A DNA stretch of 64,000 nt from an uncultured delta proteobacterium (GTDB taxonomy: Bacteria > Myxococcota > Myxococcia > Myxococcales > Myxococcaceae), in the NCBI GenBank assembly GCA_963796055.1, contig CAWCKH010000004.1, positions 3,296,001-3,360,000 of the forward strand, given 5' to 3'. The first letter of the stretch is position 1; the number at the start of each line of letters is the position of its first letter. The notes below the pieces were generated by a model. The model worked only from the letters and a program-made list of their open reading frames with translations. It searched no databases and was not told the origin of the DNA. A program made the translations under genes and the position numbers. Positions 1 to 64,000 of the stretch are shown in pieces.

Positions 1-1
1 G

Positions 2-1951
2 GATGGCCTCGGCGAGGACCGCCTCGGTCTGCTCGGACGGCTCGGCGGGGGTGCGCCGCTCCTCGAGGATCACCGCGCCGTACGCCAGCCGGCTGATGCG
101 CTCCACCCGCCCGGCCTCCTCGGAGAAGACCAGCCGGTCCTCGTCGGTGAGCCCCCCGGGGAAGAGATCGAGGAGCCATTCGGCCTCGATGGCGCTCGCC
201 ACCCGGACGCGCACCTCCGGGCCGCGGGGGCCCTGGCGCTGCTCGGCGTCGAGGGCGAGGAGGAGCATGGGCTCCTGGACCACGCTCGAGGGATCCAGCA
301 CCGCGCTTCCCCCCGCCGACAGGACCAGCTCCGGCGCGTGCGGCCTGCGGCGCCGCGCCACCCGGTCGGGAAACCCGGCGAGCAAGGCGATCAGCAGCGC
401 TTCCTCCCGCTCGGCCGGAGGGGCTCGGTGACGGCCGTGGAGAGCGCGCGCGAGCTGCCGGGCAGTGCGGTCGACGGCCTGCGCGGCGCCGCTGCGGGCC
501 TGCTCTCCCCGGCCGAGCGCCTCCATCTGCTCCAGGACGTCGGACCTGCCGCTCCAGGTCGGACCGGTGCGGCGCGCCCCGCCCAGCCCCGGCCCTTGCC
601 GCGCCGGGCGCTCCGAGAGGACTGCCGCGGCCCGGGCGCTCTCGGGGCCGACGCCCCGGCGCTCGCCCTCGAGCAGGATGCGTCCCAGCCGCGGATGCAC
701 CGGAAAGGAGAGGAGCCGTCGCCCCAGCTCGGTGAGCGTTCCGTCGGGCGCGCGGGCACCGAGCTGGGACAGGAGATCCTCGGCGGCCTGGAGCGCCGCG
801 GGCGGGGGCGGCTCGAACCACCCGAACGCCCGCGGGTCGGGGGCGCCGGCCCCGGCGAGCGCGAGCACGGTCTCGGCGAGGTCGGCGCGGGCGATCTCCG
901 GCGCATCGCGCTCGGGGCGGCGCTCCAGGTCCGCTTGCGTGTAGAGGCGGAGGCAGATTCCGGCGCGGGTGCGGCCGGCGCGACCGGCGCGCTGCGCCGC
1001 GCTGGCCCGGCTGATGGGCTGTACCCGGAGCGAGGGCAGCCCGCTCCAGGGCGAGTGGGTGGCCATCCGGGCCAGCCCGGAATCGATGACCGCGTCCACG
1101 CCGTCGATGGTGACCGAGGTCTCGGCCACGTTGGTGGAGAGGATGAGCTTGCGCTCCCTCGACGGCCGCACCGCCCGGTCCTGCGCGTCGGGGGGTAGAT
1201 CGCCATGGAGGGGCAGGACGCGGAGCCCGTGGCGCTCGGCGTACTCGGCGCAGGCCTCCTGGGCGCGGCGGATCTCGGCGGCGCCGGGAAGGAACACCAG
1301 GAGGTGACCGTCGATGTCTCGCTGACCGAGCCGCTTCAGGCCGGCGAGCACCTGGACCTCGAGCGGACGGCTGTCGGCAGCCGGGAGGTGCTCGAGGTCC
1401 ACCGGAAAGACGCGCCCCTCGGAGGTGAGCACCGGGGCGTCGGCGAGGAACCGGGCCACCGGCCCGGGATCGAAGGTGGCCGACATGACCACCAGCCGGA
1501 GCTCGGGTCGCCGCTCGCGGAGGCACCGGAGCAGCGCGAGCCCGAGGTCGGTGGGGAGGTGGCGCTCGTGGAACTCGTCGAGCACCACCGCGCCCACGCC
1601 CCGGAGCTGGGGGTCGGAGAGAAGCCGGCGGGTGAGCACGCCCTCGGTGACGAAGCGCACCCGGGTCGCGGCCGACGAGACTTCGTCGAAGCGAATCTGG
1701 TAACCGATCCGGCGGCCCACCGGCTCGCCGAGCTCCTCCGCCACCCGGGCCGCGGCCAGTCGCGTCGCCAGCCGGCGCGGCTCGAGGACCCACAGCTCGC
1801 CCTCGAACGCCCCGGCGTCGAGGAGCGCGCGCGGGACCCGGGTGGTCTTGCCCGCCCCGGGCGCCGCCTGGAGCACGAGCGTGCCCCGCGTCCTCACCGC
1901 CTCCACCACCGACGGGAGGAGGGGATCGATCGGAAGCGGCGAGAGCGCCAT
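2..1951 (-). CDS. hrpB: ATP-dependent RNA helicase HrpB (3' end runs off the window)
   Basis: Manual translation from ATG at 1951 gives MALSPLPIDPLLPSVVEAVRTRGTLVLQAAPGAGKTTRVP, followed by DEFHER, MSAT, STNVAETSVTIDGV and QRAGRAGR DEAH-helicase motifs. Absent from the ORF track because it has no stop in the window. Confidence 0.93.
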   Translation of the reverse strand, partial: MALSPLPIDPLLPSVVEAVRTRGTLVLQAAPGAGKTTRVPRALLDAGAFEGELWVLEPRRLATRLAAARVAEELGEPVGRRIGYQIRFDEVSSAATRVRFVTEGVLTRRLLSDPQLRGVGAVVLDEFHERHLPTDLGLALLRCLRERRPELRLVVMSATFDPGPVARFLADAPVLTSEGRVFPVDLEHLPAADSRPLEVQVLAGLKRLGQRDIDGHLLVFLPGAAEIRRAQEACAEYAERHGLRVLPLHGDLPPDAQDRAVRPSRERKLILSTNVAETSVTIDGVDAVIDSGLARMATHSPWSGLPSLRVQPISRASAAQRAGRAGRTRAGICLRLYTQADLERRPERDAPEIARADLAETVLALAGAGAPDPRAFGWFEPPPPAALQAAEDLLSQLGARAPDGTLTELGRRLLSFPVHPRLGRILLEGERRGVGPESARAAAVLSERPARQGPGLGGARRTGPTWSGRSDVLEQMEALGRGEQARSGAAQAVDRTARQLARALHGRHRAPPAEREEALLIALLAGFPDRVARRRRPHAPELVLSAGGSAVLDPSSVVQEPMLLLALDAEQRQGPRGPEVRVRVASAIEAEWLLDLFPGGLTDEDRLVFSEEAGRVERISRLAYGAVILEERRTPAEPSEQTEAVLAEAI

Positions 1952-1953
1952 GC

Positions 1954-2673
1954 TCAGCTCCGTCGCGCCGGCCGCGCCTTCCCCGCTCGGCGGGTGCGGC
2001 CGAGGACCGGAGTTGGAGCAGGCGCCGGGACCTCGGAGGGTCGGGCGCGCCGCGGGAACACCTGCTCGGCCAGGTCGGGCCTGTCGATCAGGGAAGCGCG
2101 GACGACCCATCGAACACGGTCCAGCAGCTGCGCGGTCTGCCGCGCGACGGCGAGAAGGCGGGCCCGCACCTCCTCGGCCTCCGGACCGGGGAGGGCCGGG
2201 AGCTCGCGTTCCTCGGCCCAGGTCGAGCGCGCGGCGGCGAGGGTCTCGATCCAGGGGCGGAGCGCCGCCTCCGTCCGGGCCTCCCCGAGGCGCCGCGCGG
2301 CGTAACTGGAGGAGAGGCGGCGCTGCAGCTCGGCCTCCGCGGCCAGCGCCTGGTCGACGTGCCGGCGCAGCGACGGTCCGCGCCAGTCCGGGAAGAGCGC
2401 TTCCACCAGCGGTCCGCGTTCCGACTCCTGCGCCTGGATGGCCGAGCGGAGGGCCTCGGCCGCGTCCACCCAGGCCGACAGCAGCGCGGCCTTGCGCGCC
2501 CGGGCCTCCGGGGCCAGCTCCTCGAGCCACACCGCGGAGGCCCGGGCCGAGCTCCGCTGCGCCTTGCCCCGGTCGAGCAGCTCCGCCGCGCCGCGAAGCC
2601 AGCCAGCCTCGACCTGGGCCGTGCCACCGAGCGCATCGGCGGCAGCGCGCAGGCGGGTGGCGAGCCCCTCCAC
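1954..2673 (-). CDS. hypothetical alpha-helical protein (start uncertain)
   Basis: C-terminal part of ORF 1954..2910 has protein-like composition and fills the gap between the HAD gene and hrpB. GTG start is estimated. Confidence 0.6.
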   Translation of the reverse strand: MEGLATRLRAAADALGGTAQVEAGWLRGAAELLDRGKAQRSSARASAVWLEELAPEARARKAALLSAWVDAAEALRSAIQAQESERGPLVEALFPDWRGPSLRRHVDQALAAEAELQRRLSSSYAARRLGEARTEAALRPWIETLAAARSTWAEERELPALPGPEAEEVRARLLAVARQTAQLLDRVRWVVRASLIDRPDLAEQVFPRRARPSEVPAPAPTPVLGRTRRAGKARPARRS

Positions 2674-2720
2674 GTTCCCGAGGAGGCTCCAGGCAGCGCG
2701 GGGCGAGGGTGGTGCGGAGC

Positions 2721-3419
2721 TCAGCGCAGCGCTCCGAGCACCGCCTCCATTGCGCCCGGGGAGGCAAGGCTGGCGAAGGCGCGGGTCGCCCCGGCAGCCT
2801 GCAGCTGCTCGGAGGAGAAGCTGCCCGTGCCGACGCCGATGGACTCGGCGCCGATCGCCCGTGCCGCCGCGATGTCCTTCGGGGTGTCGCCGATGACCAC
2901 CACCCGGCACTCGTCGAGCGGCGCGCCCAGCAGGGACGCCCCGCGCTCGGCGCCTCGCCGGATGAGCGCGTTCCTGTCCTCGGCGTCGCAGCCGAATCCG
3001 CCGAACGGGAAGCGGTGGTAGATGCCGACGCGCTCCAGCTTGATGCGCGCTCCCTCGCGGATGTTGCCGGTCCCGAGCCCCAGCGCGACCTCGCGGTGCG
3101 CGCCGGCCGCCTCGATGGTCTCGGCCATTCCGGCATGGACGCGGTAGGTCGCGGTGGGCGCGGCGGCCACCTCCTCGGCGAGCACCAGCAGATAGTCCAC
3201 CAGGACCTGGTGGATGAGGGCCTCGGTGGGCTCGACCTCGATGGCCTGCATCCCCGCGCGCACGATGGCCCGGTCGGTCATCCCGTCGAGCCGGAAGCTG
3301 CGACAGGCATCGCGCCGGCCGAAGGAGCGCTGGAAGGCGATCTCCAGCGCGCGGCGGCCGACGCCACCGGTGGTGACCAGGGTGCCATCGACATCGAAGA
3401 GGAGGACGGTGGGTCGCAT
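2721..3419 (-). CDS. HAD-superfamily hydrolase
   Basis: Motif I FDVDGTL, GTGN, and motif IV IGDTPKD. Confidence 0.9.
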   Translation of the reverse strand: MRPTVLLFDVDGTLVTTGGVGRRALEIAFQRSFGRRDACRSFRLDGMTDRAIVRAGMQAIEVEPTEALIHQVLVDYLLVLAEEVAAAPTATYRVHAGMAETIEAAGAHREVALGLGTGNIREGARIKLERVGIYHRFPFGGFGCDAEDRNALIRRGAERGASLLGAPLDECRVVVIGDTPKDIAAARAIGAESIGVGTGSFSSEQLQAAGATRAFASLASPGAMEAVLGALR

Positions 3420-3421
3420 GT

Positions 3422-3970
3422 TCAGGGTTGGGCCTGGGCCAGGGACGCCTGGAGACGCTCGCGCACCCCGGGGTCCTCCTCGCGCTCTAACCGGTCCTCG
3501 AGCGACTTGCGAGCCGCGGCGCCGCCGGCCCGCCCCAGACCACGCGCGGCGGCGGAGCGGACAGCCGGGTCCGTCGCCCCGAGCAGGGGCCCGAGCCGGG
3601 CCACCGCCTCCTCCCGGTCGTGCGAGCCGAGCTCCTCGGCGACCGAGTCGCGCAGGCCCGGCGAGAGCCGCGGAGAGGCGACGGCATCGCCGAGAACGCC
3701 GAGCCCCGCCCGCCCGGGGAGCCCGGCCAGGGCACGGGCGGCGGCGAGCCGGCGGGTGTCGGTCGCCTGGGGGTCGAGCAGCTCGGCCTGCAGCGCGGGC
3801 ACGGCCTCGGCGCCGATGGCGGCGAACTCGGTCGCGCCGGCGTCCGGCGCGCCGAGCAGGGCGGTCACCCGTGCCCGCGCCTCCTCGCTGGTGCGTGCAG
3901 GGCCAACCGATCGGGTGCAGGCGACGGAGCAAAGAGAGGCGAGCACCAGGGCGAGGCCGAGCCGGGACAT
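3422..3970 (-). CDS. HEAT-repeat lipoprotein
   Basis: Lipobox-like SVAC after a hydrophobic signal, then HEAT-like repeats (DPAVRSAAARGLG, EEDPGVRE). Confidence 0.75.
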   Translation of the reverse strand: MSRLGLALVLASLCSVACTRSVGPARTSEEARARVTALLGAPDAGATEFAAIGAEAVPALQAELLDPQATDTRRLAAARALAGLPGRAGLGVLGDAVASPRLSPGLRDSVAEELGSHDREEAVARLGPLLGATDPAVRSAAARGLGRAGGAAARKSLEDRLEREEDPGVRERLQASLAQAQP

Positions 3971-4004
3971 GAGACGGCGGCGGAGTGTACCCTCGAGGCG
4001 AGAC

Positions 4005-4397
4005 ATGGCCGGACGGGTACTGTTCATCGTGCAGCGCGGCGGCTACGAGCCGGCCTACCAGGCGGCGTCGATGGGCATCACCGCGGCGGCGCTGGGGGAC
4101 GAGGTGGTGTTCGTCTTCGCCTTCGAGGCCCTGCGCCAGCTCTGTCGCGGCGACTTCGGTCGCGCCCAGTCCGACCGCGAGCTCGCCGAGGGCGCCCGGG
4201 CAGAGGGGGTGGGCGTGCCGCCGCCGGCGCAGCTGCTGGCGGAGGCGCGCGGGCTCGGGGCCCGCTGCGTCGCTTGCGACACGATGCTCAAGCTCGCCGG
4301 CGTCTCGATCACCGAGGCCGAGCGGGTGCTGGACGAGGTGCTCGGACTGGCGGCGCTGTGGCGCCTCACCGAGGACGCCCGCGTGCTCACCTTCTGA
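4005..4397 (+). CDS. DsrE/DsrF-like protein
   Basis: AAALGDEVVFVFAFEAL, ACDT, and C-terminal ARVLTF are typical of the DsrE family. Confidence 0.75.
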   Translation: MAGRVLFIVQRGGYEPAYQAASMGITAAALGDEVVFVFAFEALRQLCRGDFGRAQSDRELAEGARAEGVGVPPPAQLLAEARGLGARCVACDTMLKLAGVSITEAERVLDEVLGLAALWRLTEDARVLTF

Positions 4398-4437
4398 CAC
4401 CACTCGGGTGCCTGGTAGTCTGCCCGCTCGGTCCCGG

Positions 4438-5712
4438 ATGCGTTCCCGCCCGTTCACCCTGTCCGCACTGCTCCTGGTCATCGGGCTCGCCTGCCAGAGC
4501 TACGACTTCATCCCGGTGGAGCCGCTGTCGATCTCCCAGGAGGAGAGCAGCACGCCCATCGTGATCAAGAAGTTCAAGCCGAACGTCATGGTGCTGGTCG
4601 ACAAGTCCGGCTCGATGGATCAGCCCGCCGACCCGAGCCTTCCCGGGTGCACGCAGGCCGGGACCCTCTGCGGGACCGGCACCAGCGCCAAGAGCAACCC
4701 CTGCAACGTCAACGTCTGCCCCACGCGCTGGAGCGAGCTGAACCTGGCGCTCGACCCGTTCCTCCAGGTGCAGGCCCAGACCGTGCGCTTCGGTCTGTCC
4801 TTCTTCCCCGAGCCGGTGTCGGGGGCGGAGCAGCCGAACTGCGTGCCCACCTCGTCGGCGCGGGTGGACCTCCCGGCCGACGCCGAGGACGACTCGCCGG
4901 CCACGCTCTCGGCGCTGTCCCTCGCCGCGCGTACGGCGCTGACGTCGGTGAAGAGCCAGAACCCTGCCGGCCCGACCGGCACCGGCGGCGCGACGCCGAC
5001 CGGCCCGAGCCTGGCCTTCTTCTCGGACTACGGCCCGCTGCTGGACCCGCTGCGGCTCGAGCTGGTGCTGCTCCTCACCGACGGGTTGCCCAACTGCAAC
5101 GGCAGCATTCCCAGCGACAGCTGCGTCTGCACCGCGACCGCGGACCGCTGCCCACCGCAGCTCAGCGCGAGCTACGACTGTCTGGACAAGGACCGCACGG
5201 TGCAGGCGGTGCAGGACCTGGCCGCACGCGGGGTGCACGTGGTGGTCATCGGCTTCGGCGACGAGACGCGTGCCAGCACCGACGGTGGGGTTCAGGCGCC
5301 CATCGTGCTTCAAGAAATGGCGCTGGCCGGCACCTATCCACGCCTCTGTCCCGGGCCGCAGCACGATCAGCGGTGCGGCCCGGCGAACCCGTGCCAGGGC
5401 GGGGTCTGCCTCCGGCAGTACTACCAGGCGCAGGACAGCCGCGAGCTCGGGACGGCGCTGGCGGAGATCACCGCCAGCCTGGACCGGGAACCCTGCCTGC
5501 GAGCGATCACCCCCGCCCCGACCTCCGAGGACCTCATCCTCCTGACGCTCGACGGCACGAAGTATCCGCCGGGCCCGGACACCTGGCACTACGTTCCTCC
5601 GGCCGACGGCGGCCCGGCGATCCGGTTCCTGGGCGCGCTGTGCACGGCGATCGAGAGCTCGACCGCGCAGAACCCGGTGCAGCTCGACCTGCGCATCCTC
5701 CGGGTGCTGTGA
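4438..5712 (+). CDS. cglB: CglB-like gliding-motility vWA lipoprotein, paralog 1
   Basis: Lipobox GLAC followed by QSYDFIPVEPLSI, MIDAS motif DKSGS...TPT...TDGLPNC, Cys-rich. Confidence 0.75.
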   Translation: MRSRPFTLSALLLVIGLACQSYDFIPVEPLSISQEESSTPIVIKKFKPNVMVLVDKSGSMDQPADPSLPGCTQAGTLCGTGTSAKSNPCNVNVCPTRWSELNLALDPFLQVQAQTVRFGLSFFPEPVSGAEQPNCVPTSSARVDLPADAEDDSPATLSALSLAARTALTSVKSQNPAGPTGTGGATPTGPSLAFFSDYGPLLDPLRLELVLLLTDGLPNCNGSIPSDSCVCTATADRCPPQLSASYDCLDKDRTVQAVQDLAARGVHVVVIGFGDETRASTDGGVQAPIVLQEMALAGTYPRLCPGPQHDQRCGPANPCQGGVCLRQYYQAQDSRELGTALAEITASLDREPCLRAITPAPTSEDLILLTLDGTKYPPGPDTWHYVPPADGGPAIRFLGALCTAIESSTAQNPVQLDLRILRVL

Positions 5713-5816
5713 GCACGCGCCGTGGGGCGCGCCTGAACGTCCGGTCGGCGGATGTGGGATGGGTGATCCGAAATGGGGCCGCTGGCCCCCCGAGCAGGTA
5801 TGCTCGGCCCCCGCGC

Positions 5817-7163
5817 ATGCCCGCCTCGCACGTCCTTCGTGGTGCCGCCGTCCTCGCGCTCACGCTCTCGGCAAGCGCCTGCCAGACCTACGACTTCGAG
5901 CCGGTGAAGCCGCTGTCGATCGGGCAGACCCAGACCAGCGAGGACGTGCAGGCGGTGGCCAACAAGCCGAACTTCATGCTGCTGGTCGACAAGTCGGGCT
6001 CGATGGACCAGCCGGTGGACCCGACCCTGGCCGCTTGTCACGTGGGCGGGATCAACGGCCCGCTGTGCGGGGATCCGGGGAAGGTGAACCCCTGCAATCT
6101 CGATCCGATGCTCGGACCGGTGTGCCCCACGCGCTGGAGCGAGCTCAGCAAGGCCCTCGACAACTACATCACCCAGTACCCGCTCATCGGTCGTTACGGA
6201 CTCTCGCTGTTCCCCGAGCCCGAGAGCAACGGCGGCTGCGGGCCCACGACGGAGCAGAGGAGCGCGCTGCCGACCACCAGCTCGGACGACGATGCCACCC
6301 TGCAGGCTGCGGCGGACCTGACCAAGACCGAGCTGGACAAGGTGACCAGCTGCGGAACGTTGGCGACGCCCGGCAAGTACTGCACCGGCGGCGGCACGCC
6401 CACCGCGGCGAGCCTCGCCTTCCTGGGGACAGTGGGCGAGCTGACCACGGACAACAGCCGCGACCAGATCGTCATCCTCTTCACCGACGGCCTACCGAAC
6501 TGCGACGCGGCGCTGGCGGACCTCGCGGGCACGGTCGCGTGCCAGTGCACCTTCGGCCCGGCGCTCGACGACTGCAGCCCGCAGATCCCTCCGTTCCCGG
6601 GTGCAGGATGCCTCGACGTCGACAACTCGGTGAAGGCGGTGCAGTTCCTCGCGGGGAAGAAGGTCCAGACCTACGTGGTCGGGTTCGGTGCGGAGGCGGG
6701 GACGGCCACTGCCCGCGACACCCTGCAGCGGATCGCAGTCGCGGGTAACGCGCGGTACCCCCGGGTGTGCCCCGGCAGCCCGCCGAACCAGCCGTGCAGC
6801 GCGGACAACCCCTGTGACCTGGCGACCGGCCGGTGCACCAAGCAGTACTACCAGGCCAACGACGCCTCGAGCCTCGGCGATGTACTGAAGCAGATCACCG
6901 CGCCGGTGGCGGGAGTCTGCGAGCGGCCGCTCACCGAGGTTCCCACCGACGTGTCTCTGCTGAGCGTGCTGGTGAACGACACCGCCATCCAGCCTGGCGC
7001 GGACACCTGGGTCTACGTCCCGCCGGGGTCGACCACCTCGGTGACCGGGCAGCCCGGGCCCGCGGTCGAGTTCGTCGCCGGGAAGCCGACCTGCGAGCAG
7101 CTCAAGGCATCGACCGCGGCGAACCCGGTGAACGTGCAGATCCGGATCCTGAAGGTCCTCTGA
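5817..7163 (+). CDS. cglB: CglB-like gliding-motility vWA lipoprotein, paralog 2
   Basis: ASACQTYDFEPVKPLSI N-terminus characteristic of myxobacterial CglB, KPNFMLLVDKSGSM, TDGLPNC. Confidence 0.8.
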   Translation: MPASHVLRGAAVLALTLSASACQTYDFEPVKPLSIGQTQTSEDVQAVANKPNFMLLVDKSGSMDQPVDPTLAACHVGGINGPLCGDPGKVNPCNLDPMLGPVCPTRWSELSKALDNYITQYPLIGRYGLSLFPEPESNGGCGPTTEQRSALPTTSSDDDATLQAAADLTKTELDKVTSCGTLATPGKYCTGGGTPTAASLAFLGTVGELTTDNSRDQIVILFTDGLPNCDAALADLAGTVACQCTFGPALDDCSPQIPPFPGAGCLDVDNSVKAVQFLAGKKVQTYVVGFGAEAGTATARDTLQRIAVAGNARYPRVCPGSPPNQPCSADNPCDLATGRCTKQYYQANDASSLGDVLKQITAPVAGVCERPLTEVPTDVSLLSVLVNDTAIQPGADTWVYVPPGSTTSVTGQPGPAVEFVAGKPTCEQLKASTAANPVNVQIRILKVL

Positions 7164-7228
7164 GCCTGGACTCCTCGCCCCCGGGCAGCTTGCCCGCGCC
7201 GGGGGCTGGTCATACGGTCCTCCGGCCC

Positions 7229-8197
7229 GTGCGACTCACCCTCCTCTCGCGGTCCCTGTCGGTCCCCTCCACCGCCCGGCTGGTGGCGGCGGCCCGGGCG
7301 CGGGGGCACTCGGTGCGGGTGCTCGACCCGGTGCAGGTGGAGATGCACCTCGACGGCACCCGGGGGCAGCTCCTCTACCGGCGCCGGAAGCTGGCGCTGC
7401 CGGACGTGGTCCTCCCGCGCGTGGCGCAATCGATCACCAGCTACGGGCTGGCGGTGGTGAACCAGTTCGGGATGCTGGGGGTGCCGGTGATGAACACCGC
7501 CTCCGCCATCGCCCAGGCGCGCAACAAGATGCGCTGCCTGCAGCTGCTCTCGGCACACGGCATCTCGGTCCCCGCGACGGTGATGGCCAGGAGCGCCGGG
7601 GACCTCAAGGCCATGGTGCGGCTGGTGGGCGGGGTGCCGGTGCTGGTGAAGCTGCTCGGCGGCACGGACGAGCGCGGGGTGATGGTCTGCGAGACGCTGA
7701 ACTCGCTCGCGGCGGCGCTGGAGGCCATCCTCGGGCTGGGCCACAACCTCCTGATCCAGGAGTACGTCCGGAAGGCTGGCCGGGACGTGCGGGTGCTGGT
7801 GGTGGGGGGCAAGGCGCTGGCCGCGGTGCGGCGCCGGCCGCGAATGAACCGACTGGCCCACACCCTGAACCGGGGCGCACTCTTCGAGCGCATCCGGCTG
7901 ACCGAGGCCCAGCGGCGGGCCGCGGTCGAGGCGGCGCGGCTCATCGGGCTGGAAGTGGCGGCGGTGGACATGCTCGACGTCCACGGCCACCCCAAGGTGT
8001 TCGAGGTGCACTCCAGCCCCGGCCTCGCGGAGATGGAGAAGGCGGTGGGTGAGGACCTCGCCACCCCCGTGGTGGTCCGTGCCGAGCAGATCGCCCGCGA
8101 GCGGCCCCCGGCGCTCGACCCCTCGCCGCTCCCGGCGCTGTCCCGGCGTCCGCGCCCCGCGCCGAGAGCGCTGAAGCGGGTCCGGGCTTCTTGTTAG
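7229..8197 (+). CDS. RimK-family ATP-grasp alpha-L-glutamate ligase
   Basis: ARNKMRCLQLL, LIQEYV, DVRVLVVGG, VFEVHSSPGL. Confidence 0.88.
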   Translation: MRLTLLSRSLSVPSTARLVAAARARGHSVRVLDPVQVEMHLDGTRGQLLYRRRKLALPDVVLPRVAQSITSYGLAVVNQFGMLGVPVMNTASAIAQARNKMRCLQLLSAHGISVPATVMARSAGDLKAMVRLVGGVPVLVKLLGGTDERGVMVCETLNSLAAALEAILGLGHNLLIQEYVRKAGRDVRVLVVGGKALAAVRRRPRMNRLAHTLNRGALFERIRLTEAQRRAAVEAARLIGLEVAAVDMLDVHGHPKVFEVHSSPGLAEMEKAVGEDLATPVVVRAEQIARERPPALDPSPLPALSRRPRPAPRALKRVRASC

Positions 8198-8209
8198 GTT
8201 GGGGGCTCG

Positions 8210-8647
8210 ATGCGCCTCTGGAGCCTGGTTCCCCTCCCTGCACTGCTGTTCGCCTCGCTGGCCCTGGCCGCCGAGGTGGATCCCACCACACTGTACAAGC
8301 TCAGCACCGAGGGCACGACGGCCAAGGTCGCGCCCGGGAAGAAGGGCACCCTGGTGCTGGAGATCCAGAGCCTGAAGGGCGCGCACGTCTCGGATGAGGC
8401 CCCGTTGCGGATCCAGCTCTCCGGCACGGGGGCGGTGGTTCCGGAGAAGACCCAGCTGGTCTACGGCGACTCGGTGCGGAAGGCCTCGCCTTCGGTGAAG
8501 TACCCGGACCCGCGCTTCGAGGTTCCCTTCGTGGCGCAGGGCAAGGGCGCGGGCGCGGTCGAGGCGAAGATGACCTTCTTCGTCTGCACCGAGCAGCTCT
8601 GTCTGCGGCAGCAGAAGACGCTCTCCGTCCCGGTGACGGTGGAGTAG
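8210..8647 (+). CDS. secreted hypothetical protein (DsbD-N-like Ig fold possible)
   Basis: Signal peptide ending ALA-AE and C-terminal FFVCTEQLC Cys pair. Confidence 0.7.
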   Translation: MRLWSLVPLPALLFASLALAAEVDPTTLYKLSTEGTTAKVAPGKKGTLVLEIQSLKGAHVSDEAPLRIQLSGTGAVVPEKTQLVYGDSVRKASPSVKYPDPRFEVPFVAQGKGAGAVEAKMTFFVCTEQLCLRQQKTLSVPVTVE

Positions 8648-8655
8648 CGCCGCCG

Positions 8656-9444
8656 ATGCCGGGGGAGAGCCGGACGGTGCACGGCATCCACCCGGTGCTC
8701 GAGGCGCTGCGGGCGCACCCCGGCGACGTGGAGCGGGTGTACGTGCTGGAGGGCAGCGTGCCCCCGCGCGCCGCCGCGGAGATCCTCAGCCGGGCCCGCG
8801 ACTTCCGGATCACGGTGGAGCGCGTCCCGCGGGAACGCCTGCAGGCGCTGGTGGAGGGCGGGGTGCACCAGGGCGTGGCCGCCCGGCTGCGCGAGTTCGC
8901 CTACGCCGGGCTCGAGGAGGTGCTCGCCGGGGCGACCGCCTCGGGGCGCCCACCGCTGGTGGTGGTGCTCGACGGCCTTCAGGATCCGCAGAACCTCGGG
9001 GCGGTCATCCGTTCGGCCGATGCGCTCGGGGTCCACGGGGTGGTGCTCCCCAGGGACCGCTCGGTGGGGGTGACCGCGACGGTGGCGCGGGCCTCGGCCG
9101 GAGCGGTGGAGCACGTGCCGGTGGCAAGGGTGACCAACGTCTCCCGGGCGCTCGAGGAGCTGAAGGCCGCCGGGCTCTGGGTGGCGGCCGCGGACCCCGG
9201 GGGGGACCAGGTGCTCTGGGAAGCCCGGCTGGACGGGCCGCTGGCGGTGGTCATCGGGGGCGAGGGGGTGGGGGTCCGCCCCGGGGTGCTGAAGCACTGC
9301 GACCTCCGGCTTCGCATCCCCATGGCGGGACGGGTGGGGTCTCTCAACGCCTCCGTCTCGGCGGCGCTGGTGCTGTACGAGGTGGCCAGGCAGCGGGCGG
9401 CGGCGGGGGCGTTCGCCTTGACTCCGGCCAAGTCCGTCCCATAA
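8656..9444 (+). CDS. rlmB: 23S rRNA Gm2251 methyltransferase (SpoU family)
   Basis: HQGV, LDGLQDPQNLGAVIRSA, IGGEG.G, IPM.G.V.SLNAS. Confidence 0.93.
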   Translation: MPGESRTVHGIHPVLEALRAHPGDVERVYVLEGSVPPRAAAEILSRARDFRITVERVPRERLQALVEGGVHQGVAARLREFAYAGLEEVLAGATASGRPPLVVVLDGLQDPQNLGAVIRSADALGVHGVVLPRDRSVGVTATVARASAGAVEHVPVARVTNVSRALEELKAAGLWVAAADPGGDQVLWEARLDGPLAVVIGGEGVGVRPGVLKHCDLRLRIPMAGRVGSLNASVSAALVLYEVARQRAAAGAFALTPAKSVP

Positions 9445-9446
9445 AA
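9418..9446 (+). promoter_or_regulatory. possible sigma70-type promoter of the tRNA-tuf operon
   Basis: TTGACT at 9418 and AT-rich CATAAAA 16-17 nt downstream. Confidence 0.35.
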
Positions 9447-9504
9447 GGCCCAGCCCTTCCGGGGCCCTGGCGAAGTGTACCCTGGGGGCCACGGCGAGCT
9501 GCTT

Positions 9505-9577
9505 GCCGGTGTAGCTCAGCAGGTAGAGCAACTGATTTGTAATCAGTAGGTCGCGGGTTCGACCCCCGCCGCCGGCC
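9505..9577 (+). tRNA. tRNA-Thr(TGT)
   Basis: Cloverleaf with anticodon arm ACTGA-TTTGTAA-TCAGT and T-loop GTTCGA. No encoded CCA. Confidence 0.93.
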
Positions 9578-9646
9578 AGGAGGCGAACCCGAGGACGGCG
9601 TAGAAGAAGAGGAAGGCAGGCAGCCCCAGAACGAAGCACACGTCAT

Positions 9647-9730
9647 GGAGGGGTACCCAAGCGGCCAAAGGGAGCAGACTGTAAATCTGCCGGCTCTACG
9701 CCTTCGTTGGTTCGAATCCAACCCCCTCCA
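9647..9730 (+). tRNA. tRNA-Tyr(GTA)
   Basis: GGAGGGG/CCCCTCC acceptor stem, GCAGA-CTGTAAA-TCTGC anticodon arm, long variable arm. Confidence 0.95.
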
Positions 9731-9751
9731 ACCAGGCACGAGGAGCAGCAG

Positions 9752-9827
<76 letters not shown>

Positions 9828-9859
9828 ACACGAAGTCGTGGAGCGAAGACCAGCAGCAA

Positions 9860-9935
<76 letters not shown>

Positions 9936-9961
9936 TTCGAGGTTCGAGATAGAGGAGCAAG

Positions 9962-11153
<1,192 letters not shown>

Positions 11154-11236
11154 GAGTAGGATTCGGGGTGTCGCGGAGGGGAGGGCTGCCGTCACGCAGC
11201 GCTCCCCTCTGTGCCGTTCAGGAGAACGAGAAAGTC

Positions 11237-11401
11237 ATGCCGAAGGGAAACAGGAGCATCATCTCGCTCGAGTGTCCGGTGTGTAAGCGCCGGAACTACT
11301 CGACGACCAAGAACCGGCGGAAGAGCCAGGACAAGCTCGAGCTGAGCAAGTTCTGCCCCTGGTGCCGCAAGCATACGGACCACAAGGAAGGGAAGGTCTG
11401 A
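11237..11401 (+). CDS. rpmG: 50S ribosomal protein L33 (Zn-binding CxxC/CxxC form)
   Basis: [18 protein letters not shown]...[14 protein letters not shown]. Confidence 0.96.
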
Positions 11402-11414
11402 CGAGCGCAGTTCT

Positions 11415-11487
11415 AGGCCAGTAGCTCCAACGGTAGAGCAGCGGTCTCCAAAACCGCGTGTTGGGGGTTCGAATCCCTCCTGGCCTG
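11415..11487 (+). tRNA. tRNA-Trp(CCA)
   Basis: AGGCCAG/CTGGCCT acceptor stem, GCGGT-CTCCAAA-ACCGC anticodon arm, conserved position before secE. Confidence 0.95.
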
Positions 11488-11509
11488 CAGCAGCCCTCTC
11501 GAGAACGCC

Positions 11510-11953
11510 ATGGCATCCAACGACGCCACCACGGTCGCCAACCGCAGCGCGATGACCCCCGAGCGTCTGGTGGTCATCTTCACCCTCTTCCTGGGCATCG
11601 TGCTGGTGCTGTGGCTGAAGCACGTCATCGCGCCGGTCTGGGTGGCGGTGGGTCTGCCCGACCGGCCGCTGATCGAGGGTGCGGAGGAGTGGACCTACAG
11701 CTCGCTGGTGGCGATCGTGATCGCCGTGGGGCTGCTGGGCGGGGCCTGGGCGAGCCCGCGGATCCGGCACCTGGCGCTGGAGACGGCCTCCGAGCTGATG
11801 CGGGTGACCTGGCCCAGCATCGGGGAGACGAAGGTGTCGACGGTGGCGGTGGTGGTGGCCTCGCTGGTGGCCGGGGTGGTGCTCTTCGCCATAGACACGC
11901 TGAGCTACAAGCTGATGGTGGAGTGGCTGCCCGCCCTGTGGGGGAAGCTGTGA
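11510..11953 (+). CDS. secE: preprotein translocase SecE (long, three-TM form)
   Basis: ELMRVTWPS..ET motif before the last TM segment, position upstream of nusG. Confidence 0.92.
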   Translation: MASNDATTVANRSAMTPERLVVIFTLFLGIVLVLWLKHVIAPVWVAVGLPDRPLIEGAEEWTYSSLVAIVIAVGLLGGAWASPRIRHLALETASELMRVTWPSIGETKVSTVAVVVASLVAGVVLFAIDTLSYKLMVEWLPALWGKL

Positions 11954-12498
11954 TGGGCGAGAAGCGCTGGTACGCGGTCCATACCTACTCGGGCTTCGAG
12001 AACAAGGCGAAGAAGAGCCTGGAGGAGAAGATCCGGCTGGAGGGGCTCCAGGACTCGTTCGGGGAGATCCTGATCCCGGTGGAGCAGGTGGTGGAGATGG
12101 TGAAGGGGGAGAAGAAGACCTCCAAGCGGAAGTTCCTCCCCGGCTACATCCTGGTCCAGATGGAGATGAACGACCGGACCTGGCACCTGGTGAAGAACAC
12201 CCCCAAGGTGACGGGGTTCATCGGGGCCGCGGCCAACGAGCAGCCGCCGCCCATTCCCGACCGGGAGATGGAGCGGCTGACGACGCAGATCTCCGAGGGG
12301 ACGCTCAAGCCCAAGCCCAAGGTGCAGTTCGAGGAGGGCGACACCGTCCGGGTGATCGACGGCCCGTTCAGCAACTTCAACGGGACGGTGGAAGAGGTGA
12401 ACCCGGACAAGGGCCGGGTGAAGGTGCTGGTGTCCATCTTCGGCCGGGCGACCCCGGTGGAGCTGGACTTCATGCAGGTGGAGAAGACGAGCACGTAG
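11953..12498 (+). CDS. nusG: transcription termination/antitermination factor NusG
   Basis: [20 protein letters not shown] motif [18 protein letters not shown]. Confidence 0.97.
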
Positions 12499-12552
12499 CT
12501 CGTGGAAGTGAAGTGGGCCGTCCGGGGCGCGTTGCTCCGGGACAGTGTTCGG

Positions 12553-12586
12553 CCGTGGGAGGGCAGCCCGCCCGCATGCACCACGG
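12553..12586 (+). promoter_or_regulatory. putative L1-binding autoregulatory leader of rplK-rplA
   Basis: Hairpin CCGTGG-GAG-GGC...GCCC-GCATGCA-CCACGG mimics the GUGGGAG...ACCAC L1 site of 23S rRNA and lies just upstream of the rplK RBS. Confidence 0.6.
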
Positions 12587-12598
12587 TGAGGTGAGACG

Positions 12599-13045
12599 AT
12601 GAAGAAGGTCACCGGACAGGTGAAGCTGCAGATCCCTGCGGGCAAGGCCAACCCGGCCCCGCCCATCGGGCCGGCGCTCGGCCAGCAGGGCGTCAACATC
12701 ATGGAGTTCTGCAAGCAGTTCAACGCCCAGACCCAGGCGCAGGCGAAGGAGGGCCTGATCATCCCGGTGATCATCACCGTGTATCAGGACCGCTCGTTCA
12801 CCTTCGTGCTGAAGACGCCTCCGGCGGCGGTGCTGCTGAAGAAGGCGGCGGGGCTGCACACCGAGAAGAAGAAGGGCTCGGGGGCGCACAAGCCGGGCAA
12901 GGAGAAGGTGGGCCAGGTGAAGCGCAAGCAGCTGGAGGACATCGCCCGGCTGAAGATGCCGGACATGACCGCCGGCTCGCTCGAGGCGGCGATGAACACC
13001 ATCGCTGGAACCGCCCGCTCGATGGGCATCGACATCGTCGACTGA
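12599..13045 (+). CDS. rplK: 50S ribosomal protein L11
   Basis: [33 protein letters not shown]. Confidence 0.98.
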
Positions 13046-13068
13046 CGGCCCGCCCGGAGACTCCTGAC

Positions 13069-13785
13069 ATGACGACCAAGACTGCGAAGAAGTTCCGTGC
13101 CGCGGCCGAGCTGGTGGACCGCAACAAGCGCTACACCGTGGACGAGGCCTTCAAGCTGCTCAAGGAGACGGTGAGCAAGCGCGGGGTGAAGTTCGACCAG
13201 ACGGTGGACGTGGCGATCAACCTCGGGGTGGACCCCAAGCACGCCGACCAGATGGTGCGTGGCGCGGTGGTGCTCCCCAACGGCATCGGCAAGACGGTGC
13301 GGGTGGCGGTGTTCGCCAAGGGCGAGAAGCAGCGCGAGGCCCAGGACGCCGGCGCCGACGTGGTGGGCGAGGCCGACCTGGCCAAGCGGATCGAAGAAGG
13401 CTTCATGGACTTCGACACCGTCATCGCCACCCCGGACATGATGGGGGTGGTGGGGCGGCTGGGAAAGGTGCTCGGTCCCCGGGGCCTGATGCCGAACCCG
13501 AAGGTGGGAACGGTGACCGCGGACGTGGGCAAGGCGATCCGCGAGGCCAAGGGCGGCAAGGTGGAGTTCCGCGCCGAGAAGGCGGGCATCGTGCACGCTC
13601 CGGTGGGCAAGGCGTCGTTTCCGGCCGAGAAGCTGGCCGAGAACTTCAACGCGCTCATGGAGCTGGTGATGAAGCTCAAGCCGTCGACGGCCAAGGGCGT
13701 GTACCTGAAGGGCGCGACCATCAGCGCGACGATGACCCCCGGCATCAAGCTGGACGTGCAGGAGATCGGGGCGCGGTACCGGTAA
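13069..13785 (+). CDS. rplA: 50S ribosomal protein L1
   Basis: [32 protein letters not shown]. Confidence 0.98.
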
Positions 13786-13992
13786 CACGCTGAGGCGCGG
13801 GTCCCGTCCGGCGTCATTCGGCCCATAGGAGACGGCGGGGCGACGGGTCGGGCGGCATTGCCTTAATCGCGCTGGCCTCACCCCGGCCCGTGGCGGGTTG
13901 CAACGGGTCGGTGCGAGTTGCGTCCCAAACGGTGGACTGCGCGGAGTTCCGCCTCGTCCGCGTAGACCCGAAGCAGGCGCGAGGGCGCGACG

Positions 13993-14233
13993 CGGGAACG
14001 CTGGATTGCATTCCAGGTCCCGAAACAATCTCTCAGCCCGGAGGGGGTCGCGGGCAGCGGTCCTCTCAGGTCGCGAAGTGCGGGCCCGGGAACGTGGAAT
14101 CCGATTTGGGGATGCCCAGTGCAATTCCACGTTCCGAAGCGGACCCTTCCACGTACGAGAAGTGCGCTCCCGCCCGACCCCCCTGCCCAAGGGACAGATC
14201 GTTTCGGAACGCCTCATGCAATTCCACGTTCCG
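13993..14233. repeat. cluster of direct and inverted copies of TGCAATTCCACGTTCCG
   Basis: Exact 17-mer at 14120-14136 and 14217-14233, inverted copy GGAACGTGGAAT at 14089-14100, degenerate palindrome at 13993-14022. Confidence 0.75.
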
Positions 14234-14495
14234 CATTGTCACCCGACGCGGGGATTTCCGGGCTCTCGAGAGTAGGGCTGTCCGCGCCGCCGGACTCGCG
14301 TGCGACGGCCCCCTGTGACAACCCGCCCGCGGCGCGAGGCTCGAGGCCAGCGGGGAGCGGCACGGCGCGGAGACTCGCCCCGCCCTGCGTCCTGTCCGGG
14401 CCGAGGCACGGCGCTCGAGTCCCGAGAGGCCGGATCAGGCGGAGCGGAAGCTCAGCTACCGTTGAGCCATCGGGATCTCGACCCCGAGCTTCTGC

Positions 14496-14981
14496 TCGGC
14501 CAACCGGGCCCGCCTCCACGACTGCCACGTCGTAACCGTGTTCCTGCACCGAGTTGGGCAAGACGTCGAGGTACCGGCTGAGGGCGATGTCGCCCGGGTT
14601 CTTCAGAACCGATCCATCCGGGCAGATCGCGAGCGGAAGATCCTCGGGCCGCGAGACATGGCGGCCCGCCAGCGCCAGGGCCTCGGCGCTCGTCTCGGGG
14701 TCGAGCAGCCGGTGAGGGTACCCGCTACGAAGCAGGAATTCTTGAAGCCGCCGCACCCGGGGATGGGAGGCCGAGCCGACGAGCACCGGCCCGCCGATTC
14801 CGAGAGCCTGGGCACCGACGCGCCGGAGCATGAGCGCTCGCAGGATTCGCTCGCCCAGCTCGACCTCGGCCAGGAGCAAGGCCCGGAGCCCATCAGGCGG
14901 GAGCACCACCGCCTCCACCGGTCCCACCGCCCTCCCGTTCACGATGGAGCGCGCCCCCGAGAGATTCCCCCACGTCCCCAA
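14496..14981 (-). pseudogene. internal fragment of a cNMP-binding-domain thioredoxin reductase (TrxB-like)
   Basis: LRALLLAEVELGERILRALMLRR, RLQEFL.R.GYPH, LPLAICPDGSVLKNP, then YDVAVVEAGPVG (decayed FAD-binding GAGPAG). No N-terminus and no reductase body. Confidence 0.75.
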
Positions 14982-14995
14982 GGAAGGGCCCCGGA

Positions 14996-15496
14996 TCAGG
15001 CGGGCCGGAAGGTGAGCGCGACCCCGTTCATGCAGTAGCGCAGTCCCGTCGGCGGCGGCCCGTCCTCGAACACGTGGCCCAGGTGCCCTCCGCAGCGGCG
15101 GCAATGCACCTCGGTGCGGACCATCAGGAAGCTGCGGTCCTCGGTGGTCCCCACGGCGTCCGGCAGCGGCGCGTAGAAGCTCGGCCACCCGGTGTGGCTG
15201 TCGTACTTGGTCTTCGAGGAGAACAGGGGCAGGGCACAGCCCGCGCAGAGGAACGTTCCCCCGCGGTGCTCACCGAGCAACGTGCTCGTCCCGGCCCGCT
15301 CGGTGCCATCGTGCCGCAGGACCTCGTAGGCAGCGGGAGAGAGGATCGCCTTCCACTCCGCATCGGTCTTCTCGACCTCGAACCGCTTGCCGGATTTCGC
15401 CGGCGAGGCAGCATGGCTTCGCCGGACGAGCCCGAGCACTCCGAACGCTCCGAGCGCGAGCGCGCGCCCGAGCAGATCGCGACGGGAGACGCTCAC
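14996..15496 (-). CDS. msrB: peptide-methionine (R)-S-oxide reductase with Tat signal
   Basis: SRRDLL twin-arginine signal, CAGC/CRRC Zn ligands, GWPSF, HLGHVF.DGP, RYCMN. GTG start overlaps the msrA stop. Confidence 0.95.
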
Positions 15497-16149
15497 GTCC
15501 CGCTCCGGGTCTTGGCATGCCGGGGCAGGGGGCACGACTCGTACCCGTGCTTCTCGTCCCACTGCTGGTGGTAATCCTCGGCCTTCCAGAACGGGGCGGC
15601 GGGGACGATCTCGGTGGTGATCTTGTCCACGAGCTTCTTCTGCTCCGCATCGCGGGAGGCGAGCGCCTGGGCCTGCTGCTCCTGGCCAAAATAAAAGATC
15701 GCGGAGCGGTACTGCGAGCCCACGTCCGGTCCCTGCCGGTTGCCGCTCGTCGAGTCGTGCGAGCTCCAGAAGATCTCGAGCAGCCGCGCGTAGCTCACCT
15801 TCGCCGGGTCGAACTCGACGAGGACGGACTCGGCGTGCCCCGTCCCGTGGTCGCCGACCTGCTCGTACGTCGGGTTGGCGGTGTGCCCGCCGCTGTAGCC
15901 GACCGCGGTCGCGACCACGCCCGGGACCTGGCGGAACCGGTACTCGGTCCCCCAGAAGCAGCCCTGGGCGAAGATCGCCAGCTGGTGGCCAGGGGCCGGC
16001 TTCAGCGGTGTGCCGGCCCCGGCCCCGCCCGGATTGGTGCCGACGGGCAGGGGAACGACCCGCTTCTCGGATCCGGCGGCCAGCGGTCCTCGAAATAGGA
16101 TGGCAAGAACGAACGCTGCGGCGAGGGGGATGATCAGGGCGGGGCGCAT
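15493..16149 (-). CDS. msrA: peptide-methionine (S)-S-oxide reductase with N-terminal signal/TM
   Basis: GCFWG active site, TGHAESV, QYRSAIF, AEDYHQQ, hydrophobic N-terminus. Confidence 0.95.
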
Positions 16150-16407
16150 GATGAAAGGAGTACGCGCGAGATCCCCCTCCGGTCACGCAGGGAGCCGAAC
16201 CCCCGAAGAGCGCTAAGACATCGTCGAGGGCCGGCCGGCGAATGAGCGTGGGCATGGCTGCTCGCCTGGAAGAGCTCAGGGGCGGCTGCTGATCCGGAGA
16301 AACGAGTTCCCTGAGACGTCGTCGAGCGCCTTGCGTGGCGCGTCGGCTGTCTTACGCTACACGGTGGCGTGCGTGTCCCCCTGCCGGACCGACCGCCCGG
16401 GCGGGCT

Positions 16408-16436
16408 TTGACATCCGGCCCACCCCTTGCTAGATG
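16408..16436 (+). promoter_or_regulatory. sigma70-type promoter for rplJ-rplL-rpoBC
   Basis: Perfect TTGACA at 16408, 17-nt spacer, then TG-C-TAGATG, immediately before the L10 leader. Confidence 0.6.
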
Positions 16437-16471
16437 CGCCGGTTCCGCCGGGCTAAACCCCGGCAACCCCC

Positions 16472-16610
16472 TGGTCCAAGACCGCAGGGACGGGTGCGAC
16501 TCCCGTCGAAATGGAGGCTGGCGACGGCCACGACCTCCGGCCCTGCCGAGACGAAGGGAGCGCTGGGCCCTGGACGCAGGGACCCGGGACGCGAGGTCCA
16601 GCCTCGCACA
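16472..16610 (+). ncRNA. L10 leader (rplJ autoregulatory RNA)
   Basis: GTCCAAGACCGCAGG...CCTGCCGAGAC pairing characteristic of L10 leaders, upstream of rplJ. Ends approximate. Confidence 0.75.
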
Positions 16611-16707
16611 AGACGGGCGCCGTGAGGCGTCCCTCTCGCTCTTGCCACTCTGGCTCAGGGCAGCACGCCAGGCCCGCACGGCCCGGCACGATGGGAGGTG
16701 AGACAGA

Positions 16708-17235
16708 GTGGAGAAGAGCGAGAAGGAAGTGATGATCAAGGAGCTGAACGAGAAGTTCGCCCGGGCCCGGACGGCCATCGTGGCGGAGTTCTCGAAGCTC
16801 AACGTGGAGACCGTCACCCGGCTGCGGAAGAAGTTCCGCGACTCGGGGGTGGACTACAAGGTTCTGAAGAACACGCTCGCCAAGCGGGCGGCCAAGGGCA
16901 CGCCTGTCGAGGTGGTGAGCGACGACTTCACCGGTCCTGTGGCGATCGCCATCGGGTACGACGACGTGGTCGTCCCGGCGAAGATCCTCCAGGAGTTCAT
17001 CAAGGACCTCGAGACCATCAAGGTCCGGAGCGCCGTCGTCGAGGGCAAGAAGGTCAACGCCGCAGGCGTGGCCGCACTGGCGAAGATGCCCGGGCTGCCC
17101 GAGCTCCGGGCGAAGATCCTCGGGATGCTCAACCAGCCGGCGGGCAAGCTCGCCCGGACGGTGGCCGAGCCAGGAAGCCGCCTCGCCCGCCTGATCAAGG
17201 CCCGGGCAGAGGCCTTGGAGAAGCAAAGTTCATAG
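16708..17235 (+). CDS. rplJ: 50S ribosomal protein L10
   Basis: LRKKFR...YKVLKNTLAKRA, FTGPVAIA. Confidence 0.97.
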   Translation: MEKSEKEVMIKELNEKFARARTAIVAEFSKLNVETVTRLRKKFRDSGVDYKVLKNTLAKRAAKGTPVEVVSDDFTGPVAIAIGYDDVVVPAKILQEFIKDLETIKVRSAVVEGKKVNAAGVAALAKMPGLPELRAKILGMLNQPAGKLARTVAEPGSRLARLIKARAEALEKQSS

Positions 17236-17316
17236 CAGCGATAAGATTTATAACCCACTCACTGGGAACGGCTCTGCTGCGCAGAGTCAAGTCCCGTTAA
17301 GAGGCTGAATTTCGCC

Positions 17317-17697
17317 ATGGCAGACCTGAATCAGATCGTCGACTCGCTGTCCTCCCTCACGGTGATGGAGGCCGCCGAGCTCGTGAAGAAGCTCGAGGAG
17401 AAGTGGGGCGTGTCCGCCGCCGCCGTCGCCGTTGCGGCGCCCGGCGCTGGTGGGGGTGCCGCCGCTGCTGCTCCCGCCGAGGAGAAGACCGAGTTCACGG
17501 TCGTCCTCGCCAACGCCGGTGCCAACAAGATCAACGTCATCAAGGAGATCCGCGCCATCACCGGGCTGGGCCTGAAGGAGGCCAAGGACCTGGTCGAGGG
17601 TGCTCCGAAGACGGTGAAGGAAGGCGTCAACAAGGACGACGCCAAGAAGATCAAGGACCAGCTCACCGCCGCTGGCGCCACCGTCGAGGTCAAGTAG
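17317..17697 (+). CDS. rplL: 50S ribosomal protein L7/L12
   Basis: [34 protein letters not shown]. Confidence 0.98.
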
Positions 17698-17853
17698 TCG
17701 CCTGCGCCGTTCGCGCGCGCGCCGGGGCCCACGTCCCCCGGCGCCCTCGCTCCGCGCTCTGTTCCGCTTGGCGTGCCGGCGTTCTCCTCCATCCTGGAGG
17801 GACGCCGGCATCGCCCTTTTGAGAAACCTGCTTCCCGCCGTCAGGAAGACCGA

Positions 17854-22065
<4,212 letters not shown>

Positions 22066-22107
22066 TCAGCCGGCGCCCCCGCACAACCCTTATGTTTTTG
22101 GAGGCAA

Positions 22108-26326
<4,219 letters not shown>

Positions 26327-26853
26327 GCGCCCGGCGTCACCGAGCAGTGAACGAGGCCGTCCCCGTGGTCGCGCGGGGGCGGCCTCACTCTTTCGAGTGC
26401 CGGTTGTCATCGCTGGACGTGTCGGCGATCGCCCTTGCCCTCGAGAGGGCGCTGCGGAGCCGAGACGATGTGATCGTTCGACCGCGCCGGCGCGATCTTC
26501 CGGTCACACCCGTGCGCGCGGGCGTGCACACCCGGTGCGCCGTCGAGCGTGGACAAGCCCGTGACTCCACGGGGTCCGCCGGCGAGCGTGCTGTCAGGCG
26601 GTGCCGCGATGGCGTACATCGAGGGAGTGACGTACGCCCGTCAGCAGCTGGGGAGGCCGGTGGGCGTGGTCGCGCCCATCGCTCCGAGCATCGGCTCGCC
26701 GGACGGGGGCACCCCACCGGGGCGGTAAGCGAGGCGTCCATCGCGGCGGAGACCGAGTCCGCCGACGGGGCGATCGGAACGTCCGACGAACTGCGCTCGT
26801 GCGCCCTTTCGTTCGGGTTACCCTCCGGATCCGTGAAGTCTGCCCGGTGGCCC

Positions 26854-27508
26854 ATGGGGAGCGCGCCGCGGCTGGGTCATGCGCTGCTCCTGGCCGTCCT
26901 GCTGGCGCTGACGCGCGTCGCCGGCTTCGTGGTGCTCGCGCGACTGACCGGACGGGGCGATCTGGAGACGATCGACGCCTGGACCTTCGCCGCGCTCCTC
27001 GTGGCCAGCGTGCTCTCGGTGGGCGGGATCATCGGGCTGGGGCTCCTCGTCTGGGGCCGGTTGTCGCTCGGTGAGCTCGGGTGGAGCACGGCTCGGCTCG
27101 GGCCGGACCTCGCGCGCGGGCTGCTCGGAGGCGCCGCCTGCTGCGGCATCGTGCTCCTCTTCCAGATGGCCGCGGGGGCGAGCGCGTCCGAGGTCCTCGA
27201 GGGCTGGTGGGCCGTGCCGCCGCTGGAGCGGCTCCTCACCGTGCTCGTCGGGGTCGAGGCTGCTCTGACAGAGGAAACGCCGTTCCGGGGTTACCTCCAG
27301 CCGACACTCCAGCGCATGCTCGGCCGGGAGCCGGCCTGCTCCTCACCGCCCTGGTCTTCGCCGCCTACCATCTGCGGTTCGGGCCTGGGGGTTCCTCGCG
27401 AAGACCGCGTTCGGACTGGTGTTCGGCCTTCTCCGGGACCGGACCAGACGGCTGGTGTCACCGGCCTTCGCGCACTGGATCAGCTGGACTGTCATGGGCG
27501 TCCACTGA
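26854..27508 (+). pseudogene. CPBP/CAAX (Abi) intramembrane protease with two apparent single-base deletions
   Basis: EE..FRGYLQ in frame 1, LVFAAYH in a second frame, and FGLVFGLLRDRT..LVSPAFAH* in a third frame ending TGA at 27508. Confidence 0.8.
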
Positions 27509-27580
27509 CGGGCGCTGTACCGGTCCCGGAGGTGCCACCGCGCCCGTTTCGTGGCAAATGGGTCCTTCCGGAGGTTGTCC

Positions 27581-28048
27581 ATGCTCGGGGTGGGTGACAC
27601 GGCGCCGGAGTTCGAGGCGCGCGACTGTCAGGGTCGGGCCGTTCGCCTCGGAGACTACCGAGGCAGGCGGCTGGTCCTCTTCTTCTTCCCCAAGGCCTTC
27701 ACCGCCGGGTGCACCGAGGAGATCCGCCACTTCCGCGACAACCAGGCCCGCATCCGCGGCCTCGGCGGCGAGCTGATCGGAGTCTCGGTGGACAAGCCCG
27801 AGGTGCAATGCGATTTCGCGCGGAGCGAGAAGATCGAGTATCCGCTCCTGGGCGACAGCGACCGGAAGATCAGCGAGAAGTTCGGCGTGCTCTGGCCCCT
27901 GGTCCGCATCAACCGCCGGGTGACCTTCATCGTTTCGCCCGAGGGACGGATCGAGGAGGTCATCCAGCACGAGCGCCAGGTGTGGCGGCACCTGGACGAC
28001 GTCATCACCGCGCTCGAGCGCCGGGTCGGGACTCCGGCGACCGCGTGA
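27581..28048 (+). CDS. bcp: peroxiredoxin, Bcp/PrxQ family
   Basis: FFFPKAFTAGCTEE motif, GGAGG RBS. Confidence 0.9.
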   Translation: MLGVGDTAPEFEARDCQGRAVRLGDYRGRRLVLFFFPKAFTAGCTEEIRHFRDNQARIRGLGGELIGVSVDKPEVQCDFARSEKIEYPLLGDSDRKISEKFGVLWPLVRINRRVTFIVSPEGRIEEVIQHERQVWRHLDDVITALERRVGTPATA

Positions 28049-28090
28049 GCGGTCCCCAGGCCCCGACGGTCGCGGCGCTCCCGGTGCTCC

Positions 28091-28468
28091 TCAGGGAGGA
28101 ACCGGAACCGCGCAGCTCTGCAGAGCCTCTGGCCGGTTCTTCGCCACCAGGGTCCAGCGGTCCACCGACTTGCCCGTCGTCTCGTCGAAGGTGGGGGTCC
28201 CGCCGGCATACATGGTCCCGGTCGGGTTCCCGTAGGGGTCCAGGCCGTGCCCGTTCAGCCACTTCTCCACGCAGTCGGTCTGCTTGGCGTCGAGCTGGAT
28301 GCGCGGTGCCGGCGTCGGAGCGGAAGCGGCGGAGCGCTCGGGCGTCGGTGACGGTCGAGCTGCAGGGGGAGCGGTCGCGGGTGGAGGGGGCGCGCTCGCT
28401 TCGTGCGAGGTCGACGGACGACATGCGGCCGCGGCGAGGAGCAGGACCGGGAGCAGGGCAGGGCGCAT
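28091..28468 (-). CDS. hypothetical lipoprotein
   Basis: Lipobox AAAC, Pro/Ala linker, small globular C-terminal domain with two Cys. Confidence 0.75.
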   Translation of the reverse strand: MRPALLPVLLLAAAACRPSTSHEASAPPPPATAPPAARPSPTPERSAASAPTPAPRIQLDAKQTDCVEKWLNGHGLDPYGNPTGTMYAGGTPTFDETTGKSVDRWTLVAKNRPEALQSCAVPVPP

Positions 28469-28489
28469 GTGACGTACCCTAGTCGACCG

Positions 28490-29149
28490 ATGCTCGGGGC
28501 GACGGTGATCATCGGCATGGGGGGGCTCGGGTGTCCGGCGGCGGTGGCGCTCGCCGGGGCCGGAGCGCGCCGGCTCACGCTCGTCGACCCCGACCGCGTC
28601 GAGAGCTCGAACCTCCACCGACAGCCCCTGTACGGGCCCGAGGACGTCGGTCGATTCAAGGTTCACGTCGCCCGGGAGCGGCTCGCCCGGGCGTACCCGG
28701 GCCTGGAGGTCGAGACCTGGGTCCAGCGGGTCGGTCCGGCCGAGGCGGAGGCGCTCCTGTCCCGGCACGCCCTGGGCATCGACGGCACCGACTCGGTCGA
28801 GGCCAAATTCCAGATGTCCGACGCGGTGGCCCGCACCGGAACGCCGCTCGTCTCGGGCGGGGTGGTCCAGTGGGGCGGCCAGGCGATGCGCATCGACCCC
28901 GGTGGCGCCTGTCTGCGGTGTCTCTACGGCACCCCCCCACGCGAGGACGAGGTCCCCACCTGCGCCCGGGCCGGTGTGCTCGGCTCGGTGGCCGGCGTTC
29001 TCGGCGCGCTCCAGGCTTCCCTGGCGCTCGGACCACCGTCACCCGCCGGACGGAGCACCCTGCACGTGGTCGACGGACGGAGCCTGCGGTTCCGGACGCT
29101 CACCATCCGGCGCGTGCCCGGCTGCTCGGGATGTGGAGCACGGGCATGA
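28490..29149 (+). CDS. MoeB/ThiF-family E1-like adenylyltransferase lacking the N-terminal helix
   Basis: GMGGLG P-loop, VDPDRVESSNLHRQ, DGTD, CLRC, PTCARAG, terminal CSGC. Confidence 0.92.
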   Translation: MLGATVIIGMGGLGCPAAVALAGAGARRLTLVDPDRVESSNLHRQPLYGPEDVGRFKVHVARERLARAYPGLEVETWVQRVGPAEAEALLSRHALGIDGTDSVEAKFQMSDAVARTGTPLVSGGVVQWGGQAMRIDPGGACLRCLYGTPPREDEVPTCARAGVLGSVAGVLGALQASLALGPPSPAGRSTLHVVDGRSLRFRTLTIRRVPGCSGCGARA

Positions 29150-29388
29150 CACCGGACGCGCGCATCGACATCACCGCCGAGGTCTGCCCGATGACCTTCG
29201 TGCGCACCAAGATTGCCCTCGAACGGCTGCCGGTCGGCGGCGTCCTCGAGGTCCGGCTGAAGGGAGACGAGCCGCTGCGGAACGTCCCCCACAGCGCCCG
29301 GGACCAGGGGCACACCGTGCTCGGGCTCGAGCCGCTCGGGGACGGAACCTGGCGGCTCCTCCTCCGCCGCGAGGGCGGCAGGTGCTGA
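29146..29388 (+). CDS. TusA/SirA-family sulfur carrier
   Basis: IDITAEVCPMTFVRTKIALE..GGVLEV. ATGA overlap with the E1 gene. Confidence 0.88.
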   Translation: MTPDARIDITAEVCPMTFVRTKIALERLPVGGVLEVRLKGDEPLRNVPHSARDQGHTVLGLEPLGDGTWRLLLRREGGRC

Positions 29389-30377
29389 CCGAGCCGCAGA
29401 TCCAGCGCTACGCCCGGCAGGTGCTGCTCCGCGACGTCGGCGAGCGTGGCCAGCAGGCGCTGGGGGCGGTCGGCGTCGCCGTCGAGCTCCCCCACGACGT
29501 GGCGAGCGCCGCGGCCGCGTACCTCCGCGCCGGCGGCACCGAGGTCCAGCTCGCTTCCGAGGGCGCACCCGCCTGGGCCCGCACCGCGCCCCTGCTCGCC
29601 TCCGCGCCGGTCGACCGCCTCCAGGCCCTCGCCGCTCCGGGTGCGCCGGAGCGCGGGGGCGTGGTGCTTGGTGCCCAGGGCGCCGCACAGGTGCTGTGGT
29701 CGATCGGCGAGGATGCTTGCCCGGGCTGTCTGCGTGGCGCCACCCGCGGCCTCGCTCCGCCCGCCCAGGAGAACTTCGCGAGCGTCCAGCTCGGCACCCT
29801 GGTCGCGCTGCTGGTGCAGCGGCGCGCGCTCGGACTCGCGCCGGCGATCGAGGGGCTCCGGGTGGACGCGTCCGGCGCCCTCTCCACGCTCGTCGCTCCC
29901 GCCTGCACGCACCGGCCGCCGCTCGTCCCGGAGCCGGTGCTCGCCGAGCTCGTCGCCCACCTCACGGCCGCGCTGCCGGACGAGGGGTGCGCGGTGCTGC
30001 TGGGGCGGGAGGAGGCCGTCCGCCTCGTGCCGATGCAGAACGCCCAGGCCGCCCACCACGCGCGCGATCCGGAGACGTTTCCGCGCTCCGCACGCCACGC
30101 GTTCAGCCTCGACCCGCGCGCCTGGCTGGCGCTGCTCCGGAAGGTCGACCGGACCGGTGAGCGTGTCCTGGCGATTGCCCACTCGCATCCCGATGGCAGC
30201 AGGCGCTTCTCGGCCGAGGACCGGCGGTGGGCAGCACCCGGCGGCCAGCCGCTCCTGCCGGGCGTGGCGCACCTCGTCGTGGCCTTCGAGAACGGCCAAC
30301 CACGGGGCGGCTGCTGGGCCGTGTGGGCCGATGGTGACTTCCTCGAGACCGACTGTCCGCTGCCGCGCCGAACCTGA
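29382..30377 (+). CDS. fusion of a degenerate ThiF-like domain and a JAB/MPN+ (Mov34) metalloprotease
   Basis: N-terminal LTEPQIQRYARQVLLRDVGERGQQAL and CPGC. C-terminal DEGC...HSHPDGSRRFSAED fits E-HxH-x7-S-x2-D. Confidence 0.85.
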   Translation: MLTEPQIQRYARQVLLRDVGERGQQALGAVGVAVELPHDVASAAAAYLRAGGTEVQLASEGAPAWARTAPLLASAPVDRLQALAAPGAPERGGVVLGAQGAAQVLWSIGEDACPGCLRGATRGLAPPAQENFASVQLGTLVALLVQRRALGLAPAIEGLRVDASGALSTLVAPACTHRPPLVPEPVLAELVAHLTAALPDEGCAVLLGREEAVRLVPMQNAQAAHHARDPETFPRSARHAFSLDPRAWLALLRKVDRTGERVLAIAHSHPDGSRRFSAEDRRWAAPGGQPLLPGVAHLVVAFENGQPRGGCWAVWADGDFLETDCPLPRRT

Positions 30378-30490
30378 ACGATTCCAAGCGCTTGCGGTCG
30401 TCCGCCGACAGTCGATTTCCGCGGTTCGAATTGTCAAGGAAGCCGACTTCGTGTACACACAAGCCTGCGCAGCGCCTGGGTTTTCATGCG

Positions 30491-30507
30491 CTGGTACGAA
30501 ACTTGCT
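30491..30507 (+). promoter_or_regulatory. sigma54 (-24/-12) promoter upstream of cysC-larE
   Basis: CTGGTACGAAACTTGCT against consensus YTGGCACG-N4-TTGCW, with GG and GC exactly 12 nt apart. Confidence 0.7.
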
Positions 30508-30526
30508 CGCCACCCGCGGAGTGTTC

Positions 30527-31192
30527 ATGGCCCCGAACCAAGGCTTCACGCTCTGGCTGACCGGTATGTCCGGCGCCGGGAAAACGACCCTGGTCGACTA
30601 CATCGCCGCCCGGCTCCGCCAGGTGGCGCGTTCGGTGGAGGTGCTGGACGAGAACGACCTCGCCGAGGACCTCTGGGGCGGCACCGCGGACACCAAGGAG
30701 GAGCGGAACATCGGCGTGCGCCGGATGGGCCTCGTGGCCAACCTCCTGACTCGCAACCAGGTCGCGACCCTGGTGGCCTCGGTCAGTCCGTACAAGGCTG
30801 CGCGCGAGGAGAACCGGCGTCTCATCGGCCGCTACCTCGAGGTCTACGTCGATTGCCCCACCGAGAAGCTCATCCAGCGCGACTCGACCGGCAAGTACAA
30901 GAAGGCGCTCGCCGGGGAGATTCCCAACTTCGTGGGGATCACCGAGCCCTACGAGCCGCCCTCCTCGCCGGAGGTCACCATTCGCTCGGACGTGGAGTCG
31001 GTGGAGTCGGGAGCGCTCCGCATCTTCCAGGCGCTGCTGGACATGGGGAACGTCACCCCGGAGGAGCTGAGGGTCATCACCGGCAAGCGGATGAAGGCGA
31101 GCCCGCCGGCGCGAAAGGGCGCGCGCGCGCGGCCGGTCGCCCGGGCGGCCCGGGTCGCCAAGCCGCGCAAGGCCGGCAAGGGCAAGCGCTGA
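30527..31192 (+). CDS. cysC: adenylyl-sulfate kinase-like protein (divergent) with basic tail
   Basis: WLTGMSGAGKTT, SPY, YKKALAGEIPNFVGITEPYEPP. Confidence 0.85.
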   Translation: MAPNQGFTLWLTGMSGAGKTTLVDYIAARLRQVARSVEVLDENDLAEDLWGGTADTKEERNIGVRRMGLVANLLTRNQVATLVASVSPYKAAREENRRLIGRYLEVYVDCPTEKLIQRDSTGKYKKALAGEIPNFVGITEPYEPPSSPEVTIRSDVESVESGALRIFQALLDMGNVTPEELRVITGKRMKASPPARKGARARPVARAARVAKPRKAGKGKR

Positions 31193-31214
31193 CCGCGGGC
31201 GGAGTCCGGCAGCC

Positions 31215-32078
31215 GTGCTGACGTCCGCGCAGTGGCAGTCGCTGGTCGAGCGGAGCGCGCCGAAGCTCGTCCGGCTCCGCGAGGAGCTGCGGGGGCTCGG
31301 CTCGGCGCTGGTTGCGTTCTCCGGCGGAGTGGACAGCACCTTCGTCCTGCGCATCGCCCGGGACGAGCTCGCCGAGCGGGCGGTGGCGTTGACCGCCATC
31401 TCGGCGAGCGTCGCCCCGGAAGAGAAGCGCGAGGCGGAGGCGCTGGCGGCGGAGATGGGTGTCCGCCACCTCTCGGTCGACTCCGACGAGGTGAGCGATC
31501 CCCGCTACGCCGCCAACCCCACCAACCGCTGCTACTTCTGCAAGAGCGAGCTGTACACGCTGTGCACCGGGTGGGCGCGGCAGCTGGGGCTGGCGGCCAT
31601 CGTCGACGGGTTCAACGCCGACGACCTGCGCGACCACCGGCCGGGGCACCAGGCGGCGGCCGAGCAGGCGATCCGCTCGCCGCTGGCCGAGGTGGGGCTG
31701 ACCAAGGACGAGATCCGCGCCCACTCCCGCGCGCTCGGGCTGCGCACCTGGGACAAGCCGCAGATGCCCTGTCTGGCGTCGCGCATTCCTTACGGAACGG
31801 CGGTCACGGCCGAGCGGCTGGTGCAGATCGGCAACGCCGAGTCGGACCTGCGCGCGGCGGGGCTGCGCAACTTCCGGGTCCGGTACCACGGGGACATCGC
31901 CCGGCTGGAGGTGGCGGCCGACGAGCAGCACCGCTTCGCCGACCCCGAGTTCCGCGTGCGCATCCACCAGGCGCTCCGGGCCCGGGGCTTCACCTACGTG
32001 GCGCTGGACCTGGAGCCGTTCCGGTCGGGCCGGCTGAACGAGGCAGTGGGGCTGCCCTCCGCCGGAGCACACACCTGA
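31215..32078 (+). CDS. larE: LarE-family ATP-dependent sulfur transferase (CxxC...C type)
   Basis: PP-loop AFSGGVDS, NRCYFCK, DHRPG, PCLASRIPYG, FRVRYHG. Confidence 0.92.
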   Translation: MLTSAQWQSLVERSAPKLVRLREELRGLGSALVAFSGGVDSTFVLRIARDELAERAVALTAISASVAPEEKREAEALAAEMGVRHLSVDSDEVSDPRYAANPTNRCYFCKSELYTLCTGWARQLGLAAIVDGFNADDLRDHRPGHQAAAEQAIRSPLAEVGLTKDEIRAHSRALGLRTWDKPQMPCLASRIPYGTAVTAERLVQIGNAESDLRAAGLRNFRVRYHGDIARLEVAADEQHRFADPEFRVRIHQALRARGFTYVALDLEPFRSGRLNEAVGLPSAGAHT

Positions 32079-32095
32079 GAGCCATCGGTCGCGCC

Positions 32096-32629
32096 GTGCC
32101 CGGGGCGCGCCCGTGGTGCCTCGCGCTCGCCCTGGGGATGCTCGTCGATCCGCGCCGTGCCCGGGCCGAGGAGGAGGAGCGGTTCGACCATCGCGGCGCG
32201 CTCGGGCTGCTGGTCGGCGGAGGCATCGACTTCAAGCGTGAGGTGAAGTCGGGTGGGGACACCGAGGAGGGCCGCCGGGCGCTGCTCGAGACGCTGCTCA
32301 CCTTTCCGCTCGGCGTGTCGGGGAACGAGTGGACCCTCGGGGCGCGTACCGGCTTCGGCGGCCCCTCGGTGGACGTGGCCGTCGCCGGCGGGCTCCGGGC
32401 GTACTTCGGAGAGGAGCGCTTCAAGACCTACCTCACCGCCGAGCTCGCGCTGCACGTCACCCCCAACGTGACCGCCGGACCGCGGCTCGGCGTCGGCATC
32501 CAGTACGAGCTGTTCCCCGTCTTTGGCCTCTACCTGGGCGGGGCGGCCGAGGTGACCGCCGGGCAGGGCATCCGCATCGCCGCGGCCCTGGTCGGCGGCA
32601 TCCAGCTCCGCACGTACATCTTCGAGTGA
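32096..32629 (+). CDS. exported protein, possible small outer-membrane beta-barrel (start uncertain)
   Basis: Signal-like N-terminus ending ARA-EE, amphipathic Gly/aromatic beta strands. Confidence 0.6.
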   Translation: MPGARPWCLALALGMLVDPRRARAEEEERFDHRGALGLLVGGGIDFKREVKSGGDTEEGRRALLETLLTFPLGVSGNEWTLGARTGFGGPSVDVAVAGGLRAYFGEERFKTYLTAELALHVTPNVTAGPRLGVGIQYELFPVFGLYLGGAAEVTAGQGIRIAAALVGGIQLRTYIFE

Positions 32630-32685
32630 GCGGCCGGCGAAGAAGTTGACCCGTGGCCGAGACGTAGGACGATGTGCATCAAGGT

Positions 32686-32880
32686 ATGACCATCTCCCAC
32701 CCCACGCCCCGCCTCACCTCCGTCGTGTTCCGGCTCACCCGGGACCGGCTGGAGGCGCTGAAGAAGCTCTCGCGCGCCACCCGCATCCGTCAGAGCGAGT
32801 ACCTGCGCGAGGCCATCGCCGACGTGCTGGCGAAGCACGAGGCGCCCACGGTTCCGTACGGCGTGTCGCCTCAGGCCTGA
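32686..32880 (+). CDS. ribbon-helix-helix DNA-binding protein
   Basis: TSVVFRL-TRDRLEALKKLS-RATRIRQSEYLREAIADVLAKH fits the RHH pattern. Confidence 0.8.
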   Translation: MTISHPTPRLTSVVFRLTRDRLEALKKLSRATRIRQSEYLREAIADVLAKHEAPTVPYGVSPQA

Positions 32881-33683
32881 TCCAGCGGCACGAAGGGAGG
32901 CTCGCCGGGCAGCCGCGGGGTGACCCCGGCGAATGGATCGAGCGCCCCGGGGTAGCCGACGGACCAGAGCGTGAGCCCGGCCGCCGGCGCGCGGAGCCCC
33001 TCGAACGCCGTCCCCAGGTCGAGCGCGCGCTCCCAGGTGCCATCGTCCACGAGCCCCGCCCCCACCAGCACCGCACCTCCGACGAGGAGCCGCACGCCGT
33101 AGCGGCCGAAGGCATCGCCGCGCAGGCCCACCTCCACCAGTCCGTCGTGCTCCCACCACGAGACGCCGTGCAAGGTCCGGGGGCGGCGCACGCTCGAGGC
33201 CGCGTGCAGCGCCGAGAAGTCGCGTGTGCCCACCGCACGCTGGAGCGCCCGCCGCATCCTTCCCAGGTCGATGGTACGGCCGGCGAGGCGGGGATGGACG
33301 GTGGTGTCCCACACCAGGCCACTCCAGCGCGCAGGCACCGCATCCGTCGCGAGCCGGTAGCGGTACTCCTTCGAGGCGCAGGACCACTGCGCGTGGAAGC
33401 CGTCGGGCGCGTCCACGGCCGCCGCCACTCCCCAGCCGTCGCCTCCGAGCGCCAGCAGCGCCGCGGGCGACGTCGCCGCGCTCACGCGCACGCTCACCGG
33501 CTGGCAGCGGGCGTGGACCCCGCGGTCGGTGCGTCCGGCGGCCATGGGACGCCCCGCGACGCCGCGCGCGGCGAGCGCCGCCTCGAGCGTCTCCTGTACG
33601 GACAGACCGGTCCGCTGGGACTGCCAGCCCTGGAACCGGTCGCCCCGGTACCACACCCACAGCGCCAGACGACGTCGCTTCAC
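32871..33683 (-). CDS. truA: tRNA pseudouridine(38-40) synthase
   Basis: Y.G..F.GWQ.Q, AGRTDRGVHA, GFHA, G.RDFS, APAAGLTL. Confidence 0.85.
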   Translation of the reverse strand: MKRRRLALWVWYRGDRFQGWQSQRTGLSVQETLEAALAARGVAGRPMAAGRTDRGVHARCQPVSVRVSAATSPAALLALGGDGWGVAAAVDAPDGFHAQWSCASKEYRYRLATDAVPARWSGLVWDTTVHPRLAGRTIDLGRMRRALQRAVGTRDFSALHAASSVRRPRTLHGVSWWEHDGLVEVGLRGDAFGRYGVRLLVGGAVLVGAGLVDDGTWERALDLGTAFEGLRAPAAGLTLWSVGYPGALDPFAGVTPRLPGEPPFVPLDQA

Positions 33684-33721
33684 CGGTCCGGGCTCAGGGT
33701 AGACTATTTCCCTCCCACGCC

Positions 33722-34600
33722 ATGGATTCGCGCAACGTCGACCACGCCGAGCACCCGCTCGGGGGAGAGTGGCTGTACCGCAAGGGAGAGCTGGTGCTCG
33801 GGCCGGTCCAGGGCGCGCAGCTGCTCGATCGGCTGTACGCAGGGGACATCAACGGCCAGACCGAGGTCGCCCTGGTGGGCGAGGACTTCGAGCGCGTCAC
33901 CCAGGTGGAGGCGCTCCGGATCCACCTCGCCAAGGCCGAGGCGAAGTGGCGGGTGGACGCGCTGGAACGGCGGGTGCGCGATCGGGCCCGCCGCCAGCGG
34001 AACGTCCGGCTGACGATGCTCGCCGGGGTGGCCCTGGTGGTGGCCGGCGCCGCGGGTGCGGTGGCGCGCTACATGGCAGTGCACGGCACGTTCGACACCC
34101 GCACCGAGGAGGCGGCCATCGCCGTGGAGCCGCCGGTCATCCGGCTGGCCAGGGCGCGGAGGCAGCAGGACGAGATGCTCGACTACCCGCTGGACAAGGG
34201 CGGGCGGAGGCCGACCGGGGCCACCGGCACCCGCCCCGCGGGCCTCGGGACCCGCTCCGGGCAAGGGGCCCCGGAGGGTGAATCGGACGACGTGAGCATC
34301 GAGGCGAAGTTCGACCGGGGGGCAATCCAGACGGTGATCGCCCAGCGGCAGCGGGCGCTCTACCCCTGCTTCGCCGAGGAGGCGAAGCGCTCACCCGGGC
34401 TCGCCGAGCGCATCCCCATCGAGTTCGTCATCGGCAACGATGGCCAGGTGAAGAAGCTGTGGGTGGACCACCCGAGGTTCGCCGAGGGTGCGCTTCAAGA
34501 GTGCATCTTCAAGGAGCTGCAGCGCTGGCCGTTCCGGCCGTACGAGGGCCAGCAGGCCACGGTGGGCCTGTCGTTCACCATCGGGCGGGGAGCGGGGTGA
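33722..34600 (+). CDS. GYF_2 / TM / AgmX-PglI (TonB-C-like) domain membrane protein
   Basis: WLYRKGELVLGPV (GYF_2-like), one TM segment, C-terminal LYPCF...FVIGNDGQV...LQECI...WPF. Confidence 0.75.
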   Translation: MDSRNVDHAEHPLGGEWLYRKGELVLGPVQGAQLLDRLYAGDINGQTEVALVGEDFERVTQVEALRIHLAKAEAKWRVDALERRVRDRARRQRNVRLTMLAGVALVVAGAAGAVARYMAVHGTFDTRTEEAAIAVEPPVIRLARARRQQDEMLDYPLDKGGRRPTGATGTRPAGLGTRSGQGAPEGESDDVSIEAKFDRGAIQTVIAQRQRALYPCFAEEAKRSPGLAERIPIEFVIGNDGQVKKLWVDHPRFAEGALQECIFKELQRWPFRPYEGQQATVGLSFTIGRGAG

Positions 34601-35214
34601 TGGTGCGCGCCCCGGTGATCGAGGTGGCGGCGAGTGGCGACGCGTTCCGGGAGGAGGTGCGCGGGGCGGCGCGGGCCTTCAAGGCGTCCTGGACCGGTCT
34701 GGCGAAGGTGCTGACCCGGGTGCGCGACGAGGCGCTGTGGGAAAGCTGGGGATTCCCGAGCTTCGAGGCTTACTGCAGCAAGGAGCTCCGCATCCGGAAG
34801 GCCACGGCGCTGAAGCTCACCCGCTCGTGGAGCTTCCTCGATCGGCACGAGCGGAGCTGGAGGCCGGACGCACCCGATGCCCGGCCCGCTCCGGGGCTCG
34901 AGGTGGTGGAGGTCCTCGCGGAGGCGGAGGAGCGCGGGGCGCTGGACGCCCAGGAGTACCGGAGCATCCGCGACTCCATCTGGGACCCGCAGCGCCCCGT
35001 CGCCGCGGTGCGCCGAGAGCTGAGCGAGCGCTTTCCCCGGCCGGCCCCCGAGCCGCCGCCGACGCAGGTGCGCCTGGGTCAGCTGGCACGCACCGCCCGC
35101 CGCCTCGCCGAGGAGCTCCGGGTGTGCCGCGGGGTTCCAGCGTCGGTCCGGACCCAGGCCGACGACCTCGCCGCCGCCGTGGAGTCCCTGGCCGTCGACC
35201 GCGGCCAGAGCTGA
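34600..35214 (+). CDS. conserved hypothetical protein
   Basis: Translationally coupled (TGATG) to the upstream gene, [16 protein letters not shown] motif. Confidence 0.75.
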
Positions 35215-35404
35215 GCCCGCCGCCTCCCGAGAGCAGTCCTGCCGCCGACGTTGCCGATCAGTCGTCTGCCCTGCTCGGAACTCGGGACTTATATTGGACA
35301 AGGGCCCCGATCTCGCGGCAGCGTCGGAGGTGGCGCGGGCATCGGGGTCTGTGCTGGAGTCGAGGAAGTCGGTCAGGGCCAGTGCCCTGGAGGTCAGAGA
35401 AGGC

Positions 35405-36682
35405 GTGAAGAAGGAGCACACCGTCAACCTGTCCTGCTCGTTCTGCGGGAAGTCACAGCGCGAGGTGCGCAAGCTCATCGCCGGACCGACGGTCTACATC
35501 TGCGACGAGTGCATCAAGCTCTGCAACGACATCATCGCCGAGGAGCATGACCGCGAGGAGGGCAAGCCCCAGGTCTCCTTGCCCACCCCGACGGAGATCA
35601 AGTCCTTCCTCGACGACTACGTCATCGGCCAGGACCACGCCAAGAAGGTCCTCGCGGTCGCGGTCTACAACCACTACAAGCGCATCTACCAGAAGAAGCC
35701 TCCCGCCCGGCCGCGCCCCGGGGTGAAGGCCGCCGGCCACGAGGACGTCGAGCTCAGCAAGAGCAACATCCTCCTCATCGGCCCCACCGGCAGCGGCAAG
35801 ACCCTGCTGGCCCAGAGCCTGGCCCGCTTCCTCAACGTCCCCTTCACCATCGCCGACGCCACCAGCCTCACCGAGGCCGGCTACGTGGGCGAGGACGTGG
35901 AGAACATCATCCAGAACCTGCTCCACAACGCCGACTACGACGTGGAGAAGGCCGCCCGGGGCATCGTCTACATCGACGAGATCGACAAGATCGCCCGCAA
36001 GGGAGACACCCCCAGCGTCACCCGCGACGTCGGCGGCGAGGGGGTGCAGCAGGCCCTGCTCAAGATCATCGAGGGCACCCGGGCCAACGTCACCCCCCGG
36101 GGGGGCAAGAAGTACAATCAACAGGAATACGTCCAGGTCGACACCTCGAACATCCTCTTCATCTGCGGCGGGGCCTTCCACGGCATCGACTCGATCATCC
36201 GCCGCCGGGTGGGAGAGAAGGGCCTGGGCTTCGGGGCGAAGATCGTCCACAAGGACGAGCGCACCGTGGGCGAGCTGCTGAAGCTGGTGGAGCCCGAGGA
36301 CCTCATGAAGTTCGGGATGATCCCCGAGTTCGTGGGCCGGCTCCCGGTGGTGGCGACCCTCAACGACCTGCGCGAGGACGACCTGGTCACCATCCTCACC
36401 CAGCCGAAGAACGCGCTGGTGAAGCAGTACCAGAAGCTCTTCGAGATCGAGAAGGTGAAGCTGAGCTTCAGCAAGGAAGCGCTCCGTGCCATCGCCCGCG
36501 AGGCGATGCGGCGGAGCTCCGGCGCCCGCGGCCTCCGCGCGATCATGGAGGACGCGATGCTGGACATCATGTACGACGTCCCGTACCGGGAAGGCGTGCG
36601 GGAGTGCAAGATCACCCAGGAAGTGGTGACCAAGCACGAGCCGCCGCAGCTGGTGCTGGAGAAGGAAAAGAAGACCGCCTAG
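35405..36682 (+). CDS. clpX: ATP-dependent Clp protease ATPase ClpX
   Basis: CSFCGK..CDEC Zn finger, [19 protein letters not shown] loop. Confidence 0.95.
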
Positions 36683-36685
36683 CGG

Positions 36686-38146
36686 TCATCGCCCGAGCCA
36701 CTGCTCGGCCATTGCCACCAGCGGATGGCTACCGGGGTCCCACGGGCCCCGGGCGAGCTCCAGGACGCGCGCCCTGAACTCCGGGCTCGGCCGGACGAAG
36801 GTGAGCACGGCGAAGGTGGCGACGGAGACCGCCGCCAGCGCGACCACCGGAGCGCGGAGGTGGCGCCGAGCCCACACCGCCGGAAGGCCGAGCGCCAGCG
36901 CCAGGCCGAGAATGGGCAAGCCGTCGGCCAGCATCCGGTTCCCGGCGGAGTACCCCCCGTTCCAGCACCACCAGTGGCCCATCACCCCGATGAAGAGCGC
37001 GAGACCGACGACCGGTGCGATCAACCATCGTGGCGCCCGCGACCCGGGCAGCAGCGCCCCGGCGGCGACCAGGAGCACCGGTGAGTGGAGGAGGAGTCCG
37101 CGGGCCGGACTGACGAGGAGCCCGGGGACGCCCTCGTGGAACGGGGTGGTCCAACCCTCGCGGGCCTCCGCACCGTAGCCGGTGCCCAGCGGAGAGCCGA
37201 ACACCCGCCACTGGTACCAGGCGAGAAGCGCGACCGGGATGGCGGCAGCGCAGGCCATCCACGGGAGGGCGCGAGGCCTCGTCCCCAGGAGCGCGGTCGC
37301 CAGCCCGGCGGCGAGCACCAGGTCCACCGGCCGGCAGGCCATCGCCACCCCGAGCCCCAGACCGACCAGCACACCGACCCGGCGGTCCGGCGCGGTCCGG
37401 AAGGTGAGCGCCATCAGCGCCACCGCGAAGCCGAGCGCGGCGCCGGTGTGCTGCCACAGCGCCTGCCCGAGCACCGCGAGCACGGGCGTGGCGAGCACGT
37501 AGAGACCGATGGTGGCCCAGGCCCAGCGGGTGCCCACCAGGCTCCGGGCGGCGATGAACAGACACCCGGTCCCCAGCGCGGTCAGCAGTGCCGCGGCCAG
37601 CTTTCCCAGATGGAGAACCGGTGAGAGGTGGGGGTCGAACCGGCCGAGCGCCGCCGGGAGGTACACCAGCACGGCGAGGACGCCCATCGCCGGCGAGTAC
37701 TTCGAGGCGAGCCGGGGACCGGCGCGGATCAGGTAGTAGGGCAGCGGCTCGCCGTGCACCCCGAGGGGCTCGTCGAGACCGGACTTCTCGAAGGTGAGCC
37801 GTCCGTCGCGCAGGAGCACGAAGGGGAGGAAGGTCGCCGGGACCGTGTCCCCGGACCCGATGGGCAGGGTGTTGGCCAGCAGGACGGCCAGGGTGAGACC
37901 GGCCACCGCGAGCGGTGGGCCTCCCCGCTTGCGGAGCCCTCCTGCCAGCGCGAGCGCCACCACCGCCAGGAGCGCGGCCAGCGAGGTCTCGGCCTCGAAC
38001 CGCCCGGCCGGAAGCTCGACTCCCAGCAGGCGGATCGGGGCGGGGCCGGTTGCCATCCACCCGGTCACGTCGGCGAGGATCGCCGCTGCGGCGCAGGCCG
38101 GAACCGCCACCAGGGCGAGGCGCATCGCCGGCTGCCGGACTCCCAT
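36686..38146 (-). CDS. polytopic membrane protein, GT-C glycosyltransferase-like
   Basis: More than 10 hydrophobic segments, ALWQH, FGSPLGTGY, LLVSPARGLLLHSP, W.GG.S.G.R motifs. Confidence 0.65.
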   Translation of the reverse strand: MGVRQPAMRLALVAVPACAAAAILADVTGWMATGPAPIRLLGVELPAGRFEAETSLAALLAVVALALAGGLRKRGGPPLAVAGLTLAVLLANTLPIGSGDTVPATFLPFVLLRDGRLTFEKSGLDEPLGVHGEPLPYYLIRAGPRLASKYSPAMGVLAVLVYLPAALGRFDPHLSPVLHLGKLAAALLTALGTGCLFIAARSLVGTRWAWATIGLYVLATPVLAVLGQALWQHTGAALGFAVALMALTFRTAPDRRVGVLVGLGLGVAMACRPVDLVLAAGLATALLGTRPRALPWMACAAAIPVALLAWYQWRVFGSPLGTGYGAEAREGWTTPFHEGVPGLLVSPARGLLLHSPVLLVAAGALLPGSRAPRWLIAPVVGLALFIGVMGHWWCWNGGYSAGNRMLADGLPILGLALALGLPAVWARRHLRAPVVALAAVSVATFAVLTFVRPSPEFRARVLELARGPWDPGSHPLVAMAEQWLGR

Positions 38147-38173
38147 GGCCCCCCTCGGACCGCTCGGTGCGCC

Positions 38174-39694
38174 CTAGCTCTGCGTCACCCGCACGGTGGT
38201 CTTCATCTTCCGTCCGGTGGCCGGGTCGAGGGCGCTCATGGTGAGGATGCCCTCCACGTTCACGTCAAAGGTGACCTCGACCTGGGCCTCGCCCGCCTTG
38301 CCGGGGTTGATGCCGGAGAAGACGAACTCGCCGAGGAGCTCGTTCTTCTTCGCCGCCTCGTTGTCGCCCTGGTAGATGCGCATCGCCAGCTCGGTCTGGC
38401 CATCGAAGCTGGTGGTGGCCTGGATCTGCTTGGCGTTGGGGATGGCCGCGTTCCTGGGGAACACCACGTGGAAGCTGCCGCCTGCCTTCTCCAGGCCGAT
38501 GGCCATGGGGATGACGTCGAGCAGCTGGAGCCGGAGGTTGGTGTCGTCCTCCAGCGAGTGGGCGTAGAGCGCCGCCCCGATGGCCACCGCCTCGTCGGGG
38601 TGCACGCCCTTGCTGGGAGCCTTGCCGAAGAACTTGGTCAGCCGCTCCTGGATGATCGGCATCCGGGTCTGCCCGCCGACCAGCATCACCTCGTCGATCT
38701 GCTTGGTGCTCACCCCGGCGTCCACCAGCACCCGGGCCACCATCTGGAGCGTCCGGTCCACCAGGTGTTGGGTGAGCTCCTCCAGCCTCTTCCGGGTGAA
38801 GGTCATCTCGATGTTCAGCGGCTGGCCCTGCGCGGTCATGGTGATGAAGGGGATGCTGAAGGGCGCCTGCTCGCGGGTGCTGAGGTCGCACTTGGTCCGC
38901 TCGGCCAGATCCTTGATCCGCTGCATCGCCACCGGGTCGGTGGACAGATCGATGCCGGTCTTGGCCGCGAACTCGGTCAGGACGTGGTGGATCATCGTGT
39001 TGTCGAAGTCCAGCCCGCCGAGGAAGATGTCGCCTCCGGTGGCCTTCACCTCGAAGACCCGGTCGCGGATCTCGATGATGCTCACGTCGAAGGTGCCGCC
39101 GCCCAGGTCGTAGACCAGGGTCGTCTCGTGCAGCCTCTTGCCGATCCCGTAGGCCAGCGAGGCGGCGGTGGGCTCGTTGATGATCCGCACCACCTCGATG
39201 CCCACCAGCTTGCCGGCGTCCTTCACCGCCTGCCGCTGCCGGTCGTTGAAGTACGCCGGCACGGTGACCACCGCCCGGCTGATGGGCACCCGGAGGTAGT
39301 TGGAGGCGACGTCGCGGATCTTGTTCAGGATGCGGGCGGCAATCTCCTGAAGGTGGAACTCGCGGCGGGCGACGTCGATGACCACGTCGTTCCGGTCACC
39401 GGGGCGGACCTCGTAGCCCACGGTCTTGCGCATCGTCTCCACGATCTCGCTCGACCAGCTCCGCCCCACCAGCCGCTTGCTCCCGTAGACGGTGTTGCGG
39501 GGGTTGAGCTGCCACTGGCGCTTGGCCTCGTGGCCGATGAGCTCGTTCCCCTTCTCGTCGATGGCGAACACCGAGGGCACGGTGTAGTCGCCACCCTTGT
39601 AGGGGATGAGCTTGACCGACCCGTCCTCGGTCACGATGGCCGCGCAGGAGTTGGTCGTGCCGAGATCGATGCCGATGATGGGCGGCTTCTGCAT
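38174..39694 (-). CDS. Hsp70/DnaK-family protein, short (no helical lid)
   Basis: IGIDLGTTNS, TVPAYFND.QRQ, INEPTAA, DLGGGTFD. Ends just after the SBD-beta region. Confidence 0.93.
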   Translation of the reverse strand: MQKPPIIGIDLGTTNSCAAIVTEDGSVKLIPYKGGDYTVPSVFAIDEKGNELIGHEAKRQWQLNPRNTVYGSKRLVGRSWSSEIVETMRKTVGYEVRPGDRNDVVIDVARREFHLQEIAARILNKIRDVASNYLRVPISRAVVTVPAYFNDRQRQAVKDAGKLVGIEVVRIINEPTAASLAYGIGKRLHETTLVYDLGGGTFDVSIIEIRDRVFEVKATGGDIFLGGLDFDNTMIHHVLTEFAAKTGIDLSTDPVAMQRIKDLAERTKCDLSTREQAPFSIPFITMTAQGQPLNIEMTFTRKRLEELTQHLVDRTLQMVARVLVDAGVSTKQIDEVMLVGGQTRMPIIQERLTKFFGKAPSKGVHPDEAVAIGAALYAHSLEDDTNLRLQLLDVIPMAIGLEKAGGSFHVVFPRNAAIPNAKQIQATTSFDGQTELAMRIYQGDNEAAKKNELLGEFVFSGINPGKAGEAQVEVTFDVNVEGILTMSALDPATGRKMKTTVRVTQS

Positions 39695-39832
39695 GCTTGT
39701 CGGCATCCTACGCTAGCAAGACAGGCTGCCGTCCGGGGCACTCTGGCGCATCGGTCGGCAGTCGAGGGAGACTGCGGGGACGATGTGGGCGAGCGAGCCG
39801 GGGCGCCCGTCCGCGGATGGAGCGGCCGACGG

Positions 39833-42070
39833 ATGAGCGCGAAGGATTTCCTCAAGGAGGTGGGCGCGGTGGTCAGCCGCGACTTCCTCCAGGACCGGAG
39901 CATCCTCTCCTTCGAGGAATACCTCGAGCTGTTCCTCCACGGCCCGCACGCCCAGGTCCGGAACTCGGCGCAGTACCTCCATGACGTGCTGGACCACTTC
40001 GGCTCCGCACCGGTGCAGCACCCCTCCGGGCCGATGCGACGCTTCAAGCTGTTCGACCTCACCGACGGCGAGCGGATGGGCCGGGTGGCGGGGCAGGAGG
40101 AGGTGCAGAACGCCCTCTACCGGCTGCTCGGCAACTTCGTCCGGGCCGGGGCGGTGAACAAGCTCGTCCTGCTGCACGGGCCGAACGGCTCGGCCAAGTC
40201 CACGCTGGTGGACGCCCTGAAGCGCGGCATGGAGCTCTACTCGCGCGAGCCGCAGGGCGCGCTCTACGAGATTGCCTGGATCTTCCCCTCCGAGAAGCTG
40301 GTGAAGGGGAGCATCGGGTTCGGCGATCGGACGGGCGGCGGCGGTGAGCTGACCACCTTCGCCCACCTGGAGGAGGAGAGCGTGGAGGTACGGGTCACCT
40401 GCGAGATGCGGGACCATCCCCTCTTCGCCATGCCCCGGAGCGAGCGGCGGAAGCTCCTGGAAAAGGCGCTCAAGGTCCCGGCGCGCACCGGCGACGGAGA
40501 GGCGGTCCTGGCCGACTGGATCGTCGACGGCGAGCTCTGCCACAAGTGCCGGCGCATCTACAGCGCGCTCCTCGCCGCCTCCAATGGCGACTGGCTGCGG
40601 GTGCTGCGTCACGTCCAGGTCCGGCGCTTCTACCTCTCGCGCCGTTACCTGGTGGGGGCGGTCACGGTCGAGCCGCACCTGAGCGTGGACGCGGCCTACC
40701 ACCAGGTCTCCGCCGATCGGAGCCAGGCCAACCTCCCCGCGGCGCTGCAGAACCTCGTGCTCTTCGAGCCGCACGGGCCGCTGGTCAATGCCAACCGCGG
40801 CATCATGGAGTACGCCGATCTCCTCAAGCGTCCGCTGGAGGCGTTCAAGTATCTCCTCGGGTTCAGCGAGACCGGCGAGGTGCCGATGGAGCACTTCGTC
40901 CTGCAGCTCGACGAGGTGCTGGTCGCCTCCAGCAACGAGAAGCACCTGGCGGCGTTCAAGGAGCTTCCGGACTTCGCCAGCTTCAAGGGCCGCATCGAGC
41001 TGGTGCGGGTGCCGTACCTGCGCCGCTGGAAGGAGGAGAAGGAGATCTACGACGCGCAGGTCACCACCCGGACGGTGGGCAAGCACGTGGCTCCGCACGC
41101 CACCGAGGTGGCGGCGCAGTGGGCGGTGCTCACCCGGCTGAAGAAGCCGGTCCGCGAGCGCTACCCTGCGGACGTGCGGGAGATCCTCGAGGGCCTCACC
41201 CCGCTGGAGAAGATGTGGCTCTACGAGGACGGCACCGCACCCGACCGGCTGAGCCTGGCGCAGGCCCGGGAGCTGAAGAAGTGGCTCCCGGCGCTCTACC
41301 AGGAGTCGGACGCGTACCCGAACTACGAGGGACGCACCGGCGCCTCGGCCCGGGAGATCAAGACCGCGCTCCTCAACGCCGCCCAGAACCCGGACCGGCC
41401 GTGCTTGAGCCCCCTGGCGGTGCTGGAGGAGCTGACCGCGCTCACCAAGGACAAGAGCGTCTACGAGTTCCTTCAGGAAGAGGTGGTGGACGGCTACCAC
41501 GACCACGAGGAGTTCGTGCGCACCGTGGAGCAGCAATACCTCGAGTCGGTGGACGCCGAGGTGCGGGAATCGATGAAGCTGGTGTCGGACGAGCAGTACA
41601 CCTCGCTCTTCGAGACCTACGTGCAGCACGTCCGGCACTGGGTGAAGAACGAGAAGATGCGCAACCGCCTCACCGGCGAGATGGAGCGGCCGGACGAGAA
41701 GCGAATGGCGGAGATGGAAGGCATCGTCATGCCCCGGGGGGACGACCCCGGCGAGTTTCGCCGCGGGCTCATCGGGCAGATCGGCGCCCACCGGCTCGAG
41801 AACCCCGAGGGGGCGATGGACTACGGGCGCATCTTCCCCGACCTCTTCCGCCGCCTCCGGGCCCACTTCTTCGAGGAGCGCAAGCGGGCGCTCAGCCGCG
41901 GGGCGGAGAACGTGCTCAAGGCGCTCTCCGACGAGCGGAGCACCCTCAGCAGCCGCGAGCTGGAGCAGGTGAACCAGACCCTGGCCACGATGCGGGAGCG
42001 GTACGGCTACTGCGACGTCTGCGCCAAGGAGGCGATCCTCTTCCTGGTGCGCAAGCGGTACGCGAGCTGA
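39833..42070 (+). CDS. prkA: PrkA/YeaG-family AAA+ serine protein kinase
   Basis: LHGPNGSAKST, ANRGIMEYADLLK, HVAPHA, G.SARE, YGYCDVCA. Confidence 0.88.
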   Translation: MSAKDFLKEVGAVVSRDFLQDRSILSFEEYLELFLHGPHAQVRNSAQYLHDVLDHFGSAPVQHPSGPMRRFKLFDLTDGERMGRVAGQEEVQNALYRLLGNFVRAGAVNKLVLLHGPNGSAKSTLVDALKRGMELYSREPQGALYEIAWIFPSEKLVKGSIGFGDRTGGGGELTTFAHLEEESVEVRVTCEMRDHPLFAMPRSERRKLLEKALKVPARTGDGEAVLADWIVDGELCHKCRRIYSALLAASNGDWLRVLRHVQVRRFYLSRRYLVGAVTVEPHLSVDAAYHQVSADRSQANLPAALQNLVLFEPHGPLVNANRGIMEYADLLKRPLEAFKYLLGFSETGEVPMEHFVLQLDEVLVASSNEKHLAAFKELPDFASFKGRIELVRVPYLRRWKEEKEIYDAQVTTRTVGKHVAPHATEVAAQWAVLTRLKKPVRERYPADVREILEGLTPLEKMWLYEDGTAPDRLSLAQARELKKWLPALYQESDAYPNYEGRTGASAREIKTALLNAAQNPDRPCLSPLAVLEELTALTKDKSVYEFLQEEVVDGYHDHEEFVRTVEQQYLESVDAEVRESMKLVSDEQYTSLFETYVQHVRHWVKNEKMRNRLTGEMERPDEKRMAEMEGIVMPRGDDPGEFRRGLIGQIGAHRLENPEGAMDYGRIFPDLFRRLRAHFFEERKRALSRGAENVLKALSDERSTLSSRELEQVNQTLATMRERYGYCDVCAKEAILFLVRKRYAS

Positions 42071-42075
42071 GCGCC

Positions 42076-42094
42076 GACTCCCCAGGGGGGAGTC
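42076..42094 (+). terminator. GC hairpin after prkA (no U-tract)
   Basis: GACTCCCC-AGG-GGGGAGTC perfect 8-bp stem. Confidence 0.35.
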
Positions 42095-42127
42095 CCCCAT
42101 GTGGGGCCCTGGTGGTTAAGTCCTGGG

Positions 42128-42577
42128 ATGGCCAGGAGCTCTTGGGACCAGTACTTCATGGACATCGCCCGGCAGGTCGCGACCCGGGCGACCTGCGACC
42201 GGAAGCACGTCGGGGCGGTGCTGGTGCGTGACCGGACCATCCTCTCCACCGGCTACAACGGCAGCATCCGCGGGATGCCCCACTGCGACGAGGTGGGGCA
42301 CATGATGGAGAACGGCCATTGCGTGGCGACGGTGCACGCCGAGGCCAATGCCATCCTCCAAGCGGCGAAGAACGGCGTGCGGATCGACGGAGCCACCCTG
42401 TACACCACCGCCAGCCCGTGCTGGCCGTGCTTCAAGCTGGTCGCCAACTCGGGGTGCGTGCGGATCGTCTACGGGGAGTTCTACCGGGACCCCCGCATCT
42501 TCGAGGTCGCCGCCCAGCTGAAGCTCGAGCTGGTGAGTCTCGAGGTCCCGGCCCCGACCGCTCCGAAGCACGTCTGA
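42128..42577 (+). CDS. dCMP deaminase (ComEB family)
   Basis: WDQYFM, TGYNG, HAEANA, SPCWPC. Confidence 0.92.
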   Translation: MARSSWDQYFMDIARQVATRATCDRKHVGAVLVRDRTILSTGYNGSIRGMPHCDEVGHMMENGHCVATVHAEANAILQAAKNGVRIDGATLYTTASPCWPCFKLVANSGCVRIVYGEFYRDPRIFEVAAQLKLELVSLEVPAPTAPKHV

Positions 42578-42688
42578 CGACCACAGGACCTCTCGGCCCG
42601 GTCGCCCGGCCACACCCAGCGTCCATCTCAGGACACCAGGGTGCCCTCGCTCCGCCCCGGGTGTATCCCCACCGGCAAAAGTTACGGG

Positions 42689-43426
42689 ATGCGCGTTGAC
42701 GCAGCCCCGCGCCGGGGCCTACCTGTCCCCCGCGTGTCCCCCAAGGCAACTCCCTCGCTCGCTGCCCCGTCCGGCGCCGGAACCTCGGCGCTGATCCGCT
42801 CGGTCCGCTGGTCCTCCGCGGTGCGGCTCATGGACAGCCTGGTCCACGACGTACGTAACCCCCTGAACGCGCTGGCGATCAACGTGGAGATCCTCCACGA
42901 GAAGCTGGCGCGCGCCGCCGGGGGAGAGGTGCCTGCGGCGCAGGCGAAGAATCTCCAGGCGATGCGCGAGCAGATCGCCCGGGTGAACGGGATGCTCGGG
43001 GACTTCGCCCGCTTCCTCGCCCCGTCGCCCGGTACCTCGTCGGTGCTCTGCCTGTCGCAGGTGGTCCGCGAGGCGCTGGGGGTGCTGGGGCACGCCACCC
43101 GCCGGGCACGGGTGAAGGTCGCGATCGACGTGCCAGAGCAGCAGGCGGCGGTGGCGGCGATGGACCCCTCGGGGCTCGCCTTCCTGGTCCTGACCTCGGT
43201 GCTGCGGGCCATCGAGCGCACGCCCGAGGCGGGGCAGGTCCGGGTCTCCGTGCGGGACGAGGGGACACGCGTCGTGCTGCACGTCCAGGACGGAGGACGG
43301 GAGGAGGGCGAGGAGACCGAGGTGGAGCAGGCGGTGGCGGCGGTGGCGAGGGAATACGGGGCGGAGTTCCACGTCCGAGGGTCGCAGCTGCGGCTCTCCT
43401 TTCGAGCCGGCCAGGTGCCGGCGTGA
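42689..43426 (+). CDS. atypical cytoplasmic histidine kinase, Nla6S-like
   Basis: H-box VHDVRNPLNAL. The CA domain lacks N, F and G2 boxes and keeps only VQDGG. Start uncertain. Confidence 0.75.
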   Translation: MRVDAAPRRGLPVPRVSPKATPSLAAPSGAGTSALIRSVRWSSAVRLMDSLVHDVRNPLNALAINVEILHEKLARAAGGEVPAAQAKNLQAMREQIARVNGMLGDFARFLAPSPGTSSVLCLSQVVREALGVLGHATRRARVKVAIDVPEQQAAVAAMDPSGLAFLVLTSVLRAIERTPEAGQVRVSVRDEGTRVVLHVQDGGREEGEETEVEQAVAAVAREYGAEFHVRGSQLRLSFRAGQVPA

Positions 43427-43448
43427 ACCCCTGGAGATCGGAATCCAC

Positions 43449-44879
43449 GTGAGCAGCGCACGCATCCTGGCCGTCGACGACGAGCACAGCACCGCCCAGG
43501 CCCTGGCGGAGATGCTCGGGCTGTGGGGGCACAAGGTGGAAACCGCTGGCGACGGGACCGACGCGCTGAAGAAGGCGACCGAGTTCCGCCCGGACGTGGT
43601 GCTCTCGGATCTCGCGATGCCCGAGACCGACGGGCTGTGGCTGCTGCGCGCGCTCAAGGACGACCTGCCGGACTGCCCGGTCATCTTCCTCACCGGCCGG
43701 GCCACCATCGACGCCGCGGTGGCGGCGATTCGCGAGGGGGCCTACGACTTCATCGAGAAGCCGGTCGACCCTGCGCGCCTCAAGATCTGCATCGACCGGG
43801 CGCTGGAGAAGAAGGAGACCCTGCGCGAGGTGCAGGTGCTCCGTCGGAAGCTGAAGCAGATGGGCGCCACCGACTTCATCGGCGCCTCGGTGGCGATGCG
43901 GAGGGTGTTCGAGCTCATCGAGAAGGTCGCCCCGGCGAAGGCCAGCGTGGCGATCACCGGTGAGTCGGGGACGGGCAAGGAGATGGTGGCCCGGAGCATC
44001 CACAACCTCTCGCCCCGGCGGGACAAGCCCTTCATCGCCATCAACTGTGCCTCCATCCCGGCGACCCTGATGGAGAGCGAGCTGCTGGGCCACGAGCGGG
44101 GCGCGTTCACCGGGGCCGACCAGCGGCGGCCGGGGGTGTTCGAGCTGGCACACGGCGGCACGCTGTTCCTCGACGAGGTGGGCGAGATCCCCTTCGAGCT
44201 CCAGGCCAAGCTCCTCCGGGTGCTCGAGGAGGGCCGGCTGCGGCGGCTGGGGGGAAAGACCGAGATCGAGGTCGACGTCCGGGTGCTCTGCGCCACCAAC
44301 CGCGACTTCAAGGCGGAGATCCGCGCCAGCCGTTTCCGCGAGGACCTGTTCTTCCGGCTCAACGTGTTCCAGATCGCCCTTCCGGCCTTGCGCGAGCGGC
44401 GCGAGGACGTGCCGATGCTGGTCCAGCACTTCGTGGAGAAGTTCAACCAGGATTCGGGCAAGCACGTCACCGGGGTGCACCCGGCGGCGATGGAGCTGCT
44501 CCGGGCGTACGACTGGCCGGGCAACATCCGCGAGCTGAAGAACGCGGTGGAACGGGCAGTCATTCTCTGCGACGGCGAGCTCATCAGTCGCGACCACCTG
44601 CCTCCCGACATGGTGGGGAAGGGTCCAGAGCGACACGTCTTCCGCATCGCCTACGGACTCACCCTGGACGCGGTGGAGAAGGAGTACATCCTGGGGAGCC
44701 TCCAGCGAAACGCGAACAACAAGGCGCGGACCGCGGAGATCCTCGGGGTGAGCGAGAAGACGCTCTACAACAAGCTCAACCGCTACGCCTCCGAGGCCCG
44801 TGTGGCCGCTGCAGCCGCCGAGGCGGCCGGGCCCTCGCAGCCCCCGCTCACTCAACCGGCAAGCGCCCAGAATCGTTGA
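43449..44879 (+). CDS. sigma54-dependent response regulator (NtrC family, Nla6-like)
   Basis: Receiver domain, GESGTGKE, GAFTGA, WPGNIREL, Fis-type HTH. Confidence 0.95.
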   Translation: MSSARILAVDDEHSTAQALAEMLGLWGHKVETAGDGTDALKKATEFRPDVVLSDLAMPETDGLWLLRALKDDLPDCPVIFLTGRATIDAAVAAIREGAYDFIEKPVDPARLKICIDRALEKKETLREVQVLRRKLKQMGATDFIGASVAMRRVFELIEKVAPAKASVAITGESGTGKEMVARSIHNLSPRRDKPFIAINCASIPATLMESELLGHERGAFTGADQRRPGVFELAHGGTLFLDEVGEIPFELQAKLLRVLEEGRLRRLGGKTEIEVDVRVLCATNRDFKAEIRASRFREDLFFRLNVFQIALPALRERREDVPMLVQHFVEKFNQDSGKHVTGVHPAAMELLRAYDWPGNIRELKNAVERAVILCDGELISRDHLPPDMVGKGPERHVFRIAYGLTLDAVEKEYILGSLQRNANNKARTAEILGVSEKTLYNKLNRYASEARVAAAAAEAAGPSQPPLTQPASAQNR

Positions 44880-45061
44880 AGAATCAGCATGCCGGGGCGC
44901 GTCAAGCGCGTCCGGTCGACCTTGACTTTTTCCCCCCGGACGGAGGATTCTCGGGGGTCACTCCCGTGTTTGCCTGAACGGCCGCCGCCCTCCCGCTACA
45001 TGTCGTGCGGGCGGCTGCGGGAATTACGGCTCGCTGCTGCAAGGACAGCCCACATTACCCC

Positions 45062-46996
45062 ATGCGTGACGGACCCGTTCTGCACCTGTTCGGAGGAAAG
45101 GGAGGCGCAGGCAAGAGCACCCTGGCCTCTGCCTTCGCCCTGACCCTGACCGACGCCGCTCCCAAGGAGTCGGTCCTCCTCTGCAGCTCCGAGCCCACCA
45201 AGGCCCTCTCCGACGTTTGGAAGAGGCGGCTCGGCGGGAAGCCTACCCGGCTGGTTGCCGGCAAGGGGGAGGGCGGGCTGTCGGCGTACGAGTTCGAGCC
45301 CGAGTCGGTCCAGGCCAAGGCCGAGGCCATCCGCGCCGCCCTGGCCTCCGGAGCGGCGAAGGGTCTGCTGATGTCCGATGAGGACGTCGGCAAGCTGGTC
45401 TCCGGCGTGGTGCCCGGCGTCGAGCCGCTGCTCGGCCTGCTGGACGTCGTGGCCCAGCTCGAGTCCGGCAAGCTGGACCGGGTGGTGGTGGACATGGCCG
45501 GCACCGGTCCCACCTTGCGCCTGTTCGACCACGCCACCGTTCTTCGCCGGGCGGTGGCCCTGGCCCGGGGCGAGAAGCCCAGCGGGAAGAAGAAGGACAC
45601 CGTCCCGGTGGGCGACACCCCGCTGGACCAGCTGGTGGCGGAGCTGGATCGCTTCTGGGCGCTGGTGAAGGACCCGGCGCGGACCGCGTTCCACCTCGTG
45701 GCGCAGGCCGAGCCGGTGGGCGAGGCCCAGGCCAAGGCGCTGTTCACCGGCCTGCGCGAGCGCGGCATCCCGGTCGCGGAGATCGTGGTCAACGCGGTGG
45801 AGGAGCGGGCCAGCTCCCCGGCCTATGTGGGCCGCCGTGGGCTGCAGGCGCCGCACGTCCGCAAGTTCCAGACCTTCGACAAGACCGTCCCGGTCCATCT
45901 GGTGCAGCGCCGGGTGGAGGCGCCGAAGGGTCTGGAGGGACTGCGTCCGTTCGCCAAGGAGATCGCCGGGGGCCGGGAGACCAAGGCCCTGGAGTTCAGC
46001 GCCGCCGAGGGCCCGCCCGCGCTGGTGCGGGCGCCGTCCATGCCGCCCATCGCCGCCCCGCCGCTGCCGCCCACCCGGCTCATCTTCTTCGTGGGCCAGG
46101 GCGGGGTGGGGAAGTCGTCCTGCGCCGCGGCGGCGGCGGTGACGCTCACCGAGAAGGAAGGGCCGGTGCTGCTGATCAGCGTCGACCCGGCGCACGGGCT
46201 GTCGGACGTGCTGCAGAGCCGGCTCACCGACACCGAGACGCAGGTGAAGGGCACCAAGGGCCTCTACGCGCGCGAGCTGGACGTGCCCGGGTGGTTCGGC
46301 GCCCTCCGCAAGCGCTGGCGGGAGAAGGCGGAGAAGGTCTTCGAGTCCTTCGGCAAGCAGGAGGGGACAGACCGCGAGGTGCTCAAGAACCTGCTCGACG
46401 TGGCCCCGGCCGGCCTCGAGGACCTGGCGGCGGTGAGCGTCCTCACCGACGCGCTGGTCCAGGAGCGCTTCAAGCGCATCGTGGTGGACCCGGTGGCCTC
46501 GTCCACCGGGGTGCGGCTGCTCGAGGTGCCGGAGCTGGCCCGGACCTGGCTGACCAACCTCTTGGCGGTCCTGGTGAAGTACCGCGCCAAGGGGCTGGGT
46601 GAGCTGGCCGACGAGGCCGCCGCGCTGCTCAAGCACGTCAAGCGCTTCGAGGAGGCGGTGGTGAATCCCGCCGAGGCCCGCTTCGTGGTCGTCACCCGCG
46701 GCGAGGAGCTGGCGGCGGCGCGCACCGAGCGCATCGTGGAGGAGCTCCAGGGCAAGAAGCTGGCGGTGGAGCGGGTGCTGGTGAACCGCGTCCTCCCCAA
46801 GACCACCGACCCGGCCGCCGAGGAGCGCCGCCGGCAAGAGCACAACGTGGCCAAGGCGCTGGAGAAGAAGATCGGCCTGACGGTCACCGTGGCCCCGGCA
46901 CTGGGGCGTTACCCGGCCGGGCTCCGCGAGCTCAAGTCCTTCCGGACCGCCTGGTACGCGCTCACCGCCACCCAGGCCAAGACCCGGGCCGCCTGA
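45062..46996 (+). CDS. two-domain ArsA/Get3-family ATPase
   Basis: GGKGGAGKST and GQGGVGKSS P-loops, SVDPAHGLSD. Confidence 0.88.
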   Translation: MRDGPVLHLFGGKGGAGKSTLASAFALTLTDAAPKESVLLCSSEPTKALSDVWKRRLGGKPTRLVAGKGEGGLSAYEFEPESVQAKAEAIRAALASGAAKGLLMSDEDVGKLVSGVVPGVEPLLGLLDVVAQLESGKLDRVVVDMAGTGPTLRLFDHATVLRRAVALARGEKPSGKKKDTVPVGDTPLDQLVAELDRFWALVKDPARTAFHLVAQAEPVGEAQAKALFTGLRERGIPVAEIVVNAVEERASSPAYVGRRGLQAPHVRKFQTFDKTVPVHLVQRRVEAPKGLEGLRPFAKEIAGGRETKALEFSAAEGPPALVRAPSMPPIAAPPLPPTRLIFFVGQGGVGKSSCAAAAAVTLTEKEGPVLLISVDPAHGLSDVLQSRLTDTETQVKGTKGLYARELDVPGWFGALRKRWREKAEKVFESFGKQEGTDREVLKNLLDVAPAGLEDLAAVSVLTDALVQERFKRIVVDPVASSTGVRLLEVPELARTWLTNLLAVLVKYRAKGLGELADEAAALLKHVKRFEEAVVNPAEARFVVVTRGEELAAARTERIVEELQGKKLAVERVLVNRVLPKTTDPAAEERRRQEHNVAKALEKKIGLTVTVAPALGRYPAGLRELKSFRTAWYALTATQAKTRAA

Positions 46997-47001
46997 GCGC
47001 C

Positions 47002-47967
47002 GTGGCGGCCCCCTCGTTCGCCCTCGATTTCGAGCGGCCGCTGCTCGAGCTGGAGCGGAAGATCGACGAGCTGAAGTCACTCTCCGCCGCGGCGCCGGGC
47101 GACTTCACAGCCGAGATCCAGAAGCTGGAGAAGAAGGCCCGCCGGCTGCAGTCGGAGATCTTCAGCGACCTCTCCCGCTGGCAGGTGACGCAGCTGTCGC
47201 GCCATCCCCAGCGGCCCTACTTCCTGGACTACGTGCAGCTGCTGTTCACCGACTTCTTCGAGCTCGCCGGAGACCGCTCGTACGGCGAGGACCCGTCCAT
47301 CGTCGGCGGCTGGGCCCGTCTGGACGGCCGGCCCCTGATGCTGCTGGGGCACCAGAAGGGCCGGAACACCAAGGAGAACATGCTCCGGAACTTCGGGATG
47401 CCGAGACCCGAGGGCTACCGCAAGGCGCGCCGGCTGATGGAGCTCGCCGACCGGTTCGGCCGTCCGGTGCTCACCTTCGTCGACACCCCGGGCGCCTACC
47501 CCGGCATCGGCGCCGAGGAGCGGGGGCAGGCCGAGGCCATCGCGGTGAACCTCGAGGTGATGAGCCGGCTGCGCGTTCCGGTGATCAGCGTGGTCATCGG
47601 CGAGGGGGGCTCGGGAGGGGCCCTGGCCATCGCGGTGGCCAACCGGGTGCTGATGCTGGAGAACAGCATCTACTCGGTCATCAGCCCCGAGTCCTGCTCC
47701 AGCATCCTCTACCGGGACACCACCAAGGCGGAGAAGGCGGCAGACGCGCTCCGGCTCACCGCCCGCGATCTGCTCCAGCTGAAGGTGGTGGACGAGCTGA
47801 TCCCCGAGCCCGAGGGTGGCGCGCACCGCGATCCGGCCCGGGCGGCGGAGGCCGTGGGCCGGGTGGTGCGCCGGCATCTCCACGCGCTGCTCGCTCTCGA
47901 CGGACCGGCGCTGGTCGAGGACCGCTACCGGAAGTTCCGGGCGATGGGGCCCTTCGTCTCCGGCTGA
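47002..47967 (+). CDS. accA: acetyl-CoA carboxylase carboxyltransferase alpha
   Basis: RNFGMPRPEGYRKA, DTPGAYPGIGAEERGQ, GEGGSGGAL. Confidence 0.97.
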   Translation: MAAPSFALDFERPLLELERKIDELKSLSAAAPGDFTAEIQKLEKKARRLQSEIFSDLSRWQVTQLSRHPQRPYFLDYVQLLFTDFFELAGDRSYGEDPSIVGGWARLDGRPLMLLGHQKGRNTKENMLRNFGMPRPEGYRKARRLMELADRFGRPVLTFVDTPGAYPGIGAEERGQAEAIAVNLEVMSRLRVPVISVVIGEGGSGGALAIAVANRVLMLENSIYSVISPESCSSILYRDTTKAEKAADALRLTARDLLQLKVVDELIPEPEGGAHRDPARAAEAVGRVVRRHLHALLALDGPALVEDRYRKFRAMGPFVSG

Positions 47968-47970
47968 CCC

Positions 47971-48663
47971 GTGCGCCCCTTCATCGTCGCCATCGACGGG
48001 CCGGCGGGAGCGGGGAAGAGCACCGTCTCCAAGCTGCTGGCCCGCCGGCTGGGGCTGTCCTTCGTGGACACCGGCGCGCTCTACCGGACGGTGGCGCTCT
48101 CGGCGCGGCGGCAGCGCATCGCCACCGGGGACGACGCCGGGCTGTCGGCGCTCCTGGGGCGCATCCGCATCTCGTTCCAGGCGGTGGGCGAGGAGAACCG
48201 GGTCTACCTCGATGGGGAGGACGTCTCGGGGGCGATCCGTACCCCGGAGATCTCGCTGCTGGCCAGCGCGGTCTCCGCCCGGCCAGTGGTGCGCGAGGGG
48301 CTGCTGGGCCTGCAGCGGCGGCTGGCGCTCGAGGCTCCGGTGGGGGCGGTGCTCGAGGGCCGCGACATCGGGACGGTGGTCTTCCCCGACGCCGACCTCA
48401 AGTTCTTCCTCGAGGCCAACCCGGACGTGCGGGCGCGTCGCCGGTACGAGGAGCTGTTCCAGAAGGGAGCGGAGAGCACGCTGGAAGCGGTGCTCGCCGA
48501 CCAGACCAAGCGCGACCGCGACGACGCCTCGCGCGCGGTGGCGCCGCTGAAGCCAGCCGAGGATGCGGTGCGGGTGGACAGCTCGGGCCTGCCCCTCTCC
48601 GAGGTGGTGCAGCGCCTCGAGCGCACCATCCGGGAGCGGATGGCGGGCCGGAGCGGCGCCTAG
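47971..48663 (+). CDS. cmk: cytidylate kinase
   Basis: AIDGPAGAGKST, DTGALYR, EGRDIGTVVFPDA. Confidence 0.96.
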   Translation: MRPFIVAIDGPAGAGKSTVSKLLARRLGLSFVDTGALYRTVALSARRQRIATGDDAGLSALLGRIRISFQAVGEENRVYLDGEDVSGAIRTPEISLLASAVSARPVVREGLLGLQRRLALEAPVGAVLEGRDIGTVVFPDADLKFFLEANPDVRARRRYEELFQKGAESTLEAVLADQTKRDRDDASRAVAPLKPAEDAVRVDSSGLPLSEVVQRLERTIRERMAGRSGA

Positions 48664-49254
48664 CTACGAGCCGCCCACCGCGCCGGTGCCGCAGGCCGGA
48701 CAGGGAGGCACCGCGCTGCCTGCCGAGGGTGGCGTCTCGAGATACAGGGTGATGCGCGACGAGACGATCCGGGGATTGCCCTGGGGGACGCAGTTGACGA
48801 AGTCCACCCCGGCGGTGGTCACCGTGTAGCCGTAGAACCCGAACGCCTCGACCACGGTCCAGGGCGGGATCCCGGGACCTCGGTCCATCAGCCACGTCTC
48901 GGTGCACCAGTTCGCTCCGCCACCGTTGGAGAGCTCCAGCGCCGGCCAGATGGCCTTGTCCAGATTCTGGATCTGGCGATCCCCCGTCCAGCCGTTCAGG
49001 ATGGCCGTCTGGTAGTTCGCGGCCGGGGTCAACACCGTCAGCGCCGCAGGGTAGTTGGAGCGGTAGACCGCCAGCTGCCGCTCGGCGGCGAGCGTGGCCC
49101 GCGCGGCGGCGATGCTCTGCCCGCGGGAGGCGATGCTCATCAGCAGCTGGTTCTCCGTGCGGCTGTAGATGAACGCTGCGATGAGCGAGAGAACCGCCGC
49201 CGCGGCGAGCACGACCAGGAGGACAAAGCCTCGGGGGGCAGGGGTTCGGCTCAT
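48664..49254 (-). CDS. pilX: PilX-like minor pilin
   Basis: RG/FVLLVVL prepilin site without Glu5, typical of PilX. Last gene of the cluster. Confidence 0.7.
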   Translation of the reverse strand: MSRTPAPRGFVLLVVLAAAAVLSLIAAFIYSRTENQLLMSIASRGQSIAAARATLAAERQLAVYRSNYPAALTVLTPAANYQTAILNGWTGDRQIQNLDKAIWPALELSNGGGANWCTETWLMDRGPGIPPWTVVEAFGFYGYTVTTAGVDFVNCVPQGNPRIVSSRITLYLETPPSAGSAVPPCPACGTGAVGGS

Positions 49255-50429
49255 GGGGTCACCGCGTTGCGGAAGAGGACCGACGTCTGCATGGTGGACC
49301 GGACCACGTTGTCCACCGTCGCCGGGAGATGGTTGAGCAGCGGCGGTGGCCCCTCCCCCGGGCGCCGCAGGGTTTCCTGCCCGCGCGAGGCGACCATGAT
49401 CTGTGCGCCGTAGATCGATGCTGCGGTCTGGGTGATCGCCGCCGTCCACGCCGGCTGGTCGAAGCCGCAGGTGGGGTCCCCGCCGGCAAGCTGGCACCAG
49501 CTACCCGCGGGGGACCAGCCGGTCGGAACGCGCCAGGCGATCTGGAGGTCATCCACGCCCTCGGCCACCATGATCGGGGGCAGCAGGTCGGTGGTGCAGA
49601 CCTGGACCCCGGTCCCCACCGGGTTACAGGGTGGGTTGGTCTGCATGTGAAGCCCGATGCGAGCGGGCCGTCCGGGCGCATCCGCAGTCTGGAAGACCAG
49701 ATACCGGTGTCGCTGCTGGACGACCTCCACCTGCATCAAAGGGCCGGGGCAGTTGGCCGGCCACGGCGTCGCCGAGGGCGCCAGGTTGACGTCCACGCTC
49801 TGGACGGTGAGCTGGGCGACCGCGCCACCGGCGATGGGCGGGACGACCCGGCCCATGCAGTGGATGTCGTCGTTCCAGAACATGAGCAGAGGGGCGAAGC
49901 TCCCCACCGCCGTCAGCTCGTTGGCGATGAACGGGTTGGGGGAGATGCGGAGGGTGCGCTGGTTGGGCAAGGGGATCCCCACCAGGCTCTGGACCTGCGC
50001 GGCCAGCCGTTGGGCGGTGGCCTGCTGCTCGCCCTGCAGCACCTCGAACGCATCCGTGCCGGGGATGAAGCCGGGCAGGGGAGGGGCGACCTGGACGATG
50101 GTGCTGGACGCCAGCAGGTCGTCCTGGAGCGTGGTGATGTTCGTGCCGAGATCGTCGTACGGGCGGACCACCACGGCGTAGGACACGCCGCCGTCCACCT
50201 GGGCGCCGCCGTGGAACCGAAGACCGGCGTTCTCCAGGTCCCGCTGCATCATGGTGAGCCCGAGCCCCGCCGTCGCCTGCGTCGAGAGCAGCCGCTCGGT
50301 GTTCCGCGCAAACTGGCTCTGGAGGTCGAACGCAGCCATCGCCGCGGTGATGATGATCAGTCCCACCGCGGCGGCGACCATCAGCTCCAGCAGGGTGAAG
50401 GCGCGCCGGCGCTCAGTTCGGACTGACAT
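49251..50429 (-). CDS. pilW: PilW-like minor pilin
   Basis: RRA/FTLLELMVA, RDLENAG, VAEGVDDLQI, C-terminal FRN. Confidence 0.8.
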   Translation of the reverse strand: MSVRTERRRAFTLLELMVAAAVGLIIITAAMAAFDLQSQFARNTERLLSTQATAGLGLTMMQRDLENAGLRFHGGAQVDGGVSYAVVVRPYDDLGTNITTLQDDLLASSTIVQVAPPLPGFIPGTDAFEVLQGEQQATAQRLAAQVQSLVGIPLPNQRTLRISPNPFIANELTAVGSFAPLLMFWNDDIHCMGRVVPPIAGGAVAQLTVQSVDVNLAPSATPWPANCPGPLMQVEVVQQRHRYLVFQTADAPGRPARIGLHMQTNPPCNPVGTGVQVCTTDLLPPIMVAEGVDDLQIAWRVPTGWSPAGSWCQLAGGDPTCGFDQPAWTAAITQTAASIYGAQIMVASRGQETLRRPGEGPPPLLNHLPATVDNVVRSTMQTSVLFRNAVTP

Positions 50430-50895
50430 AGGTCGCCTGGCTCACGGTGATGGGGTTCGCCCCGTTCGGCGGCTGGTTGGTGACCTGCACGGTCACGAAG
50501 TACGAGGGGACGGCGACGCTGCCGGTGCCCAGCTCGGGCGGCGGCAGCGCACCCGGCACGCCCGGCGGACCGGCAGTGTCCACGACGGTGACGGAGACGG
50601 TGTAGCTCTTGCCGCCGCCGTCGGGCTGCTCGGTCACCTTGTAGGGCGCAGGGCTGAACGGCGAGACGCCTCCGGTGGCGGTCTGCAGAGCGGTGAACCC
50701 CATCATCGACCAGCGCTCCAGCTCCTGGGTGGCCAGGCGGGCCGTCTGGGCGTAGCGCATGCCCTGGGCGGCGTTCGTCGCGCTCTTCACCGACAGCAGC
50801 GAGACCGCCACCACCGCGACGAAGAAGATGGCGCCAGCGACCAGCGCCTCCAGGAGCGTGAACCCCTTCCGCCTAAGGACACCAGGTCTCGCCAT
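50413..50895 (-). CDS. pilV: PilV-like minor pilin
   Basis: KG/FTLLEALVA, A..LA..ELE. Confidence 0.75.
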   Translation of the reverse strand: MARPGVLRRKGFTLLEALVAGAIFFVAVVAVSLLSVKSATNAAQGMRYAQTARLATQELERWSMMGFTALQTATGGVSPFSPAPYKVTEQPDGGGKSYTVSVTVVDTAGPPGVPGALPPPELGTGSVAVPSYFVTVQVTNQPPNGANPITVSQATYVSPN

Positions 50896-51463
50896 CGCGC
50901 TGTACCCTCGTCGTGCCATCGTTGAAGAGGATCACCGAGCGGACGATGCTGGGCTCGGTCAAATCACTCACCCGGATGCAGTACGGAAACGGGCCCGGCG
51001 CCGGGGTCACCGTGACCTGCCCGTTCATGTTGAAACCCACCTGGAACGGTGCCGGCTGCACCACCCCGGCCCCGGTGACGACCACCAGCGACTGCCCGTT
51101 GGTGGTGGGGAGGTTGTCCCGGGAGTAGTCCACCCGGTCCGTGAGGGCGACGTAGCTGACCACCGCCGTGGTCGGGTCCTGCTTGTAGAAGACGAAGCCC
51201 TGGTTGGCGTCGGCTCCTGCGGCTCCGGGGCCGTTCGGGCCGAAGAAGTAGCCTTGCGCCGCCCCCTGACTCACCGCGTTGGTGCGCACCGTCTGCAGCC
51301 GCTGGAGGACGAGCCGGGCCTCGGCGGCCACCCGGGAGACCTTCCGGGCGTTGCTGAGCGCATTGGCGGCCAGGGCGACCAGGATGGCGGAGATGGCCAC
51401 GGTGACCATCAGCTCCATCAGGGTGAAGCCCCGGGCTGCTCGCCTCACTTGACGCGTTGCCAT
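50873..51463 (-). CDS. fimU: FimU/FimT-like minor pilin
   Basis: RG/FTLMELMVTVAI, LQTVRTNAV, FNMNG. Confidence 0.75.
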   Translation of the reverse strand: MATRQVRRAARGFTLMELMVTVAISAILVALAANALSNARKVSRVAAEARLVLQRLQTVRTNAVSQGAAQGYFFGPNGPGAAGADANQGFVFYKQDPTTAVVSYVALTDRVDYSRDNLPTTNGQSLVVVTGAGVVQPAPFQVGFNMNGQVTVTPAPGPFPYCIRVSDLTEPSIVRSVILFNDGTTRVQRDGETWCP

Positions 51464-54400
51464 CCGCGCACCTTCACGGTCAGCGGTGAGCCCACCAGAT
51501 CGATCTGCCGGGGATGCGATGGGTCGGTCTCGTTGGCCACGTAGAGCTTGTTCCCCCGGACGATGGGAGCGCTGGGGATACCGCCCTGCCCCAGCTGCGC
51601 GTTGCGGCTGTCCCCCAGGTCGAGCTTGGCGACGGGAGCATCACCGTTGAACGGGTCCTTCAGCGCGAGCACCGGCAGCCCCGAGCGAGCGTCGAAGGCG
51701 TAGAGGAACCCGCGGCCGACCTCGCAGATGTGCCCGGCGGTCGAGACCGGCGCGTACGTGGTCACGAAGATGACGTTGTTCAGGAAGGCGGGATCCGCCA
51801 GCACCTTCTCCCCCGGATCGAAGCGGAGGACGAACAGTGGCGCGGCGCAGCCCGACCCGGTGTCCTGGAGCCCGTACAGGTAGTCGTAGGCGCCGAGCTG
51901 GCCCGGGTTGTCCGAGTCACCGGTGCCCACGTACACGTTCAGCGACCCGGTGGTGTCCAGGGCGAGCATCGGCCGATTGTAGATCTTCGGGCGGGGGATG
52001 CTGCTCAGGGGGAGCGTCAGCGGGACACCGCTCACCACCTGGACGCCGGTGGTGGCGTCGAGGATGGGCGTGGGGACGCTGTTGATGTTCAACGCGCAGG
52101 TGGGATTGGTGCTCGCCGGATCGAAGAATGGATCGGCGGAGGTGTTGCCCGGCTTCCAGGTGGTCATGTCCGAGCTGGTCAAGTCCATCCGCCAGATCTT
52201 CCCCTCGGTGTCCGCGAAGAAGACCTTCCGAGCGACGGCCCCGTCTCCCGGACGGAACAGAGTGGGCCGGGTGGCCACGCCGTTCGGCGCCGGATCGGCC
52301 GGGTCGTCCCAGATGGTGAAGGCGGCGCTCTTGGCCCCGTCGGTGAGGACCTGGCCGGTCTTGGCGTCGAGCACGTAGAACAGATTGCCCCAGGGCTGGA
52401 TGGCGTCCACTCCCGGGACCACGCCCCCGCCGATGAAGACCGACCACGGCTTCCCGGTGCTGATCTCGGTACGGGCGATGACCGGTGCCCCCCAGGTCTC
52501 GCCCAGGCGCGGGACGTACGCCCGCGAGGGGACCATGGTCAGCGGGGAGGAGACCTCCCACTTGGGCTGGGGGTCCGCAGGATCGGTGATGTCCAGGGCG
52601 TACAGACCGCCGCCGCCCTTGCCGAGCGCCCCGACCAGAAGCGTCCGCCACCCGTCCTTGACGGTGCACGGGCTGGCGCTGAACCCGGGGCCACAGACGT
52701 CCGCCACCGCCACGCTGCCGTCCACCCCGTAGTCGTGGGCGTGTCGCATGTTCTTCAGCTTGGGGAGAAGCTGCTGGGGGACGTAGCCCCAGCGCTCCTC
52801 GCCCGCCCCGGGTTGCGCCACCGGGAAGCCGCCGGCGTTGACCGTCACGTTGTCCTTCACCGCGTGGAGCATCCCGTCGTTGGCCCCGATGTAGACGGTC
52901 TTCTCGCGATTGACGATCAGGGGGTCGGCGCGGAACGCCGCGTAGGCCCCGGTCTCGGTGAGGTCGGGCCAGGTGGTGCTCTGGGAAGCGCCCTCCACCA
53001 CCGCCGGCACGGCGTGGAAGATGTCCGAGGCCCGCGAGGTCTTCTCGGTCTTCCCGTCGTCGAAGAGCTCTGGTGAGGTCGGCGCGCCCTTGTTGAGCAG
53101 GAAGGCGATGGTCTCCTTCGCCACCGAGGGCGAGCTGCCGTCGATGAGCGTCTCCAGCGCGGTCTGGTCCGCGGACAGGTTGCTGTTCCACCCCGCGGCG
53201 CTGACGCAGGTGTGCGTGCCGCCGGAGCAGCTGTCGTAGTCGAACCAGATCCGGTTGGCGGGGGGTGGGGCGCTGGGATTCAGCGAGGTGTAGACCTTCC
53301 GGGAGGGCTGGGCGTCGATCACGTCGCCGTATCGCCAGAGATAGTTGTAGTTCCCGTCGCTGGTGAGGGTGTTGGCCAGGTTGGGAAGGTTGGTGGTCTT
53401 GATGTCGATCGAGTCGAGCTTCCCCTGCCATTCCAGGCCCTGCAGGATCCGCATGTACCCGACGAACATCTCGGTGCCCAGCACGTTGACCACCGGCTTG
53501 GAGCGGGTGAAGTAGCCGGAGAGGATCTTCCCGAAGCTGATGTCCAGCGAGGCGAAGAGGCGGGCCTCGTCCGTTCCGTCGAGCGCCACGCCAGTCGTCA
53601 GGTCGAGCTTGCTGGCGTCGGTGGACGACACCGCCGTCCCGCCGGCGCGGGCCATCGCGTTCAGCTGGGAGGACGACAGGCCGAAGCCGATGACGAAGGT
53701 CTTCACGTCCACGTGGACGCCGCCGTTGGAGACCAGGTTCCGCAGATCGGTCACCGCGGCGACCGGGTCGTTGCCCGCGATCACCGGCTGCTCCTCACCA
53801 TCGGTGAGCAGGAGCACGTAGTACTTGCGGCCGCAGCCCGAATACGGATCGGTGTCGATGTAGCTCCGGAGGTACTCCGCGACGTTCTTCAGCGAGCCGG
53901 TCAGTGGCGTGAAGTCGCCGAAGTCCGGCATCTGGACCCCGGTGGGGTTGTTCACCGGGTCGTACCTGGACAGCATCTTGAGCAGCGGTCCGTCGGTGGC
54001 GGGAGTCGCCCCGTTCAGAGCGTTGTTCAGCGCCACGCCCTGCCAGGAGATGGCGGGGGTCACCTGGTCTGGCAGCTGCCCCCAGCCGCTGTTCCGGTTG
54101 GGAGGCATCGTCGCCGCGACGGCGCTGAACGCCGCCGGGGAGAGAGACGAGGTCGCCGCGGTCACCTCGTAGTTCACGTCGGGCACAGGGGGCGCCGCGG
54201 GTTGGGGGCCGTTGGTGACGGGCCCCGCCGGCTCGGTGTACGAGTACTGGAAACTGCAGATGCCGCCGCAGGCCGCGGGAACGAAGAGCGGGGGGCTCGG
54301 TGGGTTGGTGTCCGCCGGGTCGTAGATGTTCGCCATCAGGCTGACCCAGTAAGCGTCCCTGGCGCCGGTGGGGGCGATCCAGTCCCCCGAGTACGCGAGC

Positions 54401-56286
54401 GGGCTCGGCGGGAAGAGGGGATCGGTCAGGCTCGCCACCGGCTCGGCGGAGGGATAGGGCGGCAGATAGTTGGTGGTGAACGGCATCGCGCCCGGCCCGT
54501 ACGGGACGCCGGTGTAGCGGCCCAGCGGGTAGTTCGTGACGCCCACGGTGGTGTCGGTGTCCCAGGTGAGCTTGCACACCACCCCGCCCGAACACTGGGG
54601 GTGCGCAGCGCTGCCGGTCACCAGATTGGGGCAGTCCCCGTTGCTGAAGCTTCCCCCGCTGTAGGTGACCGCGCTCGGATACCCAGCGACGTCGTCGTTG
54701 CCGGTGTACGTCCAGGCGGTGGTGCCGAGGAGGTCGCCGTCGTTGGGAACGTAGGAGTACGTGTACTTGGGCGTGCTGTAGAAATCGGTGTCGAACTTGT
54801 AGTCGCAGTAGTCGGTGCCCTGGGCCGTGTTGTAGGTCCACTGCTGCGTCTGGTAGTCGCAGCGGACCGCGGTCGGGCGCCACTGGTAGATGGGCCGCTG
54901 GAACCGGCAGAAGTGCTGCTTGACCTCGCCAGCCACGGTGAAGTCGTTGATCATCGTCCAGGTGCAGCTCGAGCCGGCAGCGGCGCTACAGCCGGTCGCG
55001 GCGCTCGGCGTTCCGGCGCCCGGGCCACCGGTGGCGAGCGACTGCCATTCGGGTGGGCCGGCGCTGGAGGTGACCACCGTGCTCAGCGCCGGGCAGGTGA
55101 CTCCCAACGCCGTGATCAGCACGTCGACGGTGCTGCTCGTGGTGCCGACCAGCTGCCACGCCCCAGGAGGGGTGTAGATGCCGTCGTAGTAGTTGGTGAC
55201 CCCGCCGGTGAAGATGTTGTACGGCCCGGCGGTCTGGGCGATGGAGCAGCCGCCGAAGACCAGGTTGCACGAGGCGCCGACGCCCGAATACGGGCTCGTC
55301 TGGCCGCAGAGATCGGTGAACGGGACGGTCGTCGGCCCGGAGCGGGAATAGGTGATGCCTCCGGAGATGTACGGGTCGCCCAGGTCGGTGCCGGAGGTGA
55401 ACGGCGGGAACGGGGTCGTGTGCTGGCCGGTGAGCGTCAGGTCGCACGGATCGCCCGCGCAGACGCCGGCGTTGTAGCCGACAATCGGGTTGGTGCAGAC
55501 GCCGGGATTCACCAGGCTGACAATCCCCGCCGGGCTCACCGTGTGGTCAAAGTCGTAGGTGTACGTGCCGCCGTTCAGGGACGTGGCCCCGCCCGGCGAG
55601 ACCTGGCCGGGCGTGAGGGTGATGGTTACCTGGCTGCCGAGACCACTGGTGCCGTTGCCCACGTTCTTGCTGAGGACGTCACCGGTCAGGCCGGTTCCCA
55701 CGACCCACTTCCGGGTGGGATGGCTGGCAGGGATACCCGGTGGGGTGAAGCTGAACGGGGTGGCGGCCAGCCCGGTGGGCCCGCCCGGGCCGGTGGAGTC
55801 CAGGTCGTCGAGCACCGGGCCGAACTTGTAGGTGCCCCACGGCGCGTAGCCGAGCGAGATCTTGTCGTACCGGCACTGCGTCCCGACGGTCGAGGGGCGG
55901 CTGGTGAGCTGGTAGTACTGGCTGTAGCCCGACAGGCCCATCTCGATGCGCGGGCTGTACTTGGGCAAGGTGCGGTAGAGCGCGCGCTTGCCGATGCAGA
56001 ACTTGTTGCGGCACGCGGTGTCCGGCGTGGGGATGTTGGGGTCCCAGTCGTCGGCGATCGCGGTCGGATCGTCGTTCGGGTCCGAGGGCCGGTAGGCCAT
56101 CGACTTGCTGGTGTCGAAGATGATGAAGACCTTCGGGTTGTAGAAGTTCTGGAGGCCCGGCAGGTCGGTGACGCTCGGTCCCGCCGCCTGGGCGCGCGGA
56201 ATGCCGAGCGGCAGCGGGCCGGCTGCCATCACGAACACCAGAACCCACATCACCGAGAACTGGGAGACGAGCTTGAGGTGACGCAT
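51445..56286 (-). CDS. pilY1: PilY1 type IVa pilus tip adhesin with interrupted vWA domain
   Basis: Signal peptide, FDTSKSM...LLTDG...FVIGF vWA motifs, C-terminal PilY1 propeller (YIGANDGMLHA, ERWGYVP, YGVDG, YALDITDP, VYVGTG). Confidence 0.9.
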   Translation of the reverse strand: MRHLKLVSQFSVMWVLVFVMAAGPLPLGIPRAQAAGPSVTDLPGLQNFYNPKVFIIFDTSKSMAYRPSDPNDDPTAIADDWDPNIPTPDTACRNKFCIGKRALYRTLPKYSPRIEMGLSGYSQYYQLTSRPSTVGTQCRYDKISLGYAPWGTYKFGPVLDDLDSTGPGGPTGLAATPFSFTPPGIPASHPTRKWVVGTGLTGDVLSKNVGNGTSGLGSQVTITLTPGQVSPGGATSLNGGTYTYDFDHTVSPAGIVSLVNPGVCTNPIVGYNAGVCAGDPCDLTLTGQHTTPFPPFTSGTDLGDPYISGGITYSRSGPTTVPFTDLCGQTSPYSGVGASCNLVFGGCSIAQTAGPYNIFTGGVTNYYDGIYTPPGAWQLVGTTSSTVDVLITALGVTCPALSTVVTSSAGPPEWQSLATGGPGAGTPSAATGCSAAAGSSCTWTMINDFTVAGEVKQHFCRFQRPIYQWRPTAVRCDYQTQQWTYNTAQGTDYCDYKFDTDFYSTPKYTYSYVPNDGDLLGTTAWTYTGNDDVAGYPSAVTYSGGSFSNGDCPNLVTGSAAHPQCSGGVVCKLTWDTDTTVGVTNYPLGRYTGVPYGPGAMPFTTNYLPPYPSAEPVASLTDPLFPPSPLAYSGDWIAPTGARDAYWVSLMANIYDPADTNPPSPPLFVPAACGGICSFQYSYTEPAGPVTNGPQPAAPPVPDVNYEVTAATSSLSPAAFSAVAATMPPNRNSGWGQLPDQVTPAISWQGVALNNALNGATPATDGPLLKMLSRYDPVNNPTGVQMPDFGDFTPLTGSLKNVAEYLRSYIDTDPYSGCGRKYYVLLLTDGEEQPVIAGNDPVAAVTDLRNLVSNGGVHVDVKTFVIGFGLSSSQLNAMARAGGTAVSSTDASKLDLTTGVALDGTDEARLFASLDISFGKILSGYFTRSKPVVNVLGTEMFVGYMRILQGLEWQGKLDSIDIKTTNLPNLANTLTSDGNYNYLWRYGDVIDAQPSRKVYTSLNPSAPPPANRIWFDYDSCSGGTHTCVSAAGWNSNLSADQTALETLIDGSSPSVAKETIAFLLNKGAPTSPELFDDGKTEKTSRASDIFHAVPAVVEGASQSTTWPDLTETGAYAAFRADPLIVNREKTVYIGANDGMLHAVKDNVTVNAGGFPVAQPGAGEERWGYVPQQLLPKLKNMRHAHDYGVDGSVAVADVCGPGFSASPCTVKDGWRTLLVGALGKGGGGLYALDITDPADPQPKWEVSSPLTMVPSRAYVPRLGETWGAPVIARTEISTGKPWSVFIGGGVVPGVDAIQPWGNLFYVLDAKTGQVLTDGAKSAAFTIWDDPADPAPNGVATRPTLFRPGDGAVARKVFFADTEGKIWRMDLTSSDMTTWKPGNTSADPFFDPASTNPTCALNINSVPTPILDATTGVQVVSGVPLTLPLSSIPRPKIYNRPMLALDTTGSLNVYVGTGDSDNPGQLGAYDYLYGLQDTGSGCAAPLFVLRFDPGEKVLADPAFLNNVIFVTTYAPVSTAGHICEVGRGFLYAFDARSGLPVLALKDPFNGDAPVAKLDLGDSRNAQLGQGGIPSAPIVRGNKLYVANETDPSHPRQIDLVGSPLTVKVRGWQRVK

Positions 56287-56302
56287 CGCGAGGGGGAGCG
56301 AC

Positions 56303-56318
56303 AGCAAGGCACACGCCA
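56303..56318 (-). promoter_or_regulatory. sigma54 (-24/-12) promoter upstream of pilY1
   Basis: Minus strand TGGCGTGTGCCTTGCT, with GG and GC 12 nt apart. Confidence 0.6.
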
Positions 56319-56387
56319 CTCCGGAGCGGAGTTTTGCGGTGTGCTCCCGGGTGGTTGCTGCGACCCGGTCCCTCATCCGGAGGTCAA

Positions 56388-56414
56388 CGCAAACTTTGCC
56401 TCGCAAAGTTTGCG
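56388..56414. promoter_or_regulatory. perfect 12-bp inverted repeat, candidate enhancer-binding-protein site
   Basis: CGCAAACTTTGC-CTC-GCAAAGTTTGCG. Confidence 0.6.
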
Positions 56415-56437
56415 AAGGCCGAGGGTGTGCGCGCTGC

Positions 56438-58645
56438 CTACACCGACGAGCGGCGGCGGCGTCGGTCTCTCGCGCGCTCGCGCCGGCTCTGGCGAAGCCC
56501 GAGCTCTCCCGGGGTGGGCGTGCCCTCTCGCGGGGGCTCGATGGCCCTGGGTGCCCCGGCCGAGGCCAGCGCGGGCAGCCGGACCACGAAGGTGGACCCC
56601 TCGCCGACCCTGCTCAGCACCGAGATGCTGCCCCCGTGACTCTTCACGATGCGCTGGCAGATGGCCAGCCCCAGCCCGGTGCCCTTCTGCTTGGTGGTGA
56701 AGAAGGGGACGAAGATGTTGGGCTGCTGCTCCGGTGGGATGCCCGGCCCGTCGTCGGCGACGTCGATCTCCACGAAGTCGCCCGCGGCGCGCAGATCCGC
56801 GAACCGCTCGGGCCCCCGGGTGCGGACCCGGATGGTGCCAGGGGCGGTCCCCAGGGCCTGCATGGCGTTCTGCACCAGGTTGATGAGCACCTGTTTGAGC
56901 TGCTCCGGGTCGCCCTCCACCGCGGGGAGCGACTCGCCGAGCTCCACCACCAGCGCCAGCCGACCGGGGATCTCGTTCTGGATCAGCCGGATGGTGCGGG
57001 CCACCACCTCGTTGATGTCCACCGTGCCGAAGCTCTGCTTCAGCGGCCGGGCGTAGTCGAGGAACTGGGTCACCACGCCGTTCAGCCGGTTGACCTCCTC
57101 GACGATGACGTCCAGGAACTCCCCCTCCTCGCCGGCCCGGGGCCGCGGCTCGAGGCACTGGGCGGCGCCCTTGATCGCCCCCAGCGGGTTCCTGATCTCG
57201 TGTGCCAGGCCGGCGGCCATCTCGCCCAGGGCTGCCAGCCGGTCGCGCTCCCGCATCCGCTCGTACAGCTTGCTGTTCTCGACGATGGTCGCCAGCCGCT
57301 CGGCCACCTCCAGCACCATGGCGATCTCGTCCGAGGCGAAGGCCTCCGGCACCCGCTCGTCCCAGAGGTTGAGGAAGCCCACCACCCGGTCACCGCCCAC
57401 CAGGGGCACGGTGAAGGCGGACTTGACCGAGAGGAGCGCGTTGCGGGTGTCGAGCGTGCGCTTCAGCTCCTCCCGGCTCCGCCGTCCCTCCGCCGTCCGG
57501 GTGCGCATCTCGATGATCCGGCGCTCGAGATTCTCCAGGAGAACCGCCTTCTGCCCGCTGGCCGCCGCCGAGAGGAGGCCCCGGGCCGCCGCGGCGTCGA
57601 GGAACGCCGCCGGTTCGGGGCCGCGGAAGTTCGCCCGCTGGAACCCGGGGCGGTCCTCGGACAGGAGGTACACCGAGGCGTGCGTCACCCGCCGCGTCTC
57701 CTCCAGCGCGTCGAGGATGACCTCGGTGGCCTCCCCCGGGTCGATGACGTTGGCCAGCCGGGTCCGGAGCGCGGCCAGCGACCGGAGCAGCTCGCTCCGC
57801 TCGCGGAAGAAGATGTGCACCACCTGCGCCTCGACCTTCGCCCGGAGGGGCTCGAGGAGGATGCCGATCACGAAGGCGGAGAGGACGGTGTTGAACAGGT
57901 AGAGCGAGGTGTTCCCCTTCACCCAGGCGGTGAGCACCAGGAACACCGCGGCCAGCATCACCGCCAGCACGGTCTGGCTCGCCACCTTCCCCAGCAGCTC
58001 GTGCAGGTCCATCAGCCGCAGCCGGAGCAAGGTCTGGGCGAGGAAGAAGAGGTAGAGCGTGGTCACCACCGGCCCCAAGGTGGGGAAGGGGAGCCCCAGG
58101 GTGACCAGGCCGTCCAGGGCGGTGAAGAGCAGCGCCGCCGCCGCGCCGATGGCCAGGTAGGTGAGCCGGGCGCGCTCGGTCTTCGAGTCGCTCCGCCCGA
58201 CCCGCCGGACCAGCAAGGACAACGAGAGCAGCATCGTCCCGAAGCCCCAGACCGCCACCACCGAGCGTCCCCAGGCCGACGTGGCCAGGGGCGTCACCGC
58301 CACCGCCAGCCCGAGGATGACCGAGAAGATGGCCACCCGGCGGCTGGTCCTGCGCCCCTGGCTCTGCCCTCCGAGGAACTCGAGGAAGAAGGCCAGCGCG
58401 GCGGACGGCACCACCGCCGCGGCGAAGAGCCGGAGCCCCACCACGATGCGCACCGGCCAGCCGGTGAGCCCCCCGGACAGGAAGACGCTGCGGAGGAAGT
58501 CCGCCAGGTAGAAGGCGCCGGCGGCGAAGGCGAACATCGAGTAGGCGGTCAGGACCCGGGCGCGGCTGGTGCGCAGCACCATGGACAGGCCGAGGGCCGT
58601 GGCCACGATGCAAGCGAGCAGCGAGGTCTGGGTGCGAATGTCCAT
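56438..58645 (-). CDS. multi-TM GAF-domain sensor histidine kinase
   Basis: About 8 TM segments, GAF-like region, AHEIRNPL, NLVQNA, DDGPGI, PFFTTK..GTGLGL. Confidence 0.93.
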   Translation of the reverse strand: MDIRTQTSLLACIVATALGLSMVLRTSRARVLTAYSMFAFAAGAFYLADFLRSVFLSGGLTGWPVRIVVGLRLFAAAVVPSAALAFFLEFLGGQSQGRRTSRRVAIFSVILGLAVAVTPLATSAWGRSVVAVWGFGTMLLSLSLLVRRVGRSDSKTERARLTYLAIGAAAALLFTALDGLVTLGLPFPTLGPVVTTLYLFFLAQTLLRLRLMDLHELLGKVASQTVLAVMLAAVFLVLTAWVKGNTSLYLFNTVLSAFVIGILLEPLRAKVEAQVVHIFFRERSELLRSLAALRTRLANVIDPGEATEVILDALEETRRVTHASVYLLSEDRPGFQRANFRGPEPAAFLDAAAARGLLSAAASGQKAVLLENLERRIIEMRTRTAEGRRSREELKRTLDTRNALLSVKSAFTVPLVGGDRVVGFLNLWDERVPEAFASDEIAMVLEVAERLATIVENSKLYERMRERDRLAALGEMAAGLAHEIRNPLGAIKGAAQCLEPRPRAGEEGEFLDVIVEEVNRLNGVVTQFLDYARPLKQSFGTVDINEVVARTIRLIQNEIPGRLALVVELGESLPAVEGDPEQLKQVLINLVQNAMQALGTAPGTIRVRTRGPERFADLRAAGDFVEIDVADDGPGIPPEQQPNIFVPFFTTKQKGTGLGLAICQRIVKSHGGSISVLSRVGEGSTFVVRLPALASAGAPRAIEPPREGTPTPGELGLRQSRRERARDRRRRRSSV

Positions 58646-58688
58646 GGGAGGACCTGGACCCAAGTCTAATCCCCAATGGTTGCGCACG

Positions 58689-61067
58689 GTGGGCGGACCC
58701 TTCACACTCCGGGGGCTCGCCTGGCCCGCCGTGCTCCTCTCCCTCGTCGCCCTCCTCGTCGTCGCCTCCCCCGACACCTCTCCGGCCGCCCCCACCGACC
58801 CCGCTCCCGACGTGGAGCAGGGGCTGGTTCCCGACGACGTGGTCGAGGTCTGGAACCCGGCGTTCCCTTCCGGCCCGGCCCCGGCGGCCGCCCCGGCCCC
58901 CGCTGGCCGCCGCGTCGAGCTCCGGATGCTCGACCCGGTGTTCACCGGTGAGCTGGCAGCTCCCCGCGCCGAGTTCGAGGCCGGCCGGTACGAGCGCACG
59001 GTGCAGCTGCTGGCGAAGGCCAAGGACACTCCTGCCGTCCGGTACCTCCGGGCCCTGGCCCAGCTCAGGGTGGGGCCGGCGGCCGCGGCCGCGGCGGAGA
59101 TGGAGGCGCTCGCCCGCGAGCTGCCCACCATCGCCGACCGGTGCCGCCTCCAGTCGGCGCTCGCCCGCGAGGAGCTGGGCGAGCTCGATGCCGCCAGACG
59201 CCTCTTCGCCGTCGTCCCCTCCACCTCGCGCGTCTACCCCGATGCCCGCTTCGGCCTCGCCCGCATCCTCCGCCGCCAGGGGGAGCTCGCCCTCGCCGCC
59301 GAGGCGCTCGAGCCGCTGGCCCGCGGTGCCTCTCCGCTCTGGGGACGGGACGTGGCCGCCGAGGCGCTGGTGACGCAGGCCGACCTCGCCCGGGCCCGGC
59401 GCGACGTCGAGGCCGAGCGCCAGGCGCTGCTCGCCCTGTGGAGCGGCCACCCCCGCTCGCCGCTGGCCGCCCAGGCGGAGCGCCGGCTGGGAAAGGCGGC
59501 GCTCTCCGTGCCCGCGGTGGTGGCCCGGGCCGAGGCCCTGGTCGAGCTGCACCGGAACCGACAGGGGCTCGAGGTGCTGCGGCCGGTGCTGCCGCGACTG
59601 AGAGTCCCCGATCCGCTCGCCTGCCGCGCGCGCCTGGTGGAGGGGCGGGCGCTGCGCAAGGAGCGGCGCCACTCCGAGGCGCAGGAGGTGCTCGCGCCGG
59701 TGGCGCGTGCCTGTGCCGATCCGGACCTGCGCGTCCGGGCGCTGTACCTGCTCGGCACCTCGCAGTCCGTCGTCGCCCCCGCCTCGGCGGTGAAGACCTT
59801 CGACGCGCTGGCGAGGGAGTTCCCGGAGAACGCCTTGGCCGACGACGCGCTCTACGTCGCCGCGGATTTGCTGGCCCAGGATGGCGATACCGAGGCCGCG
59901 CTTTCCCGGCTGGAGCGCATCGCCCAGCGCTACCCGGAGGGAGACCAGCTCGGCGAGTCGCTGTTCAAGGTGTTCTGGCTGCGCCAGGGGTCCGGCGACG
60001 AGGCCGGCGCCCTCGCCGCGCTGCAGGCGCTGGAGACGGCGCGCGCGGCAGCCGAGGAGAGCTACGACGTCGAGCGGGCACGGTACTGGCGGGCGCGGGT
60101 GCTGGACCGGGCCAGGCGCGGCGAGGAGGCGCTGGGACTCTGGGAGTCGCTCGCCCTCGAGCACCCGGGCACCTACTACGGGCTGCTGGCCCGCGAGCGG
60201 CTGGCGGAGCGCGACCCGGTGAGAGCGGCACGGGTGGGCACGCAGCTGGCGGAGCTGCCAGCGGCGGTGACGCCGACCGACTTCGAGGCCGGCACCCTGC
60301 TCGACGATCCGCACTTCCTCGCCGGCGCGGAGCTGTTGAGACTGGGATTCAACGACGCCGCCTCGTCCGAGCTGCTCGCCGCCCGCCGCACCGGACAGCC
60401 GCCCGAGGCCCAGCGCCTGGTGGTGGAGGCGCTCGCCCGCACTGGCGACGTCCGGTCGGCCCACGGGGTGGCGCGGCTGGCGCTCCGGCGCGACCTCTCC
60501 GGGCCCGTCGCACCCGGCGCGCGAGACCTGTGGTCCATCGCCTACCCGGACGCCTTCCGCGACCTGGTGGTCCGGTACACCCGGGGCTCGCCGGTGGAGC
60601 CCGAGCTGCTCCAGGCCCTGATGCGCGAGGAGAGCGCGCTGGACCCCCGCGCGCTCTCCTGGGCCGGGGCAGTGGGGCTCACCCAGCTGATGCTTCCCAC
60701 CGCGCGCGAAGTGGCCAGGGCACTGCGCATCCGGGCGCCGAACGCCGAGCAGCTGCAGAACCCCTCCACCAACATCCAGCTCGGGGCGGCGCACCTCGCC
60801 CGCCTGCTGCAGCACTTCGACGGCAACGTGGCCCTGGCCCTGGCGAGCTACAACGCCGGGGAGGGCGCGGTGAACCGCTGGCGCGCGGCGCGCCCCGACT
60901 CCGAGCTGGACCGCTGGGTGGAGGAGATCCCGCTCTCCGAGACCCGGGGCTACGTCAAGCGGGTGCTCCGGAGCTGGAACACCTACCGCCTGCTCGGCGG
61001 ACGCCCCCTGCCCGGGGTGGTCAAGACCACGGCTCCGGCCGCGCCGCGTGCGGAGCGCGACCGATGA
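58689..61067 (+). CDS. Slt70-like soluble lytic transglycosylase with TPR repeats (start uncertain)
   Basis: MREES, SWAGAVGLTQLM, ASYNAGEG, IP..ETRGYVKRV. Confidence 0.9.
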   Translation: MGGPFTLRGLAWPAVLLSLVALLVVASPDTSPAAPTDPAPDVEQGLVPDDVVEVWNPAFPSGPAPAAAPAPAGRRVELRMLDPVFTGELAAPRAEFEAGRYERTVQLLAKAKDTPAVRYLRALAQLRVGPAAAAAAEMEALARELPTIADRCRLQSALAREELGELDAARRLFAVVPSTSRVYPDARFGLARILRRQGELALAAEALEPLARGASPLWGRDVAAEALVTQADLARARRDVEAERQALLALWSGHPRSPLAAQAERRLGKAALSVPAVVARAEALVELHRNRQGLEVLRPVLPRLRVPDPLACRARLVEGRALRKERRHSEAQEVLAPVARACADPDLRVRALYLLGTSQSVVAPASAVKTFDALAREFPENALADDALYVAADLLAQDGDTEAALSRLERIAQRYPEGDQLGESLFKVFWLRQGSGDEAGALAALQALETARAAAEESYDVERARYWRARVLDRARRGEEALGLWESLALEHPGTYYGLLARERLAERDPVRAARVGTQLAELPAAVTPTDFEAGTLLDDPHFLAGAELLRLGFNDAASSELLAARRTGQPPEAQRLVVEALARTGDVRSAHGVARLALRRDLSGPVAPGARDLWSIAYPDAFRDLVVRYTRGSPVEPELLQALMREESALDPRALSWAGAVGLTQLMLPTAREVARALRIRAPNAEQLQNPSTNIQLGAAHLARLLQHFDGNVALALASYNAGEGAVNRWRAARPDSELDRWVEEIPLSETRGYVKRVLRSWNTYRLLGGRPLPGVVKTTAPAAPRAERDR

Positions 61068-62455
61068 GCGACGGCGGGTTGCCCGCGGCGACCCGTGAGC
61101 GGCTGCGGGCGCTGCCCTCGGTCGAGGCGGTGCTGGTCTCCGAGGCAGGGCGGGCGGCGCTGCAAATCCACCCCCGGCCCCGGGTGGTGGAGGCCATCCG
61201 GCGGGTGCTCGGGGTGCTGCGGACGCGGATCCTCCAGGGGGAGGCGGCCAGCTTCTCCTCGGATGCGCTCGGGCCGGCGCTGGTCGCGCTCGGCACGCCG
61301 GGGCTGCGGCCGGTGCTCAACGCCACCGGGGTGGTGCTGCACACCAACCTCGGCCGGGCGCCGCTGGCCCCCGAGGCGCTGGCCCGGGTGGACGCGGTCG
61401 CGCTCGGCTACTCCAACCTCGAGCTGGACCTCGAGACCGGCGAGCGCGGCTCGCGCTTCGCCCCGCTGCTCGAGCCGCTCCGCGCGCTGACCGGGGCGGA
61501 GGACGCAGTGGTGGTGAACAACTGTGCGGCGGCGACGCTCCTGGTCCTCACCGCGCTCGCCGAGGGTCGGGAGGTGGTCGTCTCCCGCGGCGAGCTGGTG
61601 GAGATCGGCGGCGGGTTCCGGATTCCCGACGTGATGCGGCAGTCGCACGCCACCCTGGTCGAGGTCGGCACCACCAACCGAACCCGCCGCGCCGACTACG
61701 AGCGGGCGCTGTCGCCGGCCACCGCGCTGGTGACCAAGGTGCACCGCTCGAACTTCGCCCTGGTGGGCTTCACCGAGGAGGCGTCGGTGGAGGAGCTGGC
61801 CCGGCTGTGCCAGCCCCGTGGCGTGCCGCTCTTCGTCGATGCCGGCAGTGGGCTCCTCGCCCCCCTGGATCTGCCCGGGGCTCCGGGCGAGCCCACCATG
61901 CGGGGACACATCGAGGCCGGGGCGGACCTGGTGGCCTTCTCCGGCGACAAGCTGCTCGGCGGCCCGCAGGCGGGCATCGTGGTGGGCCGGGCCTTCTGGG
62001 TCTCGCGGCTACGGGCGCACCCCCTGGCCAGGGCGCTCCGGGTGGACAAGCTCACCGTGGCGGCGCTCGAGGCCACCCTCCGGATGGCCCAGGACGGTCG
62101 GGCGGACGAGATTCCTGCCCGCGCCCTGGCGCTCGCCCCGGAGCCCGTCCTCCGCGCCCGGGCCGACGCGCTCCGGCAGCACCTGGCCGACGCCGGGGTG
62201 AGCGCCCGTGTGGTCCACGTGGAGGGACAGGTGGGAGGAGGGACGCTTCCCCTGGCTCGCCCGCTCTCCTGGGCCTGCGTGGTCGACGGCGAGGCCGAGG
62301 CGCTCGCCGCCCGGCTGCGCACCGGCGAGCCGTCGGTGCTGGGGCGCATCGAGGACGGGCGTCTGGTGCTGGACGTCCGGTGCATCGACGACCGGGAGGT
62401 GGGACAGGTCGCGGCGGCGGTGGCGGCGGCGAGCGCACCGCTTCCTGGCGTGTAA
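61064..62455 (+). CDS. selA: L-seryl-tRNA(Sec) selenium transferase
   Basis: VLNATGVVLHTNLGRAPL, SRGELVEIGGGFRIPDV, EVGTTNRT, FSGDKLLGGPQAG. Confidence 0.95.
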   Translation: MSDGGLPAATRERLRALPSVEAVLVSEAGRAALQIHPRPRVVEAIRRVLGVLRTRILQGEAASFSSDALGPALVALGTPGLRPVLNATGVVLHTNLGRAPLAPEALARVDAVALGYSNLELDLETGERGSRFAPLLEPLRALTGAEDAVVVNNCAAATLLVLTALAEGREVVVSRGELVEIGGGFRIPDVMRQSHATLVEVGTTNRTRRADYERALSPATALVTKVHRSNFALVGFTEEASVEELARLCQPRGVPLFVDAGSGLLAPLDLPGAPGEPTMRGHIEAGADLVAFSGDKLLGGPQAGIVVGRAFWVSRLRAHPLARALRVDKLTVAALEATLRMAQDGRADEIPARALALAPEPVLRARADALRQHLADAGVSARVVHVEGQVGGGTLPLARPLSWACVVDGEAEALAARLRTGEPSVLGRIEDGRLVLDVRCIDDREVGQVAAAVAAASAPLPGV

Positions 62456-62499
62456 GTCGGACTGCCCACTAGAATCCTCGGCCGGCGACGTCGCCGAAC

Positions 62500-63489
62500 G
62501 TGAAGCGCTACGGCCTGAACAACGTGGTGGAGCTGGCCCGGCAGCGGCCACGCCCCGACGAGCTGCCTGCAGGCCGTCGGGCGCGGCGCATCGTGGCCGT
62601 GGGCGGAGGAAAAGGCGGCATCGGCAAGTCGCTGGTCTCGGCGAATCTGGGCATCGCGCTGGCCCGGGCCGGAAATCGGGTCATGCTGGTGGACGTCGAC
62701 CTCGGCGGGGCGAACCTCCACACCTGCCTCGGCATCAACCAGCCCCAGGGCACGCTGTCCGACGTGGTGACCAAGGGGACCCGCATCGAGGCGCTGGCGG
62801 CGCCGACGGGCGTCGCGAATCTCAGCCTGGTCTCCGGCGCCACGGATGCGCTCGACGCGGCGAATCCGCGGGCGCAGGCCCGGGCGCGCCTGGTGGAGCA
62901 GCTGCAGACCATCGACACCGACTACCTGGTGCTGGACCTCGGCGCCGGCACCTCGCTCCACACCATCGACTTCTTCCTCCTCGCGGACCACGGGGTACTG
63001 GTCCTCCTCCCCGAGCCGACCTCGGTGGAGAACGCCTACCGGTTCCTGAAGGCCGCGCTGTTCCGGCGGCTGCAGCAGACCGCCCAGGCGCTGGGGGTGG
63101 CGCAGGTGGCGGAGGCGGCGCTGGGCAGCCAGGGCAGCGCGATGCGGACGCCGGCCGAGGTGGTGAAGGCGGTGGCCGAGAGCCATCCGGAGGCAGCGGC
63201 CCAGCTGGAGCGCTCGCTGCGCGATTTCCGGGTGAAGCTGGTGGTCAACCAGGTCCGCTCGCCGGCGGACCAGAGCGTGGGCCGCGCGGTGGTGGCGGCG
63301 TGGAAGAAGTTCTTCGGGCTGGACATGGATTACCTGGGGGCGATCGCCTACGACGACGCCGCCTGGCAGACGGTGCGGAAGCGGCGGCCGCTCCTGGTGG
63401 ACGCGGCCGCCTCGGCGGTGGCGACGAACCTGGCGGAGGTGGCCGAGGCGCTGGTCGCGCTCGACCGTCCGAGGTCGGCTGGGCGATGA
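62500..63489 (+). CDS. FlhG/FleN/MinD-like ATPase
   Basis: GGGKGGIGKS, DVDLGGANLH, LDLGAG, PEPTSVENAY. Confidence 0.9.
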   Translation: MKRYGLNNVVELARQRPRPDELPAGRRARRIVAVGGGKGGIGKSLVSANLGIALARAGNRVMLVDVDLGGANLHTCLGINQPQGTLSDVVTKGTRIEALAAPTGVANLSLVSGATDALDAANPRAQARARLVEQLQTIDTDYLVLDLGAGTSLHTIDFFLLADHGVLVLLPEPTSVENAYRFLKAALFRRLQQTAQALGVAQVAEAALGSQGSAMRTPAEVVKAVAESHPEAAAQLERSLRDFRVKLVVNQVRSPADQSVGRAVVAAWKKFFGLDMDYLGAIAYDDAAWQTVRKRRPLLVDAAASAVATNLAEVAEALVALDRPRSAGR

Positions 63490-64000
63490 CCGCCACCGAG
63501 GAGCCGACGCTGTACGACGTGCTGGAGGTGGACCCCGCCTCCTCGCTCGACGAGCTCCGGGCGGCGGTGGAGCGGGCCCGCGAGACGTACGGCCAGGAGT
63601 CCCTCGCCGTCTACGCGCTGGTCGACGAGGACCAGCTCGAGGAGGTCCGGGCGAGGCTGGACGAGGCGGCGACGGTGCTGCTCGACCCCGCGCGCCGGGC
63701 CACCTACGACCGGTCCATCGGCCGGATCGGCCCGGCGACGCTCTGGGCCGAAGACGACGAGGAAGACGCCGCGCCGCTGCCGCCCATCGAGCCGGGTCCC
63801 CACGCCCGGGCCGCCCCGCTGGAGCTCGAGGCGGAGCCGGAACGCGAGGACCAGCCGCCCCCGCGGCAGCAGGCCCTGGCGCTCGAGGTTCCCGAGGTAC
63901 CTGGCCGCTTCGGCCGGACCGCGGGGGCCGCGCCGCCCGAGGCCTCCGATCGGGAGGGGCCGGACGCAGGCAACCCTGCGCTGCTGCTGAGCGGAGACTG
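63486..64000 (+). CDS. J-domain-like protein lacking HPD (partial, runs off the window)
   Basis: Manual translation: MTATEEPTLYDVLEVDPASSLDELRAAVERARETY...VLLDPARRATYDRSIG. ATGA overlap with the ATPase gene. Confidence 0.75.
   Translation, partial: MTATEEPTLYDVLEVDPASSLDELRAAVERARETYGQESLAVYALVDEDQLEEVRARLDEAATVLLDPARRATYDRSIGRIGPATLWAEDDEEDAAPLPPIEPGPHARAAPLELEAEPEREDQPPPRQQALALEVPEVPGRFGRTAGAAPPEASDREGPDAGNPALLLSGD

Follow-up and report, generated by a model that had tools for sequence, protein, structure and literature searches.

A candidate two-gene ThiF in Myxococcales: a truncated adenylation subunit and its inactive MoeB-like partner

In a window of 64,000 nucleotides from an uncultured member of the Myxococcaceae (contig CAWCKH010000004.1, positions 3,296,001 to 3,360,000), two neighboring genes, here called A and C, carry complementary parts of a MoeB/ThiF-type activating enzyme (E1). 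We propose, with a probability of about 0.62, that their products form a pseudo-dimer with one active site that acts as the ThiF of Myxococcales. In its fullest form, which we favor only slightly, this reading holds that Myxococcales make thiazole by way of a two-gene ThiF with TusA replacing ThiI or a rhodanese, and that C of this genus would also carry a protease that matures ThiS. The features that an earlier note had described for A, TusA and C were all found at the coordinates in Table 1.

Table 1. Features of the A/C locus, in positions of the window.
Feature	Positions	Strand	Basis or remark
Divergent gene, small lipoprotein-like protein	28091..28468	-	Bounds the 5' end of gene A
Gene A, MoeB/ThiF-type adenylation subunit, 219 aa	28490..29149	+	Pfam ThiF, catalytic motifs
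TusA/SirA-type persulfide carrier, CPMT motif	29146..29388	+	PF01206, E 8e-19
Gene C, whole, 331 aa	29382..30377	+	MoeB-like N-domain fused in frame to JAMM
Gene C, inactive MoeB-like domain at the N-terminus (residues 1-179)	29382..29918	+	Profile and fold matches
Gene C, C-terminal domain (residues 180-331), JAMM/Prok-JAB metalloprotease	29919..30377	+	Prok-JAB, E 1e-19
cysC, adenylyl-sulfate-kinase-like	30527..31192	+	TIGR00455 above cut-off; synteny
larE, CxxC...C type sulfur insertase	31215..32078	+	TIGR00268, 305 bits; synteny

The ATG of the lipoprotein-like gene is 21 bp from that of gene A; this gene also lies upstream of A in many relatives and is outside the A/C system. A overlaps the TusA gene by 4 bp and the TusA gene overlaps C by 7 bp, and GC3 is 0.88-0.93 for the three genes, matching the coding frames. 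A promoter and terminator scan of the locus found nothing. Across Myxococcales, cysC and larE are conserved downstream neighbors of the module. LarB/LarC and one Lar_N gene are also present in the genome. Close orthologs of A and C are widespread in the family.

Gene A has all the catalytic parts of the enzyme and none of the N-terminal arm. Its alignment to the 238-position Pfam ThiF model begins only at position 24 (24-236, E 1e-54), and ThiF 1zud is matched with an E of 3e-38. The ThiF/MoeB signature of P-loop GxGxxG, SNLxRQ, Lys, DxxD and two CxxC zinc pairs is complete, with G9-x-G11-G12, D33, N41/R44/Q45, K57, D98/D101 and the cysteines C141/C144, C158 and C212/C215 all kept, and the catalytic columns are invariant among 27 orthologs. 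The RYxRQ arm was not found upstream of the P-loop in gene A or in any of the 29 orthologs checked for it. The earlier note had seen no room for such an arm ahead of A; this is not strictly so, as 46 further codons can be read in frame ahead of the start without a stop. The truncation itself is real, however, because the open stretch contains no RYxRQ and because an in-frame stop lies 1-6 codons ahead of the A start in 5 of 11 same-genus orthologs, and on the same grounds we rejected a mis-called start. The 219 aa of A amount to an adenylation domain alone, with no helical CYS insertion, extra domain or UFD, and its monomer model is confident (pLDDT 94.9). Against the ThiF equivalog model TIGR02356 it scores 171 bits, below the curated cut-off of 275, and a full-length E1 of the same operon type likewise stays under it (236 bits). 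Within the genus (7 pairs), dN/dS was 0.10-0.16 for A, 0.26-0.51 for the N-domain of C and 0.20-0.37 for the JAB domain, values by which we rejected decaying pseudogenes within the genus; those of A point to strong purifying selection.

Gene C begins with the arm that A lacks. RYARQ occupies residues 9-13, and Arg12 (codon 29415-29417) aligns with the second Arg of MoeB RYNRQ. The N-domain retains the dimer helices and the zinc ligands C113/C116/C175/H177 (CPGC 113-116, CTH 175-177), and it has no P-loop, SNLxRQ or DxxD. The C profile matches MoeB 1jw9 (E 2e-19) and, weakly, SAE1 (E 0.003), and the best fold matches of the N-domain model (pLDDT 87.5) are ThiF and MoeB. A direct hhalign comparison of the C and A profiles was weak (probability 10%), which is expected since the two share little; the homology of C to MoeB rests on the profile and fold matches instead. 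Among 150 clusters of C, SNLxRQ occurs in none and a pattern search finds the arginine motif in 149, the remaining one reading RYSRT, although the profile itself favors the motif; in an alignment of 149 50%-clusters, conservation of the Arg12 column is 100%. As judged from these sequence comparisons, the N-domain is a catalytically dead subunit derived from MoeB, in agreement with what had been claimed for it. A deep-branching C used as query returned only 9 close relatives and then ordinary MoeB proteins. In a tree of E1-like sequences made by a quick method (60 rows, with 6 left out for want of extracted motifs), C formed one long-branched group and the A rows showed no resolved grouping.

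The protease half of C is intact (E201, H267, H269, S277 and D280, in the arrangement E...HxH-x7-S-x2-D) and is the only match in the genome above the Prok-JAB family cut-off. All of the best 65 matches to C have RYxRQ, and 63 of them also have the JAMM motif on that chain; we therefore rejected a missed stop codon as the origin of the fusion. The tethered protease is a lineage-specific addition, confined to this genus and some other lineages, and no general part of the module. Most relatives encode JAB in a gene of its own, and it persists even when A and C are lost.

The complementary loss seen in this window holds across Myxococcales. Of 42 assessable loci, those with a truncated, motif-intact A and visible downstream DNA, 41 have C directly after A; 34 of the 42 came from an A-based search (one judged by coordinates only) and 8 were additional. 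C is retained even where it is reduced to 88 aa. Three class-level relatives (G263, G139 and G259) have a full-length E1 in the same operon and no C. In the four genomes with a decayed A, which has lost SNLxRQ and Cys158 (G175, G168, G305 and G333), C is always without Arg12 or the whole arm. TusA is missing from all four loci, as it is from both inspected loci with a deleted A. In one genome, G047 (95% complete), the operon E1 is truncated and we could find no C.

Structure prediction also pairs the two proteins. The modeled A:C complex reached an ipSAE of 0.94, compared with 0.34 for the best control; the mark for a pass was attained by 116 of 157 solved pairs and 2 of 215 mismatched pairs. 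Docking runs agreed in at least 98% of contacts, with a partner pLDDT of at least 88, and the predicted interface includes residues 8-13 of C and 39-50 and 158-167 of A. The score may reflect memory of MoeB/ThiF homodimers by the predictor. Conservation of C is higher at the predicted interface than elsewhere (0.52 vs 0.40; 4 of 178 circular shifts as high), and that of A is no higher (0.64 vs 0.61; 72 of 218 shifts as high). We consider it very likely that A and C form a heterodimer.

The client of the pair is suggested by the distribution of thiG. In 150 Myxococcaceae genomes, A was found in 133 of the 135 with native thiG and was intact in 1 of the 15 without it; most of the 133 calls were made by score and not by motif inspection, and the losses fall in about three lineages, so that these counts overstate independence. 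No thiF was found within 1.5 kb of thiG in any of 31 native loci. Eight of the 15 genomes without native thiG have a different thiG beside a second ThiF-family match, and the three such loci inspected each hold a thiO-thiS-thiG-thiE-thiF operon whose ThiF is full-length. Where thiG is lost, the active site of A, the arm of C and TusA decay or vanish, and moaE, JAB and often larE and a CysO-like carrier stay: moaE persisted in each of the 15 genomes tested in which A is absent or decayed, as did JAB, cysC and larE in the inspected loci and the carrier in G071, G168, G175 and G305 despite a decayed or deleted A. In G333, which has no thiG, RHAAQ replaces RYARQ beside the decayed A, as we had predicted before inspection. 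The only beta-grasp carriers of the present genome are ThiS and a MoaD-MoaE fusion, with no CysO-like gene found genome-wide, and these two are the only carriers in 12 of 13 genomes of the genus. Because A tracks native thiG, and because A, C and TusA decay where thiG is lost, A:C is, on this comparative evidence, probably the missing ThiF of these genomes, and we hold ThiS to be its likely main substrate. CysO, MoaD and LarE do not track A and C and were set aside as main clients.

Several genomes depart from this profile. G290 (450 contigs) has intact A and C and no thiS or thiG that we could find. Native thiG occurs without A in four others (G144, G327, G190 and G219); the operon cysC is also missing there or at a contig edge, which suggests assembly gaps. 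G305 and G333 retain a ThiS-like gene, and G034 and G230, of family f4, have a high-scoring thiG and no A or C. A 193-bit 'ThiG' in G071 and G159 was not counted as native, as its neighbors are a HAD gene and a CysO-like carrier and not thiS; a similar hit in G168 was classed by score only. A rhodanese-MoeB protein resembling MoeZ is present in every genome examined and could be an activator of ThiS; the MoeZR of mycobacteria acts on several carriers (PMC3227635).

We propose the following mechanism. A and the N-domain of C would assemble as a MoeB-like pseudo-dimer in which A binds ATP and the sulfur carrier, and C, binding no ATP, gives the second dimer half and reaches in trans with its arm and Arg12. 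ThiS of this genus ends in ..VGGG-A, with an extra Ala or Val after GGG; the JAMM domain of C likely trims this residue and cleaves the MoaD-MoaE fusion, the trimming being the putative first step in this genus. A:C would then adenylate the C-terminal Gly of ThiS, as family chemistry and co-loss indicate, and a TusA persulfide, perhaps via Cys158 of A, would turn the adenylate into a thiocarboxylate, a role suggested by the co-loss of TusA. ThiS-COSH would pass to ThiG for thiazole synthesis, and the conversion of ThiS-COSH to thiazole by ThiG is established chemistry.

One alternative has A active independently of C, either as a homodimer that lacks the Arg or joined to the full-length MoeZ-like protein of the genome; C would then be only a rate-enhancing or stabilizing accessory. 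The arginine finger of MoeB and ThiF is non-essential and is absent from TcdA, and R59A costs Tcd1 only 26%, in the passages of PMC13139853 on these enzymes; likewise UBA3 without APPBP1 still activates NEDD8, slowly, and R15A merely slows the reaction (PMC6031683). Together with the genome that has a truncated E1 and no detectable C, these reports leave the claim of an obligate heterodimer unestablished, and the confident fold of the A monomer also suits an A that acts alone. We nevertheless judge this alternative unlikely, in view of the retention of C even as an 88-aa relic, the invariance of Arg12 beside intact A and its loss beside decayed A, and the lack of C in operons with a full-length E1. 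That A, C and JAB form a system for conjugating and deconjugating a ubiquitin-like protein, as the earlier note allowed beside sulfur relay, is extremely improbable: the layout resembles paired inactive and active adenylation domains (IAD/AAD), C158 sits at the E1 thioester position and a JAMM protease is at hand, but A has no CYS domain, no E2-like ORF was recognized in the neighborhoods read, and the A/C profile follows a metabolic gene.

Operon neighbors point to other clients. The fullest operons of relatives read Rrf2-CysK-E1-TusA-CysO-like-C-CysM-JAB-cysC-larE, an order that matches classes 4c/4e in passages of Iyer 2006 (PMC1779556), and in many relatives the carrier gene lies between TusA and C, where it may be a second substrate. 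A heterodimer dedicated to this carrier, in cysteine synthesis of the CysM/Mec+ type, would have to be a remnant or substrate-switched in the present genus; the low dN/dS of A in a genome with no CysO-like gene found, and the persistence of the carrier beside decayed or deleted A, make this quite unlikely. It is very unlikely that the module feeds sulfur to LarE for the nickel-pincer cofactor, in the manner of TtuB-TtuA (passages of PMC9283937), or activates MoaD for molybdopterin. The conserved larE neighbor and the Lar genes of the genome favor such a role, but larE and moaE stay where A, C and TusA are lost or decayed, and the sulfur of the characterized 4Fe-4S LarE comes from IscS in the part of the literature consulted.

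If A:C is the ThiF of these genomes, it fills the missing-thiF gap of myxobacterial thiamine synthesis, it points to TusA as sulfur donor, and it shows that operon neighbors such as CysO/CysM and larE can mislead on the substrate of an E1. C of this genus would join protease and activator in a process-activate-sulfurate unit. The full-length E1, the split pair, the 88-aa relic and the decayed pair would be living intermediates that tell how heterodimers arise, and the pair would bear on why a reportedly dispensable arginine finger persists.

The literature consulted describes no two-gene bacterial MoeB/ThiF heterodimer and no myxobacterial thiF; Burroughs 2009 (Proteins), reportedly a survey of the E1 superfamily, might mention one. 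The fold and catalytic motifs of A are those of E. coli ThiF-ThiS and MoeB-MoaD (1zud, 1zfn and 1jw9), to which C is homologous over its length. The E. coli enzymes are one-gene homodimers with two active sites, whereas A:C is two genes with complementary parts and one predicted site; in passages of PMC13139853, the finger (ThiF Arg11, MoeB Arg14) is donated by the neighboring subunit. The classes 4c/4e passages of Iyer 2006 list the gene set found in the fuller relatives, SirA/TusA and adenylylsulfate kinase among them, and do not mention a split E1 (PMC1779556). Compared with CysO/CysM/Mec+/MoeZ operons, the carrier and both synthases have been lost from the operon in this genome (many relatives have the carrier with adjacent cysM), and A and C track thiG. 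Deinococcus DRJAMM cleaves a MoaD-MoaE fusion, according to passages of PMC8832034, and a JAMM protein and a MoaD-GG-MoaE fusion also occur here, although this JAMM domain is fused to a dead E1 subunit.

Yeast Tcd1-Tcd2 is, in passages of PMC13139853, a heterodimer of ThiF-family paralogues with one active site, like the predicted A:C complex, and its active subunit is stabilized by the inactive one, which also contributes an Arg finger that is non-essential. It differs in being eukaryotic, in its tRNA substrate (ct6A) and in having two full-length subunits with an extra C-terminal domain; in A the arm is physically gone, and its dead partner is reduced to a length of 88-230 aa. The type II Bil E1, BilD, is a bacterial IAD+AAD pseudo-dimer with Arg9 supplied by the IAD, but it is a single polypeptide with a CYS domain that works with an E2 in Ubl conjugation in phage defense (passages of the preprint PMC10557695, which describe the other known bacterial E1-like proteins as homodimers); A/C has two genes, no CYS insertion and no E2 recognized nearby. 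SAE1-UBA2 and NAE1(APPBP1)-UBA3 resemble A/C in having separate inactive and active adenylation subunits, with Arg15 of APPBP1 supplied by the inactive one (PMC6031683). Unlike them, A:C has no catalytic-cysteine domain or UFD, no E2 was seen, and a role in sulfur transfer is likely; convergence is a simpler reading of the likeness than common ancestry. If the pair is real, it is a two-chain bacterial counterpart of SAE1-UBA2 and NAE1-UBA3 in primary metabolism, and a simple bacterial model for the origin of the eukaryotic SUMO/NEDD8 E1 layout.

Genes A, tusA and C overlap, as an earlier note had claimed. Gene A, an adenylation subunit of the MoeB/ThiF type, retains the full set of catalytic and zinc motifs, and its Pfam ThiF match begins only at model position 24 and its alignment with E. 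coli ThiF at ThiF residue 31. The note was right that A lacks the N-terminal segment (there is no RYxRQ upstream) but not strictly right that there is no room for it, as the frame is open for 46 codons upstream; an in-frame stop lies 1 to 6 codons ahead of the A start in 5 of 11 same-genus orthologs. The starts of A and the divergent gene are so close that, unless the mRNAs are leaderless, each promoter must be located within the opposite gene.

Gene C starts with the segment missing from A and has an intact JAMM domain at its C-terminus, as described before. RYxRQ was found in all of the best 65 C matches and the JAMM motif in 63 of them, indicating that the ThiF-like/JAB fusion is genuine and not a missed stop. 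Although Pfam detected the JAB domain alone, a profile of 28 syntenic C domains matched MoeB (1jw9, E = 2e-19), ThiF, Uba4 and, weakly, SAE1, aligning Arg12 of C to the second Arg of MoeB RYNRQ, and the predicted structure (pLDDT 87.5) had ThiF and MoeB as top fold matches. Invariant columns were only L2, R12, Q24 and G52, with a mean column identity of 34%. SNLxRQ occurred in none of the best 150 C clusters (50% identity), and in the 149 that aligned Arg12 was 100% and C113, C116 and C175 at least 95% conserved. C is a dead MoeB. Its profile favours the arginine motif, so loci were judged by synteny too. The named relatives of C are Myxococcaceae; in most relatives JAB is its own gene, the exceptions with JAB joined to C being this genus, genome G020 and a few further clusters. 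In protein cluster P0221 the dead subunit forms an in-frame fusion with a CysO-like carrier, which may be real or a missed stop.

The A-based search covered 41 genomes and found an A ortholog in 36, two of them at a contig edge (a partial match in G040 was left out). The co-occurrence of truncated A with an RYxRQ protein, which the note proposed to test, was seen across Myxococcales: C lay directly downstream of A in 34 of 34 assessable loci (G038 by coordinates only), and in a second search it accompanied 7 of 8 further intact truncated E1s (88-238 aa, one frameshifted). It was not found in the eighth, G047; the fragmented G300 was left out of the count. Where C was lacking, the A profile matched best to a full-length MoeZ-like gene, in 12 of 12 genomes inspected. 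Three class-level relatives without C carry this same operon with an E1 of full length, frameshifted in one of them. Four genomes (G175, G168, G305 and G333) show joint decay: SNLxRQ and Cys158 are missing from A, Arg12 or the arm is missing from C, and TusA is absent. At four loci (L133, L138, L209 and L246) A is still a full open frame after thiG loss, although its active site is gone. C likewise persists as an open frame in G305 and G333; these genes may retain a non-catalytic role.

The prediction of A with ATP and C, whose reported output does not include an Arg-ATP contact, scored 0.94 against 0.34 for the best control. Of 157 solved pairs, 116 attained the score mark, as did 2 of 215 mismatched pairs. 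The runs agreed in at least 98% of contacts, with partner pLDDT of at least 88, and the interface included C 8-13, A 39-50 and A 158-167. Because MoeB homodimers are already solved, the score may reflect likeness to them. Conservation was enriched at the C interface (matched by 4 of 178 shifts) and not at that of A (matched by 72 of 218). The arginine finger is reported to be dispensable in MoeB and ThiF (PMC13139853), and UBA3 is active without APPBP1 (PMC6031683). C is therefore probably required as a structural partner that also raises the rate, though perhaps not in a strictly obligate way.

Because one genome without A carried a thiO-thiS-thiG-thiE-thiF operon, thiG was profiled across genomes. 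Among 48 chosen genomes the native thiG occurred in 28 of 28 with intact A and C (one split in two pieces) and in neither of two with decayed A. In a set of 150 Myxococcaceae genomes with completeness of 95% or more, 135 had native thiG (in one case broken by a stop) and 133 of these had A, mostly classed by score and with a frameshift in G007; they include the unpublished G187, on which no conclusion rests. A was not found in G144 and G327, which also lacked the operon cysC. In the 15 genomes without native thiG, A was intact in one (G290, 450 contigs), decayed in two and not found in 12. A different thiG adjoined a second ThiF-family match in 8 of these 15, and the 3 loci inspected proved to be complete operons encoding a full-length ThiF. 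Of 29 genomes in family f7, 27 had thiG; the exceptions were G305 and G333, and G333, inspected after prediction from thiG absence, had a decayed A and a C reading RHAAQ. Native thiS persists in these two; it was not found in 13 tested Myxococcaceae with A absent or decayed, nor in G290 and G329. No thiF lay within 1.5 kb of thiG at 31 of 31 native loci. moaE was retained in 15 of 15 tested genomes with A absent or decayed, and JAB, cysC and larE stay as well, often together with the CysO-like gene. The losses are confined to about three lineages (genus g30; g40/g45; g56), so that the number of independent events is small. In family f4, thiG is present and A and C are absent.

A is under purifying selection in this genus even though no CysO-like gene was found in the window genome, whose sole beta-grasp carriers are a ThiS whose last residues read VGGG-A and a MoaD fused to MoaE. 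ThiF-family members in this genome comprise A, a rhodanese-MoeB and a TcdA-like gene. One residue follows GGG in 13 of 13 ThiS of this genus versus 2 of 27 read outside it, suggesting a nearby job for the fused JAMM. Cleavage of a MoaD-MoaE fusion has a precedent in DRJAMM (in the part of PMC8832034 consulted).

The chemistry of ThiF, ThiS and ThiG is established. Most likely, A and C would form one MoeB-like active site, as the complex prediction suggests, and adenylate ThiS, with TusA as the probable sulfur donor and JAB maturing ThiS in this genus and releasing MoaD. Gene anatomy, conservation and profiles were observed directly, binding of A to C is predicted, and the chemistry and the substrate are inferred. 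The in-frame A-TusA fusions seen in several lineages support TusA acting directly with A. The joint presence and loss of A and native thiG suggests that A:C is probably the ThiS-activating enzyme. A real alternative is that a MoeZ-type enzyme activates ThiS instead, such enzymes being promiscuous (PMC3227635, abstract).

The operon of fuller relatives reads Rrf2-CysK-E1-TusA-CysO-like-C-CysM-JAB-cysC-larE, the arrangement of the class 4c/4e neighbourhoods in the section of Iyer 2006 consulted. Among 12 pattern-caught copies of the CysK-like gene that lies upstream of A, 5 are without the PLP-binding lysine, which the downstream CysM-like copy retains. The lysine-less form is a second dead paralogue of the operon, perhaps a regulatory partner of the adjoining Rrf2 protein, for which CysK-CymR is a precedent. 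The cysC-like kinase is conserved even though ATP-sulfurylase (PF01747) and the PAPS reductase/CysD family (PF01507) had no match in the window genome (98.5% complete). In this genome larE is located away from larB/larC and a Lar_N gene, and the nickel-pincer pathway looks complete. In G071 and G159 a divergent ThiG-like gene stands beside genes for a CysO-like carrier and a HAD phosphatase, possibly a thiosugar-type pathway. Judged by eye, window 49251-56406 resembles a type IV minor pilin/PilY1 cluster.

Coordinates of features (L, locus handles; G000, the genome carrying the window)
Feature	Locus	Position	Remark
Gene A	window	28490-29149 (+)	
Gene C	window	29382-30377 (+)	
Head-to-head start codons	window	28468-28490	21 bp apart; A without obvious ribosome-binding site
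cysC-like kinase	window	30527-31192	conserved
larE	window	31215-32078	
larB/larC and Lar_N gene	G000 C4	1469714, 400585	
Pilin-like genes	window	49251-51463	
Large ORF	window	51445-56406 (-)	
A-TusA fusion	L054	7832-8716	
A-TusA fusion	L048	8236-9117	
A-TusA fusion	L134	7512-8321	
A-TusA fusion	L113		
CysK-like upstream copy	L048	9114-9980	
CysK-like upstream copy	L049	9156-10109	
CysK-like upstream copy	L057	4862-5740	
CysK-like upstream copy	L129	3768-4682	
CysK-like upstream copy	L131		
CysK-like upstream copy	L134		
ThiG-like/HAD/CysO-like locus	L203	3893-5607	
ThiG-like/HAD/CysO-like locus	L204	3465-5179	

The A/C split is a real, conserved feature. The consulted passage of PMC545781, which does not treat myxobacteria, describes Geobacter as lacking thiF. 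No two-gene bacterial case of inactive and active adenylation domains was found in the literature searched, which did not cover one key survey. Such a division is already known in eukaryotic E1s, in yeast Tcd1-Tcd2 and, within a single chain, in BilD (parts consulted of PMC10557695 and PMC11354881).
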